Shown one piece after another: positions 1 to 64,000 of a stretch of DNA of 64,000 bases (positions within the stretch are counted from its first letter, which is position 1; every line of letters begins with the position of its first letter). The stretch lies in IMG/VR virus record IMGVR_UViG_3300021087_000002; one strand, 5' to 3'. Below the pieces are notes generated by a model. The model had not been told where the DNA came from, did not search any database, and saw only the letters and a list, made by a program, of their open reading frames with translations. A program made the translations under genes and the position numbers. This stretch comes from an uncultured virus (IMG/VR IMGVR_UViG_3300021087_000002). Lineage: Duplodnaviria > Heunggongvirae > Uroviricota > Caudoviricetes.

Positions 1-42
1 GACTTAGACGCTATGACTATTCCACAATTTTAAGGAAACCCT

Positions 43-534
43 ATGGCAACTTTAACTAAGAACGAGAACTTCCTGCAGCCCACAGGATACAAAGTAAGTA
101 TTAATAGGAAGAATTATCCTAACCTTGAGTTCTTTGTGCAAGCAATTGTACACCCATCAGTATCTGTAGCGCAGACTGAGGTGCAATATTCTCGTGTTGC
201 AGTGCATACACCTGGGGATAAGATCCTATACGATGAGTTGTCTTTAGAGTTACTATTAGACGAAAACTTGACTGGATATAAAGAAATGTACAGTTGGTTA
301 GAACGTTTGGTTCTGCAATCTGAACAGAAAGCAACTGACAGCAATACAGTAGCTACAACTGCGGATATTACATTGTCAATATTGTCTAGTCACAATAACA
401 CAACTAACAAGTTTATCTATAGAGACTGCATTCCTACTTTGATTGGTGCAGTTAACTTAACAGCTAATGCGAGTGATGTGCAGTACATAACAGTACCTAT
501 CTCATTCAGTTTTACCTACTTTGACATCGTATAG
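43..534 (+). CDS. gp3: Tail tube terminator / tail completion protein (T4 gp3-like)
   Basis: NFLQPTGYK N-terminus, gp19/gp3-type composition; position before uvsY-uvsW as in marine T4-like phages. Confidence 0.8.
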   Translation: MATLTKNENFLQPTGYKVSINRKNYPNLEFFVQAIVHPSVSVAQTEVQYSRVAVHTPGDKILYDELSLELLLDENLTGYKEMYSWLERLVLQSEQKATDSNTVATTADITLSILSSHNNTTNKFIYRDCIPTLIGAVNLTANASDVQYITVPISFSFTYFDIV

Positions 535-561
535 ATAAGGTATATAAAATGATTATGGAGT

Positions 562-1011
562 TTGATAATGAACCTAGAAACCGTTCTGGAAATGTGGAAA
601 ACCGATAGTGCTATTGAACAGTTTAACTTAGATGAGACTAGTAGAAATACACCAGTACTACACGCAAAGTATCTAGAACTTCTATCGATTGCAAAGTTGC
701 AGTTGAAGAAGGCAGAACTTTCACAAAAATCCTTACTTAAAAAGAAATGGCTATACTATAATGGTAAGCTAACCCAAGATCAGATTGAAGATCTAGGTTG
801 GGAATTCGATCCTTTCAATGGCTTAAAAGTCCTTAAGGGTGAGATGGATTACTATTATGATGCAGATACAGACATCCAAAAAACTGTAGAACTAATCACT
901 CTACGAAAGACTAATGTTGAGGCGTTGACAGAGATTGTTACTAATCTTAATTGGAGACACCAAACAATCGGAAATATGATCAGGTGGAGGCAATTCGAGG
1001 CCGGTGGATAA
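562..1011 (+). CDS. uvsY: Recombination mediator UvsY (start may be 568)
   Basis: W..DS.I, LHAKYL, KWLYYNGK, IRWRQFEAG motifs; synteny. Confidence 0.9.
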   Translation: MIMNLETVLEMWKTDSAIEQFNLDETSRNTPVLHAKYLELLSIAKLQLKKAELSQKSLLKKKWLYYNGKLTQDQIEDLGWEFDPFNGLKVLKGEMDYYYDADTDIQKTVELITLRKTNVEALTEIVTNLNWRHQTIGNMIRWRQFEAGG

Positions 1012-2518
1012 ACTAGTAATAACGCAGAAGAATCAATCTGTATGTCTTGTACATACTATACCAGGAATAGCAAATGAGTTAGTTGACTTTTTCTCATTCT
1101 ATGTTCCGGGATATAAGTTCGTACCTTCTTATAGAAATAAGATGTGGGATGGTAAGATCCGTCTCTTTAATGCACAATCGTGTGAATTGCCTATTGGTCT
1201 TTTCTCATACGTACAGGAGTTTGCCAAAGCACGTGGATATGTGATTGAGGTAGAACATGATGCATACTATGGCAGACCAGACAGTACAAATGATATAGCC
1301 TTCGATGACTTAATTGACTTTGTGAAAGAGTTAACTTTGTCAAGTAGAGGTTCTCAGATTGCTCCAAGAGAGTATCAACTAGAGGCAATGGTTGAAGCAG
1401 TGCATCGCAAAAGAGCTATCCTACTATCACCGACAGGTTCTGGTAAGTCATTAATCATCTATATGCTGATGCGTTGGATGTTAGCTAATAGCACTAAAAA
1501 GGTGCTAATCATTGTCCCAACAACATCTTTAGTTCAACAGATGTATGCAGACTTCGAAGACTATTCTACATACGATGAGAGTTGGGATGTGGAGAATATG
1601 TGTCATAGGATCTACCAAGGGAAGCCTAAGATGAACATGAGCCAACGTGTCTTTATATCTACATGGCAGTCAATCTATAAACTACCAGGAGTTTGGTTTG
1701 AGCAGTTTGGTACAGTATTTGGTGATGAGGTTCATAACTTTAAGTCTAAATCATTAACAGGTATCATGAATAAGAGTAGAGAGGCTGAATATAGATTTGG
1801 TACGACTGGTACGTTAGATGGAACTAAGACACACAAACTTGTACTAGAGGGACTTTTTGGGCGTATATATAATGTTACAACCACCAAAAAGCTTCAAGAC
1901 GATAACACACTGGCACCACTAGACATTAAGGTTCTATTGCTAAAGTATCCAGAAGAAGTTAGAAAAGCTTGGGGGAAGAAAGAATACCATCAAGAGATAG
2001 ATTACATCGTTAAATGCGAAGCACGTAACAGATTGATTACAAACCTATCTTTAGACCAAAATGGTAACACACTAGTATTATTCCAATTTGTTGACAAGCA
2101 CGGTAAAGTGCTCTATGATCAAATTAAGAATAAAGCACATAGTAAGCGTAAAGTGTTCTTTGTATCAGGTGAGACAGATACTAACGACAGAGAGCAGATA
2201 CGTAAGATCGTTGAAACACAAAAGAATGCCATTATTGTTGCAAGTTTAGGAACCTTCTCTACTGGTATTAATATTAGAAACTTACATAACATAATCTTTG
2301 CATCACCATCTAAGAGTCAGATTAAAGTACAACAGTCTATAGGACGTGGATTAAGGAACTCTGATAACGGTGCGACTACAGTGTTATATGATATTGCAGA
2401 TGATTTGCATTGGAAGAGTAAAAAGAACTACACACTACTACACTCGGCAGAACGTATTAAGATATATGCTAGAGAGTCGTTTAATTATAAAATATATGAA
2501 GTGGAACTAAAGATATGA
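1004..2518 (+). CDS. uvsW: SF2 helicase UvsW
   Basis: WDGKIRLF, SPTGSGKS, DEVH, QSIGRGLR motifs. Confidence 0.95.
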   Translation: MDKLVITQKNQSVCLVHTIPGIANELVDFFSFYVPGYKFVPSYRNKMWDGKIRLFNAQSCELPIGLFSYVQEFAKARGYVIEVEHDAYYGRPDSTNDIAFDDLIDFVKELTLSSRGSQIAPREYQLEAMVEAVHRKRAILLSPTGSGKSLIIYMLMRWMLANSTKKVLIIVPTTSLVQQMYADFEDYSTYDESWDVENMCHRIYQGKPKMNMSQRVFISTWQSIYKLPGVWFEQFGTVFGDEVHNFKSKSLTGIMNKSREAEYRFGTTGTLDGTKTHKLVLEGLFGRIYNVTTTKKLQDDNTLAPLDIKVLLLKYPEEVRKAWGKKEYHQEIDYIVKCEARNRLITNLSLDQNGNTLVLFQFVDKHGKVLYDQIKNKAHSKRKVFFVSGETDTNDREQIRKIVETQKNAIIVASLGTFSTGINIRNLHNIIFASPSKSQIKVQQSIGRGLRNSDNGATTVLYDIADDLHWKSKKNYTLLHSAERIKIYARESFNYKIYEVELKI

Positions 2519-2934
2519 GTGAGATAAGACAGTTTAAGTTAGTAGATGGATCTGAAATTGTCTGTGAGGTTTTAGAATGGAATGATGATAATAGTGAAGA
2601 GATTGTAATTCGTAATGCTTTAATCATTCAATATATGATAAAAGATGACAATAGATTATGTTCTATGCGCCCATGGATGCTATTGCAAGTACAGCACAAT
2701 ATGGTTTCAGTACTGAATGCAGGACACGTAACAATTGATGCACACCCTGCATCAGAGACTATAGATAACTACACAGAAACAGTTAAGTTTCTACAAATAG
2801 ATCAAGAGGCATGGGATGAGTATGGGAAAGATCTGGTAGAAGAAGAAGCGGCTGAGAACATGAATGTAGTTACTGAAGAAGAGAAAGACAATATCATATC
2901 TTTCTTAAAGAATCGCAAGGACAAGTTGCACTAA
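2515..2934 (+). CDS. Conserved T4-like hypothetical protein (possible Sm-like N-terminus, acidic tail)
   Basis: FKLVDGSEIVCEV start; overlaps uvsW stop. Confidence 0.6.
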   Translation: MSEIRQFKLVDGSEIVCEVLEWNDDNSEEIVIRNALIIQYMIKDDNRLCSMRPWMLLQVQHNMVSVLNAGHVTIDAHPASETIDNYTETVKFLQIDQEAWDEYGKDLVEEEAAENMNVVTEEEKDNIISFLKNRKDKLH

Positions 2935-2965
2935 CCCTATCCCTACTTTCCGAAGATGGTCCTTT

Positions 2966-2994
2966 ATTATACCATCGAAACACAAATCTGTCAA
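2966..2994 (-). promoter_or_regulatory. Antisense sigma70 promoter TTGACA-17-TATAAT with extended -10
   Basis: + strand reads attata(2966-2971)-17 nt-tgtcaa(2989-2994), a perfect consensus on the - strand. Confidence 0.75.
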
Positions 2995-3029
2995 CCCCCC
3001 AAATTACAAAAACTTCAACTATTTTATGA

Positions 3030-3058
3030 TTGACAACCTATCCAATAATTGGTATAAT
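3030..3058 (+). promoter_or_regulatory. sigma70 promoter of gp55
   Basis: TTGACA-17-TATAAT, then SD aggag. Confidence 0.85.
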
Positions 3059-3082
3059 AGGTCTACTGAAAAGGAGTAATAG

Positions 3083-3688
3083 ATGGCACGAACTAAACGA
3101 GCCAGTATTCATTATGTAAACAATGCAGAGTTTTCATCCGCAGTTGTTGATTATGTGAAAACTGTCATGGAAGCAAAGACAAGTGAGAGTGTGTTACCTA
3201 TCGTACCAGACTACATCGCTGAATGCTTTTTAAAGATTGCAGAGGGTCTATCCCACAAATCTAACTTCATTCGCTATACCTATCGTGAAGAGATGGTTAT
3301 GGATGCTGTTGAGAATTGTCTACGTGCAATTGAAAACTACAATATAGAAGCCGCTACACGTACAGGTAAACCTAATGCATTTGCATACTTTACGCAGATC
3401 AGTTGGTATGCCTTTCTTCGGCGTATTGCAAAGGAAAAGAAACAACAAGATATTAAGTATAAGTATATGACATCTTCTGGTGTTGAAGCGTTTATGAGCA
3501 TCGATATGTCCGAAGAGTTTAGCAAATTGGTTGGAACCAACTATGTTGACATTTTAAAAGATCGTATTGAAAAGGTTAAAGAAGCAGATGCGGTAGTTAA
3601 AGATCTTGTCAAATCAGAGAAGAAGCGTAAGAAACGAGAAGTCAAAGTTGATTCCGATCTTAGTGAGTTCCTAAGTGATAAGGACTAA
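3083..3688 (+). CDS. gp55: Late-transcription sigma factor gp55
   Basis: HYVNN.EF, NFIRYTYREEMVMDAVENC, NAFAYFTQI motifs. Confidence 0.95.
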   Translation: MARTKRASIHYVNNAEFSSAVVDYVKTVMEAKTSESVLPIVPDYIAECFLKIAEGLSHKSNFIRYTYREEMVMDAVENCLRAIENYNIEAATRTGKPNAFAYFTQISWYAFLRRIAKEKKQQDIKYKYMTSSGVEAFMSIDMSEEFSKLVGTNYVDILKDRIEKVKEADAVVKDLVKSEKKRKKREVKVDSDLSEFLSDKD

Positions 3689-3690
3689 TA

Positions 3691-4752
3691 ATGAAGATAG
3701 CGATTCTAAATGACACTCATTGTGGTGTGCGCAATAGTAATGACATATTTCTCAATAATGCTGAGAAGTTCTTTACTGATGTATTCTTTCCTCATCTTTT
3801 GGCACATGGTATTAAGCATATCGTGCATCTTGGTGATTACTTCGATAACAGGAAGTTTATTAATTTCAGTGCTCTTAACCGTAATCGTCAATACTTTCTT
3901 GCTAAACTAAGGGAGTATGGCATTACCATGGATATCATCTGTGGTAACCATGACACATTCTTTAAGAATACTAATGAACTGAATAGCTTGAAAGAGCTAC
4001 TTGGTCACTATATGAATGAGATCCACATTGTACATAAACCTACAGTGATGGACTATGATGGTATGAAGATGGCACTGTTGCCTTGGATTTGTGATGAGAA
4101 TGAAGCGGAAAGTCTAGACTTTATTGCAAACTGTAAAGCTGATATACTTGGCGGTCACTTAGAGCTACAAGGTTTTGATATGATGAAGGGTGTAGTAAAC
4201 CCTAAAGGTATGGATCCTGCTCTATTCTCAAGGTTTGAGATGGTTATGTCTGGACACTTCCACACAAAATCGAATCAGGAGAACATTCATTACCTTGGAT
4301 CACAGTTAGAATTCACATGGTCTGATGCTCATGACAATAAGTATTTCCATACATTAGACACTGAGACACGTGAGATTACAGAGATACGCAATCCCCATAC
4401 GCTGTTTCATCGCATATACTATGACGATACCAAGGAAAACTTCGATGACTTTGATCTATCACAGGTAGACAATAAGTTTGTAAAGATTGTTGTAATAAAC
4501 AAACTTGACCTCTTTACATTTGATCGATTTGTTGATAGAATACAAAATAGACCGATTCATGAACTGAAGATTGCTGAGAACTTTGTTGAGTTTCTTGGTG
4601 ATGAAGTTTCAGACGAAGGCATATCAGTGGAAGAGACTTCTGTGTTGCTAGAGACGTATATCGAAAATGTTGAGACAGATCTTGACAAAGATAGACTAAA
4701 GATGGGCATGAGGGATCTATTTACTGAGGCTCAAGCATTGGAAATTGTATGA
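3691..4752 (+). CDS. gp47: Recombination nuclease gp47 (Mre11/SbcD-like)
   Basis: DTH, GD.FD, GNHD, SGHFH metallophosphoesterase motifs. Confidence 0.95.
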   Translation: MKIAILNDTHCGVRNSNDIFLNNAEKFFTDVFFPHLLAHGIKHIVHLGDYFDNRKFINFSALNRNRQYFLAKLREYGITMDIICGNHDTFFKNTNELNSLKELLGHYMNEIHIVHKPTVMDYDGMKMALLPWICDENEAESLDFIANCKADILGGHLELQGFDMMKGVVNPKGMDPALFSRFEMVMSGHFHTKSNQENIHYLGSQLEFTWSDAHDNKYFHTLDTETREITEIRNPHTLFHRIYYDDTKENFDDFDLSQVDNKFVKIVVINKLDLFTFDRFVDRIQNRPIHELKIAENFVEFLGDEVSDEGISVEETSVLLETYIENVETDLDKDRLKMGMRDLFTEAQALEIV

Positions 4753-4976
4753 CAACTATTATACACATTAACAGAAACATTATTCAACGTAACGCTAAAC
4801 GTGACGAGAAGAAACCTGTTGTAAGAGTAGAACAGGGTCGTAACATTACATATTGTATGGAAGTTGACATTAAAGGTACATCTAAGATGGTTTATCGTCC
4901 AGATGCACCTAGACCTTGTGGTGCTAAACTATGGATTGAAACCGAAGCAGAAGTTGAGATGATAGGCGTAGCATGA
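4749..4976 (+). CDS. Hypothetical protein between gp47 and gp46
   Basis: ATGA overlaps with both neighbours. Confidence 0.7.
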   Translation: MTTIIHINRNIIQRNAKRDEKKPVVRVEQGRNITYCMEVDIKGTSKMVYRPDAPRPCGAKLWIETEAEVEMIGVA

Positions 4977-6688
4977 TCATATTTAAAACACTTAAGTATA
5001 AGAACCTATTATCTTCTGGTAACAACTGGACTACTGTTGACTTTGTTAAGACTAAATCTACTCTAGTTCTTGGTCACAATGGTGCAGGTAAGTCTACAAT
5101 GCTAGACGGTATCTCTTTTGCTTTGTTTGGTAAACCACATCGTAATATCTCTAAAGGACAACTAGTAAACTCAATCAACAAGAAAGACTGTATGGTTGAG
5201 GTAGAGTTCTCTATTGGTAAAGTTGAGTGGAAAGTTATTCGTGGTGCTAAACCTAATGTGTTTGAGATCTACAAGGATGGGCATATGCTCAACCAAGCAT
5301 CCCATTCACGTGAGTACCAAAAGATACTTGAACAGAACATTCTTAAACTTAATCACAAATCGTTCCATCAGATTGTAGTACTTGGTTCATCATCTTTTGT
5401 ACCATTCATGCAATTGTCTTCACCACATCGCCGTGAAGTAATTGAAGATCTTTTGGATATTGGTGTATTCTCTAAGATGAATGGTCTGATTAAAGAAAAG
5501 AATGCATTGCTCAAAGATAACATCCGTGAGACTACATTTGAGATTGATCTATTTCAAGAGAAGATTGATTTACAGAAGAAGTATATACGAGAAGTTGAAA
5601 ACCTTAGTGGTGAACAGATTACTCAGAATGAAGAACAGATTGATATGTCTCGTGAGAGTATTATGATGCTACAGGAAGAGAATGAAAAACTTGGTAAAGA
5701 TATAGAAGCTTTATCTGATGGCCTACATGACAATCTAGGAACTGCTAACGACACCAAAACAAAACTGTTACATTTCCAAGCAACTATTTCACAGAAGATT
5801 AAGACAGTATGTGATGAGGCAAAGTTCTTTGATAATAACGATAACTGCCCTACATGCGAACAGGATATTGATGCGGATCTTAAAGGTGATAAACTTAAGA
5901 AAGCTAAAGCACGTGCAATTGAACTTAAAGAGGGCTTGAATAAGGCTAACGATGAGGCACGTATCATTGAAGAGAAGCTTAAAGATCTGAATGAAAAGGT
6001 TCAGACAATTGCTTTGAAAACAAATGAGAGTAATTCAAACAATCGTGAGATCTCTAGATTACAGTCGCATATCGGAGATCTTATAGCTAACATGGAAGTT
6101 ATTCGTGGTAAGGATGGAGACATCTCTAAAGAACGTGATGTACTACAAACACTACATGATGATCGTGAGAGTGCATTTGAGACACGTATGGTGGATAATG
6201 AATCGTTAGCATACAACATTGCTATGAGTGAGATGCTTAAAGATACTGGTATTAAAACTAAGATCATTAAACAATACTTACCTATCATCAATAACCTAGT
6301 TAATCAATATCTACAAACACTAGACTTCTTTGTACACTTTAACTTGGATGAGAACTTTCATGAGACTATTCGATCAAGACATCGTGATACATTCTCATAC
6401 GATTCGTTCTCTGAAGGTGAGAAGCAACGTATTGACCTAGCACTACTATTCACTTGGCGTATGATTGCTAAGATGAAGAATTCTGTGTCCACTAACCTAT
6501 TGGTTCTTGACGAAACATTTGATAGTTCGTTAGATCATGAGGGGGTTGACAATCTAATGAAGATCATATATAGTCTTGGAGACGAAACAAATGTATTCGT
6601 TATCTCACATAAAGGCGAGATCTTAGACGGAAAGTTCGAACGGAAGGTTACCTTCTTTAAGGACAAAAACTTCAGTAAGATGAAGTAA
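4973..6688 (+). CDS. gp46: Recombination ATPase gp46 (Rad50/SbcC-like)
   Basis: GHNGAGKST, CPTC zinc hook, FSEGEK signature, LVLDE. Confidence 0.95.
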   Translation: MIIFKTLKYKNLLSSGNNWTTVDFVKTKSTLVLGHNGAGKSTMLDGISFALFGKPHRNISKGQLVNSINKKDCMVEVEFSIGKVEWKVIRGAKPNVFEIYKDGHMLNQASHSREYQKILEQNILKLNHKSFHQIVVLGSSSFVPFMQLSSPHRREVIEDLLDIGVFSKMNGLIKEKNALLKDNIRETTFEIDLFQEKIDLQKKYIREVENLSGEQITQNEEQIDMSRESIMMLQEENEKLGKDIEALSDGLHDNLGTANDTKTKLLHFQATISQKIKTVCDEAKFFDNNDNCPTCEQDIDADLKGDKLKKAKARAIELKEGLNKANDEARIIEEKLKDLNEKVQTIALKTNESNSNNREISRLQSHIGDLIANMEVIRGKDGDISKERDVLQTLHDDRESAFETRMVDNESLAYNIAMSEMLKDTGIKTKIIKQYLPIINNLVNQYLQTLDFFVHFNLDENFHETIRSRHRDTFSYDSFSEGEKQRIDLALLFTWRMIAKMKNSVSTNLLVLDETFDSSLDHEGVDNLMKIIYSLGDETNVFVISHKGEILDGKFERKVTFFKDKNFSKMK

Positions 6689-6692
6689 ACAC

Positions 6693-6721
6693 TTGACATA
6701 TAGCTCTACTTGGGCTATACT
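6693..6721 (+). promoter_or_regulatory. sigma70 promoter of gp45
   Basis: TTGACA-17-TATACT. Confidence 0.8.
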
Positions 6722-6750
6722 TATTACATTATAACTATGGAGTCCATACT

Positions 6751-7428
6751 ATGGAACTATCTGAAACTACTTTATCTATCTTAAAGAACTATGCAGGAAT
6801 CAATTCCAACATGGTGATTGAGCAAGGTAATACAATCCGAACAATTTCGGAAGCAACTAACATCTTGTCTTCTGCACAAATCGTTGAAGACTTCCCCACT
6901 ACATTTGGGATCTATGACTTAAACTCATTTCTTGGGGTGCTATCTCTAGTCGATACACCTAACCTAGATTTCTCTGATGACTATCTTACAGTCAGTGATT
7001 CGTCTGGTAGGAGTAAGATCAAGTACTTCTACTCAGATCCTGAGATGTTGACTAAACCACGTAGGAACGTGAATATGCCAAGGGGTGATGTAAACTTTAC
7101 ATTAGATGCAGATACATTAGGTCGCATTAAACGTGCCGCATCTGCATTAGGTCATACTGAACTATCAATCACTGGTTCTAATGGTGTTCTTACACTGTCT
7201 GTAGTAGATGGTAAAAATGCTACTTCCAATGCATATTCTATTGACATAGTTGGTGATTTTGACCCTAGTGCTACATTTAACTTCATTGTTACTATTGCTA
7301 ACCTACGGATAATCCCAGGAGACTATGAAGTATCCATTTCAACAAGAAACATATCGCACTTCAATAATAAAGAGCTTGGTCTCTCTTATTGGATTGCATT
7401 TGAAAAAACATCAACATACGGAGTTTAA
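6751..7428 (+). CDS. gp45: Sliding clamp gp45
   Basis: MELSETTLSILKNYAGIN, FGIYDLNSFL, YWIAFE. Confidence 0.95.
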   Translation: MELSETTLSILKNYAGINSNMVIEQGNTIRTISEATNILSSAQIVEDFPTTFGIYDLNSFLGVLSLVDTPNLDFSDDYLTVSDSSGRSKIKYFYSDPEMLTKPRRNVNMPRGDVNFTLDADTLGRIKRAASALGHTELSITGSNGVLTLSVVDGKNATSNAYSIDIVGDFDPSATFNFIVTIANLRIIPGDYEVSISTRNISHFNNKELGLSYWIAFEKTSTYGV

Positions 7429-7649
7429 TGATGAGTAAAAATACCCCAACCCCAACACCCAATGAACATGCACAAGCTTATCAATTGATGGCTCAAATTG
7501 GTCGAAGTACCGTTGCTGTTATTGATGCTATTGTTCAACGTGGCGGTTTCCGTGGAGAAGAGCTATCAACGATTGGAACACTACGTGATCAATCTATTCA
7601 AGCTATTTCTATGTCTGAAGCATTTGAAGCAAAGGAAGGCACTTCGTAA
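7428..7649 (+). CDS. Hypothetical protein
   Basis: Coupled ORF; IDAIVQRGGFRGEEL motif. Confidence 0.65.
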   Translation: MMSKNTPTPTPNEHAQAYQLMAQIGRSTVAVIDAIVQRGGFRGEELSTIGTLRDQSIQAISMSEAFEAKEGTS

Positions 7650-7656
7650 ACTGATG

Positions 7657-7685
7657 TTTACAACCACTCCAAACTATTATATAAT
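7657..7685 (+). promoter_or_regulatory. sigma70-type promoter of gp44
   Basis: TTTACA-17-TATAAT. Confidence 0.7.
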
Positions 7686-7710
7686 GAAATCTTGATCATG
7701 GAGACTGTGA

Positions 7711-8649
7711 ATGTCAAAAGACTTTTTATGGGTAGAGAAGTATCGCCCAAAGACTATAGAAGATACTATCCTACCAAAAGACCTAAAGAATACCTTCAAA
7801 GGTATTGTTGAAAGCGGTGAAGTTCCTAATATGCTCTTCACTGGTACAGCAGGTCTAGGTAAGACAACTGTAGCTAAAGCACTATGTAATGAACTAGACT
7901 TAGATTACATTTTAGTTAATGGATCTGAAGAAGGTAACATTGAAACCTTGCGTGGTAAGATTAAGCAATTTGCTTCGTCTGTATCATTGCAAGGTGGCTA
8001 CAAAGTTGTTATTCTAGATGAGGCTGACTATTTAAACCCACAATCTACGCAACCAGCATTGCGTGGTTTTATAGAAGAGTTCTCGAATAATTGTCGGTTC
8101 ATTCTGACGTGTAACTTCAAGAACCGTATCATCGAACCCCTACACTCACGTTGTGGTGTGTATGAATTTAATACAACTAAGAAACAAATGGCAGGGTTGG
8201 CAGAAGGTTTCCTAAAGCGTCTTTGTAGCATATTGAAGACCGAAGGTGTAACATATGAAACAAAAGAAGCGGCAGAGATTATACTTAAACACGCTCCCGA
8301 TTGGCGGCGTATACTCAACGAAGCCCAAAGATCTGGAACAAGCGGGCACTTGGTTGTTGGCACTCGCATGGTGGGTACTAGTAATCAGTATAACGATCTC
8401 TTAGATCATCTGAAGACTAAGAACTTTAAGAAGATGCGTACATGGGTAGTTAACAATATTGATGTTGATGCTTCAGCTATCTTTCGTGGTATTTACGACT
8501 CTATGTCAGAGAAGGTAGCACCACAATCAATCCCTCAATTAGTATTGATCCTAGCTGATTATCAATACAAGAATGCCTTTGTCGCAGATCATGAACTAAA
8601 CGTTGTTGCATGTATGACTGAGATTATGGCTAACGTGGAGTTTACATAA
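7711..8649 (+). CDS. gp44: Clamp loader large subunit gp44
   Basis: LWVEKYRP, GTAGLGKTT, ILDEAD, SRC motifs. Confidence 0.95.
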   Translation: MSKDFLWVEKYRPKTIEDTILPKDLKNTFKGIVESGEVPNMLFTGTAGLGKTTVAKALCNELDLDYILVNGSEEGNIETLRGKIKQFASSVSLQGGYKVVILDEADYLNPQSTQPALRGFIEEFSNNCRFILTCNFKNRIIEPLHSRCGVYEFNTTKKQMAGLAEGFLKRLCSILKTEGVTYETKEAAEIILKHAPDWRRILNEAQRSGTSGHLVVGTRMVGTSNQYNDLLDHLKTKNFKKMRTWVVNNIDVDASAIFRGIYDSMSEKVAPQSIPQLVLILADYQYKNAFVADHELNVVACMTEIMANVEFT

Positions 8650-8903
8650 TGAAACTTGTACTATTTACCAAAGATCGTTGCGTGTATTGTCATATGCTTC
8701 AAGAGAAACTTGACACTTGGGGTGTGGATTATGAGATCTTAAACAATCATCCACTACCTAATGGTCACAAGACTTATCCACAGTTATATTATAAAGGTAA
8801 AGATGTTCAACAAGGACATTCTACAGACTTGACTGAATCTAAGTTAACTGATAGAATGGAACGGATAGAATGGCCTGGTATGGACGGTGGTATAGATGAG
8901 TAA
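8649..8903 (+). CDS. Glutaredoxin-like protein
   Basis: CVYC active site, TYPQL cis-Pro motif. Confidence 0.8.
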   Translation: MKLVLFTKDRCVYCHMLQEKLDTWGVDYEILNNHPLPNGHKTYPQLYYKGKDVQQGHSTDLTESKLTDRMERIEWPGMDGGIDE

Positions 8904-9291
8904 AGCTTTAAGTCCTTTTGATTTCACAACTGCTATAAATCATAGCAAAAAGAACATTATGATTGATGATATGACCGAGAAGTCATATTCTTCTTTTATG
9001 ATCAATAGATCATTAAGTTACTTTCCAGACACAGTTCGTGCGGCTAATGAAATGAACTTCTATCACCACCTAGACAGCAAACTACAATTTGATTTTCTTA
9101 TAAATATCATCAGGAAACGGAAACGTTTCTCTAAATGGACGAAACCGTCCACTGAAAGTGATATTGATGCTGTCAAGGAATATTATGGGTATAATAACGA
9201 ACTAGCCCGACAAGCTTTGACTCTATTGTCACCTGAGAAATTAACTATAATAAAGAATAAGGTGAATAAGGGTGGAAAACGAAGAAACTAA
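8896..9291 (+). CDS. gp62: Clamp loader small subunit gp62
   Basis: YSSFMINRSLS, KRKRFSKW, VKEYYGY. Confidence 0.92.
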   Translation: MSKALSPFDFTTAINHSKKNIMIDDMTEKSYSSFMINRSLSYFPDTVRAANEMNFYHHLDSKLQFDFLINIIRKRKRFSKWTKPSTESDIDAVKEYYGYNNELARQALTLLSPEKLTIIKNKVNKGGKRRN

Positions 9292-9688
9292 GATTGTGGA
9301 GTGGAACCCCAAGCATATGCTTGAAATCACTCTAAATGAACCAGATGACTTCCTTAAGATTAGGGAAACGTTGACTCGTATCGGTGTAGCTAGTAGGAAA
9401 GATAACAAACTATTTCAATCTTGTCATATTCTGCACAAACAGGGTAGATACTTTATCGTACACTTCAAGGAACTGTTCTTACTAGATGGTAAGAAGTCAA
9501 ACTTGGAAGAGAACGATCTGGCTAGACGTAATACAATTGCAACTCTAATGTCCGATTGGGGTTTGGTTACAATTGTATCTGGTCAGAATGTAGAACCACT
9601 GGCGGCATTAAGACAGATTAAAATCATTCCCTTCAAAGAGAAGGTGAAGTGGGAACTATGTCCCAAGTACAACATAGGCAATAAGTAA
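9272..9688 (+). CDS. regA: Translational repressor RegA
   Basis: DDFLKIRETLTRIG, QSCHILHKQGRYFIVHFKELF. Confidence 0.95.
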   Translation: MENEETKIVEWNPKHMLEITLNEPDDFLKIRETLTRIGVASRKDNKLFQSCHILHKQGRYFIVHFKELFLLDGKKSNLEENDLARRNTIATLMSDWGLVTIVSGQNVEPLAALRQIKIIPFKEKVKWELCPKYNIGNK

Positions 9689-9714
9689 AAATTAACAAAT
9701 GACTAAATAAGGGC

Positions 9715-9771
9715 GTAGTGCAGATGATCTGGCTACTAACCCCTTCTTGCTTTACAGGAGAAACTATTATG
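9715..9771 (+). promoter_or_regulatory. ROSE-like RNA thermometer in the hsp20 5' UTR
   Basis: UUCUUGCU (9744-9751) pairs with SD AGGAGAA (9756-9762) with bulged G; upstream hairpin 9715-9736. Confidence 0.65.
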
Positions 9772-10224
9772 ATAAGCAAAACTACAGCCACAGGGCTATT
9801 TCCATCCGCCGCATTCGTAGGCTTTGATCACCTTTTTAAAGAATTGGATCATGTTACCAAACATGCCCATGATCATTACCCACCTCACAATATCCTCAAG
9901 ACATCTGAGAGTGACTATCTTATTGAGTTAGCAGTCGCAGGTTTCAGTAAAGAGGGAATTGACATTGAGTTGCATGAACGGACATTAACTGTAACTGGAG
10001 AACACAAAACAAAAGGTCGTGAATACGTTCACCGTGGTATTTCCACTAAGAAGTTCAAACGCACCTTTAGGCTATCAGAACACGTGCAAGTGCACGGAGC
10101 CGATATTCAAGACGGTATTCTAGCAATTCAATTGAAGTTTATCATCCCAGAAGATCAGCGTCCTCGTAAAATCAATATTGGTTCAGAGGATAAACCTAAT
10201 GCAACACATACTAACAGCCCATAG
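9769..10224 (+). CDS. hsp20: Small heat shock protein Hsp20 (IbpA-like)
   Basis: YPPHNI, IELAVAGF, HRGIS...F.RTF.L, DGIL; SD before ATG 9769. Confidence 0.93.
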   Translation: MISKTTATGLFPSAAFVGFDHLFKELDHVTKHAHDHYPPHNILKTSESDYLIELAVAGFSKEGIDIELHERTLTVTGEHKTKGREYVHRGISTKKFKRTFRLSEHVQVHGADIQDGILAIQLKFIIPEDQRPRKINIGSEDKPNATHTNSP

Positions 10225-10486
10225 CTTTTCGATTCGGGCAATCGAAACAATTTTAGAAACTTTCAGATCTCTGAGAGCACATCATAAACATAAATCTCTA
10301 GTGCGTAAAACTATTAATGAGTTGAACAAACTAAGTAATGCAGACCTACAAGATATTGGTTTGTGTAGAGGTGATATTTACGGTATGGCTCATGGACACA
10401 TTGATCATTTAAAGAACCGTATCAACTTCAGTGACGAATTTGTCGAAGCAGTTGAAGTAAACGCAAACTTAAAAGGATCAGTATAA
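10199..10486 (+). CDS. DUF1127 (YjiS-like) small protein
   Basis: RKTINELNKLSNADLQDIGLCRGDI matches the DUF1127 pattern; SD gagga. Confidence 0.8.
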   Translation: MQHILTAHSFSIRAIETILETFRSLRAHHKHKSLVRKTINELNKLSNADLQDIGLCRGDIYGMAHGHIDHLKNRINFSDEFVEAVEVNANLKGSV

Positions 10487-10656
10487 TGTCTACAGCAATT
10501 CTAAACTTCGTCAATGCCCCATTGAGTGGGTTATTTAGTGGCTTTAACGGCTTCTTTCTATCAGTAGGTAAGGCTCGTGCCGCATCCGAATTGCATAGAA
10601 TGGGCTATTACGAAGAAGCTAAGTATCTCATGCTAACGGATAGTAAAGATCTATAA
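10486..10656 (+). CDS. Small hypothetical protein (56 aa, MSTAILNFVNAPL...), not in ORF track
   Basis: Translated by hand; SD aagga, TAATG coupling, followed by a terminator. Confidence 0.7.
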   Translation: MSTAILNFVNAPLSGLFSGFNGFFLSVGKARAASELHRMGYYEEAKYLMLTDSKDL

Positions 10657-10664
10657 AGATAAAG

Positions 10665-10686
10665 AGGGGCTTAACAGCCCCTTTTT
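10665..10686 (+). terminator. Rho-independent terminator
   Basis: aggggc-ttaaca-gcccct followed by T run. Confidence 0.8.
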
Positions 10687-10689
10687 CAT

Positions 10690-10718
10690 TTGACATTTGT
10701 GTCAATCTATTATATAAT
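10690..10718 (+). promoter_or_regulatory. sigma70 promoter of DNA polymerase
   Basis: TTGACA-17-TATAAT; -35 lies within the palindrome TTGACA-tttg-TGTCAA. Confidence 0.8.
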
Positions 10719-10743
10719 GTGACTAACAACTGAAGGATTCTAA

Positions 10744-13257
10744 ATGTCATTTTACACATCTATCAACAAGTATGGTAATTCGCTATTATATCGGGGTTAC
10801 AACGATAACGGTGCCGCTATAGAAAAGCGAATCAAGTATGAACCTACTTTGTATATTACGTCCCAAGACAAAGACAATCCACCTTGCCGTGGACTTGATG
10901 GATGGCCTCTACAGCCCAAACGGTTTCCTTCTATGCGTGAAGCCAATGACTTTCGTGACAAGTACAAAGAACTTGAGGCATTCAAGATCTATGGAAATCA
11001 CAACTATGTCTCACAGTTTATCACTGAGCGTTTCCCCACAGATATCAAGTTTAAGAAAGAGTATGTAAACATTGTCAACTTCGATATTGAGGTTGCTTCT
11101 GAAGAAGGTTTCCCTAAGCCAGAAGATGCATTGTTTCCTGTTATCTCAATTGCCTTAAAATCTAGTAAGTCTCGTGTCTATCGTGTTTGGGGTCTTGATG
11201 ACTATGATCACGAGAAGTCAGAACTTAAGATGGGTGATGACCTTATTCAATATACAAAGTGCGCAAGCGAAGAAGAGTTGCTTACAAAGTTTCTTGCATA
11301 TTGGGAGAAGAATACACCTGATATCATTACAGGTTGGAACATCAAATTCTTTGACATACCTTACCTAGTAAATCGACTGTATCGTATCGGAAGCCCTGCG
11401 GCAGTTAAACGACTATCCCCTTGGAAGATGGTTAATGATCGTAACAAAACCATAATGGGTAGAGAGCATCAGTTCTACGATCTTATTGGTATTCAACAAG
11501 CCGACTATATGGAGTTGTTTAAGAAGTTTGGCTATAGCTATGGAACTCAAGAGTCCTATGCTCTAGATCATATTGCACACACAGTTCTAGGTGAACGTAA
11601 GTTATCCTATGAGGAGCATGGATCTCTTCATGAGTTGTATAAGAATGATCACCAAAAGTTCATTGACTATAACATCCGTGATGTTCAAGTTGTGGAGAGA
11701 ATTGACGAGAAGATGGGGTTGATTGCCCTAGTTCTTACTATGACATATCGTGGTGGTGTTAACGTATCCGATACATTTGGTACAACTGCTATATGGGACT
11801 CGATCATCTATAGAAAGTTGTCACTAGACAATATCATCGTACCACCTATGCAAGATCATCCTAAGACATCTTACCCAGGTGGTTATGTTAAAGATCCTAT
11901 GGTAGGTTCTCACGATTGGGTAGTATCTTTTGACTTGGCTTCACTGTATCCTAACTTAATTGTACAATATAACATGTCGCCTGAGACACTTATGCCCGGT
12001 ATGTTAGACCATGGGGTTGAGCGTTACTTGAACGGAAGCCCTGCAGCGAGTGAATACTCAGTGGCGGCTAACGGATCTCAGTACCGTAAAGACAAGCAAG
12101 GTATTCTACCAAAGATCATTGTGGATTACTACGCAGAACGTAAATCTGTTAAGGGTAAGATGATTGAAGCCAAGAAACGTTTCGAGAAGACAGGCTCTAT
12201 TGAAGACGAGAAACTTATCAACAATCTCGAAAACCAACAGATGGCTATTAAGATCTTACTCAACTCTTTGTATGGCGCATTAGGTAATAGATACTTCCGT
12301 TACTATGATTTGCGTATGGCAGAAGGTATCACATTGTCTGGTCAGTTGTCCATTATGTGGGCAGAGAAGGCTGTTAACAAAGAGATGAATTCTATTCTCA
12401 AAACAGAAGATGAAGACTATGTGATTGCAATTGACACCGACTCTCTATATGTTTCCTTCAATGATATTGTCAATAAGCTAGGTCTGAAGGATCCAGTCAA
12501 AGGTCTAGATAAGATATGTGAAGAGCATTTCGTCAAGAAGCTAGAAGTTGCTTATTCAGAACTCTTTACTCATATGAACGCTTACATGCCACGTATGGTT
12601 ATGGAGCGTGAGGTTATCGCTAACCGTGGTATCTGGACTGCTAAGAAGAGATACATTCTAAACGTACACAACAACGAAGGTGTTCAATATGCTGAACCTA
12701 AACTTAAGATCATGGGCATTGAGGCTATCAAGTCTTCTACACCTATGGTTGTCCGTACCAAACTCAAAGAGATCTTTAAGGTTATCATTAGCGGAACGGA
12801 ACAAACCACTCAGCAATATATCTCGGAATTCAGAAAAGAGTTTAATACACTTTCTCCCGAAGAAGTATCGTTTCCACGTGGAGTAAGTGATGTTGACAAG
12901 TGGATTGATATACCTACAAGTCGGAATGGTAATAAGCCATATAAGAAGTCTTGTCCTATACATGTGCGTGGTGCTATCAACTACAATAACGAGATAAAGC
13001 GTTTGGGACTAGACAAAAGATATGGCATTATCCAAAATGGTGAGAAGATCAAGTTTGCTTATATGCGACTTCCTAATCCTATCAAAGAGAATGCTATTGG
13101 ATTTCCGCAGTACCTTCCTCAAGAGATGAAGCTACATAACTACATCGACTACGAGAAGCAGTTTGAGAAGACGTTCCTAGATCCTCTAGATCCTATTCTG
13201 TCTGCTATCGGTTGGCGGCATGAAGATACAATGACACTAGAGGAGTTTTTCGTATGA
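10744..13257 (+). CDS. gp43: Family B DNA polymerase gp43
   Basis: FDIE exonuclease motif, SFDLASLYP, KILLNSLYG, DTDS, KKRY. Confidence 0.97.
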   Translation: MSFYTSINKYGNSLLYRGYNDNGAAIEKRIKYEPTLYITSQDKDNPPCRGLDGWPLQPKRFPSMREANDFRDKYKELEAFKIYGNHNYVSQFITERFPTDIKFKKEYVNIVNFDIEVASEEGFPKPEDALFPVISIALKSSKSRVYRVWGLDDYDHEKSELKMGDDLIQYTKCASEEELLTKFLAYWEKNTPDIITGWNIKFFDIPYLVNRLYRIGSPAAVKRLSPWKMVNDRNKTIMGREHQFYDLIGIQQADYMELFKKFGYSYGTQESYALDHIAHTVLGERKLSYEEHGSLHELYKNDHQKFIDYNIRDVQVVERIDEKMGLIALVLTMTYRGGVNVSDTFGTTAIWDSIIYRKLSLDNIIVPPMQDHPKTSYPGGYVKDPMVGSHDWVVSFDLASLYPNLIVQYNMSPETLMPGMLDHGVERYLNGSPAASEYSVAANGSQYRKDKQGILPKIIVDYYAERKSVKGKMIEAKKRFEKTGSIEDEKLINNLENQQMAIKILLNSLYGALGNRYFRYYDLRMAEGITLSGQLSIMWAEKAVNKEMNSILKTEDEDYVIAIDTDSLYVSFNDIVNKLGLKDPVKGLDKICEEHFVKKLEVAYSELFTHMNAYMPRMVMEREVIANRGIWTAKKRYILNVHNNEGVQYAEPKLKIMGIEAIKSSTPMVVRTKLKEIFKVIISGTEQTTQQYISEFRKEFNTLSPEEVSFPRGVSDVDKWIDIPTSRNGNKPYKKSCPIHVRGAINYNNEIKRLGLDKRYGIIQNGEKIKFAYMRLPNPIKENAIGFPQYLPQEMKLHNYIDYEKQFEKTFLDPLDPILSAIGWRHEDTMTLEEFFV

Positions 13258-13934
13258 ATTACATATTTGATGTTGATGGAACCCTTACACCTAGTAGAAA
13301 TATGATGGATCCAGAGTTTCGTGAATTCTTTATCGATTGGGCAAAGGATCGTAGTGTTACACTAGTCACTGGATCTCCGAAAGAGATGACCATTGATCAG
13401 ATTGGATTTGATCTGTGGGAGACTTTAAAATGCTATCAATGTTCTGGTAACGATGTTTACAATAAAGGAGTTGGTATCAAAACAAATGATTGGTCACTAT
13501 CTCATGAAGCTAACCTTTTTCTACTTGACAAACTACACAGTTCAAGATATACTATGAGGACTGGTAATCATTTCGATCATCGGCCTGGGTTGTGTAACTT
13601 CAGTGTGGTTGGTAGGAATGCAGGTCCTCTTCAACGTCAAGATTACATTTGGTATGAAGAGATGTTCCAAGAACGCAAGGCTATTGCCGATGAGTTCAAT
13701 TATAGATTTAAAGGTCACGTCATGGCTACAGTAGCAGGCGAGACTGGATTGGATATAACACCTGTTGGATGTGGCAAAGCTCAGATCTTACCAGACTTTG
13801 AAGGAGAGATAACCTTCTTTGGAGATAAGACTATGGTTGGTGGTAACGATCATGATATCGCTACCGCACTTAACTTTAAGAACGTAAATCAAGTAGATGA
13901 TTGGAGACACACTTGGAAAATCTTGTCGAATTAA
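13254..13934 (+). CDS. HAD IIB hydrolase, phosphomannomutase-like
   Basis: FDVDGTLT, NFSVVGR, FFGDK...GGND. Confidence 0.8.
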   Translation: MNYIFDVDGTLTPSRNMMDPEFREFFIDWAKDRSVTLVTGSPKEMTIDQIGFDLWETLKCYQCSGNDVYNKGVGIKTNDWSLSHEANLFLLDKLHSSRYTMRTGNHFDHRPGLCNFSVVGRNAGPLQRQDYIWYEEMFQERKAIADEFNYRFKGHVMATVAGETGLDITPVGCGKAQILPDFEGEITFFGDKTMVGGNDHDIATALNFKNVNQVDDWRHTWKILSN

Positions 13935-14212
13935 TTGAACAATGGCATCATGACCGCAATTTGATTGAGGGTTCTACTGATAAAGATCAGTACCTTAAAC
14001 TCATTCAAGAAGCAGGTGAGTTGTCAGATAGCATCTGTAAAGGTAAAGACATCCGTGATGATATCGGTGATATGATGGTGGTTCTAATTAACATCATGGC
14101 TCGTAATAACTTGTCTATGCAAGAATGTCTACAGGTGGCTTACGATGATATTAAAGATCGCAAAGGTCGTATGATTGATGGTGTCTTTGTGAAGGAAAGT
14201 GACCTAGTATAA
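13901..14212 (+). CDS. MazG-like nucleotide pyrophosphohydrolase (start uncertain)
   Basis: KLIQEAGEL, DDIGD, AYDDIKDRKG...GVFVKE. Confidence 0.85.
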   Translation: METHLENLVELIEQWHHDRNLIEGSTDKDQYLKLIQEAGELSDSICKGKDIRDDIGDMMVVLINIMARNNLSMQECLQVAYDDIKDRKGRMIDGVFVKESDLV

Positions 14213-15144
14213 TGTACTCGTTGACAGTTTTCAAAAATCAGTATGATAACAAAACAGACAAGCGGATTGACTTCCAGTCTTGGGATGATTTTGTTGGACT
14301 ATTGCGTAAACTGTCAACAACACCATCAGAAGGAAAGAAGCATGCAGAACTCATTTCACCAGCAATTTATAAACCAGATACTACTAGAGCCAACAAGAAC
14401 GTATTGGCTTGGGGAAGTTGGTGTGCTATTGATGTTGACGATCATGTCTTCGAAGGGGATTTAGAAAATGAACTTAATGATAAGTATGGTGATCTTGATT
14501 ATGTTGTGTATAGCACTGCTAGTAGTACGGACGTACATCCTAAGTTTCGGATTGTATTCAATCTTGAAACAGAGGTTGACGAACCTAGAATACGTCACTT
14601 CTGGTATGCCCTCAATAAGTGGTCAGATTCAATTGGAGATGCACAGACTAAAGACTTGTCTAGAATGTATTACATACCAGCTGACTACGCTAACGCTTTT
14701 AACTTCTTTTACGTTAACAGTGGTCGGCCTCTTGATGTGGAAGAGCTTCTAGCAACGCATCCATATGACAGTCGGCGTGATAGTAAGAACTTTATGGATA
14801 GACTGTCACCCGAATTACAGAAAGCAGTATTAGAACATCGTAAGAGTAGATTGACTAATACAGAATACTCGTGGTCTAGTTATCATGACTGCCCATTCTG
14901 GCCTAAGAACCTAGCCGCAGAATATGTAACAATCAATGAAACTGGTTGGTATTCTAAGATGTATGCTATAATGGTTAAGACAGCAGGGAATGCAAGCTAT
15001 CGTGGATACCCAATTACCTCTGATCAGATAGCAGAGATGTGTTCTCAGTTTGACGCAGAGAATGGTAATTGGTATAACAATAGACCACTTCAAGTCGAAG
15101 CAGATCGTGCTTTGGAATATATCTACAAGAATGGAGTTATATGA
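14212..15144 (+). CDS. Putative AEP/PrimPol-type primase
   Basis: AIDVDD, YSTASS...PKFRIVF, DAQTKDLSRMYYIP; helical C-terminal domain. Confidence 0.65.
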   Translation: MYSLTVFKNQYDNKTDKRIDFQSWDDFVGLLRKLSTTPSEGKKHAELISPAIYKPDTTRANKNVLAWGSWCAIDVDDHVFEGDLENELNDKYGDLDYVVYSTASSTDVHPKFRIVFNLETEVDEPRIRHFWYALNKWSDSIGDAQTKDLSRMYYIPADYANAFNFFYVNSGRPLDVEELLATHPYDSRRDSKNFMDRLSPELQKAVLEHRKSRLTNTEYSWSSYHDCPFWPKNLAAEYVTINETGWYSKMYAIMVKTAGNASYRGYPITSDQIAEMCSQFDAENGNWYNNRPLQVEADRALEYIYKNGVI

Positions 15145-15275
15145 TTATGAATAGAGCAATTAGAATGCAATTGTCAAAGGCGGCACGTAGTCGCCGTAGT
15201 GAAACAAAACGAATTATAACAGAGAAGCAATTGAGGTTGTTTGCTCGTTTACGTAAATTTAGGAAAAAGGCTTAA
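15141..15275 (+). CDS. Small very basic protein (44 aa), not in ORF track
   Basis: MIMNRAIRMQLSKAARSRRSETKR...; SD ggag, fills the gap. Confidence 0.55.
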   Translation: MIMNRAIRMQLSKAARSRRSETKRIITEKQLRLFARLRKFRKKA

Positions 15276-15277
15276 AC

Positions 15278-16237
15278 ATGGACGCACTAACGATATGGAT
15301 GGTGGTAGGATTTATATTCGCCGCTTACGCAGTAATAGCAAATGATTCTGTACAAACTTTGGGTACTTGGATAGCAAGTAATAATGAAAGATTTAGTTGG
15401 AAGACTATGTGGTTAGCCGCTTCTGGTGTTCTACTCTATACTCTTTGGTATGGTTGGTATATGAATGGTGGTGATATTAGTTATGGAAGACTTAATAAGA
15501 TTCCATTTCAAGAAGTACAATGGTATCATGCACTAGCACCAGCAGTTCTTTTGCTATTGACCAGAGTAGGTGTTCCAGTATCTACATCGTTCTTAGTTCT
15601 ATCGGCATTTGCATCTACATTCGTGTTAGAGAAAATGCTAATGAAATCCATGATGGGTTATGCTGTTGCCGCAGTTGCCGCTTATGCAATCTGGATGATT
15701 GTAAGTCGTATTCTAGATGAAACTAAAGATGTTAAACCAGAACATAAAGCATATTGGAGAATTGGTCAATGGATCACAACAGGTTTCTTATGGTTTACTT
15801 GGTTATCTCATGATGTAGCTAATATCGCAGTGTTCCTTCCAAGACAACTTGACATTTCATTGATGATTATGGTTAGTGTAGTCTTTGTTGGTGGTTTGGC
15901 ATTCATGCTACGTGAAGGTGGTGGTAAGATCCAACAGATTGTTATTGAGAAGCACAACACACGTTATGTACGTTCTGCTACTATTATCGATGCAGTCTAT
16001 TGGGCAATCCTATTCTTCTTTAAAGAGTTGAATGATATTCCTATGTCAACAACATGGGTGTTCGTGGGTCTCTTATGTGGACGTGAGTTAGCAATGGCTA
16101 CATATACAGGTAAGGGAAAAATCAAGACAGTGTTTCCATTAATAGGTAAAGACTTCTTGAAGATGATGGTTGGGCTTGGTGCTTCGTTGGGAATCGTACT
16201 TACGATACATTACGTCCTAGTACCGAATGGATATTAA
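15278..16237 (+). CDS. Polytopic membrane protein, PiT/PHO4 phosphate-transporter-like
   Basis: Multiple TMs; duplicated signatures ANDSVQTLG/PVSTS and SHDVAN/PMSTT. Confidence 0.7.
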   Translation: MDALTIWMVVGFIFAAYAVIANDSVQTLGTWIASNNERFSWKTMWLAASGVLLYTLWYGWYMNGGDISYGRLNKIPFQEVQWYHALAPAVLLLLTRVGVPVSTSFLVLSAFASTFVLEKMLMKSMMGYAVAAVAAYAIWMIVSRILDETKDVKPEHKAYWRIGQWITTGFLWFTWLSHDVANIAVFLPRQLDISLMIMVSVVFVGGLAFMLREGGGKIQQIVIEKHNTRYVRSATIIDAVYWAILFFFKELNDIPMSTTWVFVGLLCGRELAMATYTGKGKIKTVFPLIGKDFLKMMVGLGASLGIVLTIHYVLVPNGY

Positions 16238-16412
16238 TGGAATGCTAAAAACAGCATGGCGAATCTGGGCTAAAAGCCTTGGTGAAAAGGTAGGCGAAAC
16301 GGATGCACAAGCAAATGCAGTAGCGGCTATCAGAACATTCTGGTGGGTTATCCACATCCTTACTTGCTTTGCTATTATTATACATAACACAAATAAACTA
16401 GGATGGTGGTAA
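16227..16412 (+). CDS. Small membrane protein
   Basis: WRIWAKSLGEK motif plus one TM. Confidence 0.7.
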   Translation: MDINGMLKTAWRIWAKSLGEKVGETDAQANAVAAIRTFWWVIHILTCFAIIIHNTNKLGWW

Positions 16413-16415
16413 ATT

Positions 16416-16757
16416 ATGATTGCAGGTAAAGTATGGGGTGGGACAGAACTAGTAGAAGCCAATGGTGCACTAGAGTTCCACCGAATTGAAATGAACAAAG
16501 GTGGAGTATGCTCTAAGCATCTCCACGAGTTTAAGTGGAATGGTTTTTATGTCGAGAGTGGTCGAATGCTTATTCGAGTATGGCAGAAAGATTATGATTT
16601 AGTTGATGAGACTATTCTAGATCCTGGGATGTACACTAAGGTAAAACCTGGGGTATATCATCAGTTTGAATGCCTTGAAGAAGGTGTTGCCTTTGAGTTG
16701 TATTGGGCAGAGTTTAATCATCAAGATATTAAAAGAGAAACTGTTGGTCATGCCTAA
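16416..16757 (+). CDS. Cupin-domain protein (sugar isomerase-like)
   Basis: KVWG, SKHLH, PGVYHQF. Confidence 0.8.
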   Translation: MIAGKVWGGTELVEANGALEFHRIEMNKGGVCSKHLHEFKWNGFYVESGRMLIRVWQKDYDLVDETILDPGMYTKVKPGVYHQFECLEEGVAFELYWAEFNHQDIKRETVGHA

Positions 16758-17577
16758 GAGCATTGCCATTGTTGGATATGGTTTCGTAGGTAAAGCTGTT
16801 GAACATGGCTTTACTTGCTTTGATAACAAATTACAATTAATAGATCCTAATCTAGGTACAGACGTTAATGATGTAGATCCTGATACGGATGCATCATTTG
16901 TTTGCGTACCCACACCATTTGGTGAAGATGGATCTATTGACGCTTCAACAGTTATAAGTGTAGTTACCAAACTTGCTTTGAGAACAAATGGACTTATCAT
17001 TATTAAGTCTACAGTCATTCCAAGTATAGTTAAAGAGTTATCTGATAAGTGTGACAGGGTGGTTTACAATCCTGAGTTTCTTACAGAAAGAAACGCATTA
17101 CACGACTTTGTCAATCCACCTATGCACATCTTTGGTGGGTCTGATTCGTCAACCGATGCTCTACACAAGTTATATAAAGAATCGAGTAAATGTAAACCGT
17201 GTCCAGTACATAAGATGACTGCACAAGATGCATCGTTTGTTAAGTATGGTGTCAATTCGTTTCTTGCCACAAAGGTTATGTGGTTCAACCAATTTAAGGA
17301 GTTGATTGATGGAAATGGGTCTGATTATGATACTATTATTAGTGCTATTGGTGCTGATGCGAGAGTACATTCTAGTCACACTATGGTTCCTGGCGAAGAT
17401 GGTCGTTTTGGTTTTGGTGGTGCTTGCTTCCCTAAAGATACTAATGCCTTCAGTGCATTTGGTAATGGAACAATGTCAATACTTGATTTAGTGATTGAAG
17501 AGAACAACAAGATTCGTTCTCAATACGAATTAGATGAACGTGAAAAAGTTCAGAAAGTTGTTTACAAAGTCTCATAG
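16750..17577 (+). CDS. UDP-glucose/GDP-mannose dehydrogenase family (short form)
   Basis: GYGFVG, CVPTP, KSTV, NPEFL, GFGGACFPKD. Confidence 0.9.
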   Translation: MPKSIAIVGYGFVGKAVEHGFTCFDNKLQLIDPNLGTDVNDVDPDTDASFVCVPTPFGEDGSIDASTVISVVTKLALRTNGLIIIKSTVIPSIVKELSDKCDRVVYNPEFLTERNALHDFVNPPMHIFGGSDSSTDALHKLYKESSKCKPCPVHKMTAQDASFVKYGVNSFLATKVMWFNQFKELIDGNGSDYDTIISAIGADARVHSSHTMVPGEDGRFGFGGACFPKDTNAFSAFGNGTMSILDLVIEENNKIRSQYELDEREKVQKVVYKVS

Positions 17578-17589
17578 ATATGCTATACT
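17561..17589 (+). promoter_or_regulatory. sigma70-type promoter
   Basis: TTTACA-17-TATACT with TG extension. Confidence 0.65.
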
Positions 17590-17607
17590 GTGGCAAAGGA
17601 GACGAAT

Positions 17608-18579
17608 ATGAAAGTTATGATAACAGGTTGTGCAGGGTTTATTGGATACCATCTTGCTAACTCACTACTAGACGATGGTTATGAAGTTTGTGGATTAGAT
17701 AACTTCAATCACTATTATGATGTTGCATTGAAGAATGCTAGATCTAAGAACTTACGTGAAAGAAGCTTTGAAGTATCTTATGTAGATCTTAAAGACAAAC
17801 GTGGTCTTGATCACTTTGTGGGAAAGCACAAACCAGACATTGTCATGCACTTAGCCGCTTATGCAGGCGTAAGGCATTCTCTTAAAAACCCACAACAGTA
17901 CATCGATAATAACTTAACTGGATCTCAAAACCTAATAGAGGTCTGTGAAAAGCACGGTGTTGAGAACATTGTCTATGCATCATCTTCATCAGTTATGGCA
18001 GGTAATCCTATGCCGCAAGATGAATATGAAAAGCTACCACGTGCTTTAAATCCATATTCGTTTACTAAAGCCGCCAATGAAGCACAGTTTATGTCTAGTC
18101 CTATTCGTAATACTGTAGGTCTTAGGTTCTTTACGGTTTACGGTCCTTGGGGTAGACCAGACATGGCATTGTTTAATTTTACTAAGAACATCGTCAGGGG
18201 ATATCCTATTGAGTTGTATAACTTTGGCGATATGTCAAGAGACTTTACCTACATTGATGATATTGTACAAGGTATCAGAATTACATTGGATCACACATAC
18301 ACTCAGGGGTTACATCCTAATCATGAAGAGCACTATAATGAGATATTCAACATTGGCTATGGCAAACGTGTGCCTCTTACAGACTTTGTTGATGCTATTG
18401 AGGAGAACCTAGGACGTGAAGCTAAACGTGAACTTGTCCCAATGCATAAAGCAGATGCAAAAGATACATGGTCATCTATTGACAAGTTGAGTAGATTAGG
18501 GTATAATCCAACAACACCAATGAAGGAAGGTGTTAAGAAGTTTATCGAATGGTATAAAGGATATTATAATGTCAACTGA
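17608..18579 (+). CDS. NAD-dependent epimerase (UDP-glucuronate 4-epimerase-like)
   Basis: TGCAGFIG, HLAAYAGVR, YxxxK, LRFFTVYGPWGRPDMA. Confidence 0.92.
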   Translation: MKVMITGCAGFIGYHLANSLLDDGYEVCGLDNFNHYYDVALKNARSKNLRERSFEVSYVDLKDKRGLDHFVGKHKPDIVMHLAAYAGVRHSLKNPQQYIDNNLTGSQNLIEVCEKHGVENIVYASSSSVMAGNPMPQDEYEKLPRALNPYSFTKAANEAQFMSSPIRNTVGLRFFTVYGPWGRPDMALFNFTKNIVRGYPIELYNFGDMSRDFTYIDDIVQGIRITLDHTYTQGLHPNHEEHYNEIFNIGYGKRVPLTDFVDAIEENLGREAKRELVPMHKADAKDTWSSIDKLSRLGYNPTTPMKEGVKKFIEWYKGYYNVN

Positions 18580-18718
18580 AAAAGCCACAGATCGTTTAAT
18601 GAAAGGTGCTTGTGAATACCACGGCATCAGTATGGAAGAACTACATCGTCGAATCACTGTTGGTGGCGAGAGCCTTATGCACCAATATTACCTAGCGGCA
18701 TTTCCTGATGGTTGGTAA
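18569..18718 (+). CDS. Small hypothetical protein
   Basis: SD aagga before ATG 18569; overlaps neighbours. Confidence 0.5.
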   Translation: MSTEKATDRLMKGACEYHGISMEELHRRITVGGESLMHQYYLAAFPDGW

Positions 18719-19136
18719 ACGTGTAGGATTAACGGCATCCACTTTTGACTTGCTACATGCAGGTCATGTGATGATGTTACGTGAGGCCAAGTCACAATGT
18801 GATTGGTTAATCTGTGCATTGCAGATCGATCCTAGTGTTGATCGTGCTGAGAAGAATAGCCCTATCCAAAGCATTGTTGAAAGACAGGCTCAGTTAGAGG
18901 CAATTAAATACGTTGATGAGGTCATTATATACTGTACAGAATCAGATTTAATTGATATAATTAACATGTATCCAATTAATGTTCGCATACTTGGTGACGA
19001 ATATAAGAATAGAGACTTTACTGGTAAAGAGCTTGCTCGTCAGTTAGGTATCGAAACATATTATAATAGTCGAACACACAGATTCTCTACGAGTGATCTA
19101 CGAGAACGTGTTTGCAATGAAAGGAAAACTAAATGA
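18708..19136 (+). CDS. Glycerol-3-phosphate cytidylyltransferase-like (TagD family)
   Basis: FDLLHAGH (HxGH), KYVDEV, RTHRFSTS. Confidence 0.88.
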   Translation: MVGKRVGLTASTFDLLHAGHVMMLREAKSQCDWLICALQIDPSVDRAEKNSPIQSIVERQAQLEAIKYVDEVIIYCTESDLIDIINMYPINVRILGDEYKNRDFTGKELARQLGIETYYNSRTHRFSTSDLRERVCNERKTK

Positions 19137-20182
19137 GTATAATGGATAAACTCAAGAAGAATACCAAACTTAAGACAACTGAAGTTTTGTCTGAGTCTGA
19201 TTTCTTCACAAACAAACAGATGGTCAGTACATCAGTTCCTATGGTTAACGTGGCACTATCTGGATCAGTTGATGGTGGCTTATCACCGGGTCTTACAGTA
19301 CTAGCAGGACCTTCTAAGCACTTTAAGACATCATTTGCTTTGCTTATGGCAGGGGCATATCTTGATGCACACAAAGATGCAGTCATCTTATTCTATGACT
19401 CTGAATTTGGATCTCCACAATCATATTTCGAACAGTTTGGTGTCGATAGCTCACGTGTTCTACACACACCTATCACTAACATCGAAGAACTAAAGTTTGA
19501 TTTGATTGCTCAATTAGAAGGTTTGACTAAAAAGGACAATGTCATTATTGTTATTGATTCTATTGGTAACCTTGCATCTAAGAAAGAACTTGAGGACGCA
19601 GTGTCTGAAAAGTCAGTGGGTGATATGACACGTGCCAAACAACTTAAGAGTTTGTTCCGTATGTGCACACCATACTTGGCTATGAAGGACATCCCATTGT
19701 TGGCTGTTAACCACACATATCAAACTCAAGAGATGTTCTCTAAAGCAGTTGTGTCTGGCGGTACAGGTATTTACTATTCAGCTAATGACATCTGGATCCT
19801 TGGTCGTAGACAAGTTAAGACTGGTACAGAGATTACAGGTTATGACTTTGTTATTAACATTGAGAAGTCTCGTTCTGTTAAAGAGAAGTCTAAGATCCCT
19901 ATCTCAGTATCGTGGGAAGGTGGAGTCGAAAAGTATAGTGGATTGTTAGAGGTTGCTCTTGCAGGTGGCTATGCTATGAAACCAAGTAATGGTTGGTATG
20001 AAGGTGTTAATCCAGAAACTGGCGAAGTACTTACATCCAAATCTCGTGTGGCAGATACATTAAAGCCTGAGTTCTGGGAACGTATTATGTCAGAGACTGA
20101 TTTCAAAGACTTTATTAAGCGCACATTCACTATTGGCTATAAGTCTGAAATCGACTTCGATGAATTAGTTGAGGAAGTGTAA
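19133..20182 (+). CDS. uvsX: RecA-like recombinase UvsX
   Basis: GPSKHFKT, FYDSEFG, IDSIGNLASKKE. Confidence 0.95.
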   Translation: MSIMDKLKKNTKLKTTEVLSESDFFTNKQMVSTSVPMVNVALSGSVDGGLSPGLTVLAGPSKHFKTSFALLMAGAYLDAHKDAVILFYDSEFGSPQSYFEQFGVDSSRVLHTPITNIEELKFDLIAQLEGLTKKDNVIIVIDSIGNLASKKELEDAVSEKSVGDMTRAKQLKSLFRMCTPYLAMKDIPLLAVNHTYQTQEMFSKAVVSGGTGIYYSANDIWILGRRQVKTGTEITGYDFVINIEKSRSVKEKSKIPISVSWEGGVEKYSGLLEVALAGGYAMKPSNGWYEGVNPETGEVLTSKSRVADTLKPEFWERIMSETDFKDFIKRTFTIGYKSEIDFDELVEEV

Positions 20183-20502
20183 TGATATACAACGACGAAT
20201 TCAAGAAGGAAATTCCAGAAGAGAACGTTGATTACGAGATGGTACCAGGAGAAGATGAATCTTGGGCTATCCGTATCAAGACTGGACACTTTACTGAAAC
20301 AGTGTTTGCTTTTGGTCAACTTAAGGTGAGTGGGGAAGGTGAAGATCCTAAGATGTCATTTGATTTTGATATCATCTCTTCACCAGATCCAGATCTTAAA
20401 CCCGAAAATACTGCTTTACAATTGTACGTAGGTGATGTATTATCGGCGGTATTAATCAATTCTATAAATGACGAATCAGTAGAGACAAGGGAATCAAAAT
20501 GA
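20182..20502 (+). CDS. Hypothetical protein, possibly gp40-like head vertex chaperone
   Basis: Size and position between uvsX and gp41 as in T4. Confidence 0.5.
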   Translation: MIYNDEFKKEIPEENVDYEMVPGEDESWAIRIKTGHFTETVFAFGQLKVSGEGEDPKMSFDFDIISSPDPDLKPENTALQLYVGDVLSAVLINSINDESVETRESK

Positions 20503-21869
20503 ATATTGAACAGGTAATCTTACGCAATTTACTAGTTGATGATAGCTTTATGCGAAAGGTTATGCCGTTTGTTAAGCCCGAATACTTTGAGGGTGTATAC
20601 AGCCGACTGTTTAAAGAAGTGTGTAAGTTTGTTGGTAAGTACAACAGACTTCCCACACTCGAATCATTCAAGATCGAATTGGATGAAGCTACTGCAATGC
20701 CTGATGACATATACAATCAGGCTCTTGAGATCCTTCCAGAGATCTTCACGGCAGAAGAGATTGATCAAGAGTGGTTAGTAGATAAGACTGAGAAGTGGTG
20801 TCAAGATCGTGCCGTGTTTAACGCAATCATGGAAGGTATTAGTATCATTGATGGTAAGCATCAGTCTTTGACTAAGAATGCTTTACCTGATCTTTTATCA
20901 GATGCTCTAAGTGTTAGCTTTGATACTAACATTGGTCACGACTATATCGAAGACTTCTCTAAACGTTATGACTTCTATCAAGCTGATGAAGAGAAGATGC
21001 CTTTTGACATTGATATGTTAAATACAATAACCAAAGGTGGTATTCCTAACAAGTCTTTGAACGTTATTCTTGCAGGTACTGGTGTTGGTAAATCTCTTGC
21101 CATGTGTCACTTTGCAGGTTCGTTTCTAGAACAAGGTAAAAATGTCTTATACATATCAATGGAAATGGCAGAAGAACGTGTCGCAGAACGTGTAGACTCT
21201 AATATCCTAGACGTTCCTATCGCACAGTTAGAAACCATGTCTAAAGATGCATTCAGTGAGAAGATTGCTCGACTTAAGAAGAATACAACTGGTAAGTTAA
21301 TCGTAAAAGAATACCCTACAGGATCTGCACACTCAGGTCACTTTAGAGCATTACTAAACGAATTGAAACTAAAGAAGAAGTTTAAGCCAGATATTATCTT
21401 TGTTGACTATATCAATATCTGTGCATCTTCACGTATGAAAGCAATGGGGGGATCTATCAATTCTTACACATACATTAAAGCGATTGCTGAAGAGCTACGT
21501 GGATTGGCGATGGAATTTCATATCCCGGTCTTCACTGCAACGCAAACGACACGTTCTGGTTTTAGTAACTCGGACATTGGGCTTGAAGACACGAGTGAGT
21601 CTTTTGGATTACCCGCTACGGCAGACTTAATGGTTGCACTGATCTCGACTGAAGAGCTAGAGGCTCAAGGTCAAGTTATGGTAAAGCAACTAAAGAACAG
21701 ATACAATGATGTTAACTCAAATAAGAGATTTGTTATCGGAATAGATAGAGCTAGAATGCGTCTAATGGATGCTGAAGGTGATCCGACAGCAGGTCTTATG
21801 AAAGAAGATGTTCCTGTATTTGATCAATCAAAAGCGCAAGAGAAATATAGCAACTTTACAATGGAGTAA
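20499..21869 (+). CDS. gp41: Replicative helicase gp41 (DnaB-like)
   Basis: AGTGVGKS, FVDYINIC, ATQTTRSG, SESFGLP, QLKNRY. Confidence 0.96.
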   Translation: MNIEQVILRNLLVDDSFMRKVMPFVKPEYFEGVYSRLFKEVCKFVGKYNRLPTLESFKIELDEATAMPDDIYNQALEILPEIFTAEEIDQEWLVDKTEKWCQDRAVFNAIMEGISIIDGKHQSLTKNALPDLLSDALSVSFDTNIGHDYIEDFSKRYDFYQADEEKMPFDIDMLNTITKGGIPNKSLNVILAGTGVGKSLAMCHFAGSFLEQGKNVLYISMEMAEERVAERVDSNILDVPIAQLETMSKDAFSEKIARLKKNTTGKLIVKEYPTGSAHSGHFRALLNELKLKKKFKPDIIFVDYINICASSRMKAMGGSINSYTYIKAIAEELRGLAMEFHIPVFTATQTTRSGFSNSDIGLEDTSESFGLPATADLMVALISTEELEAQGQVMVKQLKNRYNDVNSNKRFVIGIDRARMRLMDAEGDPTAGLMKEDVPVFDQSKAQEKYSNFTME

Positions 21870-21872
21870 GCC

Positions 21873-22535
21873 ATGAAAGTATGGACAGTAGTTAAACCAC
21901 AATCTTCTATTATGGAATTAGAAGATGCACAAGATATCATCAGTTATTGTGCTAGGGTATCTAACCCTGCAAATGAAATGAATACAAAGACTGCCGATAA
22001 GCTAATTAGATATTTGGTTAAGCATAAGCATTGGTCACCTTTGGAAATGGTTTCATGTACACTTGGTATCGAAACAACTCGTGACATTGCACGTCAACTT
22101 CTAAGGCATCGATCAATGTCATTTCAAGAGTTTAGTCAACGATATGCTGATCCACAAGATATGGAAAATGCATTTGTTCTTCGTGAAGCACGTCTTCAAG
22201 ATCCTAAGAACAGACAAAACTCTATTCCAAATGCCGATAGAGAACTTGCTAGAGCATGGAGAATGAAACAGGATCAAATCATTCACGAAGCTAAATTGGC
22301 ATACAATTGGGCAGTCTCTAACGGTATTGCCAAAGAACAAGCGAGATCTGTCCTACCCGAAGGAAATACTGTATCTCGTCTATTTGCAAACGCTACTTTG
22401 CGGTCATGGATACACTATATAGAATTGAGGTCTGGTAATGGAACTCAGCTAGAACATATGGAACTAGCTCGTGCCATTGCGGTAGAGATCGCATCAATCT
22501 TTCCAATGACAAAGGAGTTCGTAGCTGATGGGTAG
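21873..22535 (+). CDS. thyX: Flavin-dependent thymidylate synthase
   Basis: HWSPLE, RQLLRHRSMSFQEFSQRY, EQARSVLP. Confidence 0.95.
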   Translation: MKVWTVVKPQSSIMELEDAQDIISYCARVSNPANEMNTKTADKLIRYLVKHKHWSPLEMVSCTLGIETTRDIARQLLRHRSMSFQEFSQRYADPQDMENAFVLREARLQDPKNRQNSIPNADRELARAWRMKQDQIIHEAKLAYNWAVSNGIAKEQARSVLPEGNTVSRLFANATLRSWIHYIELRSGNGTQLEHMELARAIAVEIASIFPMTKEFVADG

Positions 22536-22746
22536 AAAACTTAACACCTACCATGCCGAAAGTGGCAAGGGTAAATGTGAAGTACATTTCGACTATAAAG
22601 AAGAAAGGGCATATATCAAATATTTCGATAACAATAATAAGATGTTTTTTAGGGAAGACTTTCCTGATAACTCTATAGGTTATGTTGAAGATGCCGCAGA
22701 GAATTGGTCATTAGGTATTAAGAAATTAGAAAAAGATTACCATTGA
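22528..22746 (+). CDS. Hypothetical protein
   Basis: Coupled ORF with SD; EDAAENW motif. Confidence 0.7.
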   Translation: MGRKLNTYHAESGKGKCEVHFDYKEERAYIKYFDNNNKMFFREDFPDNSIGYVEDAAENWSLGIKKLEKDYH

Positions 22747-22771
22747 CAACCCACACAGAATGATGTATATT
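22743..22771 (+). promoter_or_regulatory. sigma70 promoter
   Basis: TTGACA-17-TATATT. Confidence 0.7.
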
Positions 22772-22788
22772 AAGAGAATATAAATGAC

Positions 22789-23265
22789 ATGAAGCGAATC
22801 ACTATGAAGAACTTTCTATCTGGAACTCTTACGTTATCTTTAATTATCATGCTTGGTGCATGTATAAGCATTGTAACTAAAGACTATGCAGAAGCTAAGA
22901 ACTGTTTAGCTATGAATATATACCACGAAGCACGTAATCAATCTGTTGATGGTCAGAGGGCTGTTGCCTTTGTGACTATGAATAGATTAGATAGTGGTAT
23001 CTATGGAGAAACTGTATGTGATGTGGTGTATGCCCCAAAACAATTCAGTTGGACATGGACGCTTTCAGATCCTTCACCTAGAGATTTAGGTGCATATCAA
23101 ATGGCTACAAATGTGGCAATCGATGTACTAAAAGAGCGTATTGAAGATAACACCAACGGTGCAGATCACTACCACGCTGACTATGTAGAACCATATTGGG
23201 CTACACCAGAGTACATGATTAAAACAGCTACTATCGGCAATCACATCTTTTACAAAGCGAAATAA
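22789..23265 (+). CDS. Cell wall hydrolase (SleB/Hydrolase_2)
   Basis: N-terminal TM, CLAMNIYHEAR, QFSW, GADHYHA, IGNHIFY. Confidence 0.9.
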   Translation: MKRITMKNFLSGTLTLSLIIMLGACISIVTKDYAEAKNCLAMNIYHEARNQSVDGQRAVAFVTMNRLDSGIYGETVCDVVYAPKQFSWTWTLSDPSPRDLGAYQMATNVAIDVLKERIEDNTNGADHYHADYVEPYWATPEYMIKTATIGNHIFYKAK

Positions 23266-23266
23266 C

Positions 23267-23890
23267 ATGGAAACAGAAAAAGTACCAGAACTACCTAAAT
23301 TAAAACTATTGATCATTGGACATGGTCGTCATGGTAAAGATACCGTTTGTGAACTTCTTAGAGATAGGATGGGTTACACTTTTGAAAGTAGTAGCCACTT
23401 CTGTTGTAAGCAATTCATTTACGATATGCTGAAGACAAAGTATAACTATAAAGATATGGAAGAGTGCTATGCTGATAGACACAACCATCGTGCTGAATGG
23501 TATGATGCGATTTGTGAATATAACAATAAAGATGCCGCTCGACTAGGTAGACAAATGTTTGAAGAGTATGATATCTACTGTGGTCTACGTAACAAACGTG
23601 AATTCTTTGCTATGCAGAATACAGGTGTATTTGATTTCTGTATCTGGGTTGATCGCTCAGATCATCTACCAGAAGAAGCTGATAACAGTATGAGCCTAAA
23701 GCAATGGATGGCAGACTTTACTATTGATAACAATGGTGATCTTGAAGAGCTAGAGTTCAACACACGTAACTTGATGGAACAGCTACATGGTGGTGTCAGT
23801 CATTTGATGAAGATGAGTACACCACAACAGCCTAACTTTGAAGAGGGTGGGTTCGATATCGACATGATGCAGTACGCCGCTCCTGTGTGA
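23267..23890 (+). CDS. Deoxynucleoside monophosphate kinase-like P-loop protein
   Basis: GHGRHGKDT Walker A, GLR..REF, ADFTIDNNG. Confidence 0.75.
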   Translation: METEKVPELPKLKLLIIGHGRHGKDTVCELLRDRMGYTFESSSHFCCKQFIYDMLKTKYNYKDMEECYADRHNHRAEWYDAICEYNNKDAARLGRQMFEEYDIYCGLRNKREFFAMQNTGVFDFCIWVDRSDHLPEEADNSMSLKQWMADFTIDNNGDLEELEFNTRNLMEQLHGGVSHLMKMSTPQQPNFEEGGFDIDMMQYAAPV

Positions 23891-23925
23891 TAATTGCCAC
23901 ACTAATACAAAAACTTCATAAGGGG

Positions 23926-23954
23926 TTTACACTTTTAGCTCCTTATGTTACTAT
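23926..23954 (+). promoter_or_regulatory. Promoter of the tmRNA operon
   Basis: TTTACA-17-TACTAT with TG extension, just upstream of the acceptor piece. Confidence 0.7.
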
Positions 23955-23960
23955 ATAAAC

Positions 23961-24023
23961 TGTAAACGTTGAAGCAACGTGAACGCATACTGGACTTGGG
24001 GGCAGTACCCAACTGCTCCACCA
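23961..24023 (+). ncRNA. ssrA: Two-piece (permuted) tmRNA, acceptor piece (5' end approximate)
   Basis: T-arm TTGGG-GGCAGTA-CCCAA (23996-24012), acceptor strand CTGCTCC, discriminator A, CCA at 24021-24023. Confidence 0.92.
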
Positions 24024-24043
24024 TAAATTATCGGAGTTATATT

Positions 24044-24244
24044 ATGAGTGATTATAAAGATTTGATTGACACCTTTTTAAAAAACGGTGGTGAAATCAAA
24101 AAAGGTAAACCTATGAAGCGCACCAAAGGTGTTAGTGTTCAAAAAATGCAAATAGATGCCCAGACCAAAGGTGATTATAAACAGTGGCAAAAGGGTGAAG
24201 ATAGTTACGAAGAATATCAAAACTATTTAAAAAGAAAACGATAA
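24044..24244 (+). CDS. 66-aa basic protein encoded inside the tmRNA intervening segment
   Basis: SD GGAG at 24033, ATG 24044, TAA 24242-24244; MSDYKDLIDTFLKNGGEIKKGK... Confidence 0.75.
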   Translation: MSDYKDLIDTFLKNGGEIKKGKPMKRTKGVSVQKMQIDAQTKGDYKQWQKGEDSYEEYQNYLKRKR

Positions 24245-24252
24245 TTTATGAT

Positions 24253-24416
24253 GGGGCAGAACTAGGATCGACAGGTGTTGTAGTGAAGTGGAGTTTACCG
24301 GGTGACTGCGAGATTGGTCAAATCACTAAATGCAAACAATAACTTTGCACCATCTGGATTACGCCTAGCGGCATAATCACAGGGGGTTGGCGACTTACCT
24401 AGCAACAGAAAAGTCG
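24253..24416 (+). ncRNA. ssrA: Two-piece tmRNA, coding piece; tag ANNNFAPSGLRLAA* at 24332-24376 (3' end approximate)
   Basis: GGGGCAG pairs with CTGCTCC including G3.U70; GGATCGAC D-loop motif; taaat-GCA resume context; tag ends LAA; 3' pairing cgactt/aagtcg. Confidence 0.92.
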
Positions 24417-24444
24417 TATTAACAATTAACAAGGACGAATAAGA

Positions 24445-25212
24445 ATGAAAACTTTAATCTCTTCTCTAGCAATGGTTGCTACAGCAAGTGTCGTAAATGC
24501 GGCAGATCTTGCAGTAGATGTTGATATTGACATCACAGAAAACACGGCGGGAAAATACACTGCCGCTAAATCAGTAGCACTAGATGTAACTGCCGTAGGC
24601 GATGCCTTTGGTTCAGTTGAAGTAGTTGCTGGATCAGATAACTCACTAAGCATTGGTGACTGGCATGTAGGTACAGCACTTGGCGCAACAAGCGTATCTT
24701 TTGGTAAGCAAGGAAACCTTTTTGTGGAAGGTGAAGCTTCTGCGGCAAACAGCCCACTAGCTAACCCATCAATGGGAACTTCAGCACAAATCGCTATCTC
24801 AGGTGCAAGTGTAGGTCTTTCTTTCACAGACATTGGCACAGATGTAACAGACGTTGCAAGTGTACAAGGTGCATATGAACTTACATTAGGTGGGGTTACA
24901 GCACAAACTTCTGCCGATTATAACATCGATACTAAAGAAATCGCAGTTGGTGCAGGCTTAGGAATTGAAGTACGTGACCAACATGTTGACACAGTAATGA
25001 CATATGCAAATGATGTGTGGGCATACGAAGGTTCAACAACACTTCTAGGTGTTACAGGTTACTTGAATGGTGACCAAAATGACATGACACAGAATGCAGG
25101 TGCATCTTACCTACTTGGTCTTAATGATGCCGCATCTATCGAAAGTAAACTTAATTATGACTTGAACAGTGAAGTACTTTCACCTTCAGTCAACCTATCT
25201 TTCTCATTTTAA
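24445..25212 (+). CDS. Outer-membrane beta-barrel/porin-like protein
   Basis: Signal peptide, alternating amphipathic strands, C-terminal VNLSFSF (terminal Phe). Confidence 0.75.
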   Translation: MKTLISSLAMVATASVVNAADLAVDVDIDITENTAGKYTAAKSVALDVTAVGDAFGSVEVVAGSDNSLSIGDWHVGTALGATSVSFGKQGNLFVEGEASAANSPLANPSMGTSAQIAISGASVGLSFTDIGTDVTDVASVQGAYELTLGGVTAQTSADYNIDTKEIAVGAGLGIEVRDQHVDTVMTYANDVWAYEGSTTLLGVTGYLNGDQNDMTQNAGASYLLGLNDAASIESKLNYDLNSEVLSPSVNLSFSF

Positions 25213-25266
25213 TGAGATTGGTGTGATGACCTAATACATCCACATTACTTATTGTAAGGTAATATT

Positions 25267-25297
25267 AAGGGGAATCTTCGGGTTCCCCTTTCTTTTT
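25267..25297 (+). terminator. Rho-independent terminator with cUUCGg loop
   Basis: aaggggaatc-ttcg-ggttcccctt followed by T run. Confidence 0.88.
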
Positions 25298-25298
25298 G

Positions 25299-25306
25299 TA
25301 TAAATA
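25299..25306 (+). promoter_or_regulatory. gp55 late promoter TATAAATA of the curli-like module
   Basis: Exact T4 late consensus, intergenic, right after the terminator. Confidence 0.75.
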
Positions 25307-25311
25307 GGGGT

Positions 25312-25590
25312 ATGGATATATTCAATTTGATAGGTGATGTGGGAACTCCAATTGCAGGGGCAATCGCTGCTGGGATCTTTGTCTTTATATCACTTAAATT
25401 TATCCTAGCGAGTGTTACAGAATCAGTAACAACGCTTAAGAGTATAATAGGATCCTTAGATAATAGGGTTCAAACAATGAACAATGATCTAGTAAAGATC
25501 GATGCCTTACTTAGTTATGCTTTGAATGTTAAACCTAACATAGACCGTATAGCGGCTAACGAAGGTAAAGATGATGCAAGGAGAGACTAA
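25312..25590 (+). CDS. Single-TM coiled-coil protein (paralog of 25957)
   Basis: GTPIAGAIAAG TM; LDNRVQTMNNDLVKID resembles LVDRVRMLDNDMIRLN. Confidence 0.75.
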   Translation: MDIFNLIGDVGTPIAGAIAAGIFVFISLKFILASVTESVTTLKSIIGSLDNRVQTMNNDLVKIDALLSYALNVKPNIDRIAANEGKDDARRD

Positions 25591-25769
25591 TGATTTGGAA
25601 AGATTTACTTCTAATGAAGTTCGAGAATGGTTTTCGCATTCTCAATAACAAAGATACTGAAGATAAGTTCTTTGTGATTGACGATGTTAGACTAAAAATT
25701 GGTGAAACATATAGGATAGGATATAATGGATATTTTGAAAGAATCGGAGAAGTCGATGATGTGGCTTGA
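25590..25769 (+). CDS. Small beta-rich protein (59 aa), not in ORF track
   Basis: MIWKDLLLMKFENGFRI...KIGETYRIGYNGYFERI; SD aggag, TAATG coupling. Confidence 0.7.
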   Translation: MIWKDLLLMKFENGFRILNNKDTEDKFFVIDDVRLKIGETYRIGYNGYFERIGEVDDVA

Positions 25770-25956
25770 TTTTAGAATACATCAAAGAGCATCAGACTTT
25801 AGAATTGAAGGAGATTGGGACGGAGAAGTGATGGGCAAGCAAAGAGATGGTACTACTAAAGATAATCATCTTTATAAGCCTGGAGACGTATTCCGTGCTG
25901 ACGAAAATGGATGGCTTGTAAAAGTGTCAACAGTTGATGGAGCGATTAGAGGATAG
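25756..25956 (+). CDS. Small beta-rich protein, probable paralog of 25590
   Basis: SD ggag; KPGDVFRADENGWLVKV aligns with KIGETYRIGYNGYFERI. Confidence 0.7.
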   Translation: MMWLDFRIHQRASDFRIEGDWDGEVMGKQRDGTTKDNHLYKPGDVFRADENGWLVKVSTVDGAIRG

Positions 25957-26304
25957 ATGGATATAGCCCAAGCCATAAAAGACTACGGCTTCCCTATTGT
26001 TGCCGCAGTTGGAATGGGCTACTTTATCTACTTTATTTGGAAGTGGGTTACGGAGACCATAGATCCAGTTATTGGTGAAACTATGGTTACGCTAATTAAG
26101 TTGGTAGACAGAGTACGTATGCTTGATAATGATATGATCAGACTCAACTCAAAGCTTTCTATTGTCCTAGAACATAGAGGTATGGACAAAGAGGTTGCAC
26201 AAAACCAGACCAAGAATGAGAAATTTAATACGAGTGGCGAAGAAGATGATATCAAAGAAGACCCTAAGCCTAATAGCTTTGGTGTTACTCCCAACACAAA
26301 GTAA
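25957..26304 (+). CDS. Single-TM coiled-coil protein
   Basis: YGFPIVAAVGMGYFIYFIW TM plus heptads. Confidence 0.75.
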   Translation: MDIAQAIKDYGFPIVAAVGMGYFIYFIWKWVTETIDPVIGETMVTLIKLVDRVRMLDNDMIRLNSKLSIVLEHRGMDKEVAQNQTKNEKFNTSGEEDDIKEDPKPNSFGVTPNTK

Positions 26305-26710
26305 CGCAGAATTACAGTTTACATTTAAGAACCCTGCCTTTAATGGGCAAGGATACTCTTCTCATGTATTATCCACTGAACAATTAGTGTTCAATAGGAA
26401 TAAAGATCGAAGAGATGAAATGGAAGCTGAAGCGAAACGCATTGAGCGTGAGTTAGAGAATACTACATTAAACAAATTTATTAAGAACCTTGAGAGTAGA
26501 ATATACGCAACACTGAGTAAACAGATGGTAGATTCTATGTTTGCAGAGTGTACAAGTGATGATTGTGCCACTAGCGGATCTACGGAGATTGAGGGAAGTA
26601 CGATTGAATGGTCTAAAGATTCAACTACAGGATCTATTACCCTAGTCATAACAAATGATGATGGTACTACAACGATTACTATTCCGGGATCAGGGGAGTT
26701 TAACTTCTGA
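26246..26710 (+). CDS. csgF: Curli assembly protein CsgF-like
   Basis: Signal peptide then ELQFTFKNPAFNG (CsgF N-terminal motif), FIKNLESRIYATLS, DGTTTITIP. Confidence 0.85.
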   Translation: MISKKTLSLIALVLLPTQSNAELQFTFKNPAFNGQGYSSHVLSTEQLVFNRNKDRRDEMEAEAKRIERELENTTLNKFIKNLESRIYATLSKQMVDSMFAECTSDDCATSGSTEIEGSTIEWSKDSTTGSITLVITNDDGTTTITIPGSGEFNF

Positions 26711-27504
26711 TGCGTTTTGTTTTGATTACGATTGTTTCACTTCTTATGGGGTGTGTAGACCCTAGCCAATATCCTCTTGGTGAAACTCCCAAGGTGCAAA
26801 GTTCTCCTAATTCGATTTCTGATTATGAACAGTTAGATGGAAAGAAAATGACCATTGCTGTTTATTCTTTTGCGGATAAAACTGGACAAAGGAAGCCTGG
26901 GAATTCGAGTTTAAGTAGTGCTGTTACCCAAGGTGCAGAAGTTTGGGTGATCAAGGCATTACAAGATGTTGGATCTGGAACTTGGTTTGAAACAGTTGAG
27001 AGAGTTGGTCTTGACAACTTGGTCAGAGAAAGACAGTTAGTTAGAAATACACGTGAAGTGTATGAAAAGGATTTGGCAAACGGACCCACACCACTCAAGC
27101 CTATGGTGTTCGCTGGATTAATACTTGAGGGTGGTATAGTTGGTTATGACTCAAGTGTAGCTACAGGTGGATTGGGAGCAAGGTATCTTGGTCTTGGGGT
27201 TCAGCAACAGTATAGAGTTGATACTGTAACAATTGTTATGAGATTAGTAAGTGTGAGCACTGGTAAAATATTACTAAGTGTAGCTACAGAAAAGAACATA
27301 GCAAGTCACCAAAGTGGTGCAGACGTATTCAGATTCTTTGATATGGGTACGAAACTTGTAGAAGCAGAATCTGGCTCTAGTGTGAACGAGCCAGTTAATT
27401 ATGCAGTAAGATCAGCAATAGAGGCTGGTGTGATTGAATTGATTAATGAAGGAGAAAAGAAGCAATTCTGGTCGTTTTTGGTAGACCCAAAAACAGGCGG
27501 ATAA
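26710..27504 (+). CDS. csgG: Curli secretion pore CsgG-like lipoprotein
   Basis: Lipobox LMGC; AVYSFADKTGQRKP, SSAVTQGA, VERVGLDNLVRERQLVR, NEPVNYAVRSAIE. Confidence 0.93.
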   Translation: MRFVLITIVSLLMGCVDPSQYPLGETPKVQSSPNSISDYEQLDGKKMTIAVYSFADKTGQRKPGNSSLSSAVTQGAEVWVIKALQDVGSGTWFETVERVGLDNLVRERQLVRNTREVYEKDLANGPTPLKPMVFAGLILEGGIVGYDSSVATGGLGARYLGLGVQQQYRVDTVTIVMRLVSVSTGKILLSVATEKNIASHQSGADVFRFFDMGTKLVEAESGSSVNEPVNYAVRSAIEAGVIELINEGEKKQFWSFLVDPKTGG

Positions 27505-27514
27505 AGGAAAGAAA

Positions 27515-28231
27515 ATGAGACATTTTAGAAAACTCATTATGATGAGTGCAATATTACTTGCACCCCTTACACTATACGCTAATGATATCTATATAAAACA
27601 AGTAGGTGATACACTTGACTTAGACATCGTACAAGATGGTCAAAACAACACTATTGGTACTAGTAGCCAAGACGTAGTTCTTGGTTCATCCTCTGGTGCG
27701 TCTGATGACATGACATTCAGTATAACTCAGACAGGTAACACAAACGCAATCACTGCACAAATCTTAGGTTCTACTTACACAGGTACTTGGGATATAACTG
27801 GTAGTGGAAACGAAATAGACTTGCTATGCTCTAGTAGCACAGGTGGAGATTGTGATACCGTTACACTTAACATTGATGCCGATGGCGATAACCAAGACTA
27901 TACTATTAACATAGGACAATCGGCAGATGCTGAAGGTGCAACAGTAAACTTTACAGTTGATGATAGCGGAAACGTGATAACAACAGACATTAACGGCAAA
28001 AGCGCAATCGTAACTGTAACTATTGACGAGAACTCAAGTTTAGCATCAACTAACAGTACGTTAGATATTGATGTAGCTGGCGATGGTGATATAAATGGAC
28101 ACACAATAATACTAGACATGAAAGGTCGTGATCATGCAGTTGTGGTAAACCAAAGCGGAGTATACGACAACATTGTAGACCTTCATACTAATGGTGATGA
28201 TCACCAAATCAATATTACGCAATCTGACTAA
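27515..28231 (+). CDS. Secreted curlin-like (CsgA/CsgB-like) repeat protein
   Basis: Signal peptide; repeats such as IYIKQVGD, IVQDGQNN, ITQTGNTN, VNQSG; rich in D/T/S/G/N. Confidence 0.72.
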   Translation: MRHFRKLIMMSAILLAPLTLYANDIYIKQVGDTLDLDIVQDGQNNTIGTSSQDVVLGSSSGASDDMTFSITQTGNTNAITAQILGSTYTGTWDITGSGNEIDLLCSSSTGGDCDTVTLNIDADGDNQDYTINIGQSADAEGATVNFTVDDSGNVITTDINGKSAIVTVTIDENSSLASTNSTLDIDVAGDGDINGHTIILDMKGRDHAVVVNQSGVYDNIVDLHTNGDDHQINITQSD

Positions 28232-29367
28232 TGCTTAAGTCTCTTGCTTTGTTATTTGTTTTGATAACAACCTCTGCTTATGCAAACATAGGAGAGATTG
28301 TACAGCTATCAGGAAAATCTGGTAGTGCGGCTATTGAGCGTGGTAATGATGCGATTGATACAAGTAAGGGTACTCTTATAGAATTGATGGACACGGCAAT
28401 AACTGCCAAGTCTAAAATGAGAATAGATTTTGTAGATGATACACGAGTTGATATAACAGAACATTCTCGACTAATCATTGATGACTTTGTCTATGATCCT
28501 AATACTGGAAAAGGATCACTTGGTCTTAAAGCAAGTCTTGGCACTGTACGATATGCCAGTGGACAGATTGCTAAGAACAGTAGGCAACGTGTTAGAATAC
28601 GCACACCATCAGCAACGATTGCTGTTCGTGGTACAGACTTTGCAATGGTTATAGATGAAACAGGTGGTAGTATGATTACACTACTTCCGTCTTGTGACAT
28701 TTCTGGATCTTGTTATACAGGAGAGATAACAGTAGAGACTGACGCTGGGTTTGTTATACTTAATAAAGCTTTCCAAGTTACTATAGCTTCTACTAGTACG
28801 AGTAAACCAACACCACCACTTTTGTTGGACATTGATGAAAGTATGATCAATCAACTTCTAATTCTAAGAAAGAAGAACCCATACTATGAAGAACAGACAA
28901 GGTTATTGGATGAGCAAAGAGAGAGGGCAGACTTTTTAGGACTAGACTTCTTACAATTTGATGGATTAGAATATGATGCCTTGGTTGATTCTATAGAAGG
29001 CATCTGGCTTACTGAACTTGATATGGATATAGATTACCTTCAAGACTTATTGTATGACATGCTAGATCAGTTGAATGAAGCATTAAAGAGATTGTTTAGT
29101 GATGAGCTTGCAGATCAGAATGCACTACTATTGAAACAAGAATCAAACATATATGGATACGATCCATTAACAGGAATATCACTAATAAACGAAACACCTA
29201 ATTGGGTGTTCTCTAGAAGAAATGATAGCGGAGAGAACTTCGTACAATTAAGACTAAATCAGGCATATGGTTATACCATAGATCTTCAACAAAACGATTG
29301 GGAGTTATATGACTACAGGTTGGGCGATAGCACTAACAACTCTATTGACATTTATCAGCAACGCTAG
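28231..29367 (+). CDS. FecR-domain secreted protein
   Basis: Signal peptide; FVDDTRVDITEHSRLII, GTVRYASG, IRTPSATIAVRGTDF. Confidence 0.85.
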   Translation: MLKSLALLFVLITTSAYANIGEIVQLSGKSGSAAIERGNDAIDTSKGTLIELMDTAITAKSKMRIDFVDDTRVDITEHSRLIIDDFVYDPNTGKGSLGLKASLGTVRYASGQIAKNSRQRVRIRTPSATIAVRGTDFAMVIDETGGSMITLLPSCDISGSCYTGEITVETDAGFVILNKAFQVTIASTSTSKPTPPLLLDIDESMINQLLILRKKNPYYEEQTRLLDEQRERADFLGLDFLQFDGLEYDALVDSIEGIWLTELDMDIDYLQDLLYDMLDQLNEALKRLFSDELADQNALLLKQESNIYGYDPLTGISLINETPNWVFSRRNDSGENFVQLRLNQAYGYTIDLQQNDWELYDYRLGDSTNNSIDIYQQR

Positions 29368-29728
29368 TTTTGCCAATGACTTAGATATTACTCAGATAGG
29401 TGATGAGTTTATTTTAAGTGTAACTCAAGATGGAGAGAACCATGAGGCAGAAATCATCGTTGATGGTGATGGTAATGATGTGGCATTGACACAGACAGGA
29501 TCGTATAAATACGCATATCTTGATATGGATGGAACCCCACATGACTTTGACATATCTCAGACAGGATCTGGTAATCATTCGGTGACTATAAATATCACAA
29601 CAGGAAGTCAGGGTATGGCAGATATCAATTCAACACAGTATGGAACTAATAGTATGTCATATACTGTTAATGGAAGTTGTTGGGCTGATTACGGTTGTAC
29701 ACTTAACATAAACCAAAACGGTAACTAA
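29309..29728 (+). CDS. Second secreted curlin-like repeat protein
   Basis: Signal peptide ending ASFA; ITQIGD, VTQDGENH, LTQTG, ISQTGSGNH, INQNGN repeats. Confidence 0.7.
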   Translation: MTTGWAIALTTLLTFISNASFANDLDITQIGDEFILSVTQDGENHEAEIIVDGDGNDVALTQTGSYKYAYLDMDGTPHDFDISQTGSGNHSVTINITTGSQGMADINSTQYGTNSMSYTVNGSCWADYGCTLNINQNGN

Positions 29729-31764
29729 TGAAGAAACTATTGAGTCCTTGGTGGGCAATTTTAACTCTAGCAGTCTTGGTATATACATTCGTATATCCAT
29801 CTAACTTTATTCAAAGTATTAAACTCAATTACTTTGACCAGTTAATTGTCAATCAAGATCCTGTTGAGAATAACATCTATATTGCAGAGATCGATGAAGA
29901 AACTCTGAACAAGTATGGACAATACCCCTTTCCAAGAAACGTTTATGGTGATATAATAAAAGGTTTATATGATTCGGGTGCAGGTCTTGTGGTCTGGACA
30001 ATCATGATGCCCGAAGAAGATCGACTAGGTGGTGATGCCTATATGGGAAATATCCTATATGACTATCCTGTCGTTTTATCCTCACGTCCTAGCGATAAGA
30101 CTAAGAACGAACCTATCAATCCAGGTGCGGCTATTATCAATCCAGAGTATTTGGATACAATTTTACCATACAATGGTATAATCGCTAACGTCCCTGTATT
30201 AGAGAATAACTCTGTTGGGGCTGGAATTGTCAGTACAGAACCAGAGATAGATGGTGTGGTTAGACGTATGCCAACTGTTGCTATGGTGGATGGTACTCTT
30301 TATCCTAGTTTGGCACTAGAGACGTTGCGTGTATTAGCAGGCGACATTAGTTTTCAAATCAAAATGCAACCCAATGGTGTAGAGAAGATGAGAATACCAC
30401 AGTTTGGTATTATCCCTACAGACAGTGAAGGTCGTGTATGGATTGATTGGAGTCAAAAGAGTAAGAGAGTATCCTTAACAGATCTTCCTAAAGACTTTGG
30501 TGGTGCAGTTGTTATCGTGGACGTGACAGCCGCAGGTATAACCAACCCAGCGCCTACAGCCATAGGATCTGTATATTCTGGTGAAGTACAAGCGGCAGTT
30601 CTAGGAACAATGTTTAACGGAACTAACATTCAACGTCCTGATTGGGCTTCTATGGCAGAACTACTTGGTCTTGTGGTTGGTGGACTTCTATTAATCGCAT
30701 TAAGCAAATGGATGATAGTAGGGCTGATAGCAACAGTAGGTCTTATTGGATCAGTTATACCATATTCAATGCACATGTATGCTACAGAAAAGATGTTAAT
30801 AGATGTAACAGCCCCTACCATTGTCTTTGTAATCATAGCACTACAAGTATATGGTATTAAGTTTGTTAGAGAATTCTTAGAGAAACAAGCTATTAAGAAA
30901 CAATTTGGTGGATATGCTTCACCAGAAGTTGTGGAGATCCTACAGAAGAACCCACAACTAATTAAAGAAGGTCAGAAGAAAGAAGTAAGTATTGTATTCT
31001 CTGATCTTAGAGGTTTCACCCCATTGGGTGAATCGTTCGGAAATGATGTTAAAGGTTTGACAACAGTGATGAACAATTATATGGATGCAATTACACAACC
31101 TGTGTTAGATGCAAGTGGAATGATCATCAAATACATTGGTGACGCAACTATGCACATACACAACGCTCCTGTTAATGATCCTAGCCATCCGAAAACGGCA
31201 GTTCAGACAGGACTAAACATGCTTAAAGCAGTGGAGAAATTTAATGAAAAACTTATGGAACAAGGTAAACCGCAAGTGGGTATGGGTGCCGGCATTAATA
31301 CTGGCCTTGGTTATATTGGAGAGATGGGTTCTACATCCAGACACTCCTATGATATCCTCGGAGACAGTGTCAGTACAGCCGCAAGACTAGAAAGCGCATG
31401 CAAAGGGTATGGGGTTCTTTTAATTGTAGGACCCCATACCTACAACCTAACAGAAGATGATTTCTTCTATCTCAAACTAGACGATCTTGCAGTTAAAGGT
31501 AAGAGTGTGGGTTTAGAGATATATACGGTATTAGATATTGACCGTAACAAACATGGTGCGGATATGCTCAATCACAACACCATGCATAACTTCTATGGAA
31601 CACAACATTTTGATTCGGCTATTGAGATTTGTAAAGATCTGAAAGGCAAGTTTGAAGGTCATATGGATGACTATTATGACATCTGGATTGAACGTTGTAA
31701 GTATATGAAGACACAAGATCTCCCAAAGGATTGGGATGGGATCTTTAGAGCAACATCAAAATAA
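29728..31764 (+). CDS. CHASE2 sensor plus class III adenylate/guanylate cyclase
   Basis: IDEETL...QYPFPR, DGVVRR, TM bundle, FSDLRGFT, KYIGDA, GDSVSTAARLE, VKGK. Confidence 0.92.
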   Translation: MKKLLSPWWAILTLAVLVYTFVYPSNFIQSIKLNYFDQLIVNQDPVENNIYIAEIDEETLNKYGQYPFPRNVYGDIIKGLYDSGAGLVVWTIMMPEEDRLGGDAYMGNILYDYPVVLSSRPSDKTKNEPINPGAAIINPEYLDTILPYNGIIANVPVLENNSVGAGIVSTEPEIDGVVRRMPTVAMVDGTLYPSLALETLRVLAGDISFQIKMQPNGVEKMRIPQFGIIPTDSEGRVWIDWSQKSKRVSLTDLPKDFGGAVVIVDVTAAGITNPAPTAIGSVYSGEVQAAVLGTMFNGTNIQRPDWASMAELLGLVVGGLLLIALSKWMIVGLIATVGLIGSVIPYSMHMYATEKMLIDVTAPTIVFVIIALQVYGIKFVREFLEKQAIKKQFGGYASPEVVEILQKNPQLIKEGQKKEVSIVFSDLRGFTPLGESFGNDVKGLTTVMNNYMDAITQPVLDASGMIIKYIGDATMHIHNAPVNDPSHPKTAVQTGLNMLKAVEKFNEKLMEQGKPQVGMGAGINTGLGYIGEMGSTSRHSYDILGDSVSTAARLESACKGYGVLLIVGPHTYNLTEDDFFYLKLDDLAVKGKSVGLEIYTVLDIDRNKHGADMLNHNTMHNFYGTQHFDSAIEICKDLKGKFEGHMDDYYDIWIERCKYMKTQDLPKDWDGIFRATSK

Positions 31765-31788
31765 ATCGTTATTAAAACAAATTAGTTC

Positions 31789-31852
31789 TTGACAACTGCG
31801 AATCTATACGCTATAAAGTAGGTATAGAAACAAAGAAAGCGAGAATCACATG
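31789..31852 (+). promoter_or_regulatory. Early promoter plus repeated leader/RBS cassette
   Basis: TTGACA-17-TATAAA with CGAATC in spacer; 31810-31852 matches 61021-61063 at 42 of 43 nt. Confidence 0.8.
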
Positions 31853-32080
31853 TTTAGAATTCCTAATTTTTACCAAGACGAAGTTTCCTTCCAAGAGGGT
31901 TGGAATGCTATGAAAGCCCACGGATGTGGTGATACTCTTGAAGGCATGAATGCTATGCAACGTTGTTGGGAAGAGCACTGTGCATCAGGTGAAGAAGATG
32001 ACGAATTCTTTGAGAACTATGAATACGAAGTAAATGCATACAATGCAGTGTTCTCAAACATGCAACCAATGTTCGCTTAG
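31850..32080 (+). CDS. Small acidic early protein
   Basis: Directly follows the early promoter cassette. Confidence 0.7.
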   Translation: MFRIPNFYQDEVSFQEGWNAMKAHGCGDTLEGMNAMQRCWEEHCASGEEDDEFFENYEYEVNAYNAVFSNMQPMFA

Positions 32081-32090
32081 GAGATATATT

Positions 32091-32312
32091 ATGGAAGTCT
32101 ATACATTCAACGCATATGGCGTAACTTGGAGTGAAGAGCACGGAACTTATACACGTGCTATACAAGCCGCCACCAAAGAACTTCTGTGGAAATTCGCAGG
32201 GTCTAGGGATGGTGCGTGGTTCCAGAAGGGGATCACTAATGAGTTAGATTGGGTTGAAGGAGACTTCTGGCAAAGTACACATAAGTGCACGGAACCCTTA
32301 TTCAAAGATTAG
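32091..32312 (+). CDS. Hypothetical early protein
   Basis: SD aggag before ATG 32091. Confidence 0.65.
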   Translation: MEVYTFNAYGVTWSEEHGTYTRAIQAATKELLWKFAGSRDGAWFQKGITNELDWVEGDFWQSTHKCTEPLFKD

Positions 32313-32315
32313 GGG

Positions 32316-32344
32316 TTGACAAGACCGAATCAATATGATATATT
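32316..32344 (+). promoter_or_regulatory. Early promoter
   Basis: TTGACA-17-TATATT, CGAATCA in spacer. Confidence 0.78.
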
Positions 32345-32373
32345 AGTTATGAAAACAAATAATGGAGAATACA

Positions 32374-33348
32374 ATGTCACATGAAGTAGAAATTATCGAC
32401 GGTGTTGCTCAAATGGCTTATGCGGGTGAAACACCTTGGCATGGTTTGGGTACAAAGGTATCTAACGAATTGACACCAGTACAGATGATGCGCAAAGCGG
32501 GTCTGGATTGGGAAGTTGAAAAGCATGATTCATATGTAAACGTCAATGGTAAACAGATCAAGACTGGTCAACAGTCTCTTATCCGTACCTCTGATAACTC
32601 AGTTTTGACCAATGTTGGTGAGAACTGGAACCCTGTGCAAAACGAAACTGCATTTGAATTCTTTGCAGAGTACATTGCCGCAGGGGATATGGAGATGCAT
32701 ACCGCAGGATCACTTAAGGGTGGTCAACAGGTATGGGCTTTGGCTAAGGTTAAAGAAAGCTTCGATGTGTTTGGTGATGATACAGTAGAATCATTCTTAC
32801 TGTTCTCTAATCCACACATGTACGGCAAATCAATTGATGTACGTTTCACACCTGTACGTGTGGTTTGTAATAACACATTGACTATGTCACTTAACGCTAA
32901 CGATAAGCGTGTTGAGAAAGTGTCACACCGTAAAGCTTTTGACCCACAACAGGCTAAAGAGCACTTGGGTATCGCACACCAGAAGTTTGAGAAGTATAAA
33001 GAGATGGCTCAGTTCATTGGATCACGCCGTTATGGTGCCGAAGAACTCATCAACTTCTACAACGAAGTGTACCCACACACAGATAGCAAACGTAAGGTTG
33101 CATCAGTTAATTCAATTGATGATCTATCACGTCAGGCACGTAACTGCTACGATGTGTTGGAAAGTCAACCGGGTGCTAACTATGCTGAAGGATCTTGGTG
33201 GCAAGCATTCAATTCAGTAACATATGTTACAGACCACCTTCAAGGTCGTAACGCAGAAAACCGATTACACAGTCAGTGGTTCGGTGCAAACCAAAACCGC
33301 AAGATCAAAGCGGCAGAGAAGGCAGTGCAATACGCACTGGCTTCATAG
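32374..33348 (+). CDS. DUF932 family protein
   Basis: MAYAGETPWHGLG, AGLDWEV, PVQNE.AF.FF, TPVRVVCNNTL. Confidence 0.88.
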   Translation: MSHEVEIIDGVAQMAYAGETPWHGLGTKVSNELTPVQMMRKAGLDWEVEKHDSYVNVNGKQIKTGQQSLIRTSDNSVLTNVGENWNPVQNETAFEFFAEYIAAGDMEMHTAGSLKGGQQVWALAKVKESFDVFGDDTVESFLLFSNPHMYGKSIDVRFTPVRVVCNNTLTMSLNANDKRVEKVSHRKAFDPQQAKEHLGIAHQKFEKYKEMAQFIGSRRYGAEELINFYNEVYPHTDSKRKVASVNSIDDLSRQARNCYDVLESQPGANYAEGSWWQAFNSVTYVTDHLQGRNAENRLHSQWFGANQNRKIKAAEKAVQYALAS

Positions 33349-33351
33349 GAG

Positions 33352-33540
33352 ATGAGTATGAAATTAGTTATGGACAAACGTGATCCAGACCTATATGCCG
33401 AAGATGTTAGCGAAGCAGAGTTTATTTCTCTGCAAGCTACCATTCGTACATTGAATATAGATTTGATGGATGACAACTTTGAGCAATATCAATTCTTTGT
33501 AGAACGAGTTGGTGATAAAGCCTACATTCGTAGGAAATAA
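33352..33540 (+). CDS. Hypothetical protein
   Basis: ORF with SD aggag. Confidence 0.55.
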   Translation: MSMKLVMDKRDPDLYAEDVSEAEFISLQATIRTLNIDLMDDNFEQYQFFVERVGDKAYIRRK

Positions 33541-33544
33541 ATGT

Positions 33545-33552
33545 TATAAATA
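33545..33552 (+). promoter_or_regulatory. Late promoter TATAAATA
   Basis: Intergenic exact consensus heading the late cluster. Confidence 0.8.
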
Positions 33553-33573
33553 GAAGCAACAAGGAGAATTACT

Positions 33574-34335
33574 TTGAAAACGATTTTAGATATCAGGGAT
33601 GAGGGTGACGTATTACTAGAAACTCGTCAATCCGATAGGTACGAAAAAGAAGTTGCTGACTATGTCAATGCAATGAAAGACTGGTCGGCAGAACGTCCGA
33701 AGGTCAGTACTAAGTATTCTGATGTTCTTATAAAATCAGAAGGTGGAGAACAGTCTTGGCTTGAGGTCAAGATGAATCACACCGACAACTTGGCAAATCC
33801 ACGTATCTACTTTGATGGTAGAAAGTGGGCAACTACTTATAGTATGAAGTCTGCTCATAAAGCAGTTGAGATTATGAACAAGTCGGACTCTGCCAAGCAG
33901 TTTATCAAAGCTATCTCTGAATTCAGTGGTATCAAGAACCCCAAGATCCCTACAACCAAAACAGGTTTGAAGGATAAGGATGCAGTTCCTTTAAATGTAA
34001 TGAAGGAATACTTTTCTCAACCGGGGATTAATAGGTATCTTACATCGTTGCCTAATGTAAATCTTGGTGAGGTTATCACAGATCACTACTTGAATAATAA
34101 AGCAGAACCTGCATTCTATATGCAAGCGGGTGATGACTTCTATATGGTTGGTAGAACCAACCCTCTTAAATTAAAAGGAAACATACCTCTACTATCTGGA
34201 ATAGGTGCATTTAAAGTGCGTGTATCGACTAGATCTCAGTACTATGAAGTGCAAGCTGAGTTGAAAATCATGAAGATGCCAGACAGTAAGTATTCCCTTA
34301 AGCCTAAAACACGTAAAAAGAATCCACTAAAGTAA
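33574..34335 (+). CDS. Putative PD-(D/E)XK nuclease
   Basis: YE..V, YSDVLI...WLEVK pattern; TTG start with SD aaggag. Confidence 0.55.
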   Translation: MKTILDIRDEGDVLLETRQSDRYEKEVADYVNAMKDWSAERPKVSTKYSDVLIKSEGGEQSWLEVKMNHTDNLANPRIYFDGRKWATTYSMKSAHKAVEIMNKSDSAKQFIKAISEFSGIKNPKIPTTKTGLKDKDAVPLNVMKEYFSQPGINRYLTSLPNVNLGEVITDHYLNNKAEPAFYMQAGDDFYMVGRTNPLKLKGNIPLLSGIGAFKVRVSTRSQYYEVQAELKIMKMPDSKYSLKPKTRKKNPLK

Positions 34336-34344
34336 GGACAGAAC

Positions 34345-34575
34345 ATGGCATGGGTAGCAGTACCAAATAACCCTCAATGGGAATACAACAACTCACCTTC
34401 GGATCCGGGGGTGGGTTCTCCTCATCGTGCACTATGGTTAAAACAAACCAATGGTGTTAGAACATTTGGTTCTGGATCAGGTGCTCATCAGGTGTACACT
34501 GAAGTTCGTAAAGTTGGTGACACAACTAGAACTAGAGGTGAACTAAGCAAAACATTCTGGGATAGTCGTGCCTAA
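34345..34575 (+). CDS. Hypothetical protein
   Basis: SD aagga, coupled ORF. Confidence 0.65.
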   Translation: MAWVAVPNNPQWEYNNSPSDPGVGSPHRALWLKQTNGVRTFGSGSGAHQVYTEVRKVGDTTRTRGELSKTFWDSRA

Positions 34576-35804
34576 TGTTATCCTTTAATGAATCAATGCT
34601 TACTGAGCAAAAGAATACTCATATGACACACATTGAGGATAAGGTTCTCTATGGTGGTGTTGATGGTACTCGACAAGCTATCAACGCATTGCGTGAGTTA
34701 CGTGATATGTTAGGTGGTGCTCACAAAGGTAACGTCTCTATCAAATGGGATGGTGCTCCTGCGATCTTCTGTGGGACTGACCCTAATGATGGTGAATTCT
34801 TTGTTGCCAAGAAAGGCATATTTAATAAGAACCCCAAGGTATATAAGACTGCCGCCGAAGTTGATGCTGACACTAAAGGTGATCTAGCTGATAAACTTAA
34901 GGCGGCATTGAGGTATCTACCATCTTTGGGGATTAAAGGTATAATCCAAGGCGACTTTCTGTTTGGCCCTGGAGACACAAAAAAGGAGAAGATAAACGGT
35001 GAAGATCTCATCACTTTTCATCCTAACACTATTGTCTATGCTGTTCCTGCTAATAGTACTGCCGCAAGAGAAATCAAAAGCGCACAAATTGGAATCGTTT
35101 GGCACACATCCTATAGCGGTAACGACTTTGAAAGCCTTAGAGCTTCCTATGGAGTAGATGTATCCAACTTCAAGAAATCCCGAAACGTATGGTCACAAGA
35201 TGCTATGTTAAGAGATATGACATCTATGACAATGACTGCAAAGGAAACTGAGAATGTTACTAAGATCCTTAGCGAGTGTGGTAAACTATTCAATACCATC
35301 TCAGGAACAACTCTACGGAGTCTCGAATCGAACAAAGTCCTCGCACAACATATTGAACAGTACAACAACACGTTTGTCAGAAGTGGGACGATCATCAAAA
35401 ACACAACCACTCATACCGCAGGTCTCATCCGTTGGATCAAAGGCAAATACCAAAAGGAAATAGACAAGCTAAAGACCGAAAAGGGTAAGAACAGACGTAG
35501 AGATGCTTTAAACGAGTTATTGTCGTTCTTCTCACCTGCTAACAAACAATCTTTAATTCGTATGTTTGAAATGCAAAAACTTATTGTATTAGCCAAATTA
35601 AAACTTATAAATAGTCTTAATAAACTAAGTAAAACTAAAACCTTCGTTAAGACCAAAACTGGTTACAAAGTAACTGGTGAAGAGGGTTATGTAGCAATTG
35701 ATAAACTTGGCGGTGATGCAGTGAAAATCGTTGATCGTATGGAGTTCTCCTACAACAACTTTTCACCCGATACATTAAAAGGATGGGACAAACCAGGAAG
35801 ATGA
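34575..35804 (+). CDS. Conserved T4-like protein with ligase-type nucleotidyltransferase motifs (RNA-ligase-like)
   Basis: SIKWDG (motif I KxDG), IIQGDFL, EEGYV, VKIVDR. Confidence 0.6.
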   Translation: MLSFNESMLTEQKNTHMTHIEDKVLYGGVDGTRQAINALRELRDMLGGAHKGNVSIKWDGAPAIFCGTDPNDGEFFVAKKGIFNKNPKVYKTAAEVDADTKGDLADKLKAALRYLPSLGIKGIIQGDFLFGPGDTKKEKINGEDLITFHPNTIVYAVPANSTAAREIKSAQIGIVWHTSYSGNDFESLRASYGVDVSNFKKSRNVWSQDAMLRDMTSMTMTAKETENVTKILSECGKLFNTISGTTLRSLESNKVLAQHIEQYNNTFVRSGTIIKNTTTHTAGLIRWIKGKYQKEIDKLKTEKGKNRRRDALNELLSFFSPANKQSLIRMFEMQKLIVLAKLKLINSLNKLSKTKTFVKTKTGYKVTGEEGYVAIDKLGGDAVKIVDRMEFSYNNFSPDTLKGWDKPGR

Positions 35805-35807
35805 CAA

Positions 35808-36260
35808 ATGACATTCAGAGATAAAATTCTAGAAAACTTAGAATTCAGAGACTTATCTGAGGATCCATGTTGGGATACTCATAAACAAGTAGGAACTAAA
35901 ATGAAGGGGGGCAAAGAAGTCCCTAATTGTGTTCCTAAAGAAGAAGTAGTGCAAGAACTCACTTCTGCTGAAAAGAAGCTTATTAATCAAATGTATGACA
36001 AAAAGGGTAACCTTACACCTATGGGTAAGAAGGTTATGGCTCATGGTAAAGCAAACAGCAAACTTACTCCTAAAGCAAGAGATGCTGATAATGCGAGACG
36101 TAAAGAATACAAAGCATTTCAAAAGAGCAAAGCTAACGAAGCTAAAAAGCCCGGTCTGTGGGATAATATGCATGCTCGTAGGAAAGCTGGTAAACCAAAA
36201 CTTAAGCCCGGTGATAAGAATTATCCTAAAACTCTTGACATTGAAAAGAGTAAAAAATAA
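35808..36260 (+). CDS. Basic modular protein, probable head internal protein
   Basis: MTFRDKILE start; short basic modules separated by Glu sites. Confidence 0.6.
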   Translation: MTFRDKILENLEFRDLSEDPCWDTHKQVGTKMKGGKEVPNCVPKEEVVQELTSAEKKLINQMYDKKGNLTPMGKKVMAHGKANSKLTPKARDADNARRKEYKAFQKSKANEAKKPGLWDNMHARRKAGKPKLKPGDKNYPKTLDIEKSKK

Positions 36261-36859
36261 TGAAAACCTTTAAGTTGTTCTTAGAACGAAACTACGCCAA
36301 AGAGTACGAAAACTACCAAGGCAAGCCTGAGCAAATCGAGAAGCGTTCTTCTCGTAACAAGGCACGTAGACTAATGGCTAAAAAGATGAATGTCAAGGGT
36401 AAAGATGTTGGACATAAGGATAATGATCCACTGAACAACGATCCTAAGAACTTGCGTCTTGAAGATCCGTCAGTCAATCGTAGAGAGCCACGTCTTCGTG
36501 ACAATCCTGTTGAGGAGTCTGTACAAGAGTTTAACGGTCCTCGTAGCAGAGGTCTATTACATCGTAAAGGTGTAAAGGGTACATCTTTTGCAAATAAGAT
36601 GAATAAAACTCATTCTCAAAACAAAACAGACCAACAGAAAGCCGCCGCTCGTCAGAAAGCCGCCGCCGCAGATCATGCCGCCTTCCGTAAGAAGTATCCT
36701 AACATCAAATTCGATGAGGATAATGTTGATGAATTGGCAATGACACTCAAGTCATTACGTAAATCGGGTATTAACAGAAAAGATCTTGACAAACAGACTA
36801 AAAGTGTTAAAACAGATCTTAAAGCTCTTCGTAGTAGGTTAAATAAGGTAAAGAAATGA
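36260..36859 (+). CDS. HNH-like domain protein with CTS-like N-terminus
   Basis: MKTFKLFLE; KDVGHKDNDPLNNDPKNLR...NR. Confidence 0.65.
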   Translation: MKTFKLFLERNYAKEYENYQGKPEQIEKRSSRNKARRLMAKKMNVKGKDVGHKDNDPLNNDPKNLRLEDPSVNRREPRLRDNPVEESVQEFNGPRSRGLLHRKGVKGTSFANKMNKTHSQNKTDQQKAAARQKAAAADHAAFRKKYPNIKFDEDNVDELAMTLKSLRKSGINRKDLDKQTKSVKTDLKALRSRLNKVKK

Positions 36860-37299
36860 AATCATTCCTAAAATTCCAAGAAGATTGTTACGATCCTAAT
36901 AAACACCAAGAAGGTACGCCCCAAGCTACTGCACGTGCAAAAGCTATAATGCAACCTAACGAAGAAGTTGAAGATGTGGATGAAGTTTTATCCATTAAAC
37001 AACGTAGGGATCGTGGCATAGCGGCACGTAAGAATAAGACTAAAATGAAGATGGGTCGCAGAAGAGCGGCAAATAAGATAGCTTCTACTGATAAACTGAA
37101 GAAACGTGCACAAAGACAGGCTCGTAACCAAATGGCTCTTAAGATTGCCAAGGACGGTCCTAAAAAAGACATGACTCCTGCACGTAAAGCAGAGATTGAG
37201 AAGCGTTTAAATAAGATGAAACCACGTATAAATAATATTGCAAAACGTATGATGAAAGATGTACGTAAGGCAGAGATAGCAAGAAAACGTGGAAAGTAG
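36856..37299 (+). CDS. Highly basic helical protein, probable internal protein
   Basis: MKSFLKFQE; K/R-rich. Confidence 0.65.
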   Translation: MKSFLKFQEDCYDPNKHQEGTPQATARAKAIMQPNEEVEDVDEVLSIKQRRDRGIAARKNKTKMKMGRRRAANKIASTDKLKKRAQRQARNQMALKIAKDGPKKDMTPARKAEIEKRLNKMKPRINNIAKRMMKDVRKAEIARKRGK

Positions 37300-37307
37300 T
37301 ATTACTT

Positions 37308-38243
37308 ATGGCAATCGCATCATTTAGCCAGTTCTTAGTTGAAGAGGAACAAGCTGTTTATTTTACCTTTGGTAGAATGAATCCTCCGACTATTGGTCAT
37401 GAGAAATTATTGAAGAAACTGGCATCAACTGCGGGTAGAAATCCTTATAGGGTATATCTATCACAAAGCCAAGATAAGAATAAGAATCCTTTGTCATACA
37501 AAGACAAGGTAAAGTATGCTCGTAAGATGTTCCCAAAGCATGCTCGTCAAATTATGATTAATAATAAAGTTAAGACGGTATTTGATATTGCAACAACATT
37601 ATATAACGATGGTTTCAAAACTATCGTAATGGTTGTAGGATCTGATCGTGTAAACGAATTTGATATACTATTGAATAAGTATAATGGAACCAAGTCTAGA
37701 CACGGTTTCTATAACTTTAAGAAGATAACAGTCGTATCGGCTGGTGAAAGAGATCCAGATGCAGACGGTGCTGAAGGCGCATCTGCTAGTAAGCAAAGAG
37801 CAAGTGCAAAAGCAAACGACTTTACAACTTTCTCCCAAGGTCTCCCTAAACCATTAAGCAATTCTGATGCAAAGAAACTGTTCAGTGATATCCGTAACGC
37901 TATGGGTATTAGAGAGCAAGCATCATTTAGGCACCACGTAGAACTCGAATCAGTTTCTGAGGAACGTGAAGCCTTTGTTAACGGAGACCTATTCACGGTA
38001 GGAGAGTCCGTCATAATAAAAGACACCAATGAGGTAGGTAATATCTCAGTACTTGGTGCCAACTATGTTATTGTCGAGACAGCCACAGGACGTACACGTC
38101 AATGGTTGAAATCGGTAGAAAAGATAGAATCGGTTGTTGAACCTGTTAAAGAGGAAATAACTAAATCTGAGACCCTTGCAAAATATTCATTTGCAAGTTA
38201 CGTTAAAATATATCCAGATGGGGGAACAAGTGATAAGTTTTAA
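37308..38243 (+). CDS. Cytidylyltransferase-like (HIGH-family) protein
   Basis: FTFGRMNPPTIGHEKL, MVVGSDRV, SAGERDPD, SASK. Confidence 0.85.
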   Translation: MAIASFSQFLVEEEQAVYFTFGRMNPPTIGHEKLLKKLASTAGRNPYRVYLSQSQDKNKNPLSYKDKVKYARKMFPKHARQIMINNKVKTVFDIATTLYNDGFKTIVMVVGSDRVNEFDILLNKYNGTKSRHGFYNFKKITVVSAGERDPDADGAEGASASKQRASAKANDFTTFSQGLPKPLSNSDAKKLFSDIRNAMGIREQASFRHHVELESVSEEREAFVNGDLFTVGESVIIKDTNEVGNISVLGANYVIVETATGRTRQWLKSVEKIESVVEPVKEEITKSETLAKYSFASYVKIYPDGGTSDKF

Positions 38244-38523
38244 AAAGTATATGGCTGAAGCAAGGGGCGAAGATGCCAAAGGCCATAAAATAGCAACCAA
38301 AGATGGTGCTGGAATGACTAAGAAGGGTGTTGCGGCATATAGACGTAAGAACCCAGGAAGTAAACTCCAGACCGCAGTTACTGGTAAAGTCAAACCCGGC
38401 AGTAAAGATGCTGGTCGTAGAAAATCATTCTGTGCTCGTATGAGTGGAGTTAAGGGTCCTATGAAAGACGAAAAAGGCAGACCTACTCGTAAAGCCATGT
38501 CTCTCAGAAGATGGAAGTGTTAA
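38230..38523 (+). CDS. Basic conserved protein (GTG start), probable internal protein
   Basis: MISFKKYMAE; GMTKKGVAAYRRKNPGSKL, RRKSFCARM. Confidence 0.7.
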   Translation: MISFKKYMAEARGEDAKGHKIATKDGAGMTKKGVAAYRRKNPGSKLQTAVTGKVKPGSKDAGRRKSFCARMSGVKGPMKDEKGRPTRKAMSLRRWKC

Positions 38524-38526
38524 ATC

Positions 38527-38808
38527 ATGTCAGATATAGATTGGAAGAAACGCTTAGATCGGATCGAAACAAAGATGGATAAGATGAGCGATGTCTTAGT
38601 GTCATTGGCTCGTTTTGAAGAGAAAATGGACGCTTACAACGAATATAGAGAACGTTCATGGGATCGTATGAACAAGTTCTCAGAGAAGCTTGATGTAATT
38701 GAAAAGATGTGCGATGATAATGCTCGTACTGTACAAACTATTAATAAACTATTCTGGATAGCAATTGTTGCTATTTCGGGATCAATCGCCGCCCAATTGT
38801 GGATGTAA
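38527..38808 (+). CDS. Coiled-coil protein with C-terminal TM (XhlA/holin-like)
   Basis: Heptads then LFWIAIVAISGSIAAQLWM. Confidence 0.55.
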   Translation: MSDIDWKKRLDRIETKMDKMSDVLVSLARFEEKMDAYNEYRERSWDRMNKFSEKLDVIEKMCDDNARTVQTINKLFWIAIVAISGSIAAQLWM

Positions 38809-38819
38809 AGGAAAATCAC

Positions 38820-39605
38820 ATGGATAAAGATGTAATGACAAAGTTGGGCGATGCATACGCAGAAGTCCAAGAAGCAAATGCAAAACAAAGAGCATTGGCG
38901 AAAGCCGCTAAAGATGCTAAATCAAAGGACAAAGTGTCTCTTAAGAAGGCACCTTGGGACAAGAAGGAAGAAGTAGAAGAAGATGCTTCTAACGACAAGT
39001 CTGATGATGGTGAAGGTCTGGATAAAGCAGATCCTAAAGCCGCTAAGAAGAAGTTCAAAGATCGTAAAGATAAAGATATCGATAACGATGGTGACACTGA
39101 CTCGTCTGATGAGTACCTTCATAAACGCCGTAAAGCTATTAGTAAAGATATGGCTAAGGAAGAAAAAGACGAAACTACTCCTTGTTCTGAGTGCGATGGA
39201 TCAACAGAGAACCACGCAAAGGATTGTCCAAAGAACCCTGATGTTAAAAAGGGTGGATCGGAGAAAGCAGTTATGAATCCTAAAGCTGATACTAAAGTCG
39301 AAACTAAAGAAAATAAGAAATGGGTTGTTTACAACCGTATCATGGAAAAGGCACGTGCTGACCAGACTAAGAATGCTGTCAAAGCTATGGATCCAGAAGA
39401 TAATCAATCTGGTGAAGAGAAGAAGTTTGTTGATGACCACGAAAAGATGGGAGTTGCAGACAAACAGTCAGATGTAGCTGATATCGCAGTAGCAATCAAA
39501 AAGAATAAACAAGCTATCGATAACCCAACTAAACCAGCCGCACTTCGCCCTGGAGACAATAAGCAAGGTGACTTGAAGGCTGATAAGCCAGAAGGAAAAA
39601 TGTAA
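38820..39605 (+). CDS. K/D/E-rich low-complexity protein with DxDxDG motif
   Basis: DKDIDNDGDTDSSDEYLHKRRKAI; CSECDG. Confidence 0.7.
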   Translation: MDKDVMTKLGDAYAEVQEANAKQRALAKAAKDAKSKDKVSLKKAPWDKKEEVEEDASNDKSDDGEGLDKADPKAAKKKFKDRKDKDIDNDGDTDSSDEYLHKRRKAISKDMAKEEKDETTPCSECDGSTENHAKDCPKNPDVKKGGSEKAVMNPKADTKVETKENKKWVVYNRIMEKARADQTKNAVKAMDPEDNQSGEEKKFVDDHEKMGVADKQSDVADIAVAIKKNKQAIDNPTKPAALRPGDNKQGDLKADKPEGKM

Positions 39606-39938
39606 ATGATTAAACCCCCACAGTGGTGCTCAAAGGCTATTCCAACTGTTCGTGGATGGAAACATCACGCACGTAGAGAGATCTTGAAGCCTATGCGCTT
39701 CACTCAAGAACAGGTAGATGAATATATGAATCATATTAATGGTGAACCAGAAGTAATCGTGGAAGTTCCTACAATCGAAGAACCAGCTATGTTAAACGAA
39801 GCACCTGTTCCGGGTAATTTGGAAGACATGACTAAGGTACAACTTGAGGCATTAGGTCGTCAAAATGGTATCGAACTTGACCGTAGGAAGGGTAAAAAAA
39901 CTTTGATAGATACAGTTAAGAAAGTACTGAAATCATAA
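39606..39938 (+). CDS. Hypothetical protein with C-terminal HeH/Rho_N-like motif
   Basis: LEDMTKVQLEALGRQNGIELDRRKGKKTLI. Confidence 0.65.
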   Translation: MIKPPQWCSKAIPTVRGWKHHARREILKPMRFTQEQVDEYMNHINGEPEVIVEVPTIEEPAMLNEAPVPGNLEDMTKVQLEALGRQNGIELDRRKGKKTLIDTVKKVLKS

Positions 39939-39955
39939 TCAAAGTGAAGTAGTCT

Positions 39956-40318
39956 ATGGAAATACAATTAACTGAGGATAACATCCCACTATATGCCGCC
40001 AAGCATTATTACAATCCACTTGGATCGGATCATGAAGAGTTTATAGAAGACTTAAAGAGACTGAAATACGTTAAGCGGTTGGTGAACAGATTTACTGAAA
40101 CAGGATATCTGGCTGACCGCCTAATACTCAATCATCTGATTGTTATTCATAATGTGTTCGGTGTACAGCCAGGTGTGGCTATGTTGAGGATCAAATTGAC
40201 AGATGACCAAATGTGTGTCATTAAACCCTTCTTGGTTTTTCTACGGTACATTACGAATGAAGAAATCACTAATGTGCCTATGGATCCTATAGTGGTCGAA
40301 AGGTTAAGGAATATATAA
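39956..40318 (+). CDS. Conserved T4-like hypothetical protein
   Basis: YAAKHYYNP, EFIEDLKRLKYVKRL, RLILNHLIVIHNVFG. Confidence 0.8.
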   Translation: MEIQLTEDNIPLYAAKHYYNPLGSDHEEFIEDLKRLKYVKRLVNRFTETGYLADRLILNHLIVIHNVFGVQPGVAMLRIKLTDDQMCVIKPFLVFLRYITNEEITNVPMDPIVVERLRNI

Positions 40319-40879
40319 ATGGGCATACTATCAAGAGCAGGAGACCTAGTCTATACATTGCGTTTTCTCAGGCTTTTAACAACGCCTTTTGAGAACACGA
40401 CTGCGTATGAGATGGGTCTTATTGATGATAAAGGTAAGGTTCTAAAGAAAGCTTCTACACCAGAAGAAAAGAGTGCACACAATGCATTCCATAAGCTCGT
40501 ATTTAATATTAAGAAACTAATACCAGGAAAACGATTTGGTTCGTATGCCGCCGCACTATATCTTCTTAAAGAGAAGTATGGAGTATCTAACTTCGAAAAG
40601 ATCTTAAAGGAGAGTGGTATAGATACACTAGACTTTATGGCAGAAGATAGTGAGTGGTTTGTATTAGAGAATAAACAATTATCCCCTGGCGTGTACAGGG
40701 TAAATGGTGACAAAGTAATTAATGATACATGTGAAGAAGTTGTTACCAAAAGAGATCAGGTAAGAATTAAAGAAGACTCTTTCCCTATCGGAGATGTCCT
40801 AGGATTGGACATTTATGAGGTAACTCATATGAGAACAGGTAAAGAGATCTACATCACGGCAGGAGAATTAATCAGATGA
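40319..40879 (+). CDS. Conserved T4-like hypothetical protein
   Basis: YTLRFLRLLTTPF...AYEMGLIDDKG, FHKLVFNIKK. Confidence 0.8.
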   Translation: MGILSRAGDLVYTLRFLRLLTTPFENTTAYEMGLIDDKGKVLKKASTPEEKSAHNAFHKLVFNIKKLIPGKRFGSYAAALYLLKEKYGVSNFEKILKESGIDTLDFMAEDSEWFVLENKQLSPGVYRVNGDKVINDTCEEVVTKRDQVRIKEDSFPIGDVLGLDIYEVTHMRTGKEIYITAGELIR

Positions 40880-41052
40880 TTAAAGAAGATGCACCTACTA
40901 ACTCAGTGGCACATGGCGGTGTTGATATGGCACCCAATGCAGTACCTAAACCTAAAGAGATTAGTGTAACAGATAAAAGACATTCTAAAAAGAAACAACC
41001 AGTGTTGTTAAAGAGATTTAGAAAGTTTCAAGAGGGTTGGAAGAATGGCTAA
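40876..41052 (+). CDS. Small protein (58 aa, MIKEDAPTNS...), not in ORF track
   Basis: SD aggag, ATGA overlap, translated by hand. Confidence 0.65.
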   Translation: MIKEDAPTNSVAHGGVDMAPNAVPKPKEISVTDKRHSKKKQPVLLKRFRKFQEGWKNG

Positions 41053-41461
41053 AGTATACCTATTCATAATCCTAGTATCTATCTTAGGATCCAGTGGATA
41101 TGGTGGATACAGATATTACTTATGGTCTCAAGAGACTATGAACACACTTCGTGAGAACAATGTGAAGTTAGAAGCTGTTACAGTTACACAGGCTAACACC
41201 ATCAAAGAGATGACAGAGAATGCAGAACGTAATGAAGCATTAAATGCAAACCTAACTAAAGCACTACAGAACTCACAAGTACACTTGGATGCTTTGAGAA
41301 GTAAATTCTCGAAGATTGATTTAACTATGGAAGCTATAACAAACCCACAAGGTTTGGAAGAAAGGGTTGACAATGCAGTCGCTAGACTTATTAAAAGAAT
41401 TGAAGATGAAACATCTCCTCCTACTGACACCGATGATGCTGATGGGGTGTCTGGGCAGTAA
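41045..41461 (+). CDS. Putative inner-membrane spanin (Rz-like)
   Basis: N-terminal TM plus long coiled coil; overlaps a lipoprotein gene. Confidence 0.65.
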   Translation: MAKVYLFIILVSILGSSGYGGYRYYLWSQETMNTLRENNVKLEAVTVTQANTIKEMTENAERNEALNANLTKALQNSQVHLDALRSKFSKIDLTMEAITNPQGLEERVDNAVARLIKRIEDETSPPTDTDDADGVSGQ

Positions 41462-41768
41462 CGTAGAACCGAAGGTAATTACGCAAACAGAATTTGTGCA
41501 ACAATCTGTGCCTATCCAAGCCAGACCTAAAGGTGTGGCTATGCCACCTGTAGATTGGTATGTGGTTAATGGAGATAACGTTGACGAATTCCTACAGAGA
41601 GTTCAAGACGATACTGGACAACCAGTCTTCTTTGCTATTACACCTAAAGGATATGAGAACCTAGCACTAGGCATTGGTGACCTACGCCGATACATCAAAG
41701 ACACTCAGGCTATTGTTGGATACTATGAGGAAGCTCTAGATCCAAAGGAAGAGCCAACTGAGGAATAG
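41406..41768 (+). CDS. Putative outer-membrane spanin lipoprotein (Rz1-like)
   Basis: MKHLLLLTPMMLMGC lipobox, Pro-rich linker; start lies inside the upstream gene. Confidence 0.65.
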   Translation: MKHLLLLTPMMLMGCLGSNVEPKVITQTEFVQQSVPIQARPKGVAMPPVDWYVVNGDNVDEFLQRVQDDTGQPVFFAITPKGYENLALGIGDLRRYIKDTQAIVGYYEEALDPKEEPTEE

Positions 41769-41813
41769 TGTCACATGTAGTGAATTAATTTGATTATTTA
41801 CTACATTTAGCTA

Positions 41814-41842
41814 TTTACAAAGACTCAATAATGCTATATAAT
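41814..41842 (+). promoter_or_regulatory. sigma70-type promoter of nrdB-nrdA
   Basis: TTTACA-17-TATAAT; 9-bp hairpin 41852-41875 in the leader. Confidence 0.7.
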
Positions 41843-41897
41843 ACTACCAATTGGGATGAGTATCCTCTCATCCCATTTTCTATGGAGAATCCCCTAC

Positions 41898-42869
41898 ATG
41901 CTGTTCGAAGAACAAATTTCAAGAAAGCCAGATCTCTATCCATGGACTAAACAGTTCATTGAGGCGATATGGAAAGGCTTTTGGACACCCGAAGAATTCA
42001 ATTTCCGCTCAGACTATTCACAATTTAAAAATGATTTAACTCCCGCAGAACAGCAAGTTGTTGTTAAAACAATGTCTGCAATTGGTCAGATCGAAATCGC
42101 AGTTAAATCCTTTTGGGCAGATGTAGGCAATAACTTACCACACCCATCAATCAAAGATCTTGGTTACGCTATGGCTAACTCAGAAGTCATTCACAATATG
42201 GCATATGAAAAGATCCTAGACGTATTGCATCTTACTCATGTATTTGAGGAGAACCTAAACGTTGACGTTATTAAAGGTCGTGTGGATTATCTTCGTAAGT
42301 ACAATAAGAAAGTTTACAAAGATGCACGTAAACAATACATTTATTCAATTGCCCTCTTTACATTGTTTGTAGAAAATGTTAGTCTGTTCTCGCAGTTCTA
42401 TATCATTATGCACATGAATCGTAATAAGGCAGTGATGAAGGACTGTGCACAACAAGTACAATATACACGTAATGAAGAGATGCTACATGCTCAAGTGGGT
42501 ATCAAGCTGATTCAAACATTGCGTGAAGAGTATCCAGAATTGTTTGATGATGAAATGGAACAGCGTATCAAAGAAGAGTGTGTAGAATCTCTACGTGCAG
42601 AAAGCAAAGTAATTGATTGGATTATGGACGGACACTCTGCACCCGGACTAAGTGCTGATATCCTAAAGTCTTTCATTGCAAAACGCATGGCAGACAGCAT
42701 GGATTCTATTGGCATAGATAGTTCTGAAATCGTATATGATGAAGGACACATTGAAGAGACTTTTTGGTTTGATGAAGAACTGTATGGTGCAAACATGACA
42801 GACTTCTTCCAGAAACGTCCTGTTGAGTATGCAAAAGGTAAAGGCATTTCCGCCGATGACTTATTTTGA
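41898..42869 (+). CDS. nrdB: Ribonucleotide reductase class I beta subunit
   Basis: FWTPEE, EVIHNMAY (radical Tyr), ENVSLFSQF, NEEMLH, DFFQKRPVEY. Confidence 0.93.
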   Translation: MLFEEQISRKPDLYPWTKQFIEAIWKGFWTPEEFNFRSDYSQFKNDLTPAEQQVVVKTMSAIGQIEIAVKSFWADVGNNLPHPSIKDLGYAMANSEVIHNMAYEKILDVLHLTHVFEENLNVDVIKGRVDYLRKYNKKVYKDARKQYIYSIALFTLFVENVSLFSQFYIIMHMNRNKAVMKDCAQQVQYTRNEEMLHAQVGIKLIQTLREEYPELFDDEMEQRIKEECVESLRAESKVIDWIMDGHSAPGLSADILKSFIAKRMADSMDSIGIDSSEIVYDEGHIEETFWFDEELYGANMTDFFQKRPVEYAKGKGISADDLF

Positions 42870-42879
42870 GGAGTAGATA

Positions 42880-44529
42880 ATGGGCTTTGAATGGGCTAAC
42901 GAAGATTCACGGACATTCCTGTCTCGTGGATACATTGACGGTAACATGACCGTTGAAGAAAGAGTACGTAACATTGCACAAGCGGCAGAGAAGTCTCTTG
43001 GCATTGAAGATACAGGTTGGAGTGATAAGTTCTATGACTATATGAGTCGTGGTTTCTATTCACTATCAAGTCCTGTATGGGCTAACTACGGAACACAAAA
43101 GGGATTACCTATCTCATGTAATGGTGTGTTCATTGATGATGACATGGAAAGCATCTTAGGTAAGGTTGCTGAAGTTGGAATGCAAACAAAGATGGGTGCA
43201 GGAACTTCGGGTTACTTTGGTGCATTACGTTCACGTGGCACACCTATCAAATCAGGTGGTACGGCAGATGGTCCTGTACACTTTATGAACTTAACTGAAA
43301 CTACTGTAGATGTGGTTGCACAGGGTAATGTTCGTAGAGGATCCTTTGCGGCATATCTTGACATTGAAAGTCCAGACATCATGGAGTTCCTTGAGTGTCG
43401 TGAAGAGGGTTCTTCTATTATCAATCTAAGCCTTGGTGTTACGATTGGTGATGAGTGGATGCAGTCTATGATTGATGGAGATGCTGACAAACGTACCATT
43501 TGGGCAAGGATCTTACGTAAACGCCGTGAAAGTGGATACCCTTACTTGTTCTTTAAAGACACAGTAAACAATGCACGTCCTAAAGCACTACGTGATCAGA
43601 ATATCCCTATTTGGGCATCTAACCTATGTTCAGAGATTGCACTACCATCATCAGAAGATGAATCATTTGTATGTAACCTAGCTTCTATGAATTTGCTCAA
43701 GTATGACGAGTGGAAAGAAACAGATGCTGTTGAAGTTATGATCTGGTTCCTTGATGCAGTTATGGAAGAGTACATCGAAAAGACTGATGGTATCAAGTTT
43801 ATGGAAGCATCAAACAATTTTGCTAGACGTTGGAGAGCATTAGGTCTTGGTCAACTTGGTTGGCATTCATATCTACAATCTAGAATGATCCCATTTGAGT
43901 CATTTGAAGCACATATGCTCACCGTAGAGATTTCTAAGTTTATTGAAGATCGTTCCCATGCCGCATCTAAAGAGTTGGCTATCGAATATGGCGAACCAGA
44001 AGGTATGCTTGGTTATGGTATGCGCAATCTCACAACTTGTGCAATTGCTCCGACAACAAGTTCTTCTTTCATCTTAGGTCAAGTATCGCCATCTATTGAA
44101 CCGTTAGCATCTAACTACTTCACTAAAGATCTTGCCAAAGGTAAGTTTACATATCGTAATCCGTATCTTGATGCAGTGATTAACGAATACCCTGTAGATC
44201 ATAAAGAAGTATGGATGTCTATCCTAAAGCATGGCGGATCTGTTCAGCACCTAGACTTTCTTTCTGATAACGAAAAGAGTGTATTTAAGACGTTCAGTGA
44301 AATCACACCACTAGTAATTGTCCAACAGGCAGGTGCAAGGCAGAAATATATAGATCAAGCACAAAGTTTAAACATTATGATTCACCCCGATGTATCCGCT
44401 AAAGATGTGAATGCATTGATTATTGAGGGTTGGAAATTAGGTGTTAAGACGTTTTATTATCAGAGGTCTGCTAATCCAGCACAAGAACTGGTAAGAGACA
44501 TCATGAACTGTGCGGCATGTGAGGCATAA
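42880..44529 (+). CDS. nrdA: Ribonucleotide reductase class I alpha subunit (no ATP cone)
   Basis: PISC, SNLCSEI, APTTSS, KTFYY, C-terminal CAACEA. Confidence 0.95.
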   Translation: MGFEWANEDSRTFLSRGYIDGNMTVEERVRNIAQAAEKSLGIEDTGWSDKFYDYMSRGFYSLSSPVWANYGTQKGLPISCNGVFIDDDMESILGKVAEVGMQTKMGAGTSGYFGALRSRGTPIKSGGTADGPVHFMNLTETTVDVVAQGNVRRGSFAAYLDIESPDIMEFLECREEGSSIINLSLGVTIGDEWMQSMIDGDADKRTIWARILRKRRESGYPYLFFKDTVNNARPKALRDQNIPIWASNLCSEIALPSSEDESFVCNLASMNLLKYDEWKETDAVEVMIWFLDAVMEEYIEKTDGIKFMEASNNFARRWRALGLGQLGWHSYLQSRMIPFESFEAHMLTVEISKFIEDRSHAASKELAIEYGEPEGMLGYGMRNLTTCAIAPTTSSSFILGQVSPSIEPLASNYFTKDLAKGKFTYRNPYLDAVINEYPVDHKEVWMSILKHGGSVQHLDFLSDNEKSVFKTFSEITPLVIVQQAGARQKYIDQAQSLNIMIHPDVSAKDVNALIIEGWKLGVKTFYYQRSANPAQELVRDIMNCAACEA

Positions 44530-44540
44530 GAAGGAACACA

Positions 44541-44690
44541 ATGGCAAGAGCAACTAAGATTGAATGTCCGATATGTGGCGAAGAGACACTAGTGGAAGTA
44601 ATATCAGGCGAAGACCCCAACCACTGTCCCATGTGTGGACATCCAGTTATTATTGAAGAAGACGGATATGACGAGGAAGATGACTACTAA
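44541..44690 (+). CDS. Small zinc-ribbon protein (49 aa) with acidic tail, not in ORF track
   Basis: CPICG...CPMCG; SD aagga. Confidence 0.75.
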   Translation: MARATKIECPICGEETLVEVISGEDPNHCPMCGHPVIIEEDGYDEEDDY

Positions 44691-44715
44691 ATAGCACTGT
44701 AATATGAGGTGATCT

Positions 44716-45156
44716 ATGTGGTTATATGAAAATAAAGAATTTAAGCCCACCCACGAGGAGTTATCCCAATGGGTGGGTTTTGTGTATGAAATTACTGATA
44801 CCGCTAACGGTATGAAGTATATCGGTAAGAAGACCTTTTGGTCTAAACGCCGACTAGCCCCACTCAAGGGAAAGACTAGAAAACGTATCGTAGTAAAAGA
44901 ATCCGATTGGATGGAATACTACGGATCCAACGAAGCAATCAAACAAATACTGACAGAAGACGTTGCAGAACGTTTTAGCCGTTCTATCGTGCGTTTATGT
45001 ACAAGTAAGGGGGAAATGTCTTATATGGAAGCTAAAGAACAATTTGATAAAAACGTCCTTTTTGACCCGAATTATTATAATGAATTCATAGGGTTAAAGT
45101 GCCACTCAAAGCACGTTTCCCATTTAGCCCCGGAAATGATCAATGGTAGACGTTAA
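44716..45156 (+). CDS. denA: GIY-YIG endonuclease II-like
   Basis: GFVYEIT...YIGKKTFW, ESDWMEYYGS. Confidence 0.85.
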   Translation: MWLYENKEFKPTHEELSQWVGFVYEITDTANGMKYIGKKTFWSKRRLAPLKGKTRKRIVVKESDWMEYYGSNEAIKQILTEDVAERFSRSIVRLCTSKGEMSYMEAKEQFDKNVLFDPNYYNEFIGLKCHSKHVSHLAPEMINGRR

Positions 45157-45355
45157 AAGAGCTAACGAACTGCATTGGGCAGTCAAAGGTCATCTGATAC
45201 CAGAGGTATATGACTTAGACGAAATCCAAAGGATCTATGATAGCTACCTGTTACGTATGTGGGGAAACCACGAATACTGTTATAGATTAGAAGGTTTCGA
45301 AGAAGCTTGGGAAGAACGTCAAATGCGAAAGGTTGTAATGAAAGGTTACGATTAA
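45143..45355 (+). CDS. Hypothetical protein
   Basis: Coupled ORF. Confidence 0.6.
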   Translation: MVDVKRANELHWAVKGHLIPEVYDLDEIQRIYDSYLLRMWGNHEYCYRLEGFEEAWEERQMRKVVMKGYD

Positions 45356-45358
45356 CAC

Positions 45359-45387
45359 TTGACACACTATTTGTCATATGCTATATT
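45359..45387 (+). promoter_or_regulatory. Early promoter
   Basis: TTGACA-17-TATATT with TG extension. Confidence 0.75.
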
Positions 45388-45416
45388 AGTTATGATAACA
45401 AATAGGAGTGATTCGA

Positions 45417-45653
45417 ATGGATGATATCATAACATATAAAGGTCAAGAGTTTGACGGTATTCATGGAGGACCTTTTGACAGGGGCATTATGGATTCTTAT
45501 TATCGTAGGGGTTATAGTCCTCACAAGTATCCTAACGGAACTCACAACCTACCACGTATCGATAAAGATAATGGGCTGACTGCCGATGAGACTCATGCAT
45601 ACTGTATGGGATTTGAATATAATGAAGAATGTGGAGATTATAAAGAATGGTAA
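45417..45653 (+). CDS. Hypothetical protein
   Basis: HGGPFDRG..DSYYRR...PH motif; SD aggag. Confidence 0.7.
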   Translation: MDDIITYKGQEFDGIHGGPFDRGIMDSYYRRGYSPHKYPNGTHNLPRIDKDNGLTADETHAYCMGFEYNEECGDYKEW

Positions 45654-45823
45654 AACAGAAAATGTTTGTTGCAAAATACATGCTATTTAATGGTGTATCC
45701 AAAGAAGCTTACTTTACATCGAATAAAGAAGCAATGAAATGGGTTACTGAAGCAAATAGTAGTAATCTACTAGAAAGCTTTATCATCGATAATCGTGATG
45801 TTGGAATGGAAGAGTTCATATGA
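45647..45823 (+). CDS. Small hypothetical protein (58 aa), not in ORF track
   Basis: Fills the gap, overlaps both neighbours. Confidence 0.55.
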   Translation: MVKQKMFVAKYMLFNGVSKEAYFTSNKEAMKWVTEANSSNLLESFIIDNRDVGMEEFI

Positions 45824-46662
45824 TATTAATTGATTACAATGCTATTGCGGTAAGTACGTTTCTATCGTCAAAGGTAGATCCAACTGAAGATGCTTTACGG
45901 CATATGATTCTTAACCAGATCCGTATGTATCGTGCCAAATACTTTAAAGAGTTTGGTGAGGTATGTATTGTTGCTGATGGTACAGGAAACTTCCGCAAAG
46001 ATATCTTTCCACAATACAAACATAAGCGTAGGAAGTCACGTGACGAAGGTAGTATTGATTGGAATGAAGTGTTTCGTTGTATCAATCTTATTCGTGATGA
46101 GATCCGTGATAACTTTCCATATCGAGTCGTACATCAAGAAGGTTGTGAGGCCGATGATTCTATTGCGCAAATTTGTTACAACACACAAGAGTTTGGTTGC
46201 TATGAGCCAGTGATGATTATATCTGGTGATAAAGACTTTGCTCAACTACAAACACTGAAGAATGTGCAACAGTATTCTCCTGTCACAAAAAAGATGATAG
46301 TAGAGCCAAACCCACGTTTCTTTTTAGAAGATCATATCCTTAAAGGTGATGCTTCTGATGGTGTTCCTAATGTACTGAGTGACGATAATGTGTTTGTTGA
46401 TGAACGTAGACAGAATACCTTAACTGCTAAAAAGAAAGCAATGCTTATGGAAGATCCATCTGCACTAGGAGACGAAGTCCTACGTAACATACATCGTAAT
46501 CGTAAGCTGATAGACCTCAAAGAGTGTCCAGAAAGTGTAAAACAAGATATTATAAATAACTACGATAGTCAAGACCCTTCAGCTAATAATACTAAGGTTC
46601 TTAATTATCTCTTGACTAATCGATGTAGATTATTAATTGAAAGTGTAGGAGAGTTTATTTAA
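45820..46662 (+). CDS. rnh: RNase H / 5'-3' exonuclease (T4 rnh)
   Basis: ILIDYN, YKHKRR, EADD, SGDKDF.QL, GDASDGVPN. Confidence 0.93.
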   Translation: MILIDYNAIAVSTFLSSKVDPTEDALRHMILNQIRMYRAKYFKEFGEVCIVADGTGNFRKDIFPQYKHKRRKSRDEGSIDWNEVFRCINLIRDEIRDNFPYRVVHQEGCEADDSIAQICYNTQEFGCYEPVMIISGDKDFAQLQTLKNVQQYSPVTKKMIVEPNPRFFLEDHILKGDASDGVPNVLSDDNVFVDERRQNTLTAKKKAMLMEDPSALGDEVLRNIHRNRKLIDLKECPESVKQDIINNYDSQDPSANNTKVLNYLLTNRCRLLIESVGEFI

Positions 46663-46663
46663 C

Positions 46664-47086
46664 ATGACACTAGTTTATGAAGTTCTGCAAGACGTTCTAA
46701 ATGCAGAGACAAAAGAGGATCGAATTAAGATTCTTAAAAAGAATGAATCATGGCCTTTAAAGGACATTATTCGTGGAACCATGGACGAGACAGTAAAGTG
46801 GAATTTACCAAAAGGTGCTCCACCATATACGCCTAACGTAGAAGGTTCCGCACCATCATCCCTAGCAAAACAACATAAGAAGTTTGTCAACTTTGTAAAA
46901 GGTGGACCCGGTGACAACTTGCCGCCTATTCGAAGAGAGAACTTGTTTGTTGAAATCTTAGAAGCCATACATCCCAAAGATGCGCTCTTGGTGATTGATA
47001 TGATCAATAAGAAACGGATGAAGGGTTTGACCCGAAAAGTTGTTTATGAATCCTTCCCAGGATTACTCAAGGATGCCTCTGGCTAA
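46664..47086 (+). CDS. Conserved T4-like hypothetical protein
   Basis: WNLPKGAPPY, RRENLFVEILEAIHP. Confidence 0.8.
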   Translation: MTLVYEVLQDVLNAETKEDRIKILKKNESWPLKDIIRGTMDETVKWNLPKGAPPYTPNVEGSAPSSLAKQHKKFVNFVKGGPGDNLPPIRRENLFVEILEAIHPKDALLVIDMINKKRMKGLTRKVVYESFPGLLKDASG

Positions 47087-47117
47087 TGAATAACCAAAAA
47101 CTGTAACCAACTAACCG

Positions 47118-47148
47118 AGGTCATCCCATTAATGGGTTGGCCTTTTTT
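47118..47148 (+). terminator. Rho-independent terminator
   Basis: aggtcatccca-ttaa-tgggttggcct followed by T run. Confidence 0.7.
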
Positions 47149-47170
47149 ACTTTAAGGAAAACTAACTAAT

Positions 47171-47344
47171 ATGATATCAGCACAAATTGAGCGTCTCAAA
47201 AGAGACTCACGTGAACTAACAACATATTCAAAGAAACTGGCTAAAAAGGGTAGAAGCGACTTAGTCCATAAGATTATGTTAAAGAAAGAGTTCATTGATC
47301 AGCACATAGCGGATGTAGTGTCGGAGCAAAATAAGTTAAATTAA
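47171..47344 (+). CDS. Small basic helical protein (57 aa), not in ORF track
   Basis: SD aagga; MISAQIERLKRDSREL... Confidence 0.65.
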   Translation: MISAQIERLKRDSRELTTYSKKLAKKGRSDLVHKIMLKKEFIDQHIADVVSEQNKLN

Positions 47345-47358
47345 TCTAAAGGAATCGC

Positions 47359-47387
47359 TTGACACCTTTGCTGATTGTGTGTATAAT
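47359..47387 (+). promoter_or_regulatory. sigma70 promoter
   Basis: TTGACA-17-TATAAT. Confidence 0.82.
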
Positions 47388-47420
47388 AAGATAACATTGT
47401 TAGCAAAGGTGGAGAGTATT

Positions 47421-47990
47421 ATGAATATCTTTATATTAGATAAGTGTCCTGTCAAATCAGCACAGATGCAGTGCGATAAACATGTAGTTAAAATGATCCT
47501 AGAAAGTGGTCAAATGCTATCTACTGCACACCGTATGTTAGACGGTAAACTAACAAAACGTCCATCACAATCAGGCAAGACTATGTCTAAGTATTGGGAG
47601 CTATCAGATCCTATTATGGAAAAAGCACTATACAAAGCTGTGCATACTGGTCACCCATGTACTGTATGGACTATGGAAACTAATTCTAATTACAATTGGC
47701 ATTACAAACACTTCATTGCTCTATGCGATGAGTATACCAAACGTTATGGTAAGGTGCACATGACAGATACTAAACTGCGTGATATACTACGCCGCCCACC
47801 TGTAATGACTAACTACAGTAATGAGCGCACACCTTTTAGACTTGCTATGGGTGCATCACCAGAATGTATTGACCATTCAGATCCTATCGGTTCATACCGT
47901 AAGTTCTATCAAACCAAGCAAGAGCGTTTCTCTATGACTTGGACTAACTCTATCGTTCCAGATTGGTTTAGATATAACGTAGCTATATAA
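47421..47990 (+). CDS. Pyrimidine dimer DNA glycosylase-like protein
   Basis: MNIFILD, CDKHVVKMILESGQMLSTAH, HPCTVW, EYTKRYGKVH. Confidence 0.8.
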   Translation: MNIFILDKCPVKSAQMQCDKHVVKMILESGQMLSTAHRMLDGKLTKRPSQSGKTMSKYWELSDPIMEKALYKAVHTGHPCTVWTMETNSNYNWHYKHFIALCDEYTKRYGKVHMTDTKLRDILRRPPVMTNYSNERTPFRLAMGASPECIDHSDPIGSYRKFYQTKQERFSMTWTNSIVPDWFRYNVAI

Positions 47991-48015
47991 GAGCATAACA
48001 GATAATGGATGGATC

Positions 48016-48249
48016 ATGCCAGTATATACAATAAGAGACAAGCATAGCGGTGAAGAGTGGGATACCGTAATGTCATTTGGTGCTCTACAAGACTATCTCG
48101 AAGAAAACCCCAACTTAGTTCAAGCTTTATCAACACCCAAGATTGTTGCACAAACAGGTGGTACGTTGTCTAGAACATCAGATGGTTGGAAAGATCATCT
48201 AAACAATATGCATAAACATGCGGGACGAGAAAGTAAAATTAAAACATGA
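48016..48249 (+). CDS. FmdB-like small protein
   Basis: MPVYT..., YLEENP, DGWKD; lacks Cys. Confidence 0.6.
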   Translation: MPVYTIRDKHSGEEWDTVMSFGALQDYLEENPNLVQALSTPKIVAQTGGTLSRTSDGWKDHLNNMHKHAGRESKIKT

Positions 48250-48941
48250 GTCGGAAGCAGACTACCAAGAGCATGATCCTACGTTTGGATAACATGTCAG
48301 AATTTGAACCTATTACCGACAATCAAGCACTAGCATGTGAAGCATGGGAAGAAGGAGACAATCTTGTTTTATCAGGATCAGCAGGAACAGGTAAGACTTT
48401 TCTTGCTATCTCTTTAGGACTTGAAGAAGTTCTTGACAAAGAGACAGAATATGATAAACTAACAGTTATAAGATCTATTGTTCCAACAAGGGACATTGGG
48501 TTTTTGCCAGGAAATGAAGACGAAAAGAAACAAGCGTATGCATCACCCTATATGGGTATCCTAACTGAGTTGTTCCAAGACAATCAGGCATGGATGAAGC
48601 TACAGGCTTCTAACAGCATAGCGTTTGAAAGTACGTCATTCATTCGTGGTATTACATTAAATGACACGATTATTGTCGTTGACGAAATGCAGAACTTGAC
48701 CTTTCACGAGTTGGATTCGGTTATCACTCGTATTGGCAACAACTGTAAGATTATCTTCTGCGGAGATTTCCATCAGTCGGATTTCCGCTTTGAAGACGAG
48801 AAGAATGGACTGCCACCTTTTTTGAATATTCTTGAGCAGATGAGAGACTTCACGACTGTAAATTTTGATTGGAAAGACATTGTACGATCAGGTATTGTAC
48901 GAGACTATATAATGACTAAGGAAATGAATGGAATAAGGTAA
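48246..48941 (+). CDS. phoH: PhoH-like ATPase
   Basis: GSAGTGKTF, RDIGFLPG, FIRGITL, VDEMQN, CGDFHQSD. Confidence 0.93.
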   Translation: MSRKQTTKSMILRLDNMSEFEPITDNQALACEAWEEGDNLVLSGSAGTGKTFLAISLGLEEVLDKETEYDKLTVIRSIVPTRDIGFLPGNEDEKKQAYASPYMGILTELFQDNQAWMKLQASNSIAFESTSFIRGITLNDTIIVVDEMQNLTFHELDSVITRIGNNCKIIFCGDFHQSDFRFEDEKNGLPPFLNILEQMRDFTTVNFDWKDIVRSGIVRDYIMTKEMNGIR

Positions 48942-49099
48942 TGGCTAAATTTGCTAGGTACGATCCAAGAAACAAGAAGATGAATAGGAATAAGACGAAA
49001 GCAATCAATAAAGATTTCCGTATTAAACCTATTGAGAAGAAAGTGAAAGATATAAAGAATGAGGAAGTTCAATCACACTCCACTGGACTTAGGGTATGA
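48941..49099 (+). CDS. Small basic protein (52 aa), not in ORF track
   Basis: MAKFARYDPRNKK...; TAATG coupling. Confidence 0.55.
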   Translation: MAKFARYDPRNKKMNRNKTKAINKDFRIKPIEKKVKDIKNEEVQSHSTGLRV

Positions 49100-49745
49100 A
49101 GATTTACTTGCTGAAACCGCATCAACTGGTAGAACGTATGTATGTCCAGAAGGTAATAGATATCCTAGTATCACCACTGTGCTATCAATACTCAGTCGGG
49201 ACTCAATCGCAAAATGGCGAAAAAAAGTAGGTGAAGAGGAAGCTAATAGGGTTTCACATCGTGCTTCTACAAGAGGTACGGCAGTTCACGACATTGTTGA
49301 AAAGTATTTAGATAATGAAAACATAGATCCAACTAAATATACATTAGATGTAATACAAAGTTGGATGAACCTTATGCCCATCTTAGATGAGCGTATTGGC
49401 GACATCTTTATTCAAGAAGCTCCACTCTACTCCAAACATCTTGGTGTGGCAGGTAGAGTTGACTGCGTTGGATACTTTGATGGTGTGCCTAGTATAATTG
49501 ATTTTAAAACGAGTAAAAGACCGAAGAAACGTGAATGGGTAACAAGTTATTTTGCACAAGAAGCCGCATATGCAATTATGTGGGAAGAAAGAACTGGAAT
49601 GCCTATCACAAACCTTGTAACAATAATGGATGTAGATGGACATGAACCTGTCGTATATAAAGAACACCGTGATACTTGGGTCCCCAAGTTACTTGAGACA
49701 ATTGATCTCTACTGGAATGACAAAAAGAAAAACACTCTCAATTAA
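49059..49745 (+). CDS. PD-(D/E)XK exonuclease
   Basis: YPSITTVL, RGTAVH, AGRVDC, IIDFKTS, QEAAYA. Confidence 0.88.
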   Translation: MRKFNHTPLDLGYEDLLAETASTGRTYVCPEGNRYPSITTVLSILSRDSIAKWRKKVGEEEANRVSHRASTRGTAVHDIVEKYLDNENIDPTKYTLDVIQSWMNLMPILDERIGDIFIQEAPLYSKHLGVAGRVDCVGYFDGVPSIIDFKTSKRPKKREWVTSYFAQEAAYAIMWEERTGMPITNLVTIMDVDGHEPVVYKEHRDTWVPKLLETIDLYWNDKKKNTLN

Positions 49746-49841
49746 ACAATGGGAACGTAAACGGAATGGGAAGATGAACCTTGTATGGATGCTTGGTTCA
49801 TTCTACTGTTTAAACAACTGGACTGATTGGAAACTAGGAAA

Positions 49842-50066
49842 ATGAATATCTTCTCCATCTTAAACCTACGTACTGAATTTGATGAAGTTATGCGTAAGTC
49901 TAATAAGTCATGTAAAAGTGATATAGATAGTTTAAGAGCTTTTGTAAAGCAATGTACTAGACCGTCTAAGGCATGTGTATTGGCTAAAGCTATTATAGGA
50001 GAAATCAATGGAACAGAAACCAAATTCGTTCGGGGTGACACCAAAGGTACTATGCGCAGACTCTGA
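49842..50066 (+). CDS. Hypothetical protein
   Basis: ORF on the coding strand. Confidence 0.45.
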   Translation: MNIFSILNLRTEFDEVMRKSNKSCKSDIDSLRAFVKQCTRPSKACVLAKAIIGEINGTETKFVRGDTKGTMRRL

Positions 50067-50373
50067 CCTTAATAAGGCAGACAGTAATAACGATGGTGTT
50101 ATCACAGACGCAGAAATAGCTCGTCAAGAGAGAATGATTCGTCTCGAAAACGAAGATAAAAAAGAAGATGCCCAACGACAAATGGCTTGGTTTTGTCTTG
50201 TGGGAATGCTTGGATATCCGTTTGCAGTTATCCTAGCCGTTGTGTTTGGAGTAGACAGTGCCGCTAAAATCCTAGGAGATATGGCGGGCGTATATTTCAT
50301 TGCGGTTGCAGGAATAATTGCGGCATTCTTTGGTGCCGCCGCTATCAAGTCTAACGCCGCCGCCAAGAAGTAA
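50008..50373 (+). CDS. Two-TM membrane protein with an EF-hand loop
   Basis: DSNNDGVITDAE canonical 12-residue loop; two TMs; SD aggag. Confidence 0.7.
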   Translation: MEQKPNSFGVTPKVLCADSDLNKADSNNDGVITDAEIARQERMIRLENEDKKEDAQRQMAWFCLVGMLGYPFAVILAVVFGVDSAAKILGDMAGVYFIAVAGIIAAFFGAAAIKSNAAAKK

Positions 50374-50388
50374 TTATGAAAGTTTGTT

Positions 50389-51174
50389 ATGAAAAGATTA
50401 ATCTATCAAGTGTATGTTGGGGCAAGATCTAACTTATACGATTGGTGTACTGAAAGTGTAAAGGCATATGCAGAAAGCATTAATGCCGATTATATCTTAC
50501 AGACAATGCCCAAACTGTTTATCAAACCAGATCCCTTTACTACTAATCGTAGTGAGGGTGCTTCTCGTTTAGGATACCTTCCTATCTTTGAGAAAGAGAA
50601 TGCCTTTGAGTATTTCCCTGAGTATGATCAGATAGCTATCATTGACAGTGACATCTACATTCGTGAGAACTCTCCCAATGTATTTGATGAGATAGGTGAT
50701 AACGACTTCGCAGGTGTCTATGAACGTGAGATGCCAGTCACTCCCGAATACGCTAATAAGATCCGTAACTATTCTAGAATGCAGTATAGTTCTCTTGACG
50801 GTCAGTCAGGTATGGACTTCGACTTCGATCATCCTAATGGTGGTGCGTTTATGAATATGGGCATGATGGTCATGAATAAATCGTTCTCAAAACAATTAAA
50901 TGGTATGTCACCCAAAGAGTGGATCACCCAACCTATGTTTAAAGCATTCGTTGATGGTAAGGGTACGTGGAAGTGGTCAACAGATCAGACACTGCTTAAC
51001 ACATTTATTAACATGAATAAGATCAGTGTAAAACATCTTGACTATAAGTTCAATGCATTGTATACTGCAATTCCTAATGACTATTTGAAAGAAGCACATT
51101 TTATCCACTTCTTCCTTAAGGATAAGCTTCCTAACAGAGGTGAGAATGTAGAGGAGCTAAAGCAAATTGTCTAA
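50389..51174 (+). CDS. GT-A glycosyltransferase
   Basis: IIDSDIYI, FMNMGMMV, DQTLLN, IHFF. Confidence 0.8.
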   Translation: MKRLIYQVYVGARSNLYDWCTESVKAYAESINADYILQTMPKLFIKPDPFTTNRSEGASRLGYLPIFEKENAFEYFPEYDQIAIIDSDIYIRENSPNVFDEIGDNDFAGVYEREMPVTPEYANKIRNYSRMQYSSLDGQSGMDFDFDHPNGGAFMNMGMMVMNKSFSKQLNGMSPKEWITQPMFKAFVDGKGTWKWSTDQTLLNTFINMNKISVKHLDYKFNALYTAIPNDYLKEAHFIHFFLKDKLPNRGENVEELKQIV

Positions 51175-51961
51175 TCTAATATATCAATACTATCAAGGGA
51201 ATGTAACTACTGGCATATGGGCAGGGGTTAAACTCATGAAAGCCTATGCTGAAAGAATTGGTGCTGAGTACATTTTTGATAACAATCCAAATTGGATACA
51301 CACCACACTATCTCCATACTATGGCGCATTTCGTCCAGTGATTGATCCTGAGTTTAATAAGTATGACAATATCCTATTTGCAGATTGTGATATCATTCCT
51401 ATTGATGGCCTTACTGATAACATCTTTGATGAGATGGATGATCACGATCTATTGCTTGCCGAAGAATGGAACCAACCAGAAGCAAGAGCCAAATATAATG
51501 TTGGTGGTATTACTGGTGCTAGAGATGATGAGTGGGCAGAATGGGCTAAACAGACATATGGGGTGACTGTGCCAAGAACTGAAAGTGGTAGGGTAAGAGT
51601 ATTTAATTCTGGCGTTGTCTTGTACTCCAAAGAGGGACGAAAGAAGTTTCGTGACCTTGTTGGTGACTTTCCTCTGTCTGTTGCACTTTACATAAGTGGA
51701 GCCAATAGATTTCCTAAATTCTATACACTTGATCAGAACTACTTAAATATAATGATGTGTGGTGTCAATTGGGGATTGTTAGACTATAAGTGGAATAGTT
51801 CAGTAAGCTATGTGCCACAAACACAAGATCCAAGACCTGTACTTGATTTAAGAACAAAAGATACTAAGTTTGTTCACGTACAAATAAGAGGTAAAGGAGA
51901 CTTTCCTATATGGAAGATGCAGAAGATTGCTGATAAACCTGTGGAAGAATGGAAGCTATGA
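51167..51961 (+). CDS. GT-A glycosyltransferase
   Basis: FADCDII, FNSGVV, DQNYLN, FVHV. Confidence 0.8.
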   Translation: MSNLIYQYYQGNVTTGIWAGVKLMKAYAERIGAEYIFDNNPNWIHTTLSPYYGAFRPVIDPEFNKYDNILFADCDIIPIDGLTDNIFDEMDDHDLLLAEEWNQPEARAKYNVGGITGARDDEWAEWAKQTYGVTVPRTESGRVRVFNSGVVLYSKEGRKKFRDLVGDFPLSVALYISGANRFPKFYTLDQNYLNIMMCGVNWGLLDYKWNSSVSYVPQTQDPRPVLDLRTKDTKFVHVQIRGKGDFPIWKMQKIADKPVEEWKL

Positions 51962-51977
51962 CGAAAAAGGAACTAAT

Positions 51978-52547
51978 ATGATTAATGTTGAACTAGGCCA
52001 TGTAAAGAATTTGGTAGAATTTTATGATGAGATCCGTAGTGGTCAAGAGGGAGAACATGGAGATGATTATTGTGGTCAACATGATGCTATCAAGTTCTAT
52101 GCTAAAGATTGTGACAGTTATAGAGAACTAGGAACACACCAAGGTGGCACATTAGCCAATGCACTTCTCAGTGGTTTTGATTATGTAGAAGGTGTTGACA
52201 TTGATATGCATCGTTATCGCAAATTCTGTCAACCCCATGCAGAACACTATGCACGAGAGAATGGCATTCAGTTAGTTATTAAAGAAGTTGATAGTGCAGG
52301 TTTGGGTGCTGTGGGTAGACAAGTAGATATGCTGTTGATCGATAGTATTCACAAAGCCTACCATATGACAAAAGAATTAGACCTACATGCTCCTCTTGCT
52401 AGGAAGTATATTGTAGCACACGACACAAACACAGTTCCAGAACTACAAGCTTGTCTTGAGAGGTTCTGCCAAAAGAACTCCGAGTGGAGCATCATTGAAC
52501 GTGGAGTTGTTAATGTTGGCTTTACGGTGTTACAGAAGAATGCCTAA
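51978..52547 (+). CDS. Class I SAM-dependent methyltransferase-like
   Basis: ELGTHQGG, GVDID, DMLLIDSIH, VAHDT. Confidence 0.75.
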   Translation: MINVELGHVKNLVEFYDEIRSGQEGEHGDDYCGQHDAIKFYAKDCDSYRELGTHQGGTLANALLSGFDYVEGVDIDMHRYRKFCQPHAEHYARENGIQLVIKEVDSAGLGAVGRQVDMLLIDSIHKAYHMTKELDLHAPLARKYIVAHDTNTVPELQACLERFCQKNSEWSIIERGVVNVGFTVLQKNA

Positions 52548-53214
52548 TATAATATTACAACACTTCGATGGAGAGCTACGTGAACTAGATCTTCTATCTA
52601 TGACAAACATTCAAAATTATGCAAAAGATGTTGGTGCAGACTATCAACTTGTCAAAGGCATGCCATTCCGTGATCATCTAACAGCACCTTGTCAGAAGGT
52701 GTTCATGATCGACGAACAGTATGATGATTATGATGATGTTCTAATGTTAGACATTGACATGTTTGTACCAAAGAATATGAATAAGAACATATTTGATGAA
52801 GTGGGTGTTGGTTTATACAATCCTATTCAACAGAATTTACATGCCAAGTTGGTGAGACAACACTCTTTCCAAGGATCCATGGAAGCTCCTTATTGGGGTG
52901 GTGCTATCTACAAGATGGATAGAGCATTACGTCAAAAGCTGAGATCTGGATTAGGTGGTAATGAGAATTGGATGAATGCGTACAATCAACCATATCAGTG
53001 GGAAGACGAAGGCATCTTTCATACACTTGCTTTTAGAACAGGTGTTAAGATATCCGATGATCAGTTCTTACATCCAAAGTGGTGCTATGACAACTATCTA
53101 GAATATCCACAATACGCTGGAATGATCCATGTGCGTACAAAGATTACACCCACAGGACCTAAGCAAGAGAAGATCAAAAACTATAGAGCATTAGTGGAAA
53201 GGGGTATTTTATAA
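52540..53214 (+). CDS. GT-A glycosyltransferase-like
   Basis: YA..VGADY, MLDIDMF, EDEG; resembles 50389 and 51167. Confidence 0.7.
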   Translation: MPNIILQHFDGELRELDLLSMTNIQNYAKDVGADYQLVKGMPFRDHLTAPCQKVFMIDEQYDDYDDVLMLDIDMFVPKNMNKNIFDEVGVGLYNPIQQNLHAKLVRQHSFQGSMEAPYWGGAIYKMDRALRQKLRSGLGGNENWMNAYNQPYQWEDEGIFHTLAFRTGVKISDDQFLHPKWCYDNYLEYPQYAGMIHVRTKITPTGPKQEKIKNYRALVERGIL

Positions 53215-53909
53215 TGGAAGCCCTTGTTATTACCATAAAGGGTAATGAATTAAGTGAAACTGCCGCCGCTAACTGTATTGCATCTTCAGCTAAGTTGGAT
53301 AATAAATTTAGAGTAAAGACCTTTGAAGCTACCACACCAGAAGATGTTGAAGAGTGGGTTAAGGCATACAAGCTTACATGGAATTGGCCTTGGGATGGTG
53401 AGATCCATGACATGGCCTCTGGACTTAGGAAGGTGGCATATCAAACGGCTAACCGACATGCTCGTGTGGCATGTTCAATGAGTCATTTTAGATTATGGGA
53501 TAGATGTTCTAGAAACAAATCGCCTATGCTTATACTAGAGCATGATGCAATATTTACAGACAAGATTAACGTTAAGACCTACCTAAACAAGGGATTTAAT
53601 ATCATAGGTATTAATTCTCCACTAGGAGCAACACGTAAGTCACAACAATTCCATGATATAATACAGAACAGAAAAGAAGTTATACAACCAGTTCCCCATA
53701 TAGATGGTTGGGGTGTGCCTCAAGGTATCGCTGGAAACAGTGCATATATACTAACACCAGATGGGGCTGATGATTTGCTGAGAGCATCCTATCAGTATGG
53801 TCTGTGGCCTAATGATGCTATAATGTGTAGACAGATGATAAAGCATATAGGTGTGACTAAGAAGTATTACACTACAATTCAACGTACTAGGAGTACGACT
53901 ACGTTATGA
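53214..53909 (+). CDS. GT25-family glycosyltransferase
   Basis: ACSMSHFRLW, LILEHDA, AYILTP.GA. Confidence 0.8.
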   Translation: MEALVITIKGNELSETAAANCIASSAKLDNKFRVKTFEATTPEDVEEWVKAYKLTWNWPWDGEIHDMASGLRKVAYQTANRHARVACSMSHFRLWDRCSRNKSPMLILEHDAIFTDKINVKTYLNKGFNIIGINSPLGATRKSQQFHDIIQNRKEVIQPVPHIDGWGVPQGIAGNSAYILTPDGADDLLRASYQYGLWPNDAIMCRQMIKHIGVTKKYYTTIQRTRSTTTL

Positions 53910-54556
53910 GAGCATTTGTTATCACAATAAAAGATAATCCACAGAGTGTGGAGATGTCTGATCGTTGCATCAAATCATTTAAAAAGCATAATGATGATAG
54001 TATAGAAGCATTTGATGCTATAACACCAGAAACAACTGAAGTGTTTTCTTTGGCACATTACCACGGAGTTCCTGTAAAGAACTTCTTAGAGAAATACTCT
54101 AGATATGATAGATGTGTATCCGCATTCCTATCACATTTTCTTTTATGGAAGAAGTGTATTGAGCTAGACGAATCTATTATCATATTCGAACACGATGCTG
54201 TTGTTAAAGCACCCATTCCTAAGATGCCATTCAACGGACTTGTGAACATTGGAAAACCAAGCTATGGTAAATACCTCATACCTAACCTAGGTCTTGGTAA
54301 ATTGGTTTCAAAACAATACTTACCCGGAGCACATGCGTATGCTATTACACCCAAGGGTGCTGAAGCTATCATTGCCGAGACAGTATTCAATGCACAACCA
54401 ACAGACGTTTATCTTAACAATAGATTATTTCCATGGATTGAAGAGTACTACCCATGGCCTGTAGATTGTGAAGATAGTTTTACAACTATTCAGAATGAGA
54501 CAGGTTGTTTAGCCAAACATAATTATGGAAACGGAGAAGACTATGGGATTATCTAG
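53906..54556 (+). CDS. GT25-family glycosyltransferase
   Basis: FLSHFLLWKKC, IFEHDA, GAHAYAITPKGA. Confidence 0.8.
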   Translation: MRAFVITIKDNPQSVEMSDRCIKSFKKHNDDSIEAFDAITPETTEVFSLAHYHGVPVKNFLEKYSRYDRCVSAFLSHFLLWKKCIELDESIIIFEHDAVVKAPIPKMPFNGLVNIGKPSYGKYLIPNLGLGKLVSKQYLPGAHAYAITPKGAEAIIAETVFNAQPTDVYLNNRLFPWIEEYYPWPVDCEDSFTTIQNETGCLAKHNYGNGEDYGII

Positions 54557-55175
54557 TAAACAATTCAATAAACTTTATATAACAGGTTGTGATAAGAATA
54601 CAGACTGGATGCTACCTTGGTTCGAAGAGAACTTTACTCTACACAATCAAGATGCACAATTGGCTGTATATGAGTTCGATACATTCAGAGAGGATTTGGA
54701 AGGTTGGTTTAAGAAACCTGCAGCGATGATAGATGCGTCTCAGATTGCAGATCAGGTTGTTTGGATTGATACCGACTGCCACATCAAGGGCAATCTAGAT
54801 GGGATCTTTAATCACATCACACCCAATAAACTTACTATGGCTATTGATCGTCCTTGGACTACACGCCGTTCTAATCGTGGAACTTGGTATAATAGTGGTG
54901 TTGTGGGCTTTGAAGGTGTTCCACCAGTACTATCCGAATGGGCTAGATACATTCAAGATGGCTTGACAAAAGAAGTTGGTGATCAGGAAGTATTGAACTG
55001 GATGTTAGGTGGGGATCCTATTAGAGAGATTACTCACATGAATACATTGCCACCTATGTACAATTTTCTACGCCTAGATATACAAGATGAGTACCCAGGA
55101 TATGAGAGTGCTAAGGTTGTGCACTGGACAGGTGGTAAGGGTAAAGAAGTAATTAAAGAGATGATGAATGTCTGA
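54543..55175 (+). CDS. GT-A glycosyltransferase
   Basis: WIDTDC, YNSGVV, GDQEVLN, HWTG. Confidence 0.78.
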   Translation: MGLSSKQFNKLYITGCDKNTDWMLPWFEENFTLHNQDAQLAVYEFDTFREDLEGWFKKPAAMIDASQIADQVVWIDTDCHIKGNLDGIFNHITPNKLTMAIDRPWTTRRSNRGTWYNSGVVGFEGVPPVLSEWARYIQDGLTKEVGDQEVLNWMLGGDPIREITHMNTLPPMYNFLRLDIQDEYPGYESAKVVHWTGGKGKEVIKEMMNV

Positions 55176-55767
55176 AGATATTGTTAATGTTATTGGTAAT
55201 GGTCAGTCCGCTGGATATTTCAAGGAAGATCAAAAGGGCATTCGCCTAACGTGTAATCTACCACCATTTGAAGTGAAGAATGTATTTGCAACTATTATGG
55301 TTGACTTCAAGATGATGAGAGCAATCCAAGAAGGAAGTGTAACAGTTCCTGGTCATTGGATACTTGGTAACAGACCTAAGATCCACATGGAACAAAACTC
55401 TAGCTTTTACATGAAGCATGCCTCACAGATACGAGGCTTCTATCTAGAAGTACCACCATATGCACGTAATGCCACAGATTTTAATTGTGGACATGTAGCA
55501 ACTCACTATGGTGTGAGTAGATGGAAACCAAAAGTATGTAACATGTTTGGATTTAACTCTATCTTTGACTTTGACATGACAAGTGCTACAGACTTCTATC
55601 TCGAATCAGATCGTGGTGATATAAACAATAATAGATTAGCAAACAATTGGAGAGGTATTTGGCCTCAGTTGTTTAATGAATTTCCAGATACAGAATTTAG
55701 GCTACACCACAAGCATGCTAATGCTAAAATGCAGTGTCCCAAAAATGTCACTATTATTACTCCTTGA
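55168..55767 (+). CDS. Glycan-related Rossmann-like protein (GT29/MptE-like)
   Basis: VIGNGQS, TCN, NCGHVA, MFGF. Confidence 0.5.
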   Translation: MSEDIVNVIGNGQSAGYFKEDQKGIRLTCNLPPFEVKNVFATIMVDFKMMRAIQEGSVTVPGHWILGNRPKIHMEQNSSFYMKHASQIRGFYLEVPPYARNATDFNCGHVATHYGVSRWKPKVCNMFGFNSIFDFDMTSATDFYLESDRGDINNNRLANNWRGIWPQLFNEFPDTEFRLHHKHANAKMQCPKNVTIITP

Positions 55768-55799
55768 CATCAATTAGAACGTTTGTTATTATATAAATA
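55764..55799 (+). promoter_or_regulatory. sigma70 promoter overlapping a late TATAAATA
   Basis: TTGACA-17-TATTAT; TATAAATA at 55792-55799. Confidence 0.7.
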
Positions 55800-55865
55800 A
55801 TAAAGCGACTAAAGAAGGATCATTAACTATGACCGATTCAGACCAATCCTTCGATAACAAGAAGG

Positions 55866-56189
55866 ATGACCCTCACGATGACTGGTCAAAACACCCAATC
55901 CCCCAACCTAGATAGCATATACAAAAAGTACTCAGATGTAACCGACAGGAACGACAACATGTTAATCCCTTGGTATCTGATGGCATGTTATGCATACTAC
56001 GTTGACGATGAGCCAATACTTGAAGATGTTATCTTTGATAGGCTAACTAAGAAACTACTTAAAGTGTTCGATGACGTTGAGCACATGCATAAACATTATA
56101 TAACAAAGGATATGCTAGAAGCAGGAACATACCTAGGAGAATATCCGTCTAGAATAAAGTATGTTGTAGAAGATATTAAAACAACATAA
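55866..56189 (+). CDS. Standalone NAD-dependent DNA ligase subdomain Ia-like protein (start uncertain)
   Basis: YAYYVDDEPILEDVIFDRL resembles LigA Ia YYxxDxPxxxDxxYD. Confidence 0.6.
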   Translation: MTLTMTGQNTQSPNLDSIYKKYSDVTDRNDNMLIPWYLMACYAYYVDDEPILEDVIFDRLTKKLLKVFDDVEHMHKHYITKDMLEAGTYLGEYPSRIKYVVEDIKTT

Positions 56190-56193
56190 ACAC

Positions 56194-56222
56194 TTGACAA
56201 CCCCTCAGACAAATGCTAATAT
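56194..56222 (+). promoter_or_regulatory. Early promoter
   Basis: TTGACA-17-TAATAT with TG extension. Confidence 0.7.
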
Positions 56223-56244
56223 GAGGGGTAAATTGGAGAATCAA

Positions 56245-56403
56245 ATGGCATACCCGAATCACTTAATCGACTACGAAGCAGATCCAGAGCAATTACTAAA
56301 ACTTAAAAAAGCTCTTTCTGAAGCGAAACTTGATTATATGATTACAAACCGTGATGGAGCCTTGGTGCAACTGAACGTATGGGTAGGCAAGATTAATGAT
56401 TAA
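56245..56403 (+). CDS. Small hypothetical protein
   Basis: SD ggag before ATG 56245. Confidence 0.6.
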   Translation: MAYPNHLIDYEADPEQLLKLKKALSEAKLDYMITNRDGALVQLNVWVGKIND

Positions 56404-56413
56404 GGAGAATAAT

Positions 56414-56908
56414 ATGAATGATGATAAATTAGGCTACTTGGCTATTGGTGCCGCCGCTATACTAATTGCTTTTACTGCGACAAGTGCAAAGGCAAACAAT
56501 GCAACGCCAATTAACGGTACTATTCAAGATTATTATAAAGTTGTACAAGACAGTGAACCATACACAAAGAAAGAGTGTGTGAATGTAAACGTTCCAGTAT
56601 ATGGTAATGTTACACAAGAAGGAGATGCCGCAGGTGGAGCCTTGCTTGGTATGATCCTTGGTGGTCTTGTTGGTAAAGGTGTTACAGGTGACGATAAAGG
56701 TGCCGCCGCAGGAGCTATCTTTGGTGGTCTTGTTGGTGCCGATAAAGGTGCTAAACCAAAATCTGGACAGGTTGTCACAGGATACCGAACTGAGAACCGT
56801 TGCGATTACGTAACTTATTATCGTACCATTGAGCGTACTGAGTATGATTACTCAATCATTAATTGGAAAATTGACGGTGTTACTTACACAACTGAATTTG
56901 TAAAATAA
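56414..56908 (+). CDS. Secreted glycine-zipper 2TM protein
   Basis: Signal peptide; GALLGMILGGLVG, GAIFGGLVGA; SD aaggag. Confidence 0.8.
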   Translation: MNDDKLGYLAIGAAAILIAFTATSAKANNATPINGTIQDYYKVVQDSEPYTKKECVNVNVPVYGNVTQEGDAAGGALLGMILGGLVGKGVTGDDKGAAAGAIFGGLVGADKGAKPKSGQVVTGYRTENRCDYVTYYRTIERTEYDYSIINWKIDGVTYTTEFVK

Positions 56909-57540
56909 TGAGCGTCACGGAGTATACAGTAGCTCCGATAACCATACAGGAAGCCACACCATTTGTAGAGAATTGGCACTACTCCAAGAATACAAATGGT
57001 TTGGCTACACGATATTGTTTTGGACTGTTTAGAGGATCCGAAATGATTGGTTGTATGATTTACGCCTACTTAGGTATGGCGAGTGTTTGGAAGAAGTATG
57101 GTGAAGTAGAGACAGACGTAGTAGAACTAAGGAGACTATGCTGTATTGACGATACTCCCAAGAACACTGAAAGCTACTTTATAGCGAAAACTATTAAGTG
57201 GTTGAAGGCAGAGACTGATTGTAAAGTAGTAGTGAGTTATGCAGATACCATGCAAGGTCACGTTGGAACTATATACCATGCATCTAACTTCTATCATCTA
57301 GGCATGACAGCCAAGGGTAGATCGATAAAGATTAAAGGTAATAATCGTCTCTATCATGAGAAGACTATTAGGACATACTATCAACCTGTGAACGGAGAAA
57401 GACGTTTGAAACCATATGCTCAGAAGATCAAAGAGCAGTTGGAGAATGGTGAAGCAGAGTATGTCCATAGTGAAGGTAAACACATATTCGTCTATCCTTT
57501 GAATAAAAAAGAGAGACGAAAGTATAGGAAGTTAATATGA
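56908..57540 (+). CDS. Mom-like GNAT adenine-modification enzyme
   Basis: WHYSK, VELRRLC, PKNTESYFI, VVSYAD...GHVGTIYHASNF. Confidence 0.8.
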   Translation: MSVTEYTVAPITIQEATPFVENWHYSKNTNGLATRYCFGLFRGSEMIGCMIYAYLGMASVWKKYGEVETDVVELRRLCCIDDTPKNTESYFIAKTIKWLKAETDCKVVVSYADTMQGHVGTIYHASNFYHLGMTAKGRSIKIKGNNRLYHEKTIRTYYQPVNGERRLKPYAQKIKEQLENGEAEYVHSEGKHIFVYPLNKKERRKYRKLI

Positions 57541-57827
57541 CAAGTTTTATTATGGATTGGTGGAATTTAGTGATGGATCATGAAAGAAATCCATTGTCTA
57601 ACATCAAAGATTTGAGAGTACGTCATCTCGTTATGCAAATACTTGCATGGATGTGGTGTATCGTATTCACGGCAATGACAGGTACATGGATGTACTTGGG
57701 TATCAATATTCTGTTTCACGCATTGCTATTGTGTGGGATCTTTATAACAGTATCGGTGTTCGAAGCCGCTAAACGTAAACCGCAGATCTTTTATACACTG
57801 CGTGGTGAAGGTGGAGAACACGACTAG
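57537..57827 (+). CDS. Small two-TM membrane protein
   Basis: NPLSNI.DLRVRHLVMQILAWMWC. Confidence 0.75.
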   Translation: MTSFIMDWWNLVMDHERNPLSNIKDLRVRHLVMQILAWMWCIVFTAMTGTWMYLGINILFHALLLCGIFITVSVFEAAKRKPQIFYTLRGEGGEHD

Positions 57828-57870
57828 GACGTTCTGGGTAGCACCAGATAATATGGGTTAGCAAATCCCA

Positions 57871-58019
57871 TATGATGAGAAGTGATGTTGCAGTCACAAC
57901 AAAAGGCTCGATGGAAGTATCTCGGCACGAGTTTGCCGTTAGCGAGATAGAGCGGAGTTATACCAAAGGATATTAAACGTACTACAATATCTGACGTTGA
58001 GAACTCTTCTCGCATACCA
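57871..58019 (+). ncRNA. Putative structured ncRNA ending in CCA (unknown family)
   Basis: Terminal stem TATGATGAGAAG / CTTCTCGCATA then CCA; internal hairpins; GC-richer intergenic DNA 8 nt before a tRNA. Confidence 0.55.
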
Positions 58020-58027
58020 CAGATTTA

Positions 58028-58104
58028 GTTTCCTTAGCTCAGTTGGATAGAGCAAGTGCCTTCTAAGCACTAGGTCATAGGTTCGAATCCTATAGGGAAC
58101 ACCA
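58028..58104 (+). tRNA. tRNA-Arg (anticodon TCT)
   Basis: Full cloverleaf: GTTTCCT/AGGGAAC acceptor, AGTGC-CTTCTAA-GCACT, GGTTCGAATCC, encoded CCA. Confidence 0.96.
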
Positions 58105-58115
58105 AACTAGAAGGA

Positions 58116-58649
58116 ATGGTTCATTTGACAAGCCTAGATATGCTAAAGAGGACAGGAACGAATGCTGAGAGTGATGAATGTTATACTCCATCAGATCAGA
58201 TCATTCCTCTTCTTAAATATTTAGATAAGGATAAGACTTACTATGAAGCAACTTCTGGAATCTCTTCTAACATACTTGACGGAATGGTTAAATTCGGTTA
58301 TAATGTGGTTGGAAGTGGGGGAAGAGACTTTTTTGAATGCAATTCTGATGACGTGTTTGATGGGATTATTACTAACCCACCTTATAGTCTAAAGGATAAG
58401 TTCATTGAACACTGCTATTCGTTAGGGAAACCATTTGCGTTATTCCTACCTGTAGCATCTTTCCAAGGTGGTAAACGTGGACAGATGTTCATGGACTATG
58501 GTATGTCATGTTTAGTCTACAATAATAGAGTAGACTTCACAGGTGGTGGTGCACCACATTTTGGTAACGCTTGGTTTATGCATGGGATCCTACCACCCAA
58601 CACGATATATTGGGCTAATAACCCAAAGATGAGAGGAAAGCGAAAATGA
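58116..58649 (+). CDS. N6-adenine/N4-cytosine DNA methyltransferase-like
   Basis: DECYTP, GRDFF, IITNPPYS, KPFALFLP. Confidence 0.8.
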   Translation: MVHLTSLDMLKRTGTNAESDECYTPSDQIIPLLKYLDKDKTYYEATSGISSNILDGMVKFGYNVVGSGGRDFFECNSDDVFDGIITNPPYSLKDKFIEHCYSLGKPFALFLPVASFQGGKRGQMFMDYGMSCLVYNNRVDFTGGGAPHFGNAWFMHGILPPNTIYWANNPKMRGKRK

Positions 58650-59707
58650 AGGTAACAGTAGAACGTGATAAGATCACAGATGAGATCAGCGAGATCTTCG
58701 ACTATGAGTTTGACGGAACATCTACGTTCCATCCTCATGAGATTAATTCATTAGATCGTGAAACCGTTCTATCTGATTTTGGTATTGGTTTAATTGTGGG
58801 ACCTTCGGGATCTGGCAAGACTACTTTACTGAAAGAGTTTGGTGAAGAGTATGAACCTTATTGGTTTGATAACAAATCTATTGCTTCTCATTTCGATGAC
58901 ATCGATGACGTACAGGACAGACTAGGTGCTGTTGGATTTAACTCTGTACCGTCTTGGATGCGTCCCTATCATGTACTATCTAATGGTGAACAGTTTAGAG
59001 CTAGGTTAGCTCGACAGTTAGACAGCAACATTGTTGTTGATGAGTTCACATCTGTTATCGACAGAGATGTTGCCAAGAGTTGTTCTAATGCTATCTCACG
59101 ATATGTTAAGAGACACAACTTAAAGAACATTGTATTTTCATCTTGTCATTATGACATTATTGAGTGGTTGCAACCAGATTGGGTATTTGATACTCAGACT
59201 GGTAAGCTGACCACAAGGGGGTATCAAAGGCCAGATATCGTTCTGGAAATTTTACCTTGTACCAGAGACATCTGGACGCACTTCAGCGACCACCACTATC
59301 TCGACCACAACATCCACAAAGGTGCATCTTGTTGGATCGCAACATGGAACGGCAGACTTGTCGGATTTCTTTCTAGCCTAAGCATGCCTTCGGGCAGTCT
59401 TAAGAATGCATGGAGAGCACATAGAGTTGTGATACTTCCAGAGTTCCAAGGGCTAGGTATTGGTGCCAGACTTATGGATGCCCTAGGTGATATGCACGTT
59501 GCAGAAGGTAAAAGATTCTTTCTCAAAACAAGTCACCCTAGACTAGGCGAATACTGTAATAGAAATGATGCTTGGAAAGGCACATCAAAGAACGGTATTG
59601 CCAGACCTGACTATAAAACTAATTCTAGTACCTATGGCGGATTTGCTGAAGGACTACAAAAGCATATGAATAGAATATGCTATTCCCATGAATATATCGG
59701 AAAATAG
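58646..59707 (+). CDS. ABC-type ATPase fused to a GNAT acetyltransferase
   Basis: GPSGSGKTT, LSNGEQFR, VVDEFTS; HHYL, RVVILPEFQGLGIG. Confidence 0.85.
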   Translation: MKVTVERDKITDEISEIFDYEFDGTSTFHPHEINSLDRETVLSDFGIGLIVGPSGSGKTTLLKEFGEEYEPYWFDNKSIASHFDDIDDVQDRLGAVGFNSVPSWMRPYHVLSNGEQFRARLARQLDSNIVVDEFTSVIDRDVAKSCSNAISRYVKRHNLKNIVFSSCHYDIIEWLQPDWVFDTQTGKLTTRGYQRPDIVLEILPCTRDIWTHFSDHHYLDHNIHKGASCWIATWNGRLVGFLSSLSMPSGSLKNAWRAHRVVILPEFQGLGIGARLMDALGDMHVAEGKRFFLKTSHPRLGEYCNRNDAWKGTSKNGIARPDYKTNSSTYGGFAEGLQKHMNRICYSHEYIGK

Positions 59708-59710
59708 TAC

Positions 59711-59739
59711 TTGACATTAGACGAATCACATGCTATTAA
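59711..59739 (+). promoter_or_regulatory. Early promoter
   Basis: TTGACA-17-TATTAA, CGAATCA in spacer. Confidence 0.72.
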
Positions 59740-59768
59740 TAGTATGTAATCTCAGAAAGGATTCGTTA

Positions 59769-60059
59769 ATGTCTTACTTAGAAATCATCAAAGAAACAAT
59801 GGATGACCTGATCGTCTGCTCCACTAACTTTAAAGAGTGTAAGCGTGATGCTGAACGTGCTCTATCTAATGCCCTGAGTGGTGATTATGATTGGGATAAC
59901 GACAAAATCATTGAGACACTTACTGGTGCTTGTAATGATGCGGCATTTGACATGGATAAGTGTCATGACGAAATCATAGAGATCAAAGATCGTTTGGATC
60001 TTTTGATTGCCAATGCTGAGTTTAATGAAGTAGCGCAAGCCGCTATAAAAGGAGTTTAA
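59769..60059 (+). CDS. Acidic helical early protein
   Basis: SD aagga before ATG 59769. Confidence 0.65.
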   Translation: MSYLEIIKETMDDLIVCSTNFKECKRDAERALSNALSGDYDWDNDKIIETLTGACNDAAFDMDKCHDEIIEIKDRLDLLIANAEFNEVAQAAIKGV

Positions 60060-60060
60060 T

Positions 60061-60243
60061 ATGAATACTAATTACCAAAATGCCTATGATCAGGCTTGTG
60101 AATTAATCGATATGTGTCCTGACCTAGAGATTACTTCTGCGTTTAAAGAATGTGCTTTTAACGTTGGTATCCAAGAGGGTGACGAGTTAGGTAACTTTGT
60201 TACTTGGGCTTGGAATAAAATAACTACTTCTTACGAAGGGTAA
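60061..60243 (+). CDS. Hypothetical protein
   Basis: SD aaggag. Confidence 0.7.
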   Translation: MNTNYQNAYDQACELIDMCPDLEITSAFKECAFNVGIQEGDELGNFVTWAWNKITTSYEG

Positions 60244-60248
60244 ATCGA

Positions 60249-60410
60249 ATGATAGAACAGTATGAAAATGAAATCAAAAAGTTAGAAAAGTTACTAACTA
60301 AGTTTTACGGTAACACTTCATCAGTAAAAATGAAGAAGTATGCAATTGAGAAAAAGATTGCCAAATACCAAGAGATTGTTGATGAAATGAATCTAATACT
60401 TGCGATTTAG
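60249..60410 (+). CDS. Small coiled-coil protein (53 aa), not in ORF track
   Basis: MIEQYENEIKKLEK...; fills the gap. Confidence 0.55.
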   Translation: MIEQYENEIKKLEKLLTKFYGNTSSVKMKKYAIEKKIAKYQEIVDEMNLILAI

Positions 60411-60413
60411 TAC

Positions 60414-60476
60414 TTGACAAGCCCGAATCGATATGCTATAAAATTAGTATAGACAAAAGAAAGTGAGAATCACATG
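60414..60476 (+). promoter_or_regulatory. Early promoter plus leader cassette
   Basis: TTGACA-17-TATAAA, CGAATCG in spacer, agaaagtgagaatcacATG leader. Confidence 0.8.
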
Positions 60477-60863
60477 ACATATGACCAACAAGATGAATAC
60501 TTCGGTTTCCACCAAAACGAAATGAACTACAACTCAATCTGGTCTTGTGACCTAGAGTTCACTAGCCTTGATCAAGAGATGTATGAAGGTGAGTGGGAAG
60601 GTTCACATTGTAAAGGTGACGGTCAACAGAAAATCACTTACGAAGTTATTTCTAAAGATGCCACTATTGATGAGATCTTGAATAACACTGCCGAAAAGAT
60701 TGTCTACAAAGCCTATGTTATCGGTAACACTGTCAAAGACTTCTGGAGAGCCGCCGAATACTTGATCACAGAGTCTGCTATTGAGCAAGACAACCACCAC
60801 AGATATGTGGAAGGTTTTGATAAGCAAGCAGACGGTTCATATGAATTGGTAACAGGATCTTAA
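60474..60863 (+). CDS. Acidic early protein
   Basis: Follows the promoter cassette; HHRYVEGF. Confidence 0.7.
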   Translation: MTYDQQDEYFGFHQNEMNYNSIWSCDLEFTSLDQEMYEGEWEGSHCKGDGQQKITYEVISKDATIDEILNNTAEKIVYKAYVIGNTVKDFWRAAEYLITESAIEQDNHHRYVEGFDKQADGSYELVTGS

Positions 60864-60864
60864 T

Positions 60865-61032
60865 ATGTTAGAATTTTTCCCTTCTGCCTACGAACTCCCA
60901 TCAGTCAATGAGTGTAAAGATTACGCTCATTACTGCCAGACCAGAACTGCTGTTGGTCTTGGCTCAATGCCAGAAGACTTATTTATTGAAATAAAAGGGT
61001 TGACAAAGCAATCCGAATCAGCTATAAAGTAA
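60865..61032 (+). CDS. Small hypothetical protein (55 aa), not in ORF track
   Basis: SD agga; translated by hand. Confidence 0.45.
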   Translation: MLEFFPSAYELPSVNECKDYAHYCQTRTAVGLGSMPEDLFIEIKGLTKQSESAIK

Positions 61033-61063
61033 GTATAGAAACAAAGAAAGCGAGAATCACATG
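61000..61063 (+). promoter_or_regulatory. Early promoter plus leader cassette (repeat of 31810-31852)
   Basis: TTGACA-17-TATAAA, CGAATCA in spacer. Confidence 0.8.
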
Positions 61064-61468
61064 GCTTATATTTCACAAGAAGACAAAAAAGCATTAGCTC
61101 CTAAGATCAAAAGTATCCTTAAACAGTACGGTCTTAAAGGTAGCTTGTCTATTCGTCACCATTCTACTCTAGTTCTTAATATCGCTAAGGGCGGTATCGA
61201 CTTCATTGCTGAAGCTAACAAGAAGAACAAAGAGATTGCTGATCGTCGTGGCACTCCTATGTATGAGTGTGATGGCTATATCCAAGTGAACACTCACTAC
61301 CCTGAGACATACGGCAAAGGTTCAAAAGTATTGACTGAGCTTGTTGATGCCATGAAAGGTCCCAATTGGTTTGATGAGAGTGATATAATGACTGACTATT
61401 TCCACGTTGCTCACTATGTTGATATCAATATCGGTAAATGGAACAAGCCTTACGTGTGTGAGGCTTAA
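61061..61468 (+). CDS. Conserved phage early protein
   Basis: MAYISQEDKKALAPKIK, SDIMTDYFHVAHYVDINIG. Confidence 0.75.
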   Translation: MAYISQEDKKALAPKIKSILKQYGLKGSLSIRHHSTLVLNIAKGGIDFIAEANKKNKEIADRRGTPMYECDGYIQVNTHYPETYGKGSKVLTELVDAMKGPNWFDESDIMTDYFHVAHYVDINIGKWNKPYVCEA

Positions 61469-61470
61469 TC

Positions 61471-61677
61471 ATGAGCAATCAAAGAAATGGAAAAATGCAC
61501 CGTGCCAAGTTGGATGACGGTGCATCTGATATGAAACTACGAAACTTCTTTAGAGATTGTGCTGAACTTCTACCCGAAGACGAAGCATTTTATTTTGAGC
61601 AGATCGTAGATCATTTGAATGATGGTAAAGCATTACCAACCACAAAAGGTGAAGTGGGCAGACTATTGGGTTTGTAA
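61471..61677 (+). CDS. Hypothetical protein
   Basis: SD gagg. Confidence 0.65.
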   Translation: MSNQRNGKMHRAKLDDGASDMKLRNFFRDCAELLPEDEAFYFEQIVDHLNDGKALPTTKGEVGRLLGL

Positions 61678-61680
61678 TCG

Positions 61681-61688
61681 TATAAATA
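61681..61688 (+). promoter_or_regulatory. Late promoter TATAAATA
   Basis: Intergenic exact consensus. Confidence 0.78.
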
Positions 61689-61715
61689 GATGTAAATCAT
61701 CTGTGGAGAATAACG

Positions 61716-62639
61716 TTGAGAAAGTTTTTAAATTATATGGCGGAAGCCGAAGTAATAGACGAGGAGTATATCGAAGCACACTTTGATATTCTTCTTGAAA
61801 AGCTTATTACATTTGGTGGTAAGGCATATCCAAAGTTTGGCAACGTTGTAATCATGGCGGGCGGAGCGGGATCTGGTAAAGGTTTTGTTAAGGATAATCT
61901 AGTTGGACTTGAAGGTAAAGTCTTTGACGTGGATGCTCTTAAGACTGCCGCCGCCAAAGCACCTAAGATTATTGCTAAGGTTAAGGCTGAGACAGGCCAA
62001 GACTTGGCTAAGATCGGTGGTAACCTCAAGAAGGCAAGTAATGTAAGTGCCATGCACGATATCATCTCAAACCTTCTAAACCTACCAGATAAGAAACAGG
62101 CGGCATTCTTTGCTTCTGTATTTTCATCTGCCCCTGATCGTAAGCCTAATATTATTTTTGATGTTACGCTAAAGGATCTACAGAAATTAAATAACATTAC
62201 ACGTCAAGTATCTGCCCTAGGGTATGATAAGAAAAGCATTCACATTGTGTGGGTAGTTAATGATATTGAGGTTGCTAAGGCACAGAACAAGAAGAGGGAT
62301 CGTGTGGTTCCTACTGACATTCTTGTCAACACTCATAGAGGTGCTTCTGCCACCATGAATGATATTGTGAACATGGGTAACGGTCTTAAGAAGTATATGG
62401 ACGGAGATATCGTGTTTGCATTCAATAAGGTTGGTGTAGACAGTGAACTCGTTAAGTCTGGCAAGAGCGGTAAAAAGATTGGCATGAAGGGTAAGACCGA
62501 GGGTGGTCAATATCTAAAGGATGCTGAATACTTCTATGTTAAGCGTAAGGGTGCACGAGCTATTCCTGTAGCCAAGTTGGATAAACAGATACGTATGAAG
62601 ATCTCCAAATATGTACCAAAGGGAGTGGAATGGAACTGA
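61716..62639 (+). CDS. P-loop kinase-like protein (zeta/AAA_33-like) with CTS-like N-terminus
   Basis: MRKFLNYMAE; MAGGAGSGKG, DVD, IFDVT, QNKKRDRVVP. Confidence 0.75.
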   Translation: MRKFLNYMAEAEVIDEEYIEAHFDILLEKLITFGGKAYPKFGNVVIMAGGAGSGKGFVKDNLVGLEGKVFDVDALKTAAAKAPKIIAKVKAETGQDLAKIGGNLKKASNVSAMHDIISNLLNLPDKKQAAFFASVFSSAPDRKPNIIFDVTLKDLQKLNNITRQVSALGYDKKSIHIVWVVNDIEVAKAQNKKRDRVVPTDILVNTHRGASATMNDIVNMGNGLKKYMDGDIVFAFNKVGVDSELVKSGKSGKKIGMKGKTEGGQYLKDAEYFYVKRKGARAIPVAKLDKQIRMKISKYVPKGVEWN

Positions 62640-63037
62640 TGCTAACATTTGCTGAACACCTACAAGAAGCCAAAGAACCCACAGTAACAGCCAAGGTCAT
62701 GAAAGACTTTGAGAAGGTTGTGGATAAGTTATTTAAGAAGTTTGACATGGACTTTAACTTCACCAGACATTTTGCGGATCGTATGACAGACAAACGCAAT
62801 GACCCTAGTATTACTCTCAAAGAGTTAGCTGACTTCATTAAGAAGATCTATGCTAAACAAGGTAAGAGTATTAAGGATATGAAGGGTGCCGAAGCTGTTA
62901 TTAAAGACATGCAGAAGGATCTAAACATCCCTATTGCAATCAAGTATGATCAACGCAATGATGAGTTTGATGTTGTTATGAAAACAATTATGAGAAAGAA
63001 GAACTTCTCAACCCCAAATAAAGTGATAAAATATTAA
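62630..63037 (+). CDS. Putative RelE/BECR-fold RNase-like protein with CTS-like N-terminus
   Basis: MLTFAEHLQE; FTRHFADRM helix-His motif, C-terminal KTIMRK strand. Confidence 0.5.
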   Translation: MELMLTFAEHLQEAKEPTVTAKVMKDFEKVVDKLFKKFDMDFNFTRHFADRMTDKRNDPSITLKELADFIKKIYAKQGKSIKDMKGAEAVIKDMQKDLNIPIAIKYDQRNDEFDVVMKTIMRKKNFSTPNKVIKY

Positions 63038-63045
63038 TTTAGCCC

Positions 63046-63074
63046 TTGACAATACGGTCAACAAAGGTTAATAT
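63046..63074 (+). promoter_or_regulatory. sigma70 promoter
   Basis: TTGACA-17-TAATAT. Confidence 0.65.
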
Positions 63075-63096
63075 AAGATGAATTAAGAAAGAATAT

Positions 63097-63678
63097 ATGA
63101 TGAATAATAAAGTGATTCTAACCGACTGTGATGGCGTTTTGTGCGATTGGGTTAGTAAATATGTCCAGTGGATGTTACGTCAAGGTTATGTCATGAAGAT
63201 GTATCCCGAAGGTACATATGACATGGAGAAAGTCTTTGGTATTGACAAAGATGAATGTAAGAAGCTTGTACGAATGTTTAACGAAAGTGCTGACATTCAA
63301 TACATGGCTCCTTTACGAGATGCCATTAAGTATGTTAAGAAGTTACACGAAGAGCATGGGTACGTGTTCCGTTGCATTACTAGTTTGAGCCTTAGTCGTT
63401 CTGCTTATAAGGCACGTGAGGCCAACCTAAAAGCTTTGTTTGGTGAGACTGCCTTTGAAGATCTTGTGTGTCTAGATACTGGTGCTGACAAGGATGATGC
63501 TCTTGAGCAATATCGTGACAGTGGTATGGTTTGGATTGAAGACAAGCCTGAGAACGTTGAGCTTGGTAAAAAGCTTGGTCTTGATTGTATTATGATTGAC
63601 CATGACTTTAACCGTGGTACTGTTGAGGATGTCTTCGTTGCTAAAAATTGGAAAGACGTGTATGGATACCTCACTTAA
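63097..63678 (+). CDS. HAD 5'(3')-deoxyribonucleotidase-like
   Basis: LTDCDGVL, CITS, WIEDKPEN. Confidence 0.85.
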   Translation: MMNNKVILTDCDGVLCDWVSKYVQWMLRQGYVMKMYPEGTYDMEKVFGIDKDECKKLVRMFNESADIQYMAPLRDAIKYVKKLHEEHGYVFRCITSLSLSRSAYKAREANLKALFGETAFEDLVCLDTGADKDDALEQYRDSGMVWIEDKPENVELGKKLGLDCIMIDHDFNRGTVEDVFVAKNWKDVYGYLT

Positions 63679-64000
63679 GTACGTTAAACTATATTACACA
63701 TATCTAAAGGAACTAGGTGTCTCGCAAGAGGTGCCTATTTCTGCATTTCCAGAGAGCGAATTTGAAACGTTTGATGTTAATCATGGTAACGTTGGGGCAA
63801 CCTTTGAAAAATTTATTACAGTGTATGAGAATAAAGATCAATACCTGTATATGTCTATGTACGATAATGTAATCAATAATGAAGAGCCTGAGTACGTCAA
63901 GCGAAACATGAAAGATCTTATGGAAACTATTCGTTATGATAACAAAAGTCGTATGGTAGAGATAGGATTTAAGTGGAAGAGTCCATATCATCAATCGGAA
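63662..64000 (+). CDS. Hypothetical protein, truncated by the window end
   Basis: ATG 63662 MDTSLKYVKLYY..., open for 113 codons to the window edge. Confidence 0.6.
   Translation, partial: MDTSLKYVKLYYTYLKELGVSQEVPISAFPESEFETFDVNHGNVGATFEKFITVYENKDQYLYMSMYDNVINNEEPEYVKRNMKDLMETIRYDNKSRMVEIGFKWKSPYHQSE

Follow-up and report, generated by a model that had tools for sequence, protein, structure and literature searches.

A small protein gene under purifying selection in the intervening segment of a permuted phage tmRNA gene

The intervening segment (IVS) of permuted tmRNA genes, which lies between the two pieces of the RNA, is usually described as sequence that is missing from mature RNA. In the window, i.e., the whole stretch of 64,000 nucleotides from an uncultured virus analyzed here (Caudoviricetes; IMG/VR record IMGVR_UViG_3300021087_000002), a selected protein gene is found in this place. 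How can such a gene reside between the halves of a tmRNA, is it a peculiarity of this locus, and on which RNA may it be translated? All features discussed below lie on the + strand.

A permuted tmRNA gene is predicted by ARAGORN at 23928–24467 (flagged tmRNA*) with the tag ANNNFAPSGLRLAA*, and two Rfam models match the same region above their cut-offs, namely tmRNA_permuted (RF04321) at 23962–24376 with 87.0 bits (cut-off 47) and alpha_tmRNA (RF01849) at 23929–24420 with 86.5 bits (cut-off 50). Only these two models match; other RNA families, including group I introns, are absent at E≤1 in 23800–24600. Approximately 200 nt located 3' of the CCA form an insertion in both model alignments, and the T-loop is uninterrupted in the Rfam alignment. 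The order of the pieces is permuted, with the T-arm, the 3' acceptor strand and the CCA preceding the 5' acceptor strand and the tag frame. The acceptor piece (23962–24023, as delimited by the Rfam alignments, ARAGORN and the sequence) comprises the 5' strand of the P2 helix (GTAAAC, 23962–23967), the T-arm with the loop GGCAGTA (23996–24012) and the 3' acceptor strand CTGCTCC (24013–24019), followed by A24020 and the CCA (24021–24023). The coding piece, identified by ARAGORN and Rfam and including the 3' pseudoknot region, spans 24253–24420 if its 3' end is placed according to the alpha_tmRNA model (with ARAGORN, the end lies at 24467). It begins at the expected RNase P site 24252/24253 with the 5' acceptor strand GGGGCAG (24253–24259) and contains the 3' strand of P2 (GTTTAC, 24293–24298) as well as the tag frame called by ARAGORN (GCA...GCA TAA, 24332–24376), which opens with an Ala codon and closes with a hydrophobic ...LAA and a stop. 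The alanine identity pair G3·U70 is present as G24255 opposite T24017. Compared to the related loci L011 and L012, the T-stem exhibits a compensatory change (TTGGG/CCCAA in the window versus CGCGG/CCGCG) with maintenance of the structure. Directly 5' of the gene, a consensus scan detected a promoter-like sigma-70 site with 9/12 matches (TTTACA-17 nt-TACTAT with TG before the −10 hexamer, 23926–23954); the scan returned five sites versus 2.8 ± 1.6 in shuffles, and L011 and L012 possess a similar hexamer pair at the equivalent alignment position. The window carries a functional-looking, circularly permuted two-piece tmRNA gene of the alpha type, and ARAGORN and both Rfam models bear out what a first-pass annotation of this DNA had proposed, down to the coordinates. 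As Rfam detects variant tmRNAs in L011, L012 and L260 that ARAGORN overlooks, absence of a tmRNA was judged by Rfam at E≤0.1 rather than by ARAGORN silence.

The IVS comprises 229 nt (24024–24252), corresponds to the insertion in both Rfam models and is, by definition of the family, missing from mature tmRNA. Four independent viral contigs share the identical arrangement, which argues against the junctions 24023/24024 and 24252/24253 being assembly artefacts. The segment is closed by the 12-bp stem noted before, with the 5' arm CATAAATTATCG at 24022–24033 and the 3' arm CGATAATTTATG at 24239–24250, as confirmed by an inverted-repeat finder and by folding. Together with the acceptor stem, it forms an inverted repeat of 21 nt with 90% complementarity (24013–24033/24239–24259). 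The IVS region folds at −58.5 kcal/mol versus −38.7 ± 4.0 kcal/mol for shuffles (z −5.0; 0/200 as good), and in the centroid structure most of this excess fold energy is supplied by the closing helix. The stem indeed touches the Shine–Dalgarno (SD) motif and the stop codon of the frame inside, the first SD G being paired in the 5' arm and the last codon CGA and the stop TAA being part of the 3' arm. Its interpretation as a device specific to this open reading frame (ORF) did not hold, because stems of at least 8 bp continuing from the CCA occur in 39/85 phage IVSs among the matches listed, coding or not. The arms covary between phages, with 27 distinct arm sequences in these 39 stem-bearing loci among the matches listed. 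The closing stem is hence a general feature of phage IVSs.

Almost the entire IVS is filled by a 66-codon gene (24044–24244, MSDYKDLIDTFLKNGGEIKKGKPMKRTKG...) for a small basic phage protein, which is supported by the ORF call, homologs, dN/dS and free-standing copies and which runs, as previously described, from an ATG at 24044 to a TAA at 24242–24244. Its SD motif GGAG (24033–24036), of which only the first G is in the stem, is located 7 nt 5' of the ATG and is invariant across the alignment of homologs, free-standing ones included; in the window, SD-like motifs are found for 33/76 long + strand ORFs versus 357/5000 random positions. None of 300 dinucleotide shuffles of an identical IVS (L121) contained an ORF as long. 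Nine protein homologs with 71–98% identity share the invariant core GGEIKKGKPMKRTKG, and the alignments outline an unnamed family of small phage proteins of 60–70 aa with an N-terminal DYxDL...NGG and an invariant GKPMKRTK core. A sequence search with the 66-aa protein yielded only four representatives at E≤0.001 among 1.84 billion, and tblastn found no cultured-phage homolog in 50,697 phage records.

Selection can be assessed between the IVS-resident copies of the window and of L011/L012, which have the same junctions. Here, dN amounts to 0.018 and dS to 0.335–0.383 (dN/dS 0.05–0.06), the 12–13 differences are distributed 3:0:9–10 over the codon positions, and the probability of at most three non-synonymous changes out of 12 under neutrality is 1.5e-5, in a test that covers 12–13 substitutions between two lineages. 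All six distinct viral contigs with an IVS-resident copy (L008–L012, L121) retain an intact SD, start and stop. In addition, homologs are found free of a tmRNA: L013–L015 encode proteins with 70–73% identity to the window ORF, their dN/dS versus the window is 0.21–0.22, and Rfam detected no tmRNA at E≤0.1 within their loci of approximately 3 kb. These free-standing genes are flanked by other coding sequences and overlap the following gene by ATGA, and two 60-aa relatives (L018/L019) lie 3' of a gene beginning MIDIYGTPTCSFC. The L015 contig has its own permuted tmRNA about 11 kb from the homolog, with an IVS of roughly 80 nt; by eye, no SD-led frame is visible in that IVS. Since the differences are mostly synonymous and homologs stand free of tmRNA, the IVS ORF is a genuine gene, as the first-pass annotation had supposed. 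It is under purifying selection while residing in the IVS.

The relationships between loci suggest how the gene may have come to its place. The window IVS is 94% identical to that of L011 over 229 nt without gaps (L012 likewise), versus 58% for the acceptor piece, 41% for the upstream gene and 41% for the downstream region. Conversely, the nearest relative of the tmRNA itself, L067, has a 98% identical acceptor piece and an unrelated, non-coding IVS of 82 nt. By these sequence comparisons, the IVS behaves like a cassette that is exchangeable between phages. Cassette start codons are found at +18 to +20 in 10/24 tabulated cases (L119 being tabulated with a wrong start codon). A ribosome-binding site built into the slot was also considered and is weakened: GGAG and the inner-arm TATCG before it are likewise present in free-standing L013, so that the layout is explained by tight packing of a gene bringing its own SD.

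The arrangement is not confined to this locus. Phage and bacterial tmRNA genes were sampled by exact matching to a single acceptor pattern, of which the first 120 matches were taken with only exact duplicates removed, so that the following fractions are not population estimates. Among the matches listed, 98 distinct phage IVSs have a median length of 86 nt (41 of at least 100 nt), versus a median of 31 nt for 82 bacterial IVSs (one of at least 100 nt). An IVS ORF was counted as significant if at most 15/300 shuffles had one as long. This holds, among the matches listed, for 20/98 distinct phage IVSs, which bear ORFs of many unrelated families, and thus for 20 of the 41 phage IVSs of at least 100 nt, versus 0/82 bacterial ones. 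All ten phage IVSs of at least 190 nt among the matches listed hold a sense ORF that covers 76–94% of the segment, with at most 3/300 shuffles as long. Non-coding inserts of similar length without a significant ORF occur as well (L124, L129, L069). Altogether, 38 IVS peptides fall into 25 clusters; one of these ORFs (L065) is 54% identical (E 2e-29) to gene 84 of phage Melnitz, which lies just outside the Melnitz tmRNA, and in further IVS ORF families changes are mostly found at third codon positions. Among the loci that the pattern did not parse (13 viral, 33 bacterial), Rfam analysis of 5 viral and 20 bacterial ones revealed short-IVS permuted genes or one-piece tmRNAs, and the remaining eight viral loci extend at most 300 nt after the CCA. 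The expectation that bacterial IVSs of the alpha type are short and non-coding is therefore upheld (median 31 nt and no ORF in 82 among the matches listed), and that of a singular coding IVS falls, as ORF-bearing IVSs are frequent among the phage tmRNA genes listed. The pattern of an ORF-bearing IVS is general among phage tmRNA genes. No published description of a protein-coding tmRNA IVS was found in the literature.

Searches for a function of the 66-aa protein returned few leads. No PHROG family was found and no Pfam family scored above threshold. At E≤0.1, the only Pfam match was a weak, sub-threshold one between the N-terminus and the SutA RNA-polymerase-binding domain (SutA-RBD, PF20661; 13.4 bits versus a cut-off of 29.3), which recurs, again sub-threshold, in 10/11 family members with a best E of 0.0088; membership in the S23p family was rejected on the same result. 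The best hit of a profile search against PDB sequences had an E of only 1.3. AlphaFold2, run on an 11-sequence alignment, predicts two helices around a basic loop (pLDDT 62.8, pTM 0.24), a model too weak to support fold comparison, and neighbors in a language-model atlas score at most 0.85, with one neighbor cluster at 0.81, which we treat as leads only.

On the RNA level, 16 RNA runs contain at least half of the sampled words of the locus, all in the form of contigs. In 2/4 runs, RNA-library contigs cross the IVS into the coding piece without mismatch (X12 record 5, 24023–24434; X19 record 18, 24036–24292), in libraries that possibly include DNA. The X18 contigs lack cover over 24037–24237; such gaps prove nothing. 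The start of the X12 contig at 24023 was considered as a processing end and rejected in favor of an assembly branch to the IVS of a co-occurring phage with a loose end at 24023. According to folding models, opening of the translation start would cost 4.4 kcal/mol in nascent RNA versus 9.3 kcal/mol once the stem can form, with a median of 7.0 kcal/mol for the other genes of the window (quartiles 4.6–9.5). These modeled energies somewhat favor translation of the nascent transcript.

Several known systems resemble the locus in part. Some transcripts join an mRNA to tRNAs until RNase P/RNase E processing parts the two, as in the E. coli tRNA-tufB operon, where a single transcript likewise gives rise to a stable RNA and a translated message; there, however, the coding region lies beside the tRNAs, whereas the window gene is placed between the halves of one folded RNA with a helix closing around it. 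In piece order, GGCAGTA T-loop, G3·U70, CCA and LAA tag, the window matches the tmRNAs of Alphaproteobacteria (Caulobacter type) and of aquatic myophages such as the OM43 phage Melnitz and the Pelagibacter phage HTVC008M. With these two phages it also shares a context of ThyX and CsgF/CsgG genes, the window CsgG sharing 52% identity with the HTVC008M protein and 49% with the Melnitz one. Unlike bacterial permuted genes with their median IVS of 31 nt (among the matches listed), the window has a protein-coding IVS of 229 nt. In HTVC008M, the tmRNA match is only 210 nt long, too short to accommodate an insert of this type. In Melnitz, a 142-nt IVS contains an SD-led frame in the same stem-GGAG-ATG layout as in the window, and the record annotates no CDS there. 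When the locus was searched by blastn against cultured phages, hits were confined to the coding piece in the four Melnitz records, at 73% over a quarter (25%) of the query. Two-piece tmRNAs of phages have been published, including that of Melnitz directly 3' of an early promoter, and the word ‘intervening’ does not occur in the accessible portion of that paper (PMC9004378). The phiCbK paper makes no mention of a tmRNA.

Inserts in tmRNA genes have been described as group I introns in the T-loop, some of which carry LAGLIDADG homing endonuclease genes, and thus as foreign, sometimes coding sequences that lie within a tmRNA gene and are missing from its mature product, as far as the available text of the survey conveys (PMC11915505). 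Such endonuclease genes reside within one-piece tmRNA genes, in introns that self-splice, and specify the mobility enzyme of the intron itself (PMC11915505, available text), in contrast to the ordinary small phage gene of the window. A group I intron with a homing endonuclease was rejected for the window, where no intron matches at E≤1, the T-loop is whole and a Pfam scan found no endonuclease domain in the 66-aa protein. For the IVSs of permuted genes, this largest tmRNA survey reports, in the text available, only a tRNA-Ala gene and a repetitive element; ‘ORF’ and ‘open reading’ are absent from that text (PMC11915505). A further parallel is the IVS in the 23S rRNA of Coxiella burnetii, a horizontally acquired, stem-closed segment of a stable-RNA precursor that is cut out by RNase III without religation and then rapidly degraded, and whose S23p ORF is apparently untranslated and decaying, as stated in the accessible sections of PMC4990558. 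For the window, excision would be expected from the tmRNA family. The two cases differ in that purifying selection acts on the window ORF, which is preceded by an SD, and in that the RNA hosting it is a tmRNA, the ends of which should arise through tRNA-processing enzymes.

Taken together, it is probable that a genuine gene occupies a tolerant IVS slot filled by swappable cassettes and that its translation most likely proceeds on pre-tmRNA that is nascent or not yet processed; the transcription start, processing sites, translated RNA species and protein function are those that we infer. The source is probably a pelagimyophage-like marine T4-type phage with a permuted tmRNA gene, in which the IVS slot, excised during tmRNA maturation in this family, has been taken over by a small phage gene with its own SD and stop. 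The acceptor stem and its extension helix of approximately 10–12 bp would join the tmRNA halves regardless of the loop content, so that a gene could reside there without harm to the tmRNA, and the conserved tmRNA ends flanking the IVS would let recombination swap entire cassettes between phages. The gene would be transcribed within the pre-tmRNA from the upstream promoter-like site, and its translation would most likely precede closure of the stem by the 3' arm. RNase P cleavage at 24252/24253 and 3' trimming to CCA24023 would then free the two tmRNA pieces. Tentatively, one may go further and consider the IVS a dedicated expression slot for exchangeable small-gene cassettes, in which the early transcript serves as messenger first and as stable-RNA precursor thereafter, with the helix ordering both. 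As part of this idea, ribosomes would load on the free 5' arm, and stem closure would stop translation and commit the RNA to RNase P.

The other explanations differ mainly in the RNA that is translated and in the role of the frame. It is rather unlikely that the translated species is the excised 229-nt IVS, its ends clamped by the 10-bp remainder of the stem, i.e., a stable mini-mRNA that ties output to tmRNA maturation. Since the stop codon at 24242–24244 precedes the end of the IVS by 8 nt, excision would leave the message complete, as would hold for the 15/24 tabulated ORFs that end within their IVS (L119 with its wrongly tabulated start codon included). The SD is almost wholly outside the stem, the opening cost of 9.3 kcal/mol for the start region in excised RNA is within the range of window genes (upper quartile 9.5), and the paired ends could plausibly protect against exonucleases. 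Yet, 9/24 tabulated frames extend 13–105 nt into the mature tmRNA and would be turned into non-stop messages by excision, so that the excised IVS cannot provide a general translation route. Moreover, the location of the SD within the 5' arm in L115, L065, L041 and L080 favors translation before stem formation, and the Coxiella IVS RNA is quickly degraded once excised (PMC4990558, accessible sections). Improbable, too, is that the protein is dedicated to trans-translation, as a partner or modulator with tmRNA, SmpB or the ribosome as its target, and is placed in the IVS for synthesis in step with the tmRNA. The physical nesting of the genes, the invariant Lys/Arg-rich loop GKPMKRTK, which could bind nucleic acid, and the SutA-RBD and language-model leads are compatible with it, whereas peptides of at least 25 unrelated clusters occupy this slot in other phages, homologs stand free of tmRNA (with the tmRNA 11 kb away in one contig), and no family, solved structure or confident fold connects the protein to translation.

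Purifying selection bears on the two remaining explanations. That the frame is a recently landed passenger cassette, silent or decaying and tolerated because the IVS is discarded, would find a parallel in the Coxiella S23p ORF (PMC4990558, accessible sections), in the slot's acceptance of non-coding inserts of similar length and in a 1-nt deletion in the free-standing homolog L016. It is nevertheless very improbable in view of the IVS-resident dN/dS of 0.05–0.06 (P=1.5e-5) and of the intact SD, start and stop in six of six contigs with canonical SD spacing. Scarcely tenable, finally, is the idea that the frame stays open as a side effect of conservation acting on the RNA of a structured non-coding IVS. 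Although the IVS region folds better than shuffles, the excess comes mostly from the closing helix, the amino-acid sequence is kept across contexts with differing flanks, and substitutions between homologs cluster at third codon positions (3:0:9 and 12:6:25), a pattern that already contradicts it.

A selected protein gene in this place, together with the recurrence of IVS genes from many unrelated families in marine phages, indicates that a stable-RNA precursor can double as messenger. Such genes are concealed beneath RNA features in annotation, as exemplified by the Melnitz record without a CDS in the IVS, and in compact phage genomes, conserved RNA ends may provide the anchor points at which gene cassettes recombine. 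The window locus provides a natural test case in which translation, RNA folding and RNase P processing would compete on one molecule, and Melnitz on OM43 strain H5P1 offers a cultured phage–host pair with an ORF-bearing IVS of the same layout. Should the IVS be a dedicated expression slot, processing of frames that cross the cut site would yield a non-stop message, itself a substrate for the tmRNA that it flanks, and the window gene would be a well-behaved representative of a general class of phage genes that lie unannotated within RNA genes.

The window carries one permuted tmRNA gene, called by ARAGORN at 23928-24467 on the + strand with the tag ANNNFAPSGLRLAA*. The two-piece architecture recognized in the first-pass annotation is borne out by two Rfam models, both scoring above cut-off: tmRNA_permuted (87.0 bits vs 47, covering 23962-24376) and alpha_tmRNA (86.5 bits vs 50, covering 23929-24420). 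In both, about 200 nt are treated as an insertion between the aligned T-arm, acceptor strand and CCA and the downstream GGGGCAG. Reading of the + strand places the T-stem at 23996-24000/24008-24012 with a GGCAGTA loop, the acceptor 3' strand CTGCTCC at 24013-24019, followed by A24020 and CCA (24021-24023), the acceptor 5' strand GGGGCAG at 24253-24259, in which G24255 faces T24017, and the tag frame at 24332-24376. A promoter-like TTTACA-17-TACTAT with TG lies at 23926-23954; no terminator-like site was found. As originally described, the intervening segment (IVS, 24024-24252, 229 nt) is filled by a 66-codon ORF on the + strand, running from ATG 24044 to TAA 24242-24244 and led by a Shine-Dalgarno GGAG at 24033-24036.

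This ORF is a real gene. Twelve loci were found on viral contigs, and a large protein collection holds nine relatives (65-70 aa, 71-98% identity) that share an unchanged GGEIKKGKPMKRTKG core, with conservative substitutions outside it. Three loci (L008-L010) are arranged identically to the window, and in L011 and L012 the gene (95% protein identity) also resides within a permuted tmRNA (Rfam 57-59 bits). Around the free-standing homologs L013-L016 (70-73% protein identity), Rfam detected no tmRNA at E<=0.1; here, the gene is flanked by other CDSs and, in the alignment, has an ATGA overlap with the next gene. In L016, a 1-nt deletion at about 1517 leaves only 23 codons of the frame, which reflects either a sequencing error or decay of this copy. 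L018 and L019 encode 60-aa relatives, preceded by a gene starting MIDIYGTPTCSFC. The conservation check suggested in the first-pass annotation found the GGAG ahead of the ATG kept in the free-standing homologs too. Between the window and L011/L012, all IVS-resident, dN is 0.018 and dS 0.335-0.383 (dN/dS 0.05-0.06; codon-position differences 3:0:9-10), compared with dN 0.174-0.177 and dS 0.788-0.839 (dN/dS 0.21-0.22; 12:6-7:23-25) against free-standing L013-L015. The IVS-resident comparison covers 33 synonymous and 165 non-synonymous sites, and under neutrality at most three non-synonymous among 12 changes has P=1.5e-5. Since the window and L011/L012 lineages share the IVS junctions, this divergence arose during residence in the IVS.

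The encoded protein belongs to a tiny family: a search of 1.84 billion entries gave four representatives at E<=0.001. It has no match in cultured phage records and no Pfam or PHROG family. Its structure is predicted, at low confidence (pLDDT 62.8), as two helices flanking the invariant basic loop. A possible resemblance to the SutA RNA-polymerase-binding domain, with matches below threshold in 10 of 11 family members, is a lead only.

Judging from sequence comparison among the matches listed, protein-coding IVSs appear to be a general feature of phages and to be rare in bacteria. At least 120 loci on viral contigs and at least 120 on bacterial genome contigs matched an exact acceptor-piece pattern, and IVSs were parsed from them with only exact duplicates dropped; Rfam-checked unparsed loci were short-IVS or one-piece genes. 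Among the matches listed, the 98 distinct phage IVSs have a median length of 86 nt, with 41 of at least 100 nt and 19 of at least 150 nt, whereas the 82 bacterial ones have a median of 31 nt, none reaching 150 nt and a single one, without an ORF, reaching 100 nt. The earlier view that short, non-coding IVSs are the norm thus holds for bacteria. In each of the ten listed phage IVSs of at least 190 nt, a sense ORF takes up 76-94% of the length and is equalled by no more than 3 of 300 dinucleotide shuffles; at 100 nt or more, the ORF is significant (<=15/300 shuffles) in 20 of the 41 listed. The 38 IVS peptides from these matches fall into 25 clusters, one of which is partly an artefact of frames reading into the conserved tmRNA 5' end. 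Third-position bias of change is also seen in three other IVS ORF families. Of 24 ORF-bearing IVSs, 10 place the start codon 18-20 nt past CCA, following an arm of about 10 nt and GGAG or AGGA; 15 have the stop within the IVS, and nine have it 13-105 nt inside the mature tmRNA. Conserved TGAT before GGGG and TAG in GAAATAGG constitute default stops for two of three frames. The 94-nt IVS of L116 opens with TAACCAATGGTCCAACTCCGGGGTTCGACTCCC, a tRNA T-arm look-alike, which recalls the tRNA-Ala within an IVS reported in the tmRNA database paper (PMC11915505).

The window DNA is of the pelagimyophage/Melnitz kind. Its long ORFs are mostly on the + strand (76 vs 10), and cell-wall hydrolase, CsgF and CsgG genes lie near the tmRNA gene (CsgF/CsgG pair, 26195-27504). 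CsgG shares 52% identity with its counterpart in Pelagibacter phage HTVC008M and 49% with the one in OM43 phage Melnitz. By sequence reading, a flavin-dependent thymidylate synthase-like ORF (21873-22535) resembles the gene annotated beside the Melnitz tmRNA. Immediately following the tmRNA, and upstream of CsgF/CsgG, a gene (24445-25212, +) codes for a protein of 255 aa that has a signal-peptide-like N-terminus, MKTLISSLAMVATASVVNA, and no Pfam or PHROG family. The sole tRNA of the window is a tRNA-Arg (anticodon TCT; 58028-58104, +; ARAGORN, Rfam 71.7 bits).

Melnitz itself has an IVS of 142 nt, compared with 229 nt in the window, with CATAAACACTT...AAGTGTTTATG surrounding GGAG-N7-ATG. This IVS also holds an unannotated frame, which continues for 42 nt within the mature tmRNA. 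In its GenBank record (L001, MZ577095.1; 2274-2726) the tags skip from _85 (tmRNA) to _88, and the IVS is without annotated CDS. Melnitz gene 84, directly upstream of the tmRNA, is matched by the IVS ORF of another locus, L065 (54% identity, E 2e-29). The HTVC008M tmRNA match is 210 nt, without a window-type insert. Directly 3' of the Melnitz tmRNA lies a glutamine riboswitch aptamer (RF01739, L001 2688-2736, 52.8 bits vs cut-off 35), already published (PMC9004378); the window gave no match to it at E<=1 within 23800-24600. The same paper counts 53 two-piece tmRNAs called by ARAGORN in phage genomes, of which 50 are aquatic, and does not discuss the IVS. A literature search at the level of abstracts and main texts found no published account of permuted tmRNA genes whose IVS codes for protein. 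For IVS contents, the available sections of the 2025 tmRNA database paper name a tRNA-Ala gene and a repetitive element, confine homing endonuclease genes to group I introns and do not contain the term 'ORF' (PMC11915505). Among published cases found, the closest parallel is the ORF-bearing Coxiella 23S rRNA IVS, which RNase III cuts out and which is then broken down, apparently without being translated (PMC4990558).

The 12-bp closing stem (24022-24033/24239-24250) proposed at the outset is present and runs on from the acceptor stem. The inverted-repeat finder reports arms of 21 nt (24013-24033/24239-24259, 90%) that correspond to the acceptor stem prolonged by this helix, and 24015-24260 folds at -58.5 kcal/mol vs -38.7 +/- 4.0 in shuffles (z -5.0). 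Its interpretation as a device of the window's ORF did not hold up: the stem belongs to the IVS slot. Of the 85 listed phage IVSs with at least 25 nt, 39 have a run of at least 8 pairs onward from CCA, with 27 distinct arm sequences, against just 4 of the 67 listed bacterial IVSs; these counts admitted no mismatch and are therefore too low. The inner 5 bp of the window stem (TATCG/CGATA) are drawn from the ORF's own flanks. In the alignment, free-standing L013 has TATCG ahead of GGAG and the terminus CGATGA, and the window stop TAA completes the complement; we infer a change from CGATGA to the TAA-ending arm.

How the gene is expressed bears on the first-pass proposal that maturation releases a stem-capped mini-mRNA, coupling protein output to tmRNA processing. 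The calculated cost of opening the start region is 4.4 kcal/mol as long as the 3' arm has not been made and 9.3 kcal/mol for the complete precursor as well as for the excised IVS, compared with a median of 7.0 (quartiles 4.6-9.5) for the window's genes. Translation would hence be easiest on nascent RNA, with later translation still possible; that the excised IVS serves as the translated mini-mRNA appears unlikely. This stretch is present in RNA libraries from 13 studies, and contigs joining IVS and coding piece with 0 mismatches were obtained in two of four RNA runs, although such contigs reveal no ends, strand or level and may stem from DNA carry-over. Most likely, the ORF and the tmRNA would be transcribed together, and the nascent or unprocessed transcript would be translated and then processed. 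The extension helix would bring together the two halves of the tRNA-like domain irrespective of loop content.

Sequence comparison of the flanks shows the IVS to behave as a cassette. Against L011, the window IVS is 94% identical over 229 nt with 0 gaps, whereas identity is 41% in the upstream gene, 58% in the acceptor piece, 83% with 64 gap columns in the coding piece and 41% downstream. L067, the nearest tmRNA relative among the matches listed, instead shares 63%, 98%, 83% and 50% in these four regions, and its 82-nt IVS is unrelated. The T-stems of window and L011 (TTGGG/CCCAA vs CGCGG/CCGCG in the alignment) differ by compensatory changes, so both tmRNAs look functional. In a variant phage tmRNA (L011/L012, about 1709-1800; L260, 1500-1600, - strand), the coding piece lacks about 64 alignment columns after helix P2 and ahead of the tag frame, at the expected place of the first pseudoknot; ARAGORN called none of these three, which score 57-83 bits with Rfam. 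On the contig of free-standing L015, a separate permuted tmRNA (83.3 bits) lies at a distance of about 11 kb from the gene, and no SD-led frame was seen by eye in its IVS of about 80 nt. In X12, an RNA-library run assembled as contigs, one contig with a loose end at window position 24023 carries the window's T-arm and CCA, then AAAGGAGATTGGTATG..., the start of a different cassette from the WSICADI membrane-peptide family. This switch after CCA implies that phages sharing one acceptor piece but differing in their cassettes co-occur in one sample. Since the extension helix would work whatever the loop holds, the IVS would safely accommodate a gene, which could be exchanged by virtue of the conserved tmRNA ends.

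What the first reader, a model, noticed from the sequence alone, without database searches (positions are those of the whole stretch)
57828..58019. Unknown ~150-nt structured RNA ending in CCA next to tRNA-Arg
Seen: 57871-57882 pairs with 58006-58016 (one bulge), followed by CCA. Internal helices: GTGA/TCAC, GCTC/GAGC enclosing TATCTCG/CGAGATA and GGCA/TGCC, and GATATT/AATATC. Two upstream hairpins both contain AGCA (CTGG-gtagca-CCAG; ATATGGG-ttagcaaat-CCCATAT). It is not a cloverleaf. Established: T4 has CCA-ending stable RNAs of unknown function in its tRNA cluster. Inference: a tRNA-processed ncRNA, possibly a decoy for anticodon nucleases.
Basis: partly seen in the sequence, partly recalled or inferred. 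Interest (0 to 1): 0.7.

Follow-up and report, generated by a model that had tools for sequence, protein, structure and literature searches.

The report
New folded RNA among phage tRNAs
The flagged 192 bases encode a real, strongly conserved folded RNA with a pseudoknot that large uncultured marine phages carry among their tRNA genes, but it does not mimic a tRNA, its final CCA is an accident of this variant, and its job is still unknown.

Summary
Window 57828-58019 (+) is one complete copy of an uncatalogued structured-RNA family. A covariance model built from relatives matches exactly these coordinates (136.9 bits).

I collected 66 distinct variants (157-221 nt) from viral and marine metagenome contigs. 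Sixty of them have a same-strand tRNA in the short flanks.

Covariation supports six helices, a variable insert hairpin and a 3-bp pseudoknot: 97.2% of cells are paired against 87.8% in shuffles, and 27 of 42 pairs show compensatory changes.

Its acceptor-like closing stem and two internal helices are not (67.1% paired against 66.5% shuffled). The 3' strand of that stem pairs with 57942-57952 instead.

The terminal CCA occurs in only 5 of 66 variants; 48 end in ATACAC.

There is no match in Rfam, in GenBank phages, in T4 rnaC/rnaD or in 185,579 species genomes at the sensitivity used.

Most likely it is a stable RNA cut out of the tRNA-operon transcript that acts in trans through its conserved pseudoknotted core. 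That is inferred; the function is unknown.

The scan appears to have met this family before on other DNA (e1-6074601).

The parts
57828..58019 (+). Whole RNA element (192 nt in this variant; the family ranges 157-221 nt, median 169)
   Evidence: cmsearch with model R1 matches 57828-58019, 136.9 bits, E 4.7e-29, model positions 1-159 of 159, and it is the only hit in the 64-kb window.
57833..57848 (+). H1 hairpin TCTGG / CCAGA with variable loop GTAGCA
   Evidence: All 5 pairs have compensatory changes and 100% of cells are paired in 66 distinct rows. Coordinates.
57851..57873 (+). H2 hairpin ATATGGG / CCCATAT with loop TTAGCAAAT (57858-57866)
   Evidence: 7 pairs, 4 with compensatory changes, 99.8% paired.
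57860..57862 (+). PK1 5' strand: AGC in the H2 loop, pairing with 57906-57908
   Evidence: This pseudoknot was not part of the model's structure. It is 100% paired. The middle pair is GC 33, CG 25, UG 6, UA 2; the third pair is CG 64, AU 1, UA 1. There are at least 10 state changes of the middle pair on the tree.
57906..57908 (+). PK1 3' strand: GCT inside the conserved AAAAGGCTCGATG
   Evidence: See the PK1 5' strand.
57882..57897 (+). H3 hairpin GTGAT / GTCAC
   Evidence: 5 pairs, all with at least one compensatory change, 97.9% paired.
57913..57922 (+). Mini-hairpin G-N-A [AGTA] T-N'-C
   Evidence: The middle pair is CG 48, GC 10, AU 8 and is always paired. There are 11 changes on each side on the tree.
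57923..57938 (+). H4 hairpin CGGCA / TGCCG; together with the mini-hairpin this is the most conserved core
   Evidence: 100% paired. 4 pairs are invariant and one alternates G-U/G-C, so it is conserved but carries little covariation.
57942..57952 (+). H5 5' strand (GCGAGA, internal loop, GAG), pairing with 58004-58013
Evidence: All 6 outer pairs have compensatory changes (for example AU 23, CG 19, UA 18), with 11-15 changes per pair on the tree.
58004..58013 (+). H5 3' strand (CTC, T, TCTCGC)
57953..57999 (+). H6 arm with variable-length insert. In this variant the insert is a hairpin GGATATT (57968-74) / AATATCT (57986-92); compact relatives have only a GAAA-type loop.
   Evidence: Insert lengths differ among variants. 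The insert hairpin is 100% paired in 8 rows, with 2 of 7 pairs compensatory. The H6 lower pairs are mostly G-U and only weakly supported.
57830..57832 (+). Tentative PK2: 5'-terminal CGT with GCG at 57952-57954. It competes with the base of H6.
   Evidence: 95.2% paired. The middle pair is GC 32, AU 21, GU 8, other 1, but there is only one change on the 5' side on the tree, so it may reflect a single event.
58014..58019 (+). 3' tail ATACCA (family consensus ATACAC)
   Evidence: Tail counts in 66 variants: ATACAC 48, TTACAC 5, ATACCA 4, GTACCG 3, ATACAT 2, and one each of GTACAC, GCACCA, ATCCTT and AGACAC.
58028..58104 (+). tRNA-Arg(TCT), 8 nt downstream on the same strand
   Evidence: ARAGORN; Rfam tRNA 71.7 bits.

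Best explanation
The stretch is a gene for a non-coding RNA of a family not yet catalogued. Large uncultured marine T4-like phages carry it once per contig, inside or at the edge of their tRNA gene arrays.

The RNA folds into three 5' hairpins, a conserved core and a long 3' arm. The core consists of a 3-bp pseudoknot between the loop of hairpin 2 and GGSU, the invariant UCGAUG, a 3-bp mini-hairpin and hairpin H4. The 3' arm (H5/H6) tolerates inserts.

Inferred mechanism:
- It is transcribed with the neighbouring tRNAs, or in some lineages from its own promoter at the head of the array.
- It is released as a discrete stable RNA by the host's tRNA-maturation nucleases: RNase P at the 5' end of the next tRNA, and endonuclease plus exonuclease trimming behind the previous tRNA.
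- It then acts in trans. Its invariant pseudoknotted core would be the binding surface for a protein or RNA partner of the translation or RNA-processing apparatus.

The fold, the family and the genomic setting are shown. Processing, stability and trans-action are inferred. The partner is unknown.
For: - A full-length model match at exactly 57828-58019, and no second copy in the window.
- 70 of 72 loci searched match. The two that do not are deliberate pattern-only negatives.
- Structure: 97.2% paired against 87.8% shuffled, 27 of 42 pairs compensatory, covariation 0.339 against 0.166 (0 of 500 shuffles reach it), slid controls at most 0.059.
- The pseudoknot is 100% paired with four pair types, although the model did not contain it, and it shows at least 10 changes on the tree.
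- Setting: 60 of 66 variants have a same-strand tRNA in the flanks and none has an opposite-strand tRNA. In 36 a tRNA ends within 15 nt upstream (usually 0-3 nt). In 40 a tRNA starts within 40 nt downstream.
- The neighbouring tRNAs differ (Ser, Arg, Trp, Met, Gly, Leu, Glu and others), so the element moves as a unit.
- One copy in each of 5 contigs of 98-300 kb.
- The window has no promoter-like or terminator-like site at the element. In 8 of 28 variants without a called upstream tRNA, a sigma-70-like site ends 9-16 nt upstream; background is 77 of 1851 windows.
- Not coding: the 63-aa minus-strand ORF is open only in the window-type variants, the longest open frame differs among variants, and indels of 1-2 nt occur in conserved parts.
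- L170 has the element with no tRNA within about 500 nt on either side, which argues for an autonomous gene.
Against: - No transcript ends are shown. The four RNA-library runs are assembled contigs that cover the flanking ORFs as well and may contain DNA.
- The thermodynamic z-score is only -1.0.
- No partner, target or co-occurring gene was identified.
- 11-mer complementarity to the rest of the window is at chance level: 3 hits against 3.0 in shuffles.
- Several close relatives of this phage lack the element, so it is dispensable.
- All homologues were collected with two exact core patterns, so the conservation of that core is partly built into the sample.
Confidence: 0.6

Rival explanations
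1. One reading: a tRNA-like, CCA-ending RNA whose long closing stem mimics an acceptor stem and whose AGCA loops mimic anticodon loops, serving as a decoy for host anticodon nucleases.
For: In this one variant the closing stem and the CCA exist. The RNA sits in a tRNA array. Phage tRNA arrays are discussed as counter-measures to tRNA-cleaving defences; that is my own knowledge and was not checked here.
Against: - CCA occurs in 5 of 66 variants.
- Four of the closing stem's six inner pairs are broken in 25-42 rows, and the whole reader structure is no better than shuffles.
- The stem's 3' strand is taken by the covarying H5.
- The loop of H1 is not conserved, and the AGC of the H2 loop is base-paired in PK1 and changes to ACC, AUC, ACA or ACU.
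- ARAGORN and the Rfam tRNA model see nothing tRNA-like.
Confidence: 0.06
2. A cis-acting part of the tRNA precursor: a folded spacer that keeps neighbouring tRNAs from misfolding or directs the order of RNase cuts, and is then degraded.
For: It has tRNA-like spacing on both sides and lies on the same strand. The window has no promoter or terminator of its own.
Against: - A spacer would not need invariant unpaired nucleotides, a covarying pseudoknot and a conserved core across many different neighbouring tRNAs.
- L170 and 5 other variants have no tRNA in the flanks.
- Most tRNA junctions in the same arrays do without it.
Confidence: 0.12
3. A catalytic or ligand-sensing RNA, for example a self-cleaving ribozyme that cuts at its own 5' edge, thereby freeing the 3' end of the upstream tRNA or detaching the array from the upstream mRNA.
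For: - The size, the pseudoknot, the multi-helix junction and the invariant unpaired core nucleotides are typical of ribozymes and aptamers.
- The 5' edge lies 0-3 nt behind the upstream tRNA in most of the 36 variants, and directly behind a stop codon in the window.
- The 5'-terminal nucleotides may pair into the core (PK2).
Against: - No match to any ribozyme or riboswitch family in Rfam.
- PK2 rests on one evolutionary event.
- Ordinary tRNA-tRNA junctions in the same arrays are equally short and need no ribozyme.
Confidence: 0.08
4. A short protein-coding gene (the 63-aa minus-strand ORF at 57824-58015) or a chance fold.
For: An ATG-started 63-aa ORF covers the stretch on the minus strand. 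The MFE z-score is weak.
Against: - That ORF is open only in the window-type variants; elsewhere the longest frame differs.
- All other genes are on the + strand.
- There is compensatory base-pair change in 27 of 42 pairs.
Confidence: 0.01

Closest known systems
Phage T4 small stable RNAs RNAC (species 1, rnaC, 139 nt) and RNAD (species 2, rnaD, 119 nt)
   Same: Both are non-tRNA RNAs of 120-190 nt encoded on the tRNA strand inside the tRNA cluster of a T4-type phage, next to tRNA-Arg(UCU) (T4 annotation; window). The function of the T4 RNAs is unknown (passages read in PMC3014915, and PMC9697503).
   Different: There is no sequence or structure homology: model R1 finds nothing in the T4 locus L187 and blastn finds no GenBank phage. 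T4 rnaC carries a T-arm-like GGTTCGAATCC and rnaD ends in CACC(A). This family has neither a T-loop nor a conserved CCA and has a pseudoknotted core.
GOLLD and ROOL RNAs (large ornate RNAs of phages and prophages, often beside tRNA genes)
   Same: Both are structured RNAs of unknown function in phage genomes, frequently adjacent to tRNAs. That adjacency is my own knowledge; PMC12286853 was seen only as an abstract in the listing.
   Different: GOLLD and ROOL are several hundred nucleotides long. Their Rfam models do not match here, even at E up to 10.
Viral tRNA-like structures and tmRNA (pseudoknotted RNAs with an acceptor end)
   Same: A pseudoknot and a position beside tRNA genes. The same phage also encodes a permuted tmRNA at 23928-24467.
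   Different: There is no acceptor/T-arm mimic, no conserved CCA, and no match to the tRNA or tmRNA models.
Self-cleaving ribozymes that cut at their 5' edge (HDV-like, glmS, hatchet)
   Same: A pseudoknotted fold in which the 5'-terminal nucleotides may pair into the core; a size like glmS; the 5' edge coincides with a processing site.
   Different: No match to their Rfam models, a different order of helices, and no activity tested.

Membership tests
tRNA (cloverleaf; Rfam RF00005) | Cloverleaf with D, anticodon and T arms, recognised by ARAGORN or the Rfam tRNA model | tested here: not met
   ARAGORN finds only tRNA-Arg at 58028-58104. The Rfam tRNA model does not match 57828-58019 even at E up to 10, nor the element in 9 other variants.
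   CCA in 5 of 66 variants, ACAC in 55. Four of the stem's six inner pairs are broken in 25-42 rows.
T4 RNAC/RNAD | Encoded within the phage tRNA cluster on the tRNA strand | tested here: met
   60 of 66 variants have a same-strand tRNA in the flanks. In the window, tRNA-Arg lies 8 nt downstream.
T4 RNAC/RNAD | Homology in sequence or structure to rnaC or rnaD | tested here: not met
   Model R1 has no hit at E up to 1 in L187, which holds rnaC, rnaD and all T4 tRNAs. blastn against 50,697 phage records gives no homologue.
T4 RNAC/RNAD | Matured from the tRNA precursor into a stable small RNA | not testable with these tools
   Only assembled contigs of RNA libraries were available. They show presence, not ends.
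Any Rfam 15 family (4227 models) | A match at or near the gathering score | tested here: not met
   Gathering-threshold scan of the window gives only tmRNA and tRNA. The E-value scan gives 11.8 bits at best on the element. Nothing overlaps the element in 9 diverse variants at E up to 5.
The new family itself (model R1) | A full-length match with H1-H6, PK1 and the UCGAUG/mini-hairpin/H4 core | tested here: met
   136.9 bits, model positions 1-159 of 159. All helices and PK1 are formed in the window copy.

The most novel reading that the evidence does not exclude
The element is a new class of pseudoknotted catalytic RNA that cleaves at its own 5' edge. That cut would produce the 3' end of the preceding tRNA, or detach the tRNA array from the upstream mRNA as in this window. 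It would be one of several interchangeable RNA modules that giant marine phages use to run their own tRNA supply independently of host nucleases.
Probability: 0.08. Interest if true: 0.85.

Novelty: new variant of a known kind. Interest (0 to 1): 0.6.

Why it matters
- Phage T4's RNAC and RNAD have sat unexplained in its tRNA cluster for decades.
- This is an unrelated RNA with much richer comparative data in the same genomic niche: 66 variants, a covariation-proven fold and a pseudoknot. It occurs in abundant marine phages whose contigs suggest genomes of roughly 200-350 kb.
- It gives a defined consensus, clear break-and-restore mutations (PK1, H5, the mini-hairpin) and natural presence/absence pairs of close relatives.
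- The question "what do non-tRNA RNAs in phage tRNA operons do?" therefore becomes experimentally approachable.
- It also shows that a CCA end or an acceptor-like stem seen in a single sequence can be an accident.

Tried and rejected
1. Thermodynamic test: z = -1.0, not informative.
2. blastn of the 200-nt stretch against the 81 loci fetched around the downstream gene: only the 4 identical copies matched. 75 of 81 loci have no tRNA there, so that gene is not a useful anchor.
3. blastn against GenBank phages with two variants: nothing real.
4. T4 rnaC/rnaD as homologues: rejected.
5. My first idea of a closing helix GTAT/ATAC round a three-way junction was dropped. The GTA lies in the loop and closing pair of the covarying mini-hairpin, and both sides are invariant.
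6. C/D-box or K-turn reading of TGATGA: the box is not conserved (TGACGA, TGATTGA, TGAATGA in relatives), and the sR24 hit of 11.8 bits is chance.
7. Antisense target search within the window, including the tmRNA: chance level.
8. Sequencing runs: 6 RNA-library runs hold the stretch. The four I laid are assembled contigs that also cover the ORFs, so they give no ends, no strand and no proof of transcription. Slightly higher contig depth over 57536-58073 in two runs is not interpretable.
9. Cellular genomes: 48 exact matches to the 20-nt core pattern in genome contigs, none a family member by the model (best 11.2 bits, E 0.23). This excludes only close matches of that core.
10. Literature: four full-text searches listed no paper describing this RNA. 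I judged the listed papers by titles and abstracts only, except the two T4 papers, where I read the passages found. Supplements were not opened.

Full report
**What is there**

The window is the replication and nucleotide-metabolism region of a T4-type phage of 37-40% G+C, with all genes on the + strand. It encodes UvsW, family-B DNA polymerase, a DnaB-like helicase and ribonucleotide reductase. It holds a permuted tmRNA at 23928-24467 and one tRNA, tRNA-Arg(TCT), at 58028-58104.

The flagged 192 nt fill the gap between the stop codon of a 96-aa membrane-protein ORF (57537-57827) and that tRNA. Rfam finds nothing there, either at the gathering scores or at E up to 10. The single-sequence fold is not unusually stable: z = -1.0, and 31 of 200 shuffles fold as well. 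There is no promoter-like or terminator-like site at the element.

**Relatives**

- The identical sequence lies in three IMG/VR contigs. One of them is the nearest held record, G001.
- Loci fetched round the downstream gene do not carry the stretch.
- Loci fetched round the upstream gene gave two informative hits. One is a 93% identical copy at the same place (L102/L103). The other is an 86% identical 5' half that lies on the other side of that gene, directly behind a tRNA-Pro (L087 and others). So the element moves independently of its protein-coding neighbours but stays with tRNAs.
- After removing pattern-only false positives, 66 distinct full-length variants remained, 157-221 nt with a median of 169.
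- No GenBank phage record has a homologue detectable by blastn.
- None of the 48 pattern matches in one genome per 185,579 prokaryote species is a family member.

**Model and limits**

A covariance model (R1) was built from 20 compact variants with my proposed nested structure.

- It matches the window once, at 57828-58019, over the full model (136.9 bits, E 4.7e-29).
- It matches nothing in 99 other sources, including the T4 tRNA/rnaC/rnaD locus, the Melnitz locus and many close relatives' tRNA regions.
- It matches 70 of 72 pattern-bearing loci. The two misses are false positives included on purpose.
- Each of five contigs of 98-300 kb has exactly one copy. CheckV completeness of 27-86% for these contigs suggests genomes of roughly 200-350 kb.

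**Structure**

The counts below are on the model-made alignment A5 (70 rows, 66 distinct). Six of its rows are badly aligned in the 3' half; I did not remove them.

| Measure | Observed | Shuffled mean | Best slid control |
|---|---|---|---|
| Cells forming a standard pair | 97.2% | 87.8% | 44.8% |
| Pairs with changes on both sides | 27 of 42 | 14.6 | 8 |
| Covariation score | 0.339 | 0.166 | 0.059 |

No shuffle of 500 reached the observed value on any of these measures.

Because A5 was fitted to the nested helices, the cleanest evidence is the pseudoknot PK1, which the model did not contain. AGC in the loop of hairpin 2 (57860-62) pairs with GCU (57906-08):

- it is 100% paired;
- the middle pair occurs as G-C 33, C-G 25, U-G 6 and U-A 2;
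- the third pair occurs as C-G 64, A-U 1 and U-A 1;
- on a tree built from the other columns, the middle pair changes state at least 10 times.

The mini-hairpin's middle pair changes at least 11 times and the H5 pairs change 11-15 times.

A second pseudoknot, PK2 (5'-terminal CGU with GCG at 57952-54), is 95% paired with G-C 32, A-U 21 and G-U 8. Its 5' side changes only once on the tree, so I call it tentative.

The arm H5/H6 carries inserts of very different length. The window's insert hairpin (57968-74/57986-92) is fully paired in the 8 variants that share it, with two compensatory pairs.

Confirmed: both upstream hairpins, GTGA/TCAC, GGCA/TGCC and GATATT/AATATC.

Not supported: the acceptor-like closing stem, GCTC/GAGC and TATCTCG/CGAGATA. 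Counted together on the same alignment, they score:

- 67.1% paired against 66.5% in shuffles (26 of 500 shuffles as high);
- covariation 0.100 against 0.096.

Four of the six inner pairs of the closing stem fail in 25-42 rows. Its four outer pairs are invariant sequence that is already used by hairpin 2 and by the 3' tail.

The CCA is an accident of this lineage. Tails among the 66 variants are ATACAC 48, TTACAC 5, ATACCA 4, GTACCG 3, ATACAT 2 and four singletons; CCA occurs in 5 of 66. The AGCA of loop 1 is not conserved, and that of loop 2 is the pseudoknot strand.

**Setting**

- 60 of 66 variants have a tRNA on the same strand within the short flanks; none has one on the other strand.
- In 36 a tRNA ends within 15 nt upstream, typically 0-3 nt.
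- In 40 a tRNA begins within 40 nt downstream, typically 7-20 nt.
- The neighbours vary: Ser, Arg, Trp, Met, Ala and Pro upstream; Gly, Leu, Arg, Glu and Gln downstream.
- L170 has no tRNA within about 500 nt on either side.

In 8 of 28 variants without a called upstream tRNA, a sigma-70-like promoter ends 9-16 nt before the element (background 77 of 1851 windows). Six of those eight are one lineage. The same 5' boundary is thus reached from a tRNA 3' end, from a promoter, or (in this window) from a stop codon.

**Not coding**

- The 63-aa minus-strand ORF is open only in window-type variants.
- The longest open frame differs among variants.
- Indels of 1-2 nt occur in conserved parts.

**Expression**

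Six RNA-library runs hold the stretch. The four I laid are assembled contigs that also cover the ORFs and may include DNA, so they show neither ends nor transcription. Their contigs break at 57530-57565 and at 58028-58104, with other sequences attached, which shows a strain mosaic round the element.

**Interpretation**

Shown: a real, single-copy, phage-restricted structured-RNA family with a pseudoknotted conserved core, embedded in tRNA arrays.

Inferred: co-transcription with tRNAs, release by tRNA-processing nucleases, stability, and action in trans through the core. I put about 0.6 on that package. The partner is unknown, and no antisense target was found in the window.

**Comparison with what is known**

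The closest known things by setting are T4 RNAC and RNAD. They follow tRNA-Arg in T4, and their roles are still unknown (passages in PMC3014915 and PMC9697503). There is no homology.

Four full-text searches listed no description of this RNA.

Earlier notes of this scan report what is probably the same family on another genome (e1-6074601, sharing 11 of 78 words). They also report several other uncatalogued RNA modules beside tRNA or tmRNA genes of marine T4-like phages. I did not compare sequences with those notes. My own loci show at least two further conserved non-tRNA blocks next to this element (see "noticed in passing").

**Verdict**

This is a new RNA family of a known kind of locus, with unknown function. 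Interest 0.6.

Noticed in passing
window 23928-24467 (+): The phage encodes a permuted (two-piece) tmRNA: ARAGORN gives tag ANNNFAPSGLRLAA*, and Rfam gives tmRNA_permuted at 87 bits and alpha_tmRNA at 86.5 bits.
   Followed up: no
window 28231-29367 and 29728-31764 (+): A FecR-domain ORF followed by a 678-aa ORF with a CHASE2 sensor domain and an adenylate/guanylate cyclase catalytic domain. This is an unusual signalling gene for a phage.
   Followed up: no
window 56908-57540, 58116-58649, 58646-59707, 61716-62639 (+): The genes around the RNA are: a Mom-family protein (E 2.8e-41); a 177-aa ORF with an NPPY motif visible in its translation but no Pfam hit; a P-loop NTPase fused to a GNAT acetyltransferase; and a zeta-toxin-like kinase domain.
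   Followed up: no
L163 about 449-539 (+); also L166, L198, L302, L335, and after tRNA-Leu in L164: A second conserved non-tRNA block of about 90 nt lies between tRNA-Leu(TAG) or tRNA-Asn and this element. It is probably another RNA module of the array.
   Followed up: no
L273 about 192-292 (-); also L243, L275, L286, L309: A conserved block of about 100 nt that ARAGORN does not call as a tRNA follows directly behind the element in five variants. It is possibly a further RNA module.
   Followed up: no
L190 and L179, the 25 nt just upstream of the element: A small hairpin ending in ACCA sits between tRNA-Met and the element. It looks like a minihelix (listing).
   Followed up: no
17 of the 66 variant loci, e.g. 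L196, L226, L232: The tRNA directly upstream of the element is called tRNA-Ser with the unusual anticodon ACT by ARAGORN.
   Followed up: no
window 57530-57565 and 58028-58104: Contigs from RNA-library runs break here and continue into other sequences: another upstream gene end, another tRNA in front of tRNA-Arg, and a different tRNA behind it. This shows a strain mosaic of the tRNA/RNA modules.
   Followed up: partly
G002-G006 (contigs holding L224, L223, L217, L185, L177): CheckV completeness of 27-39% for contigs of 98-137 kb and 86% for a 300-kb contig suggests that the carriers are very large phages of roughly 200-350 kb.
   Followed up: no
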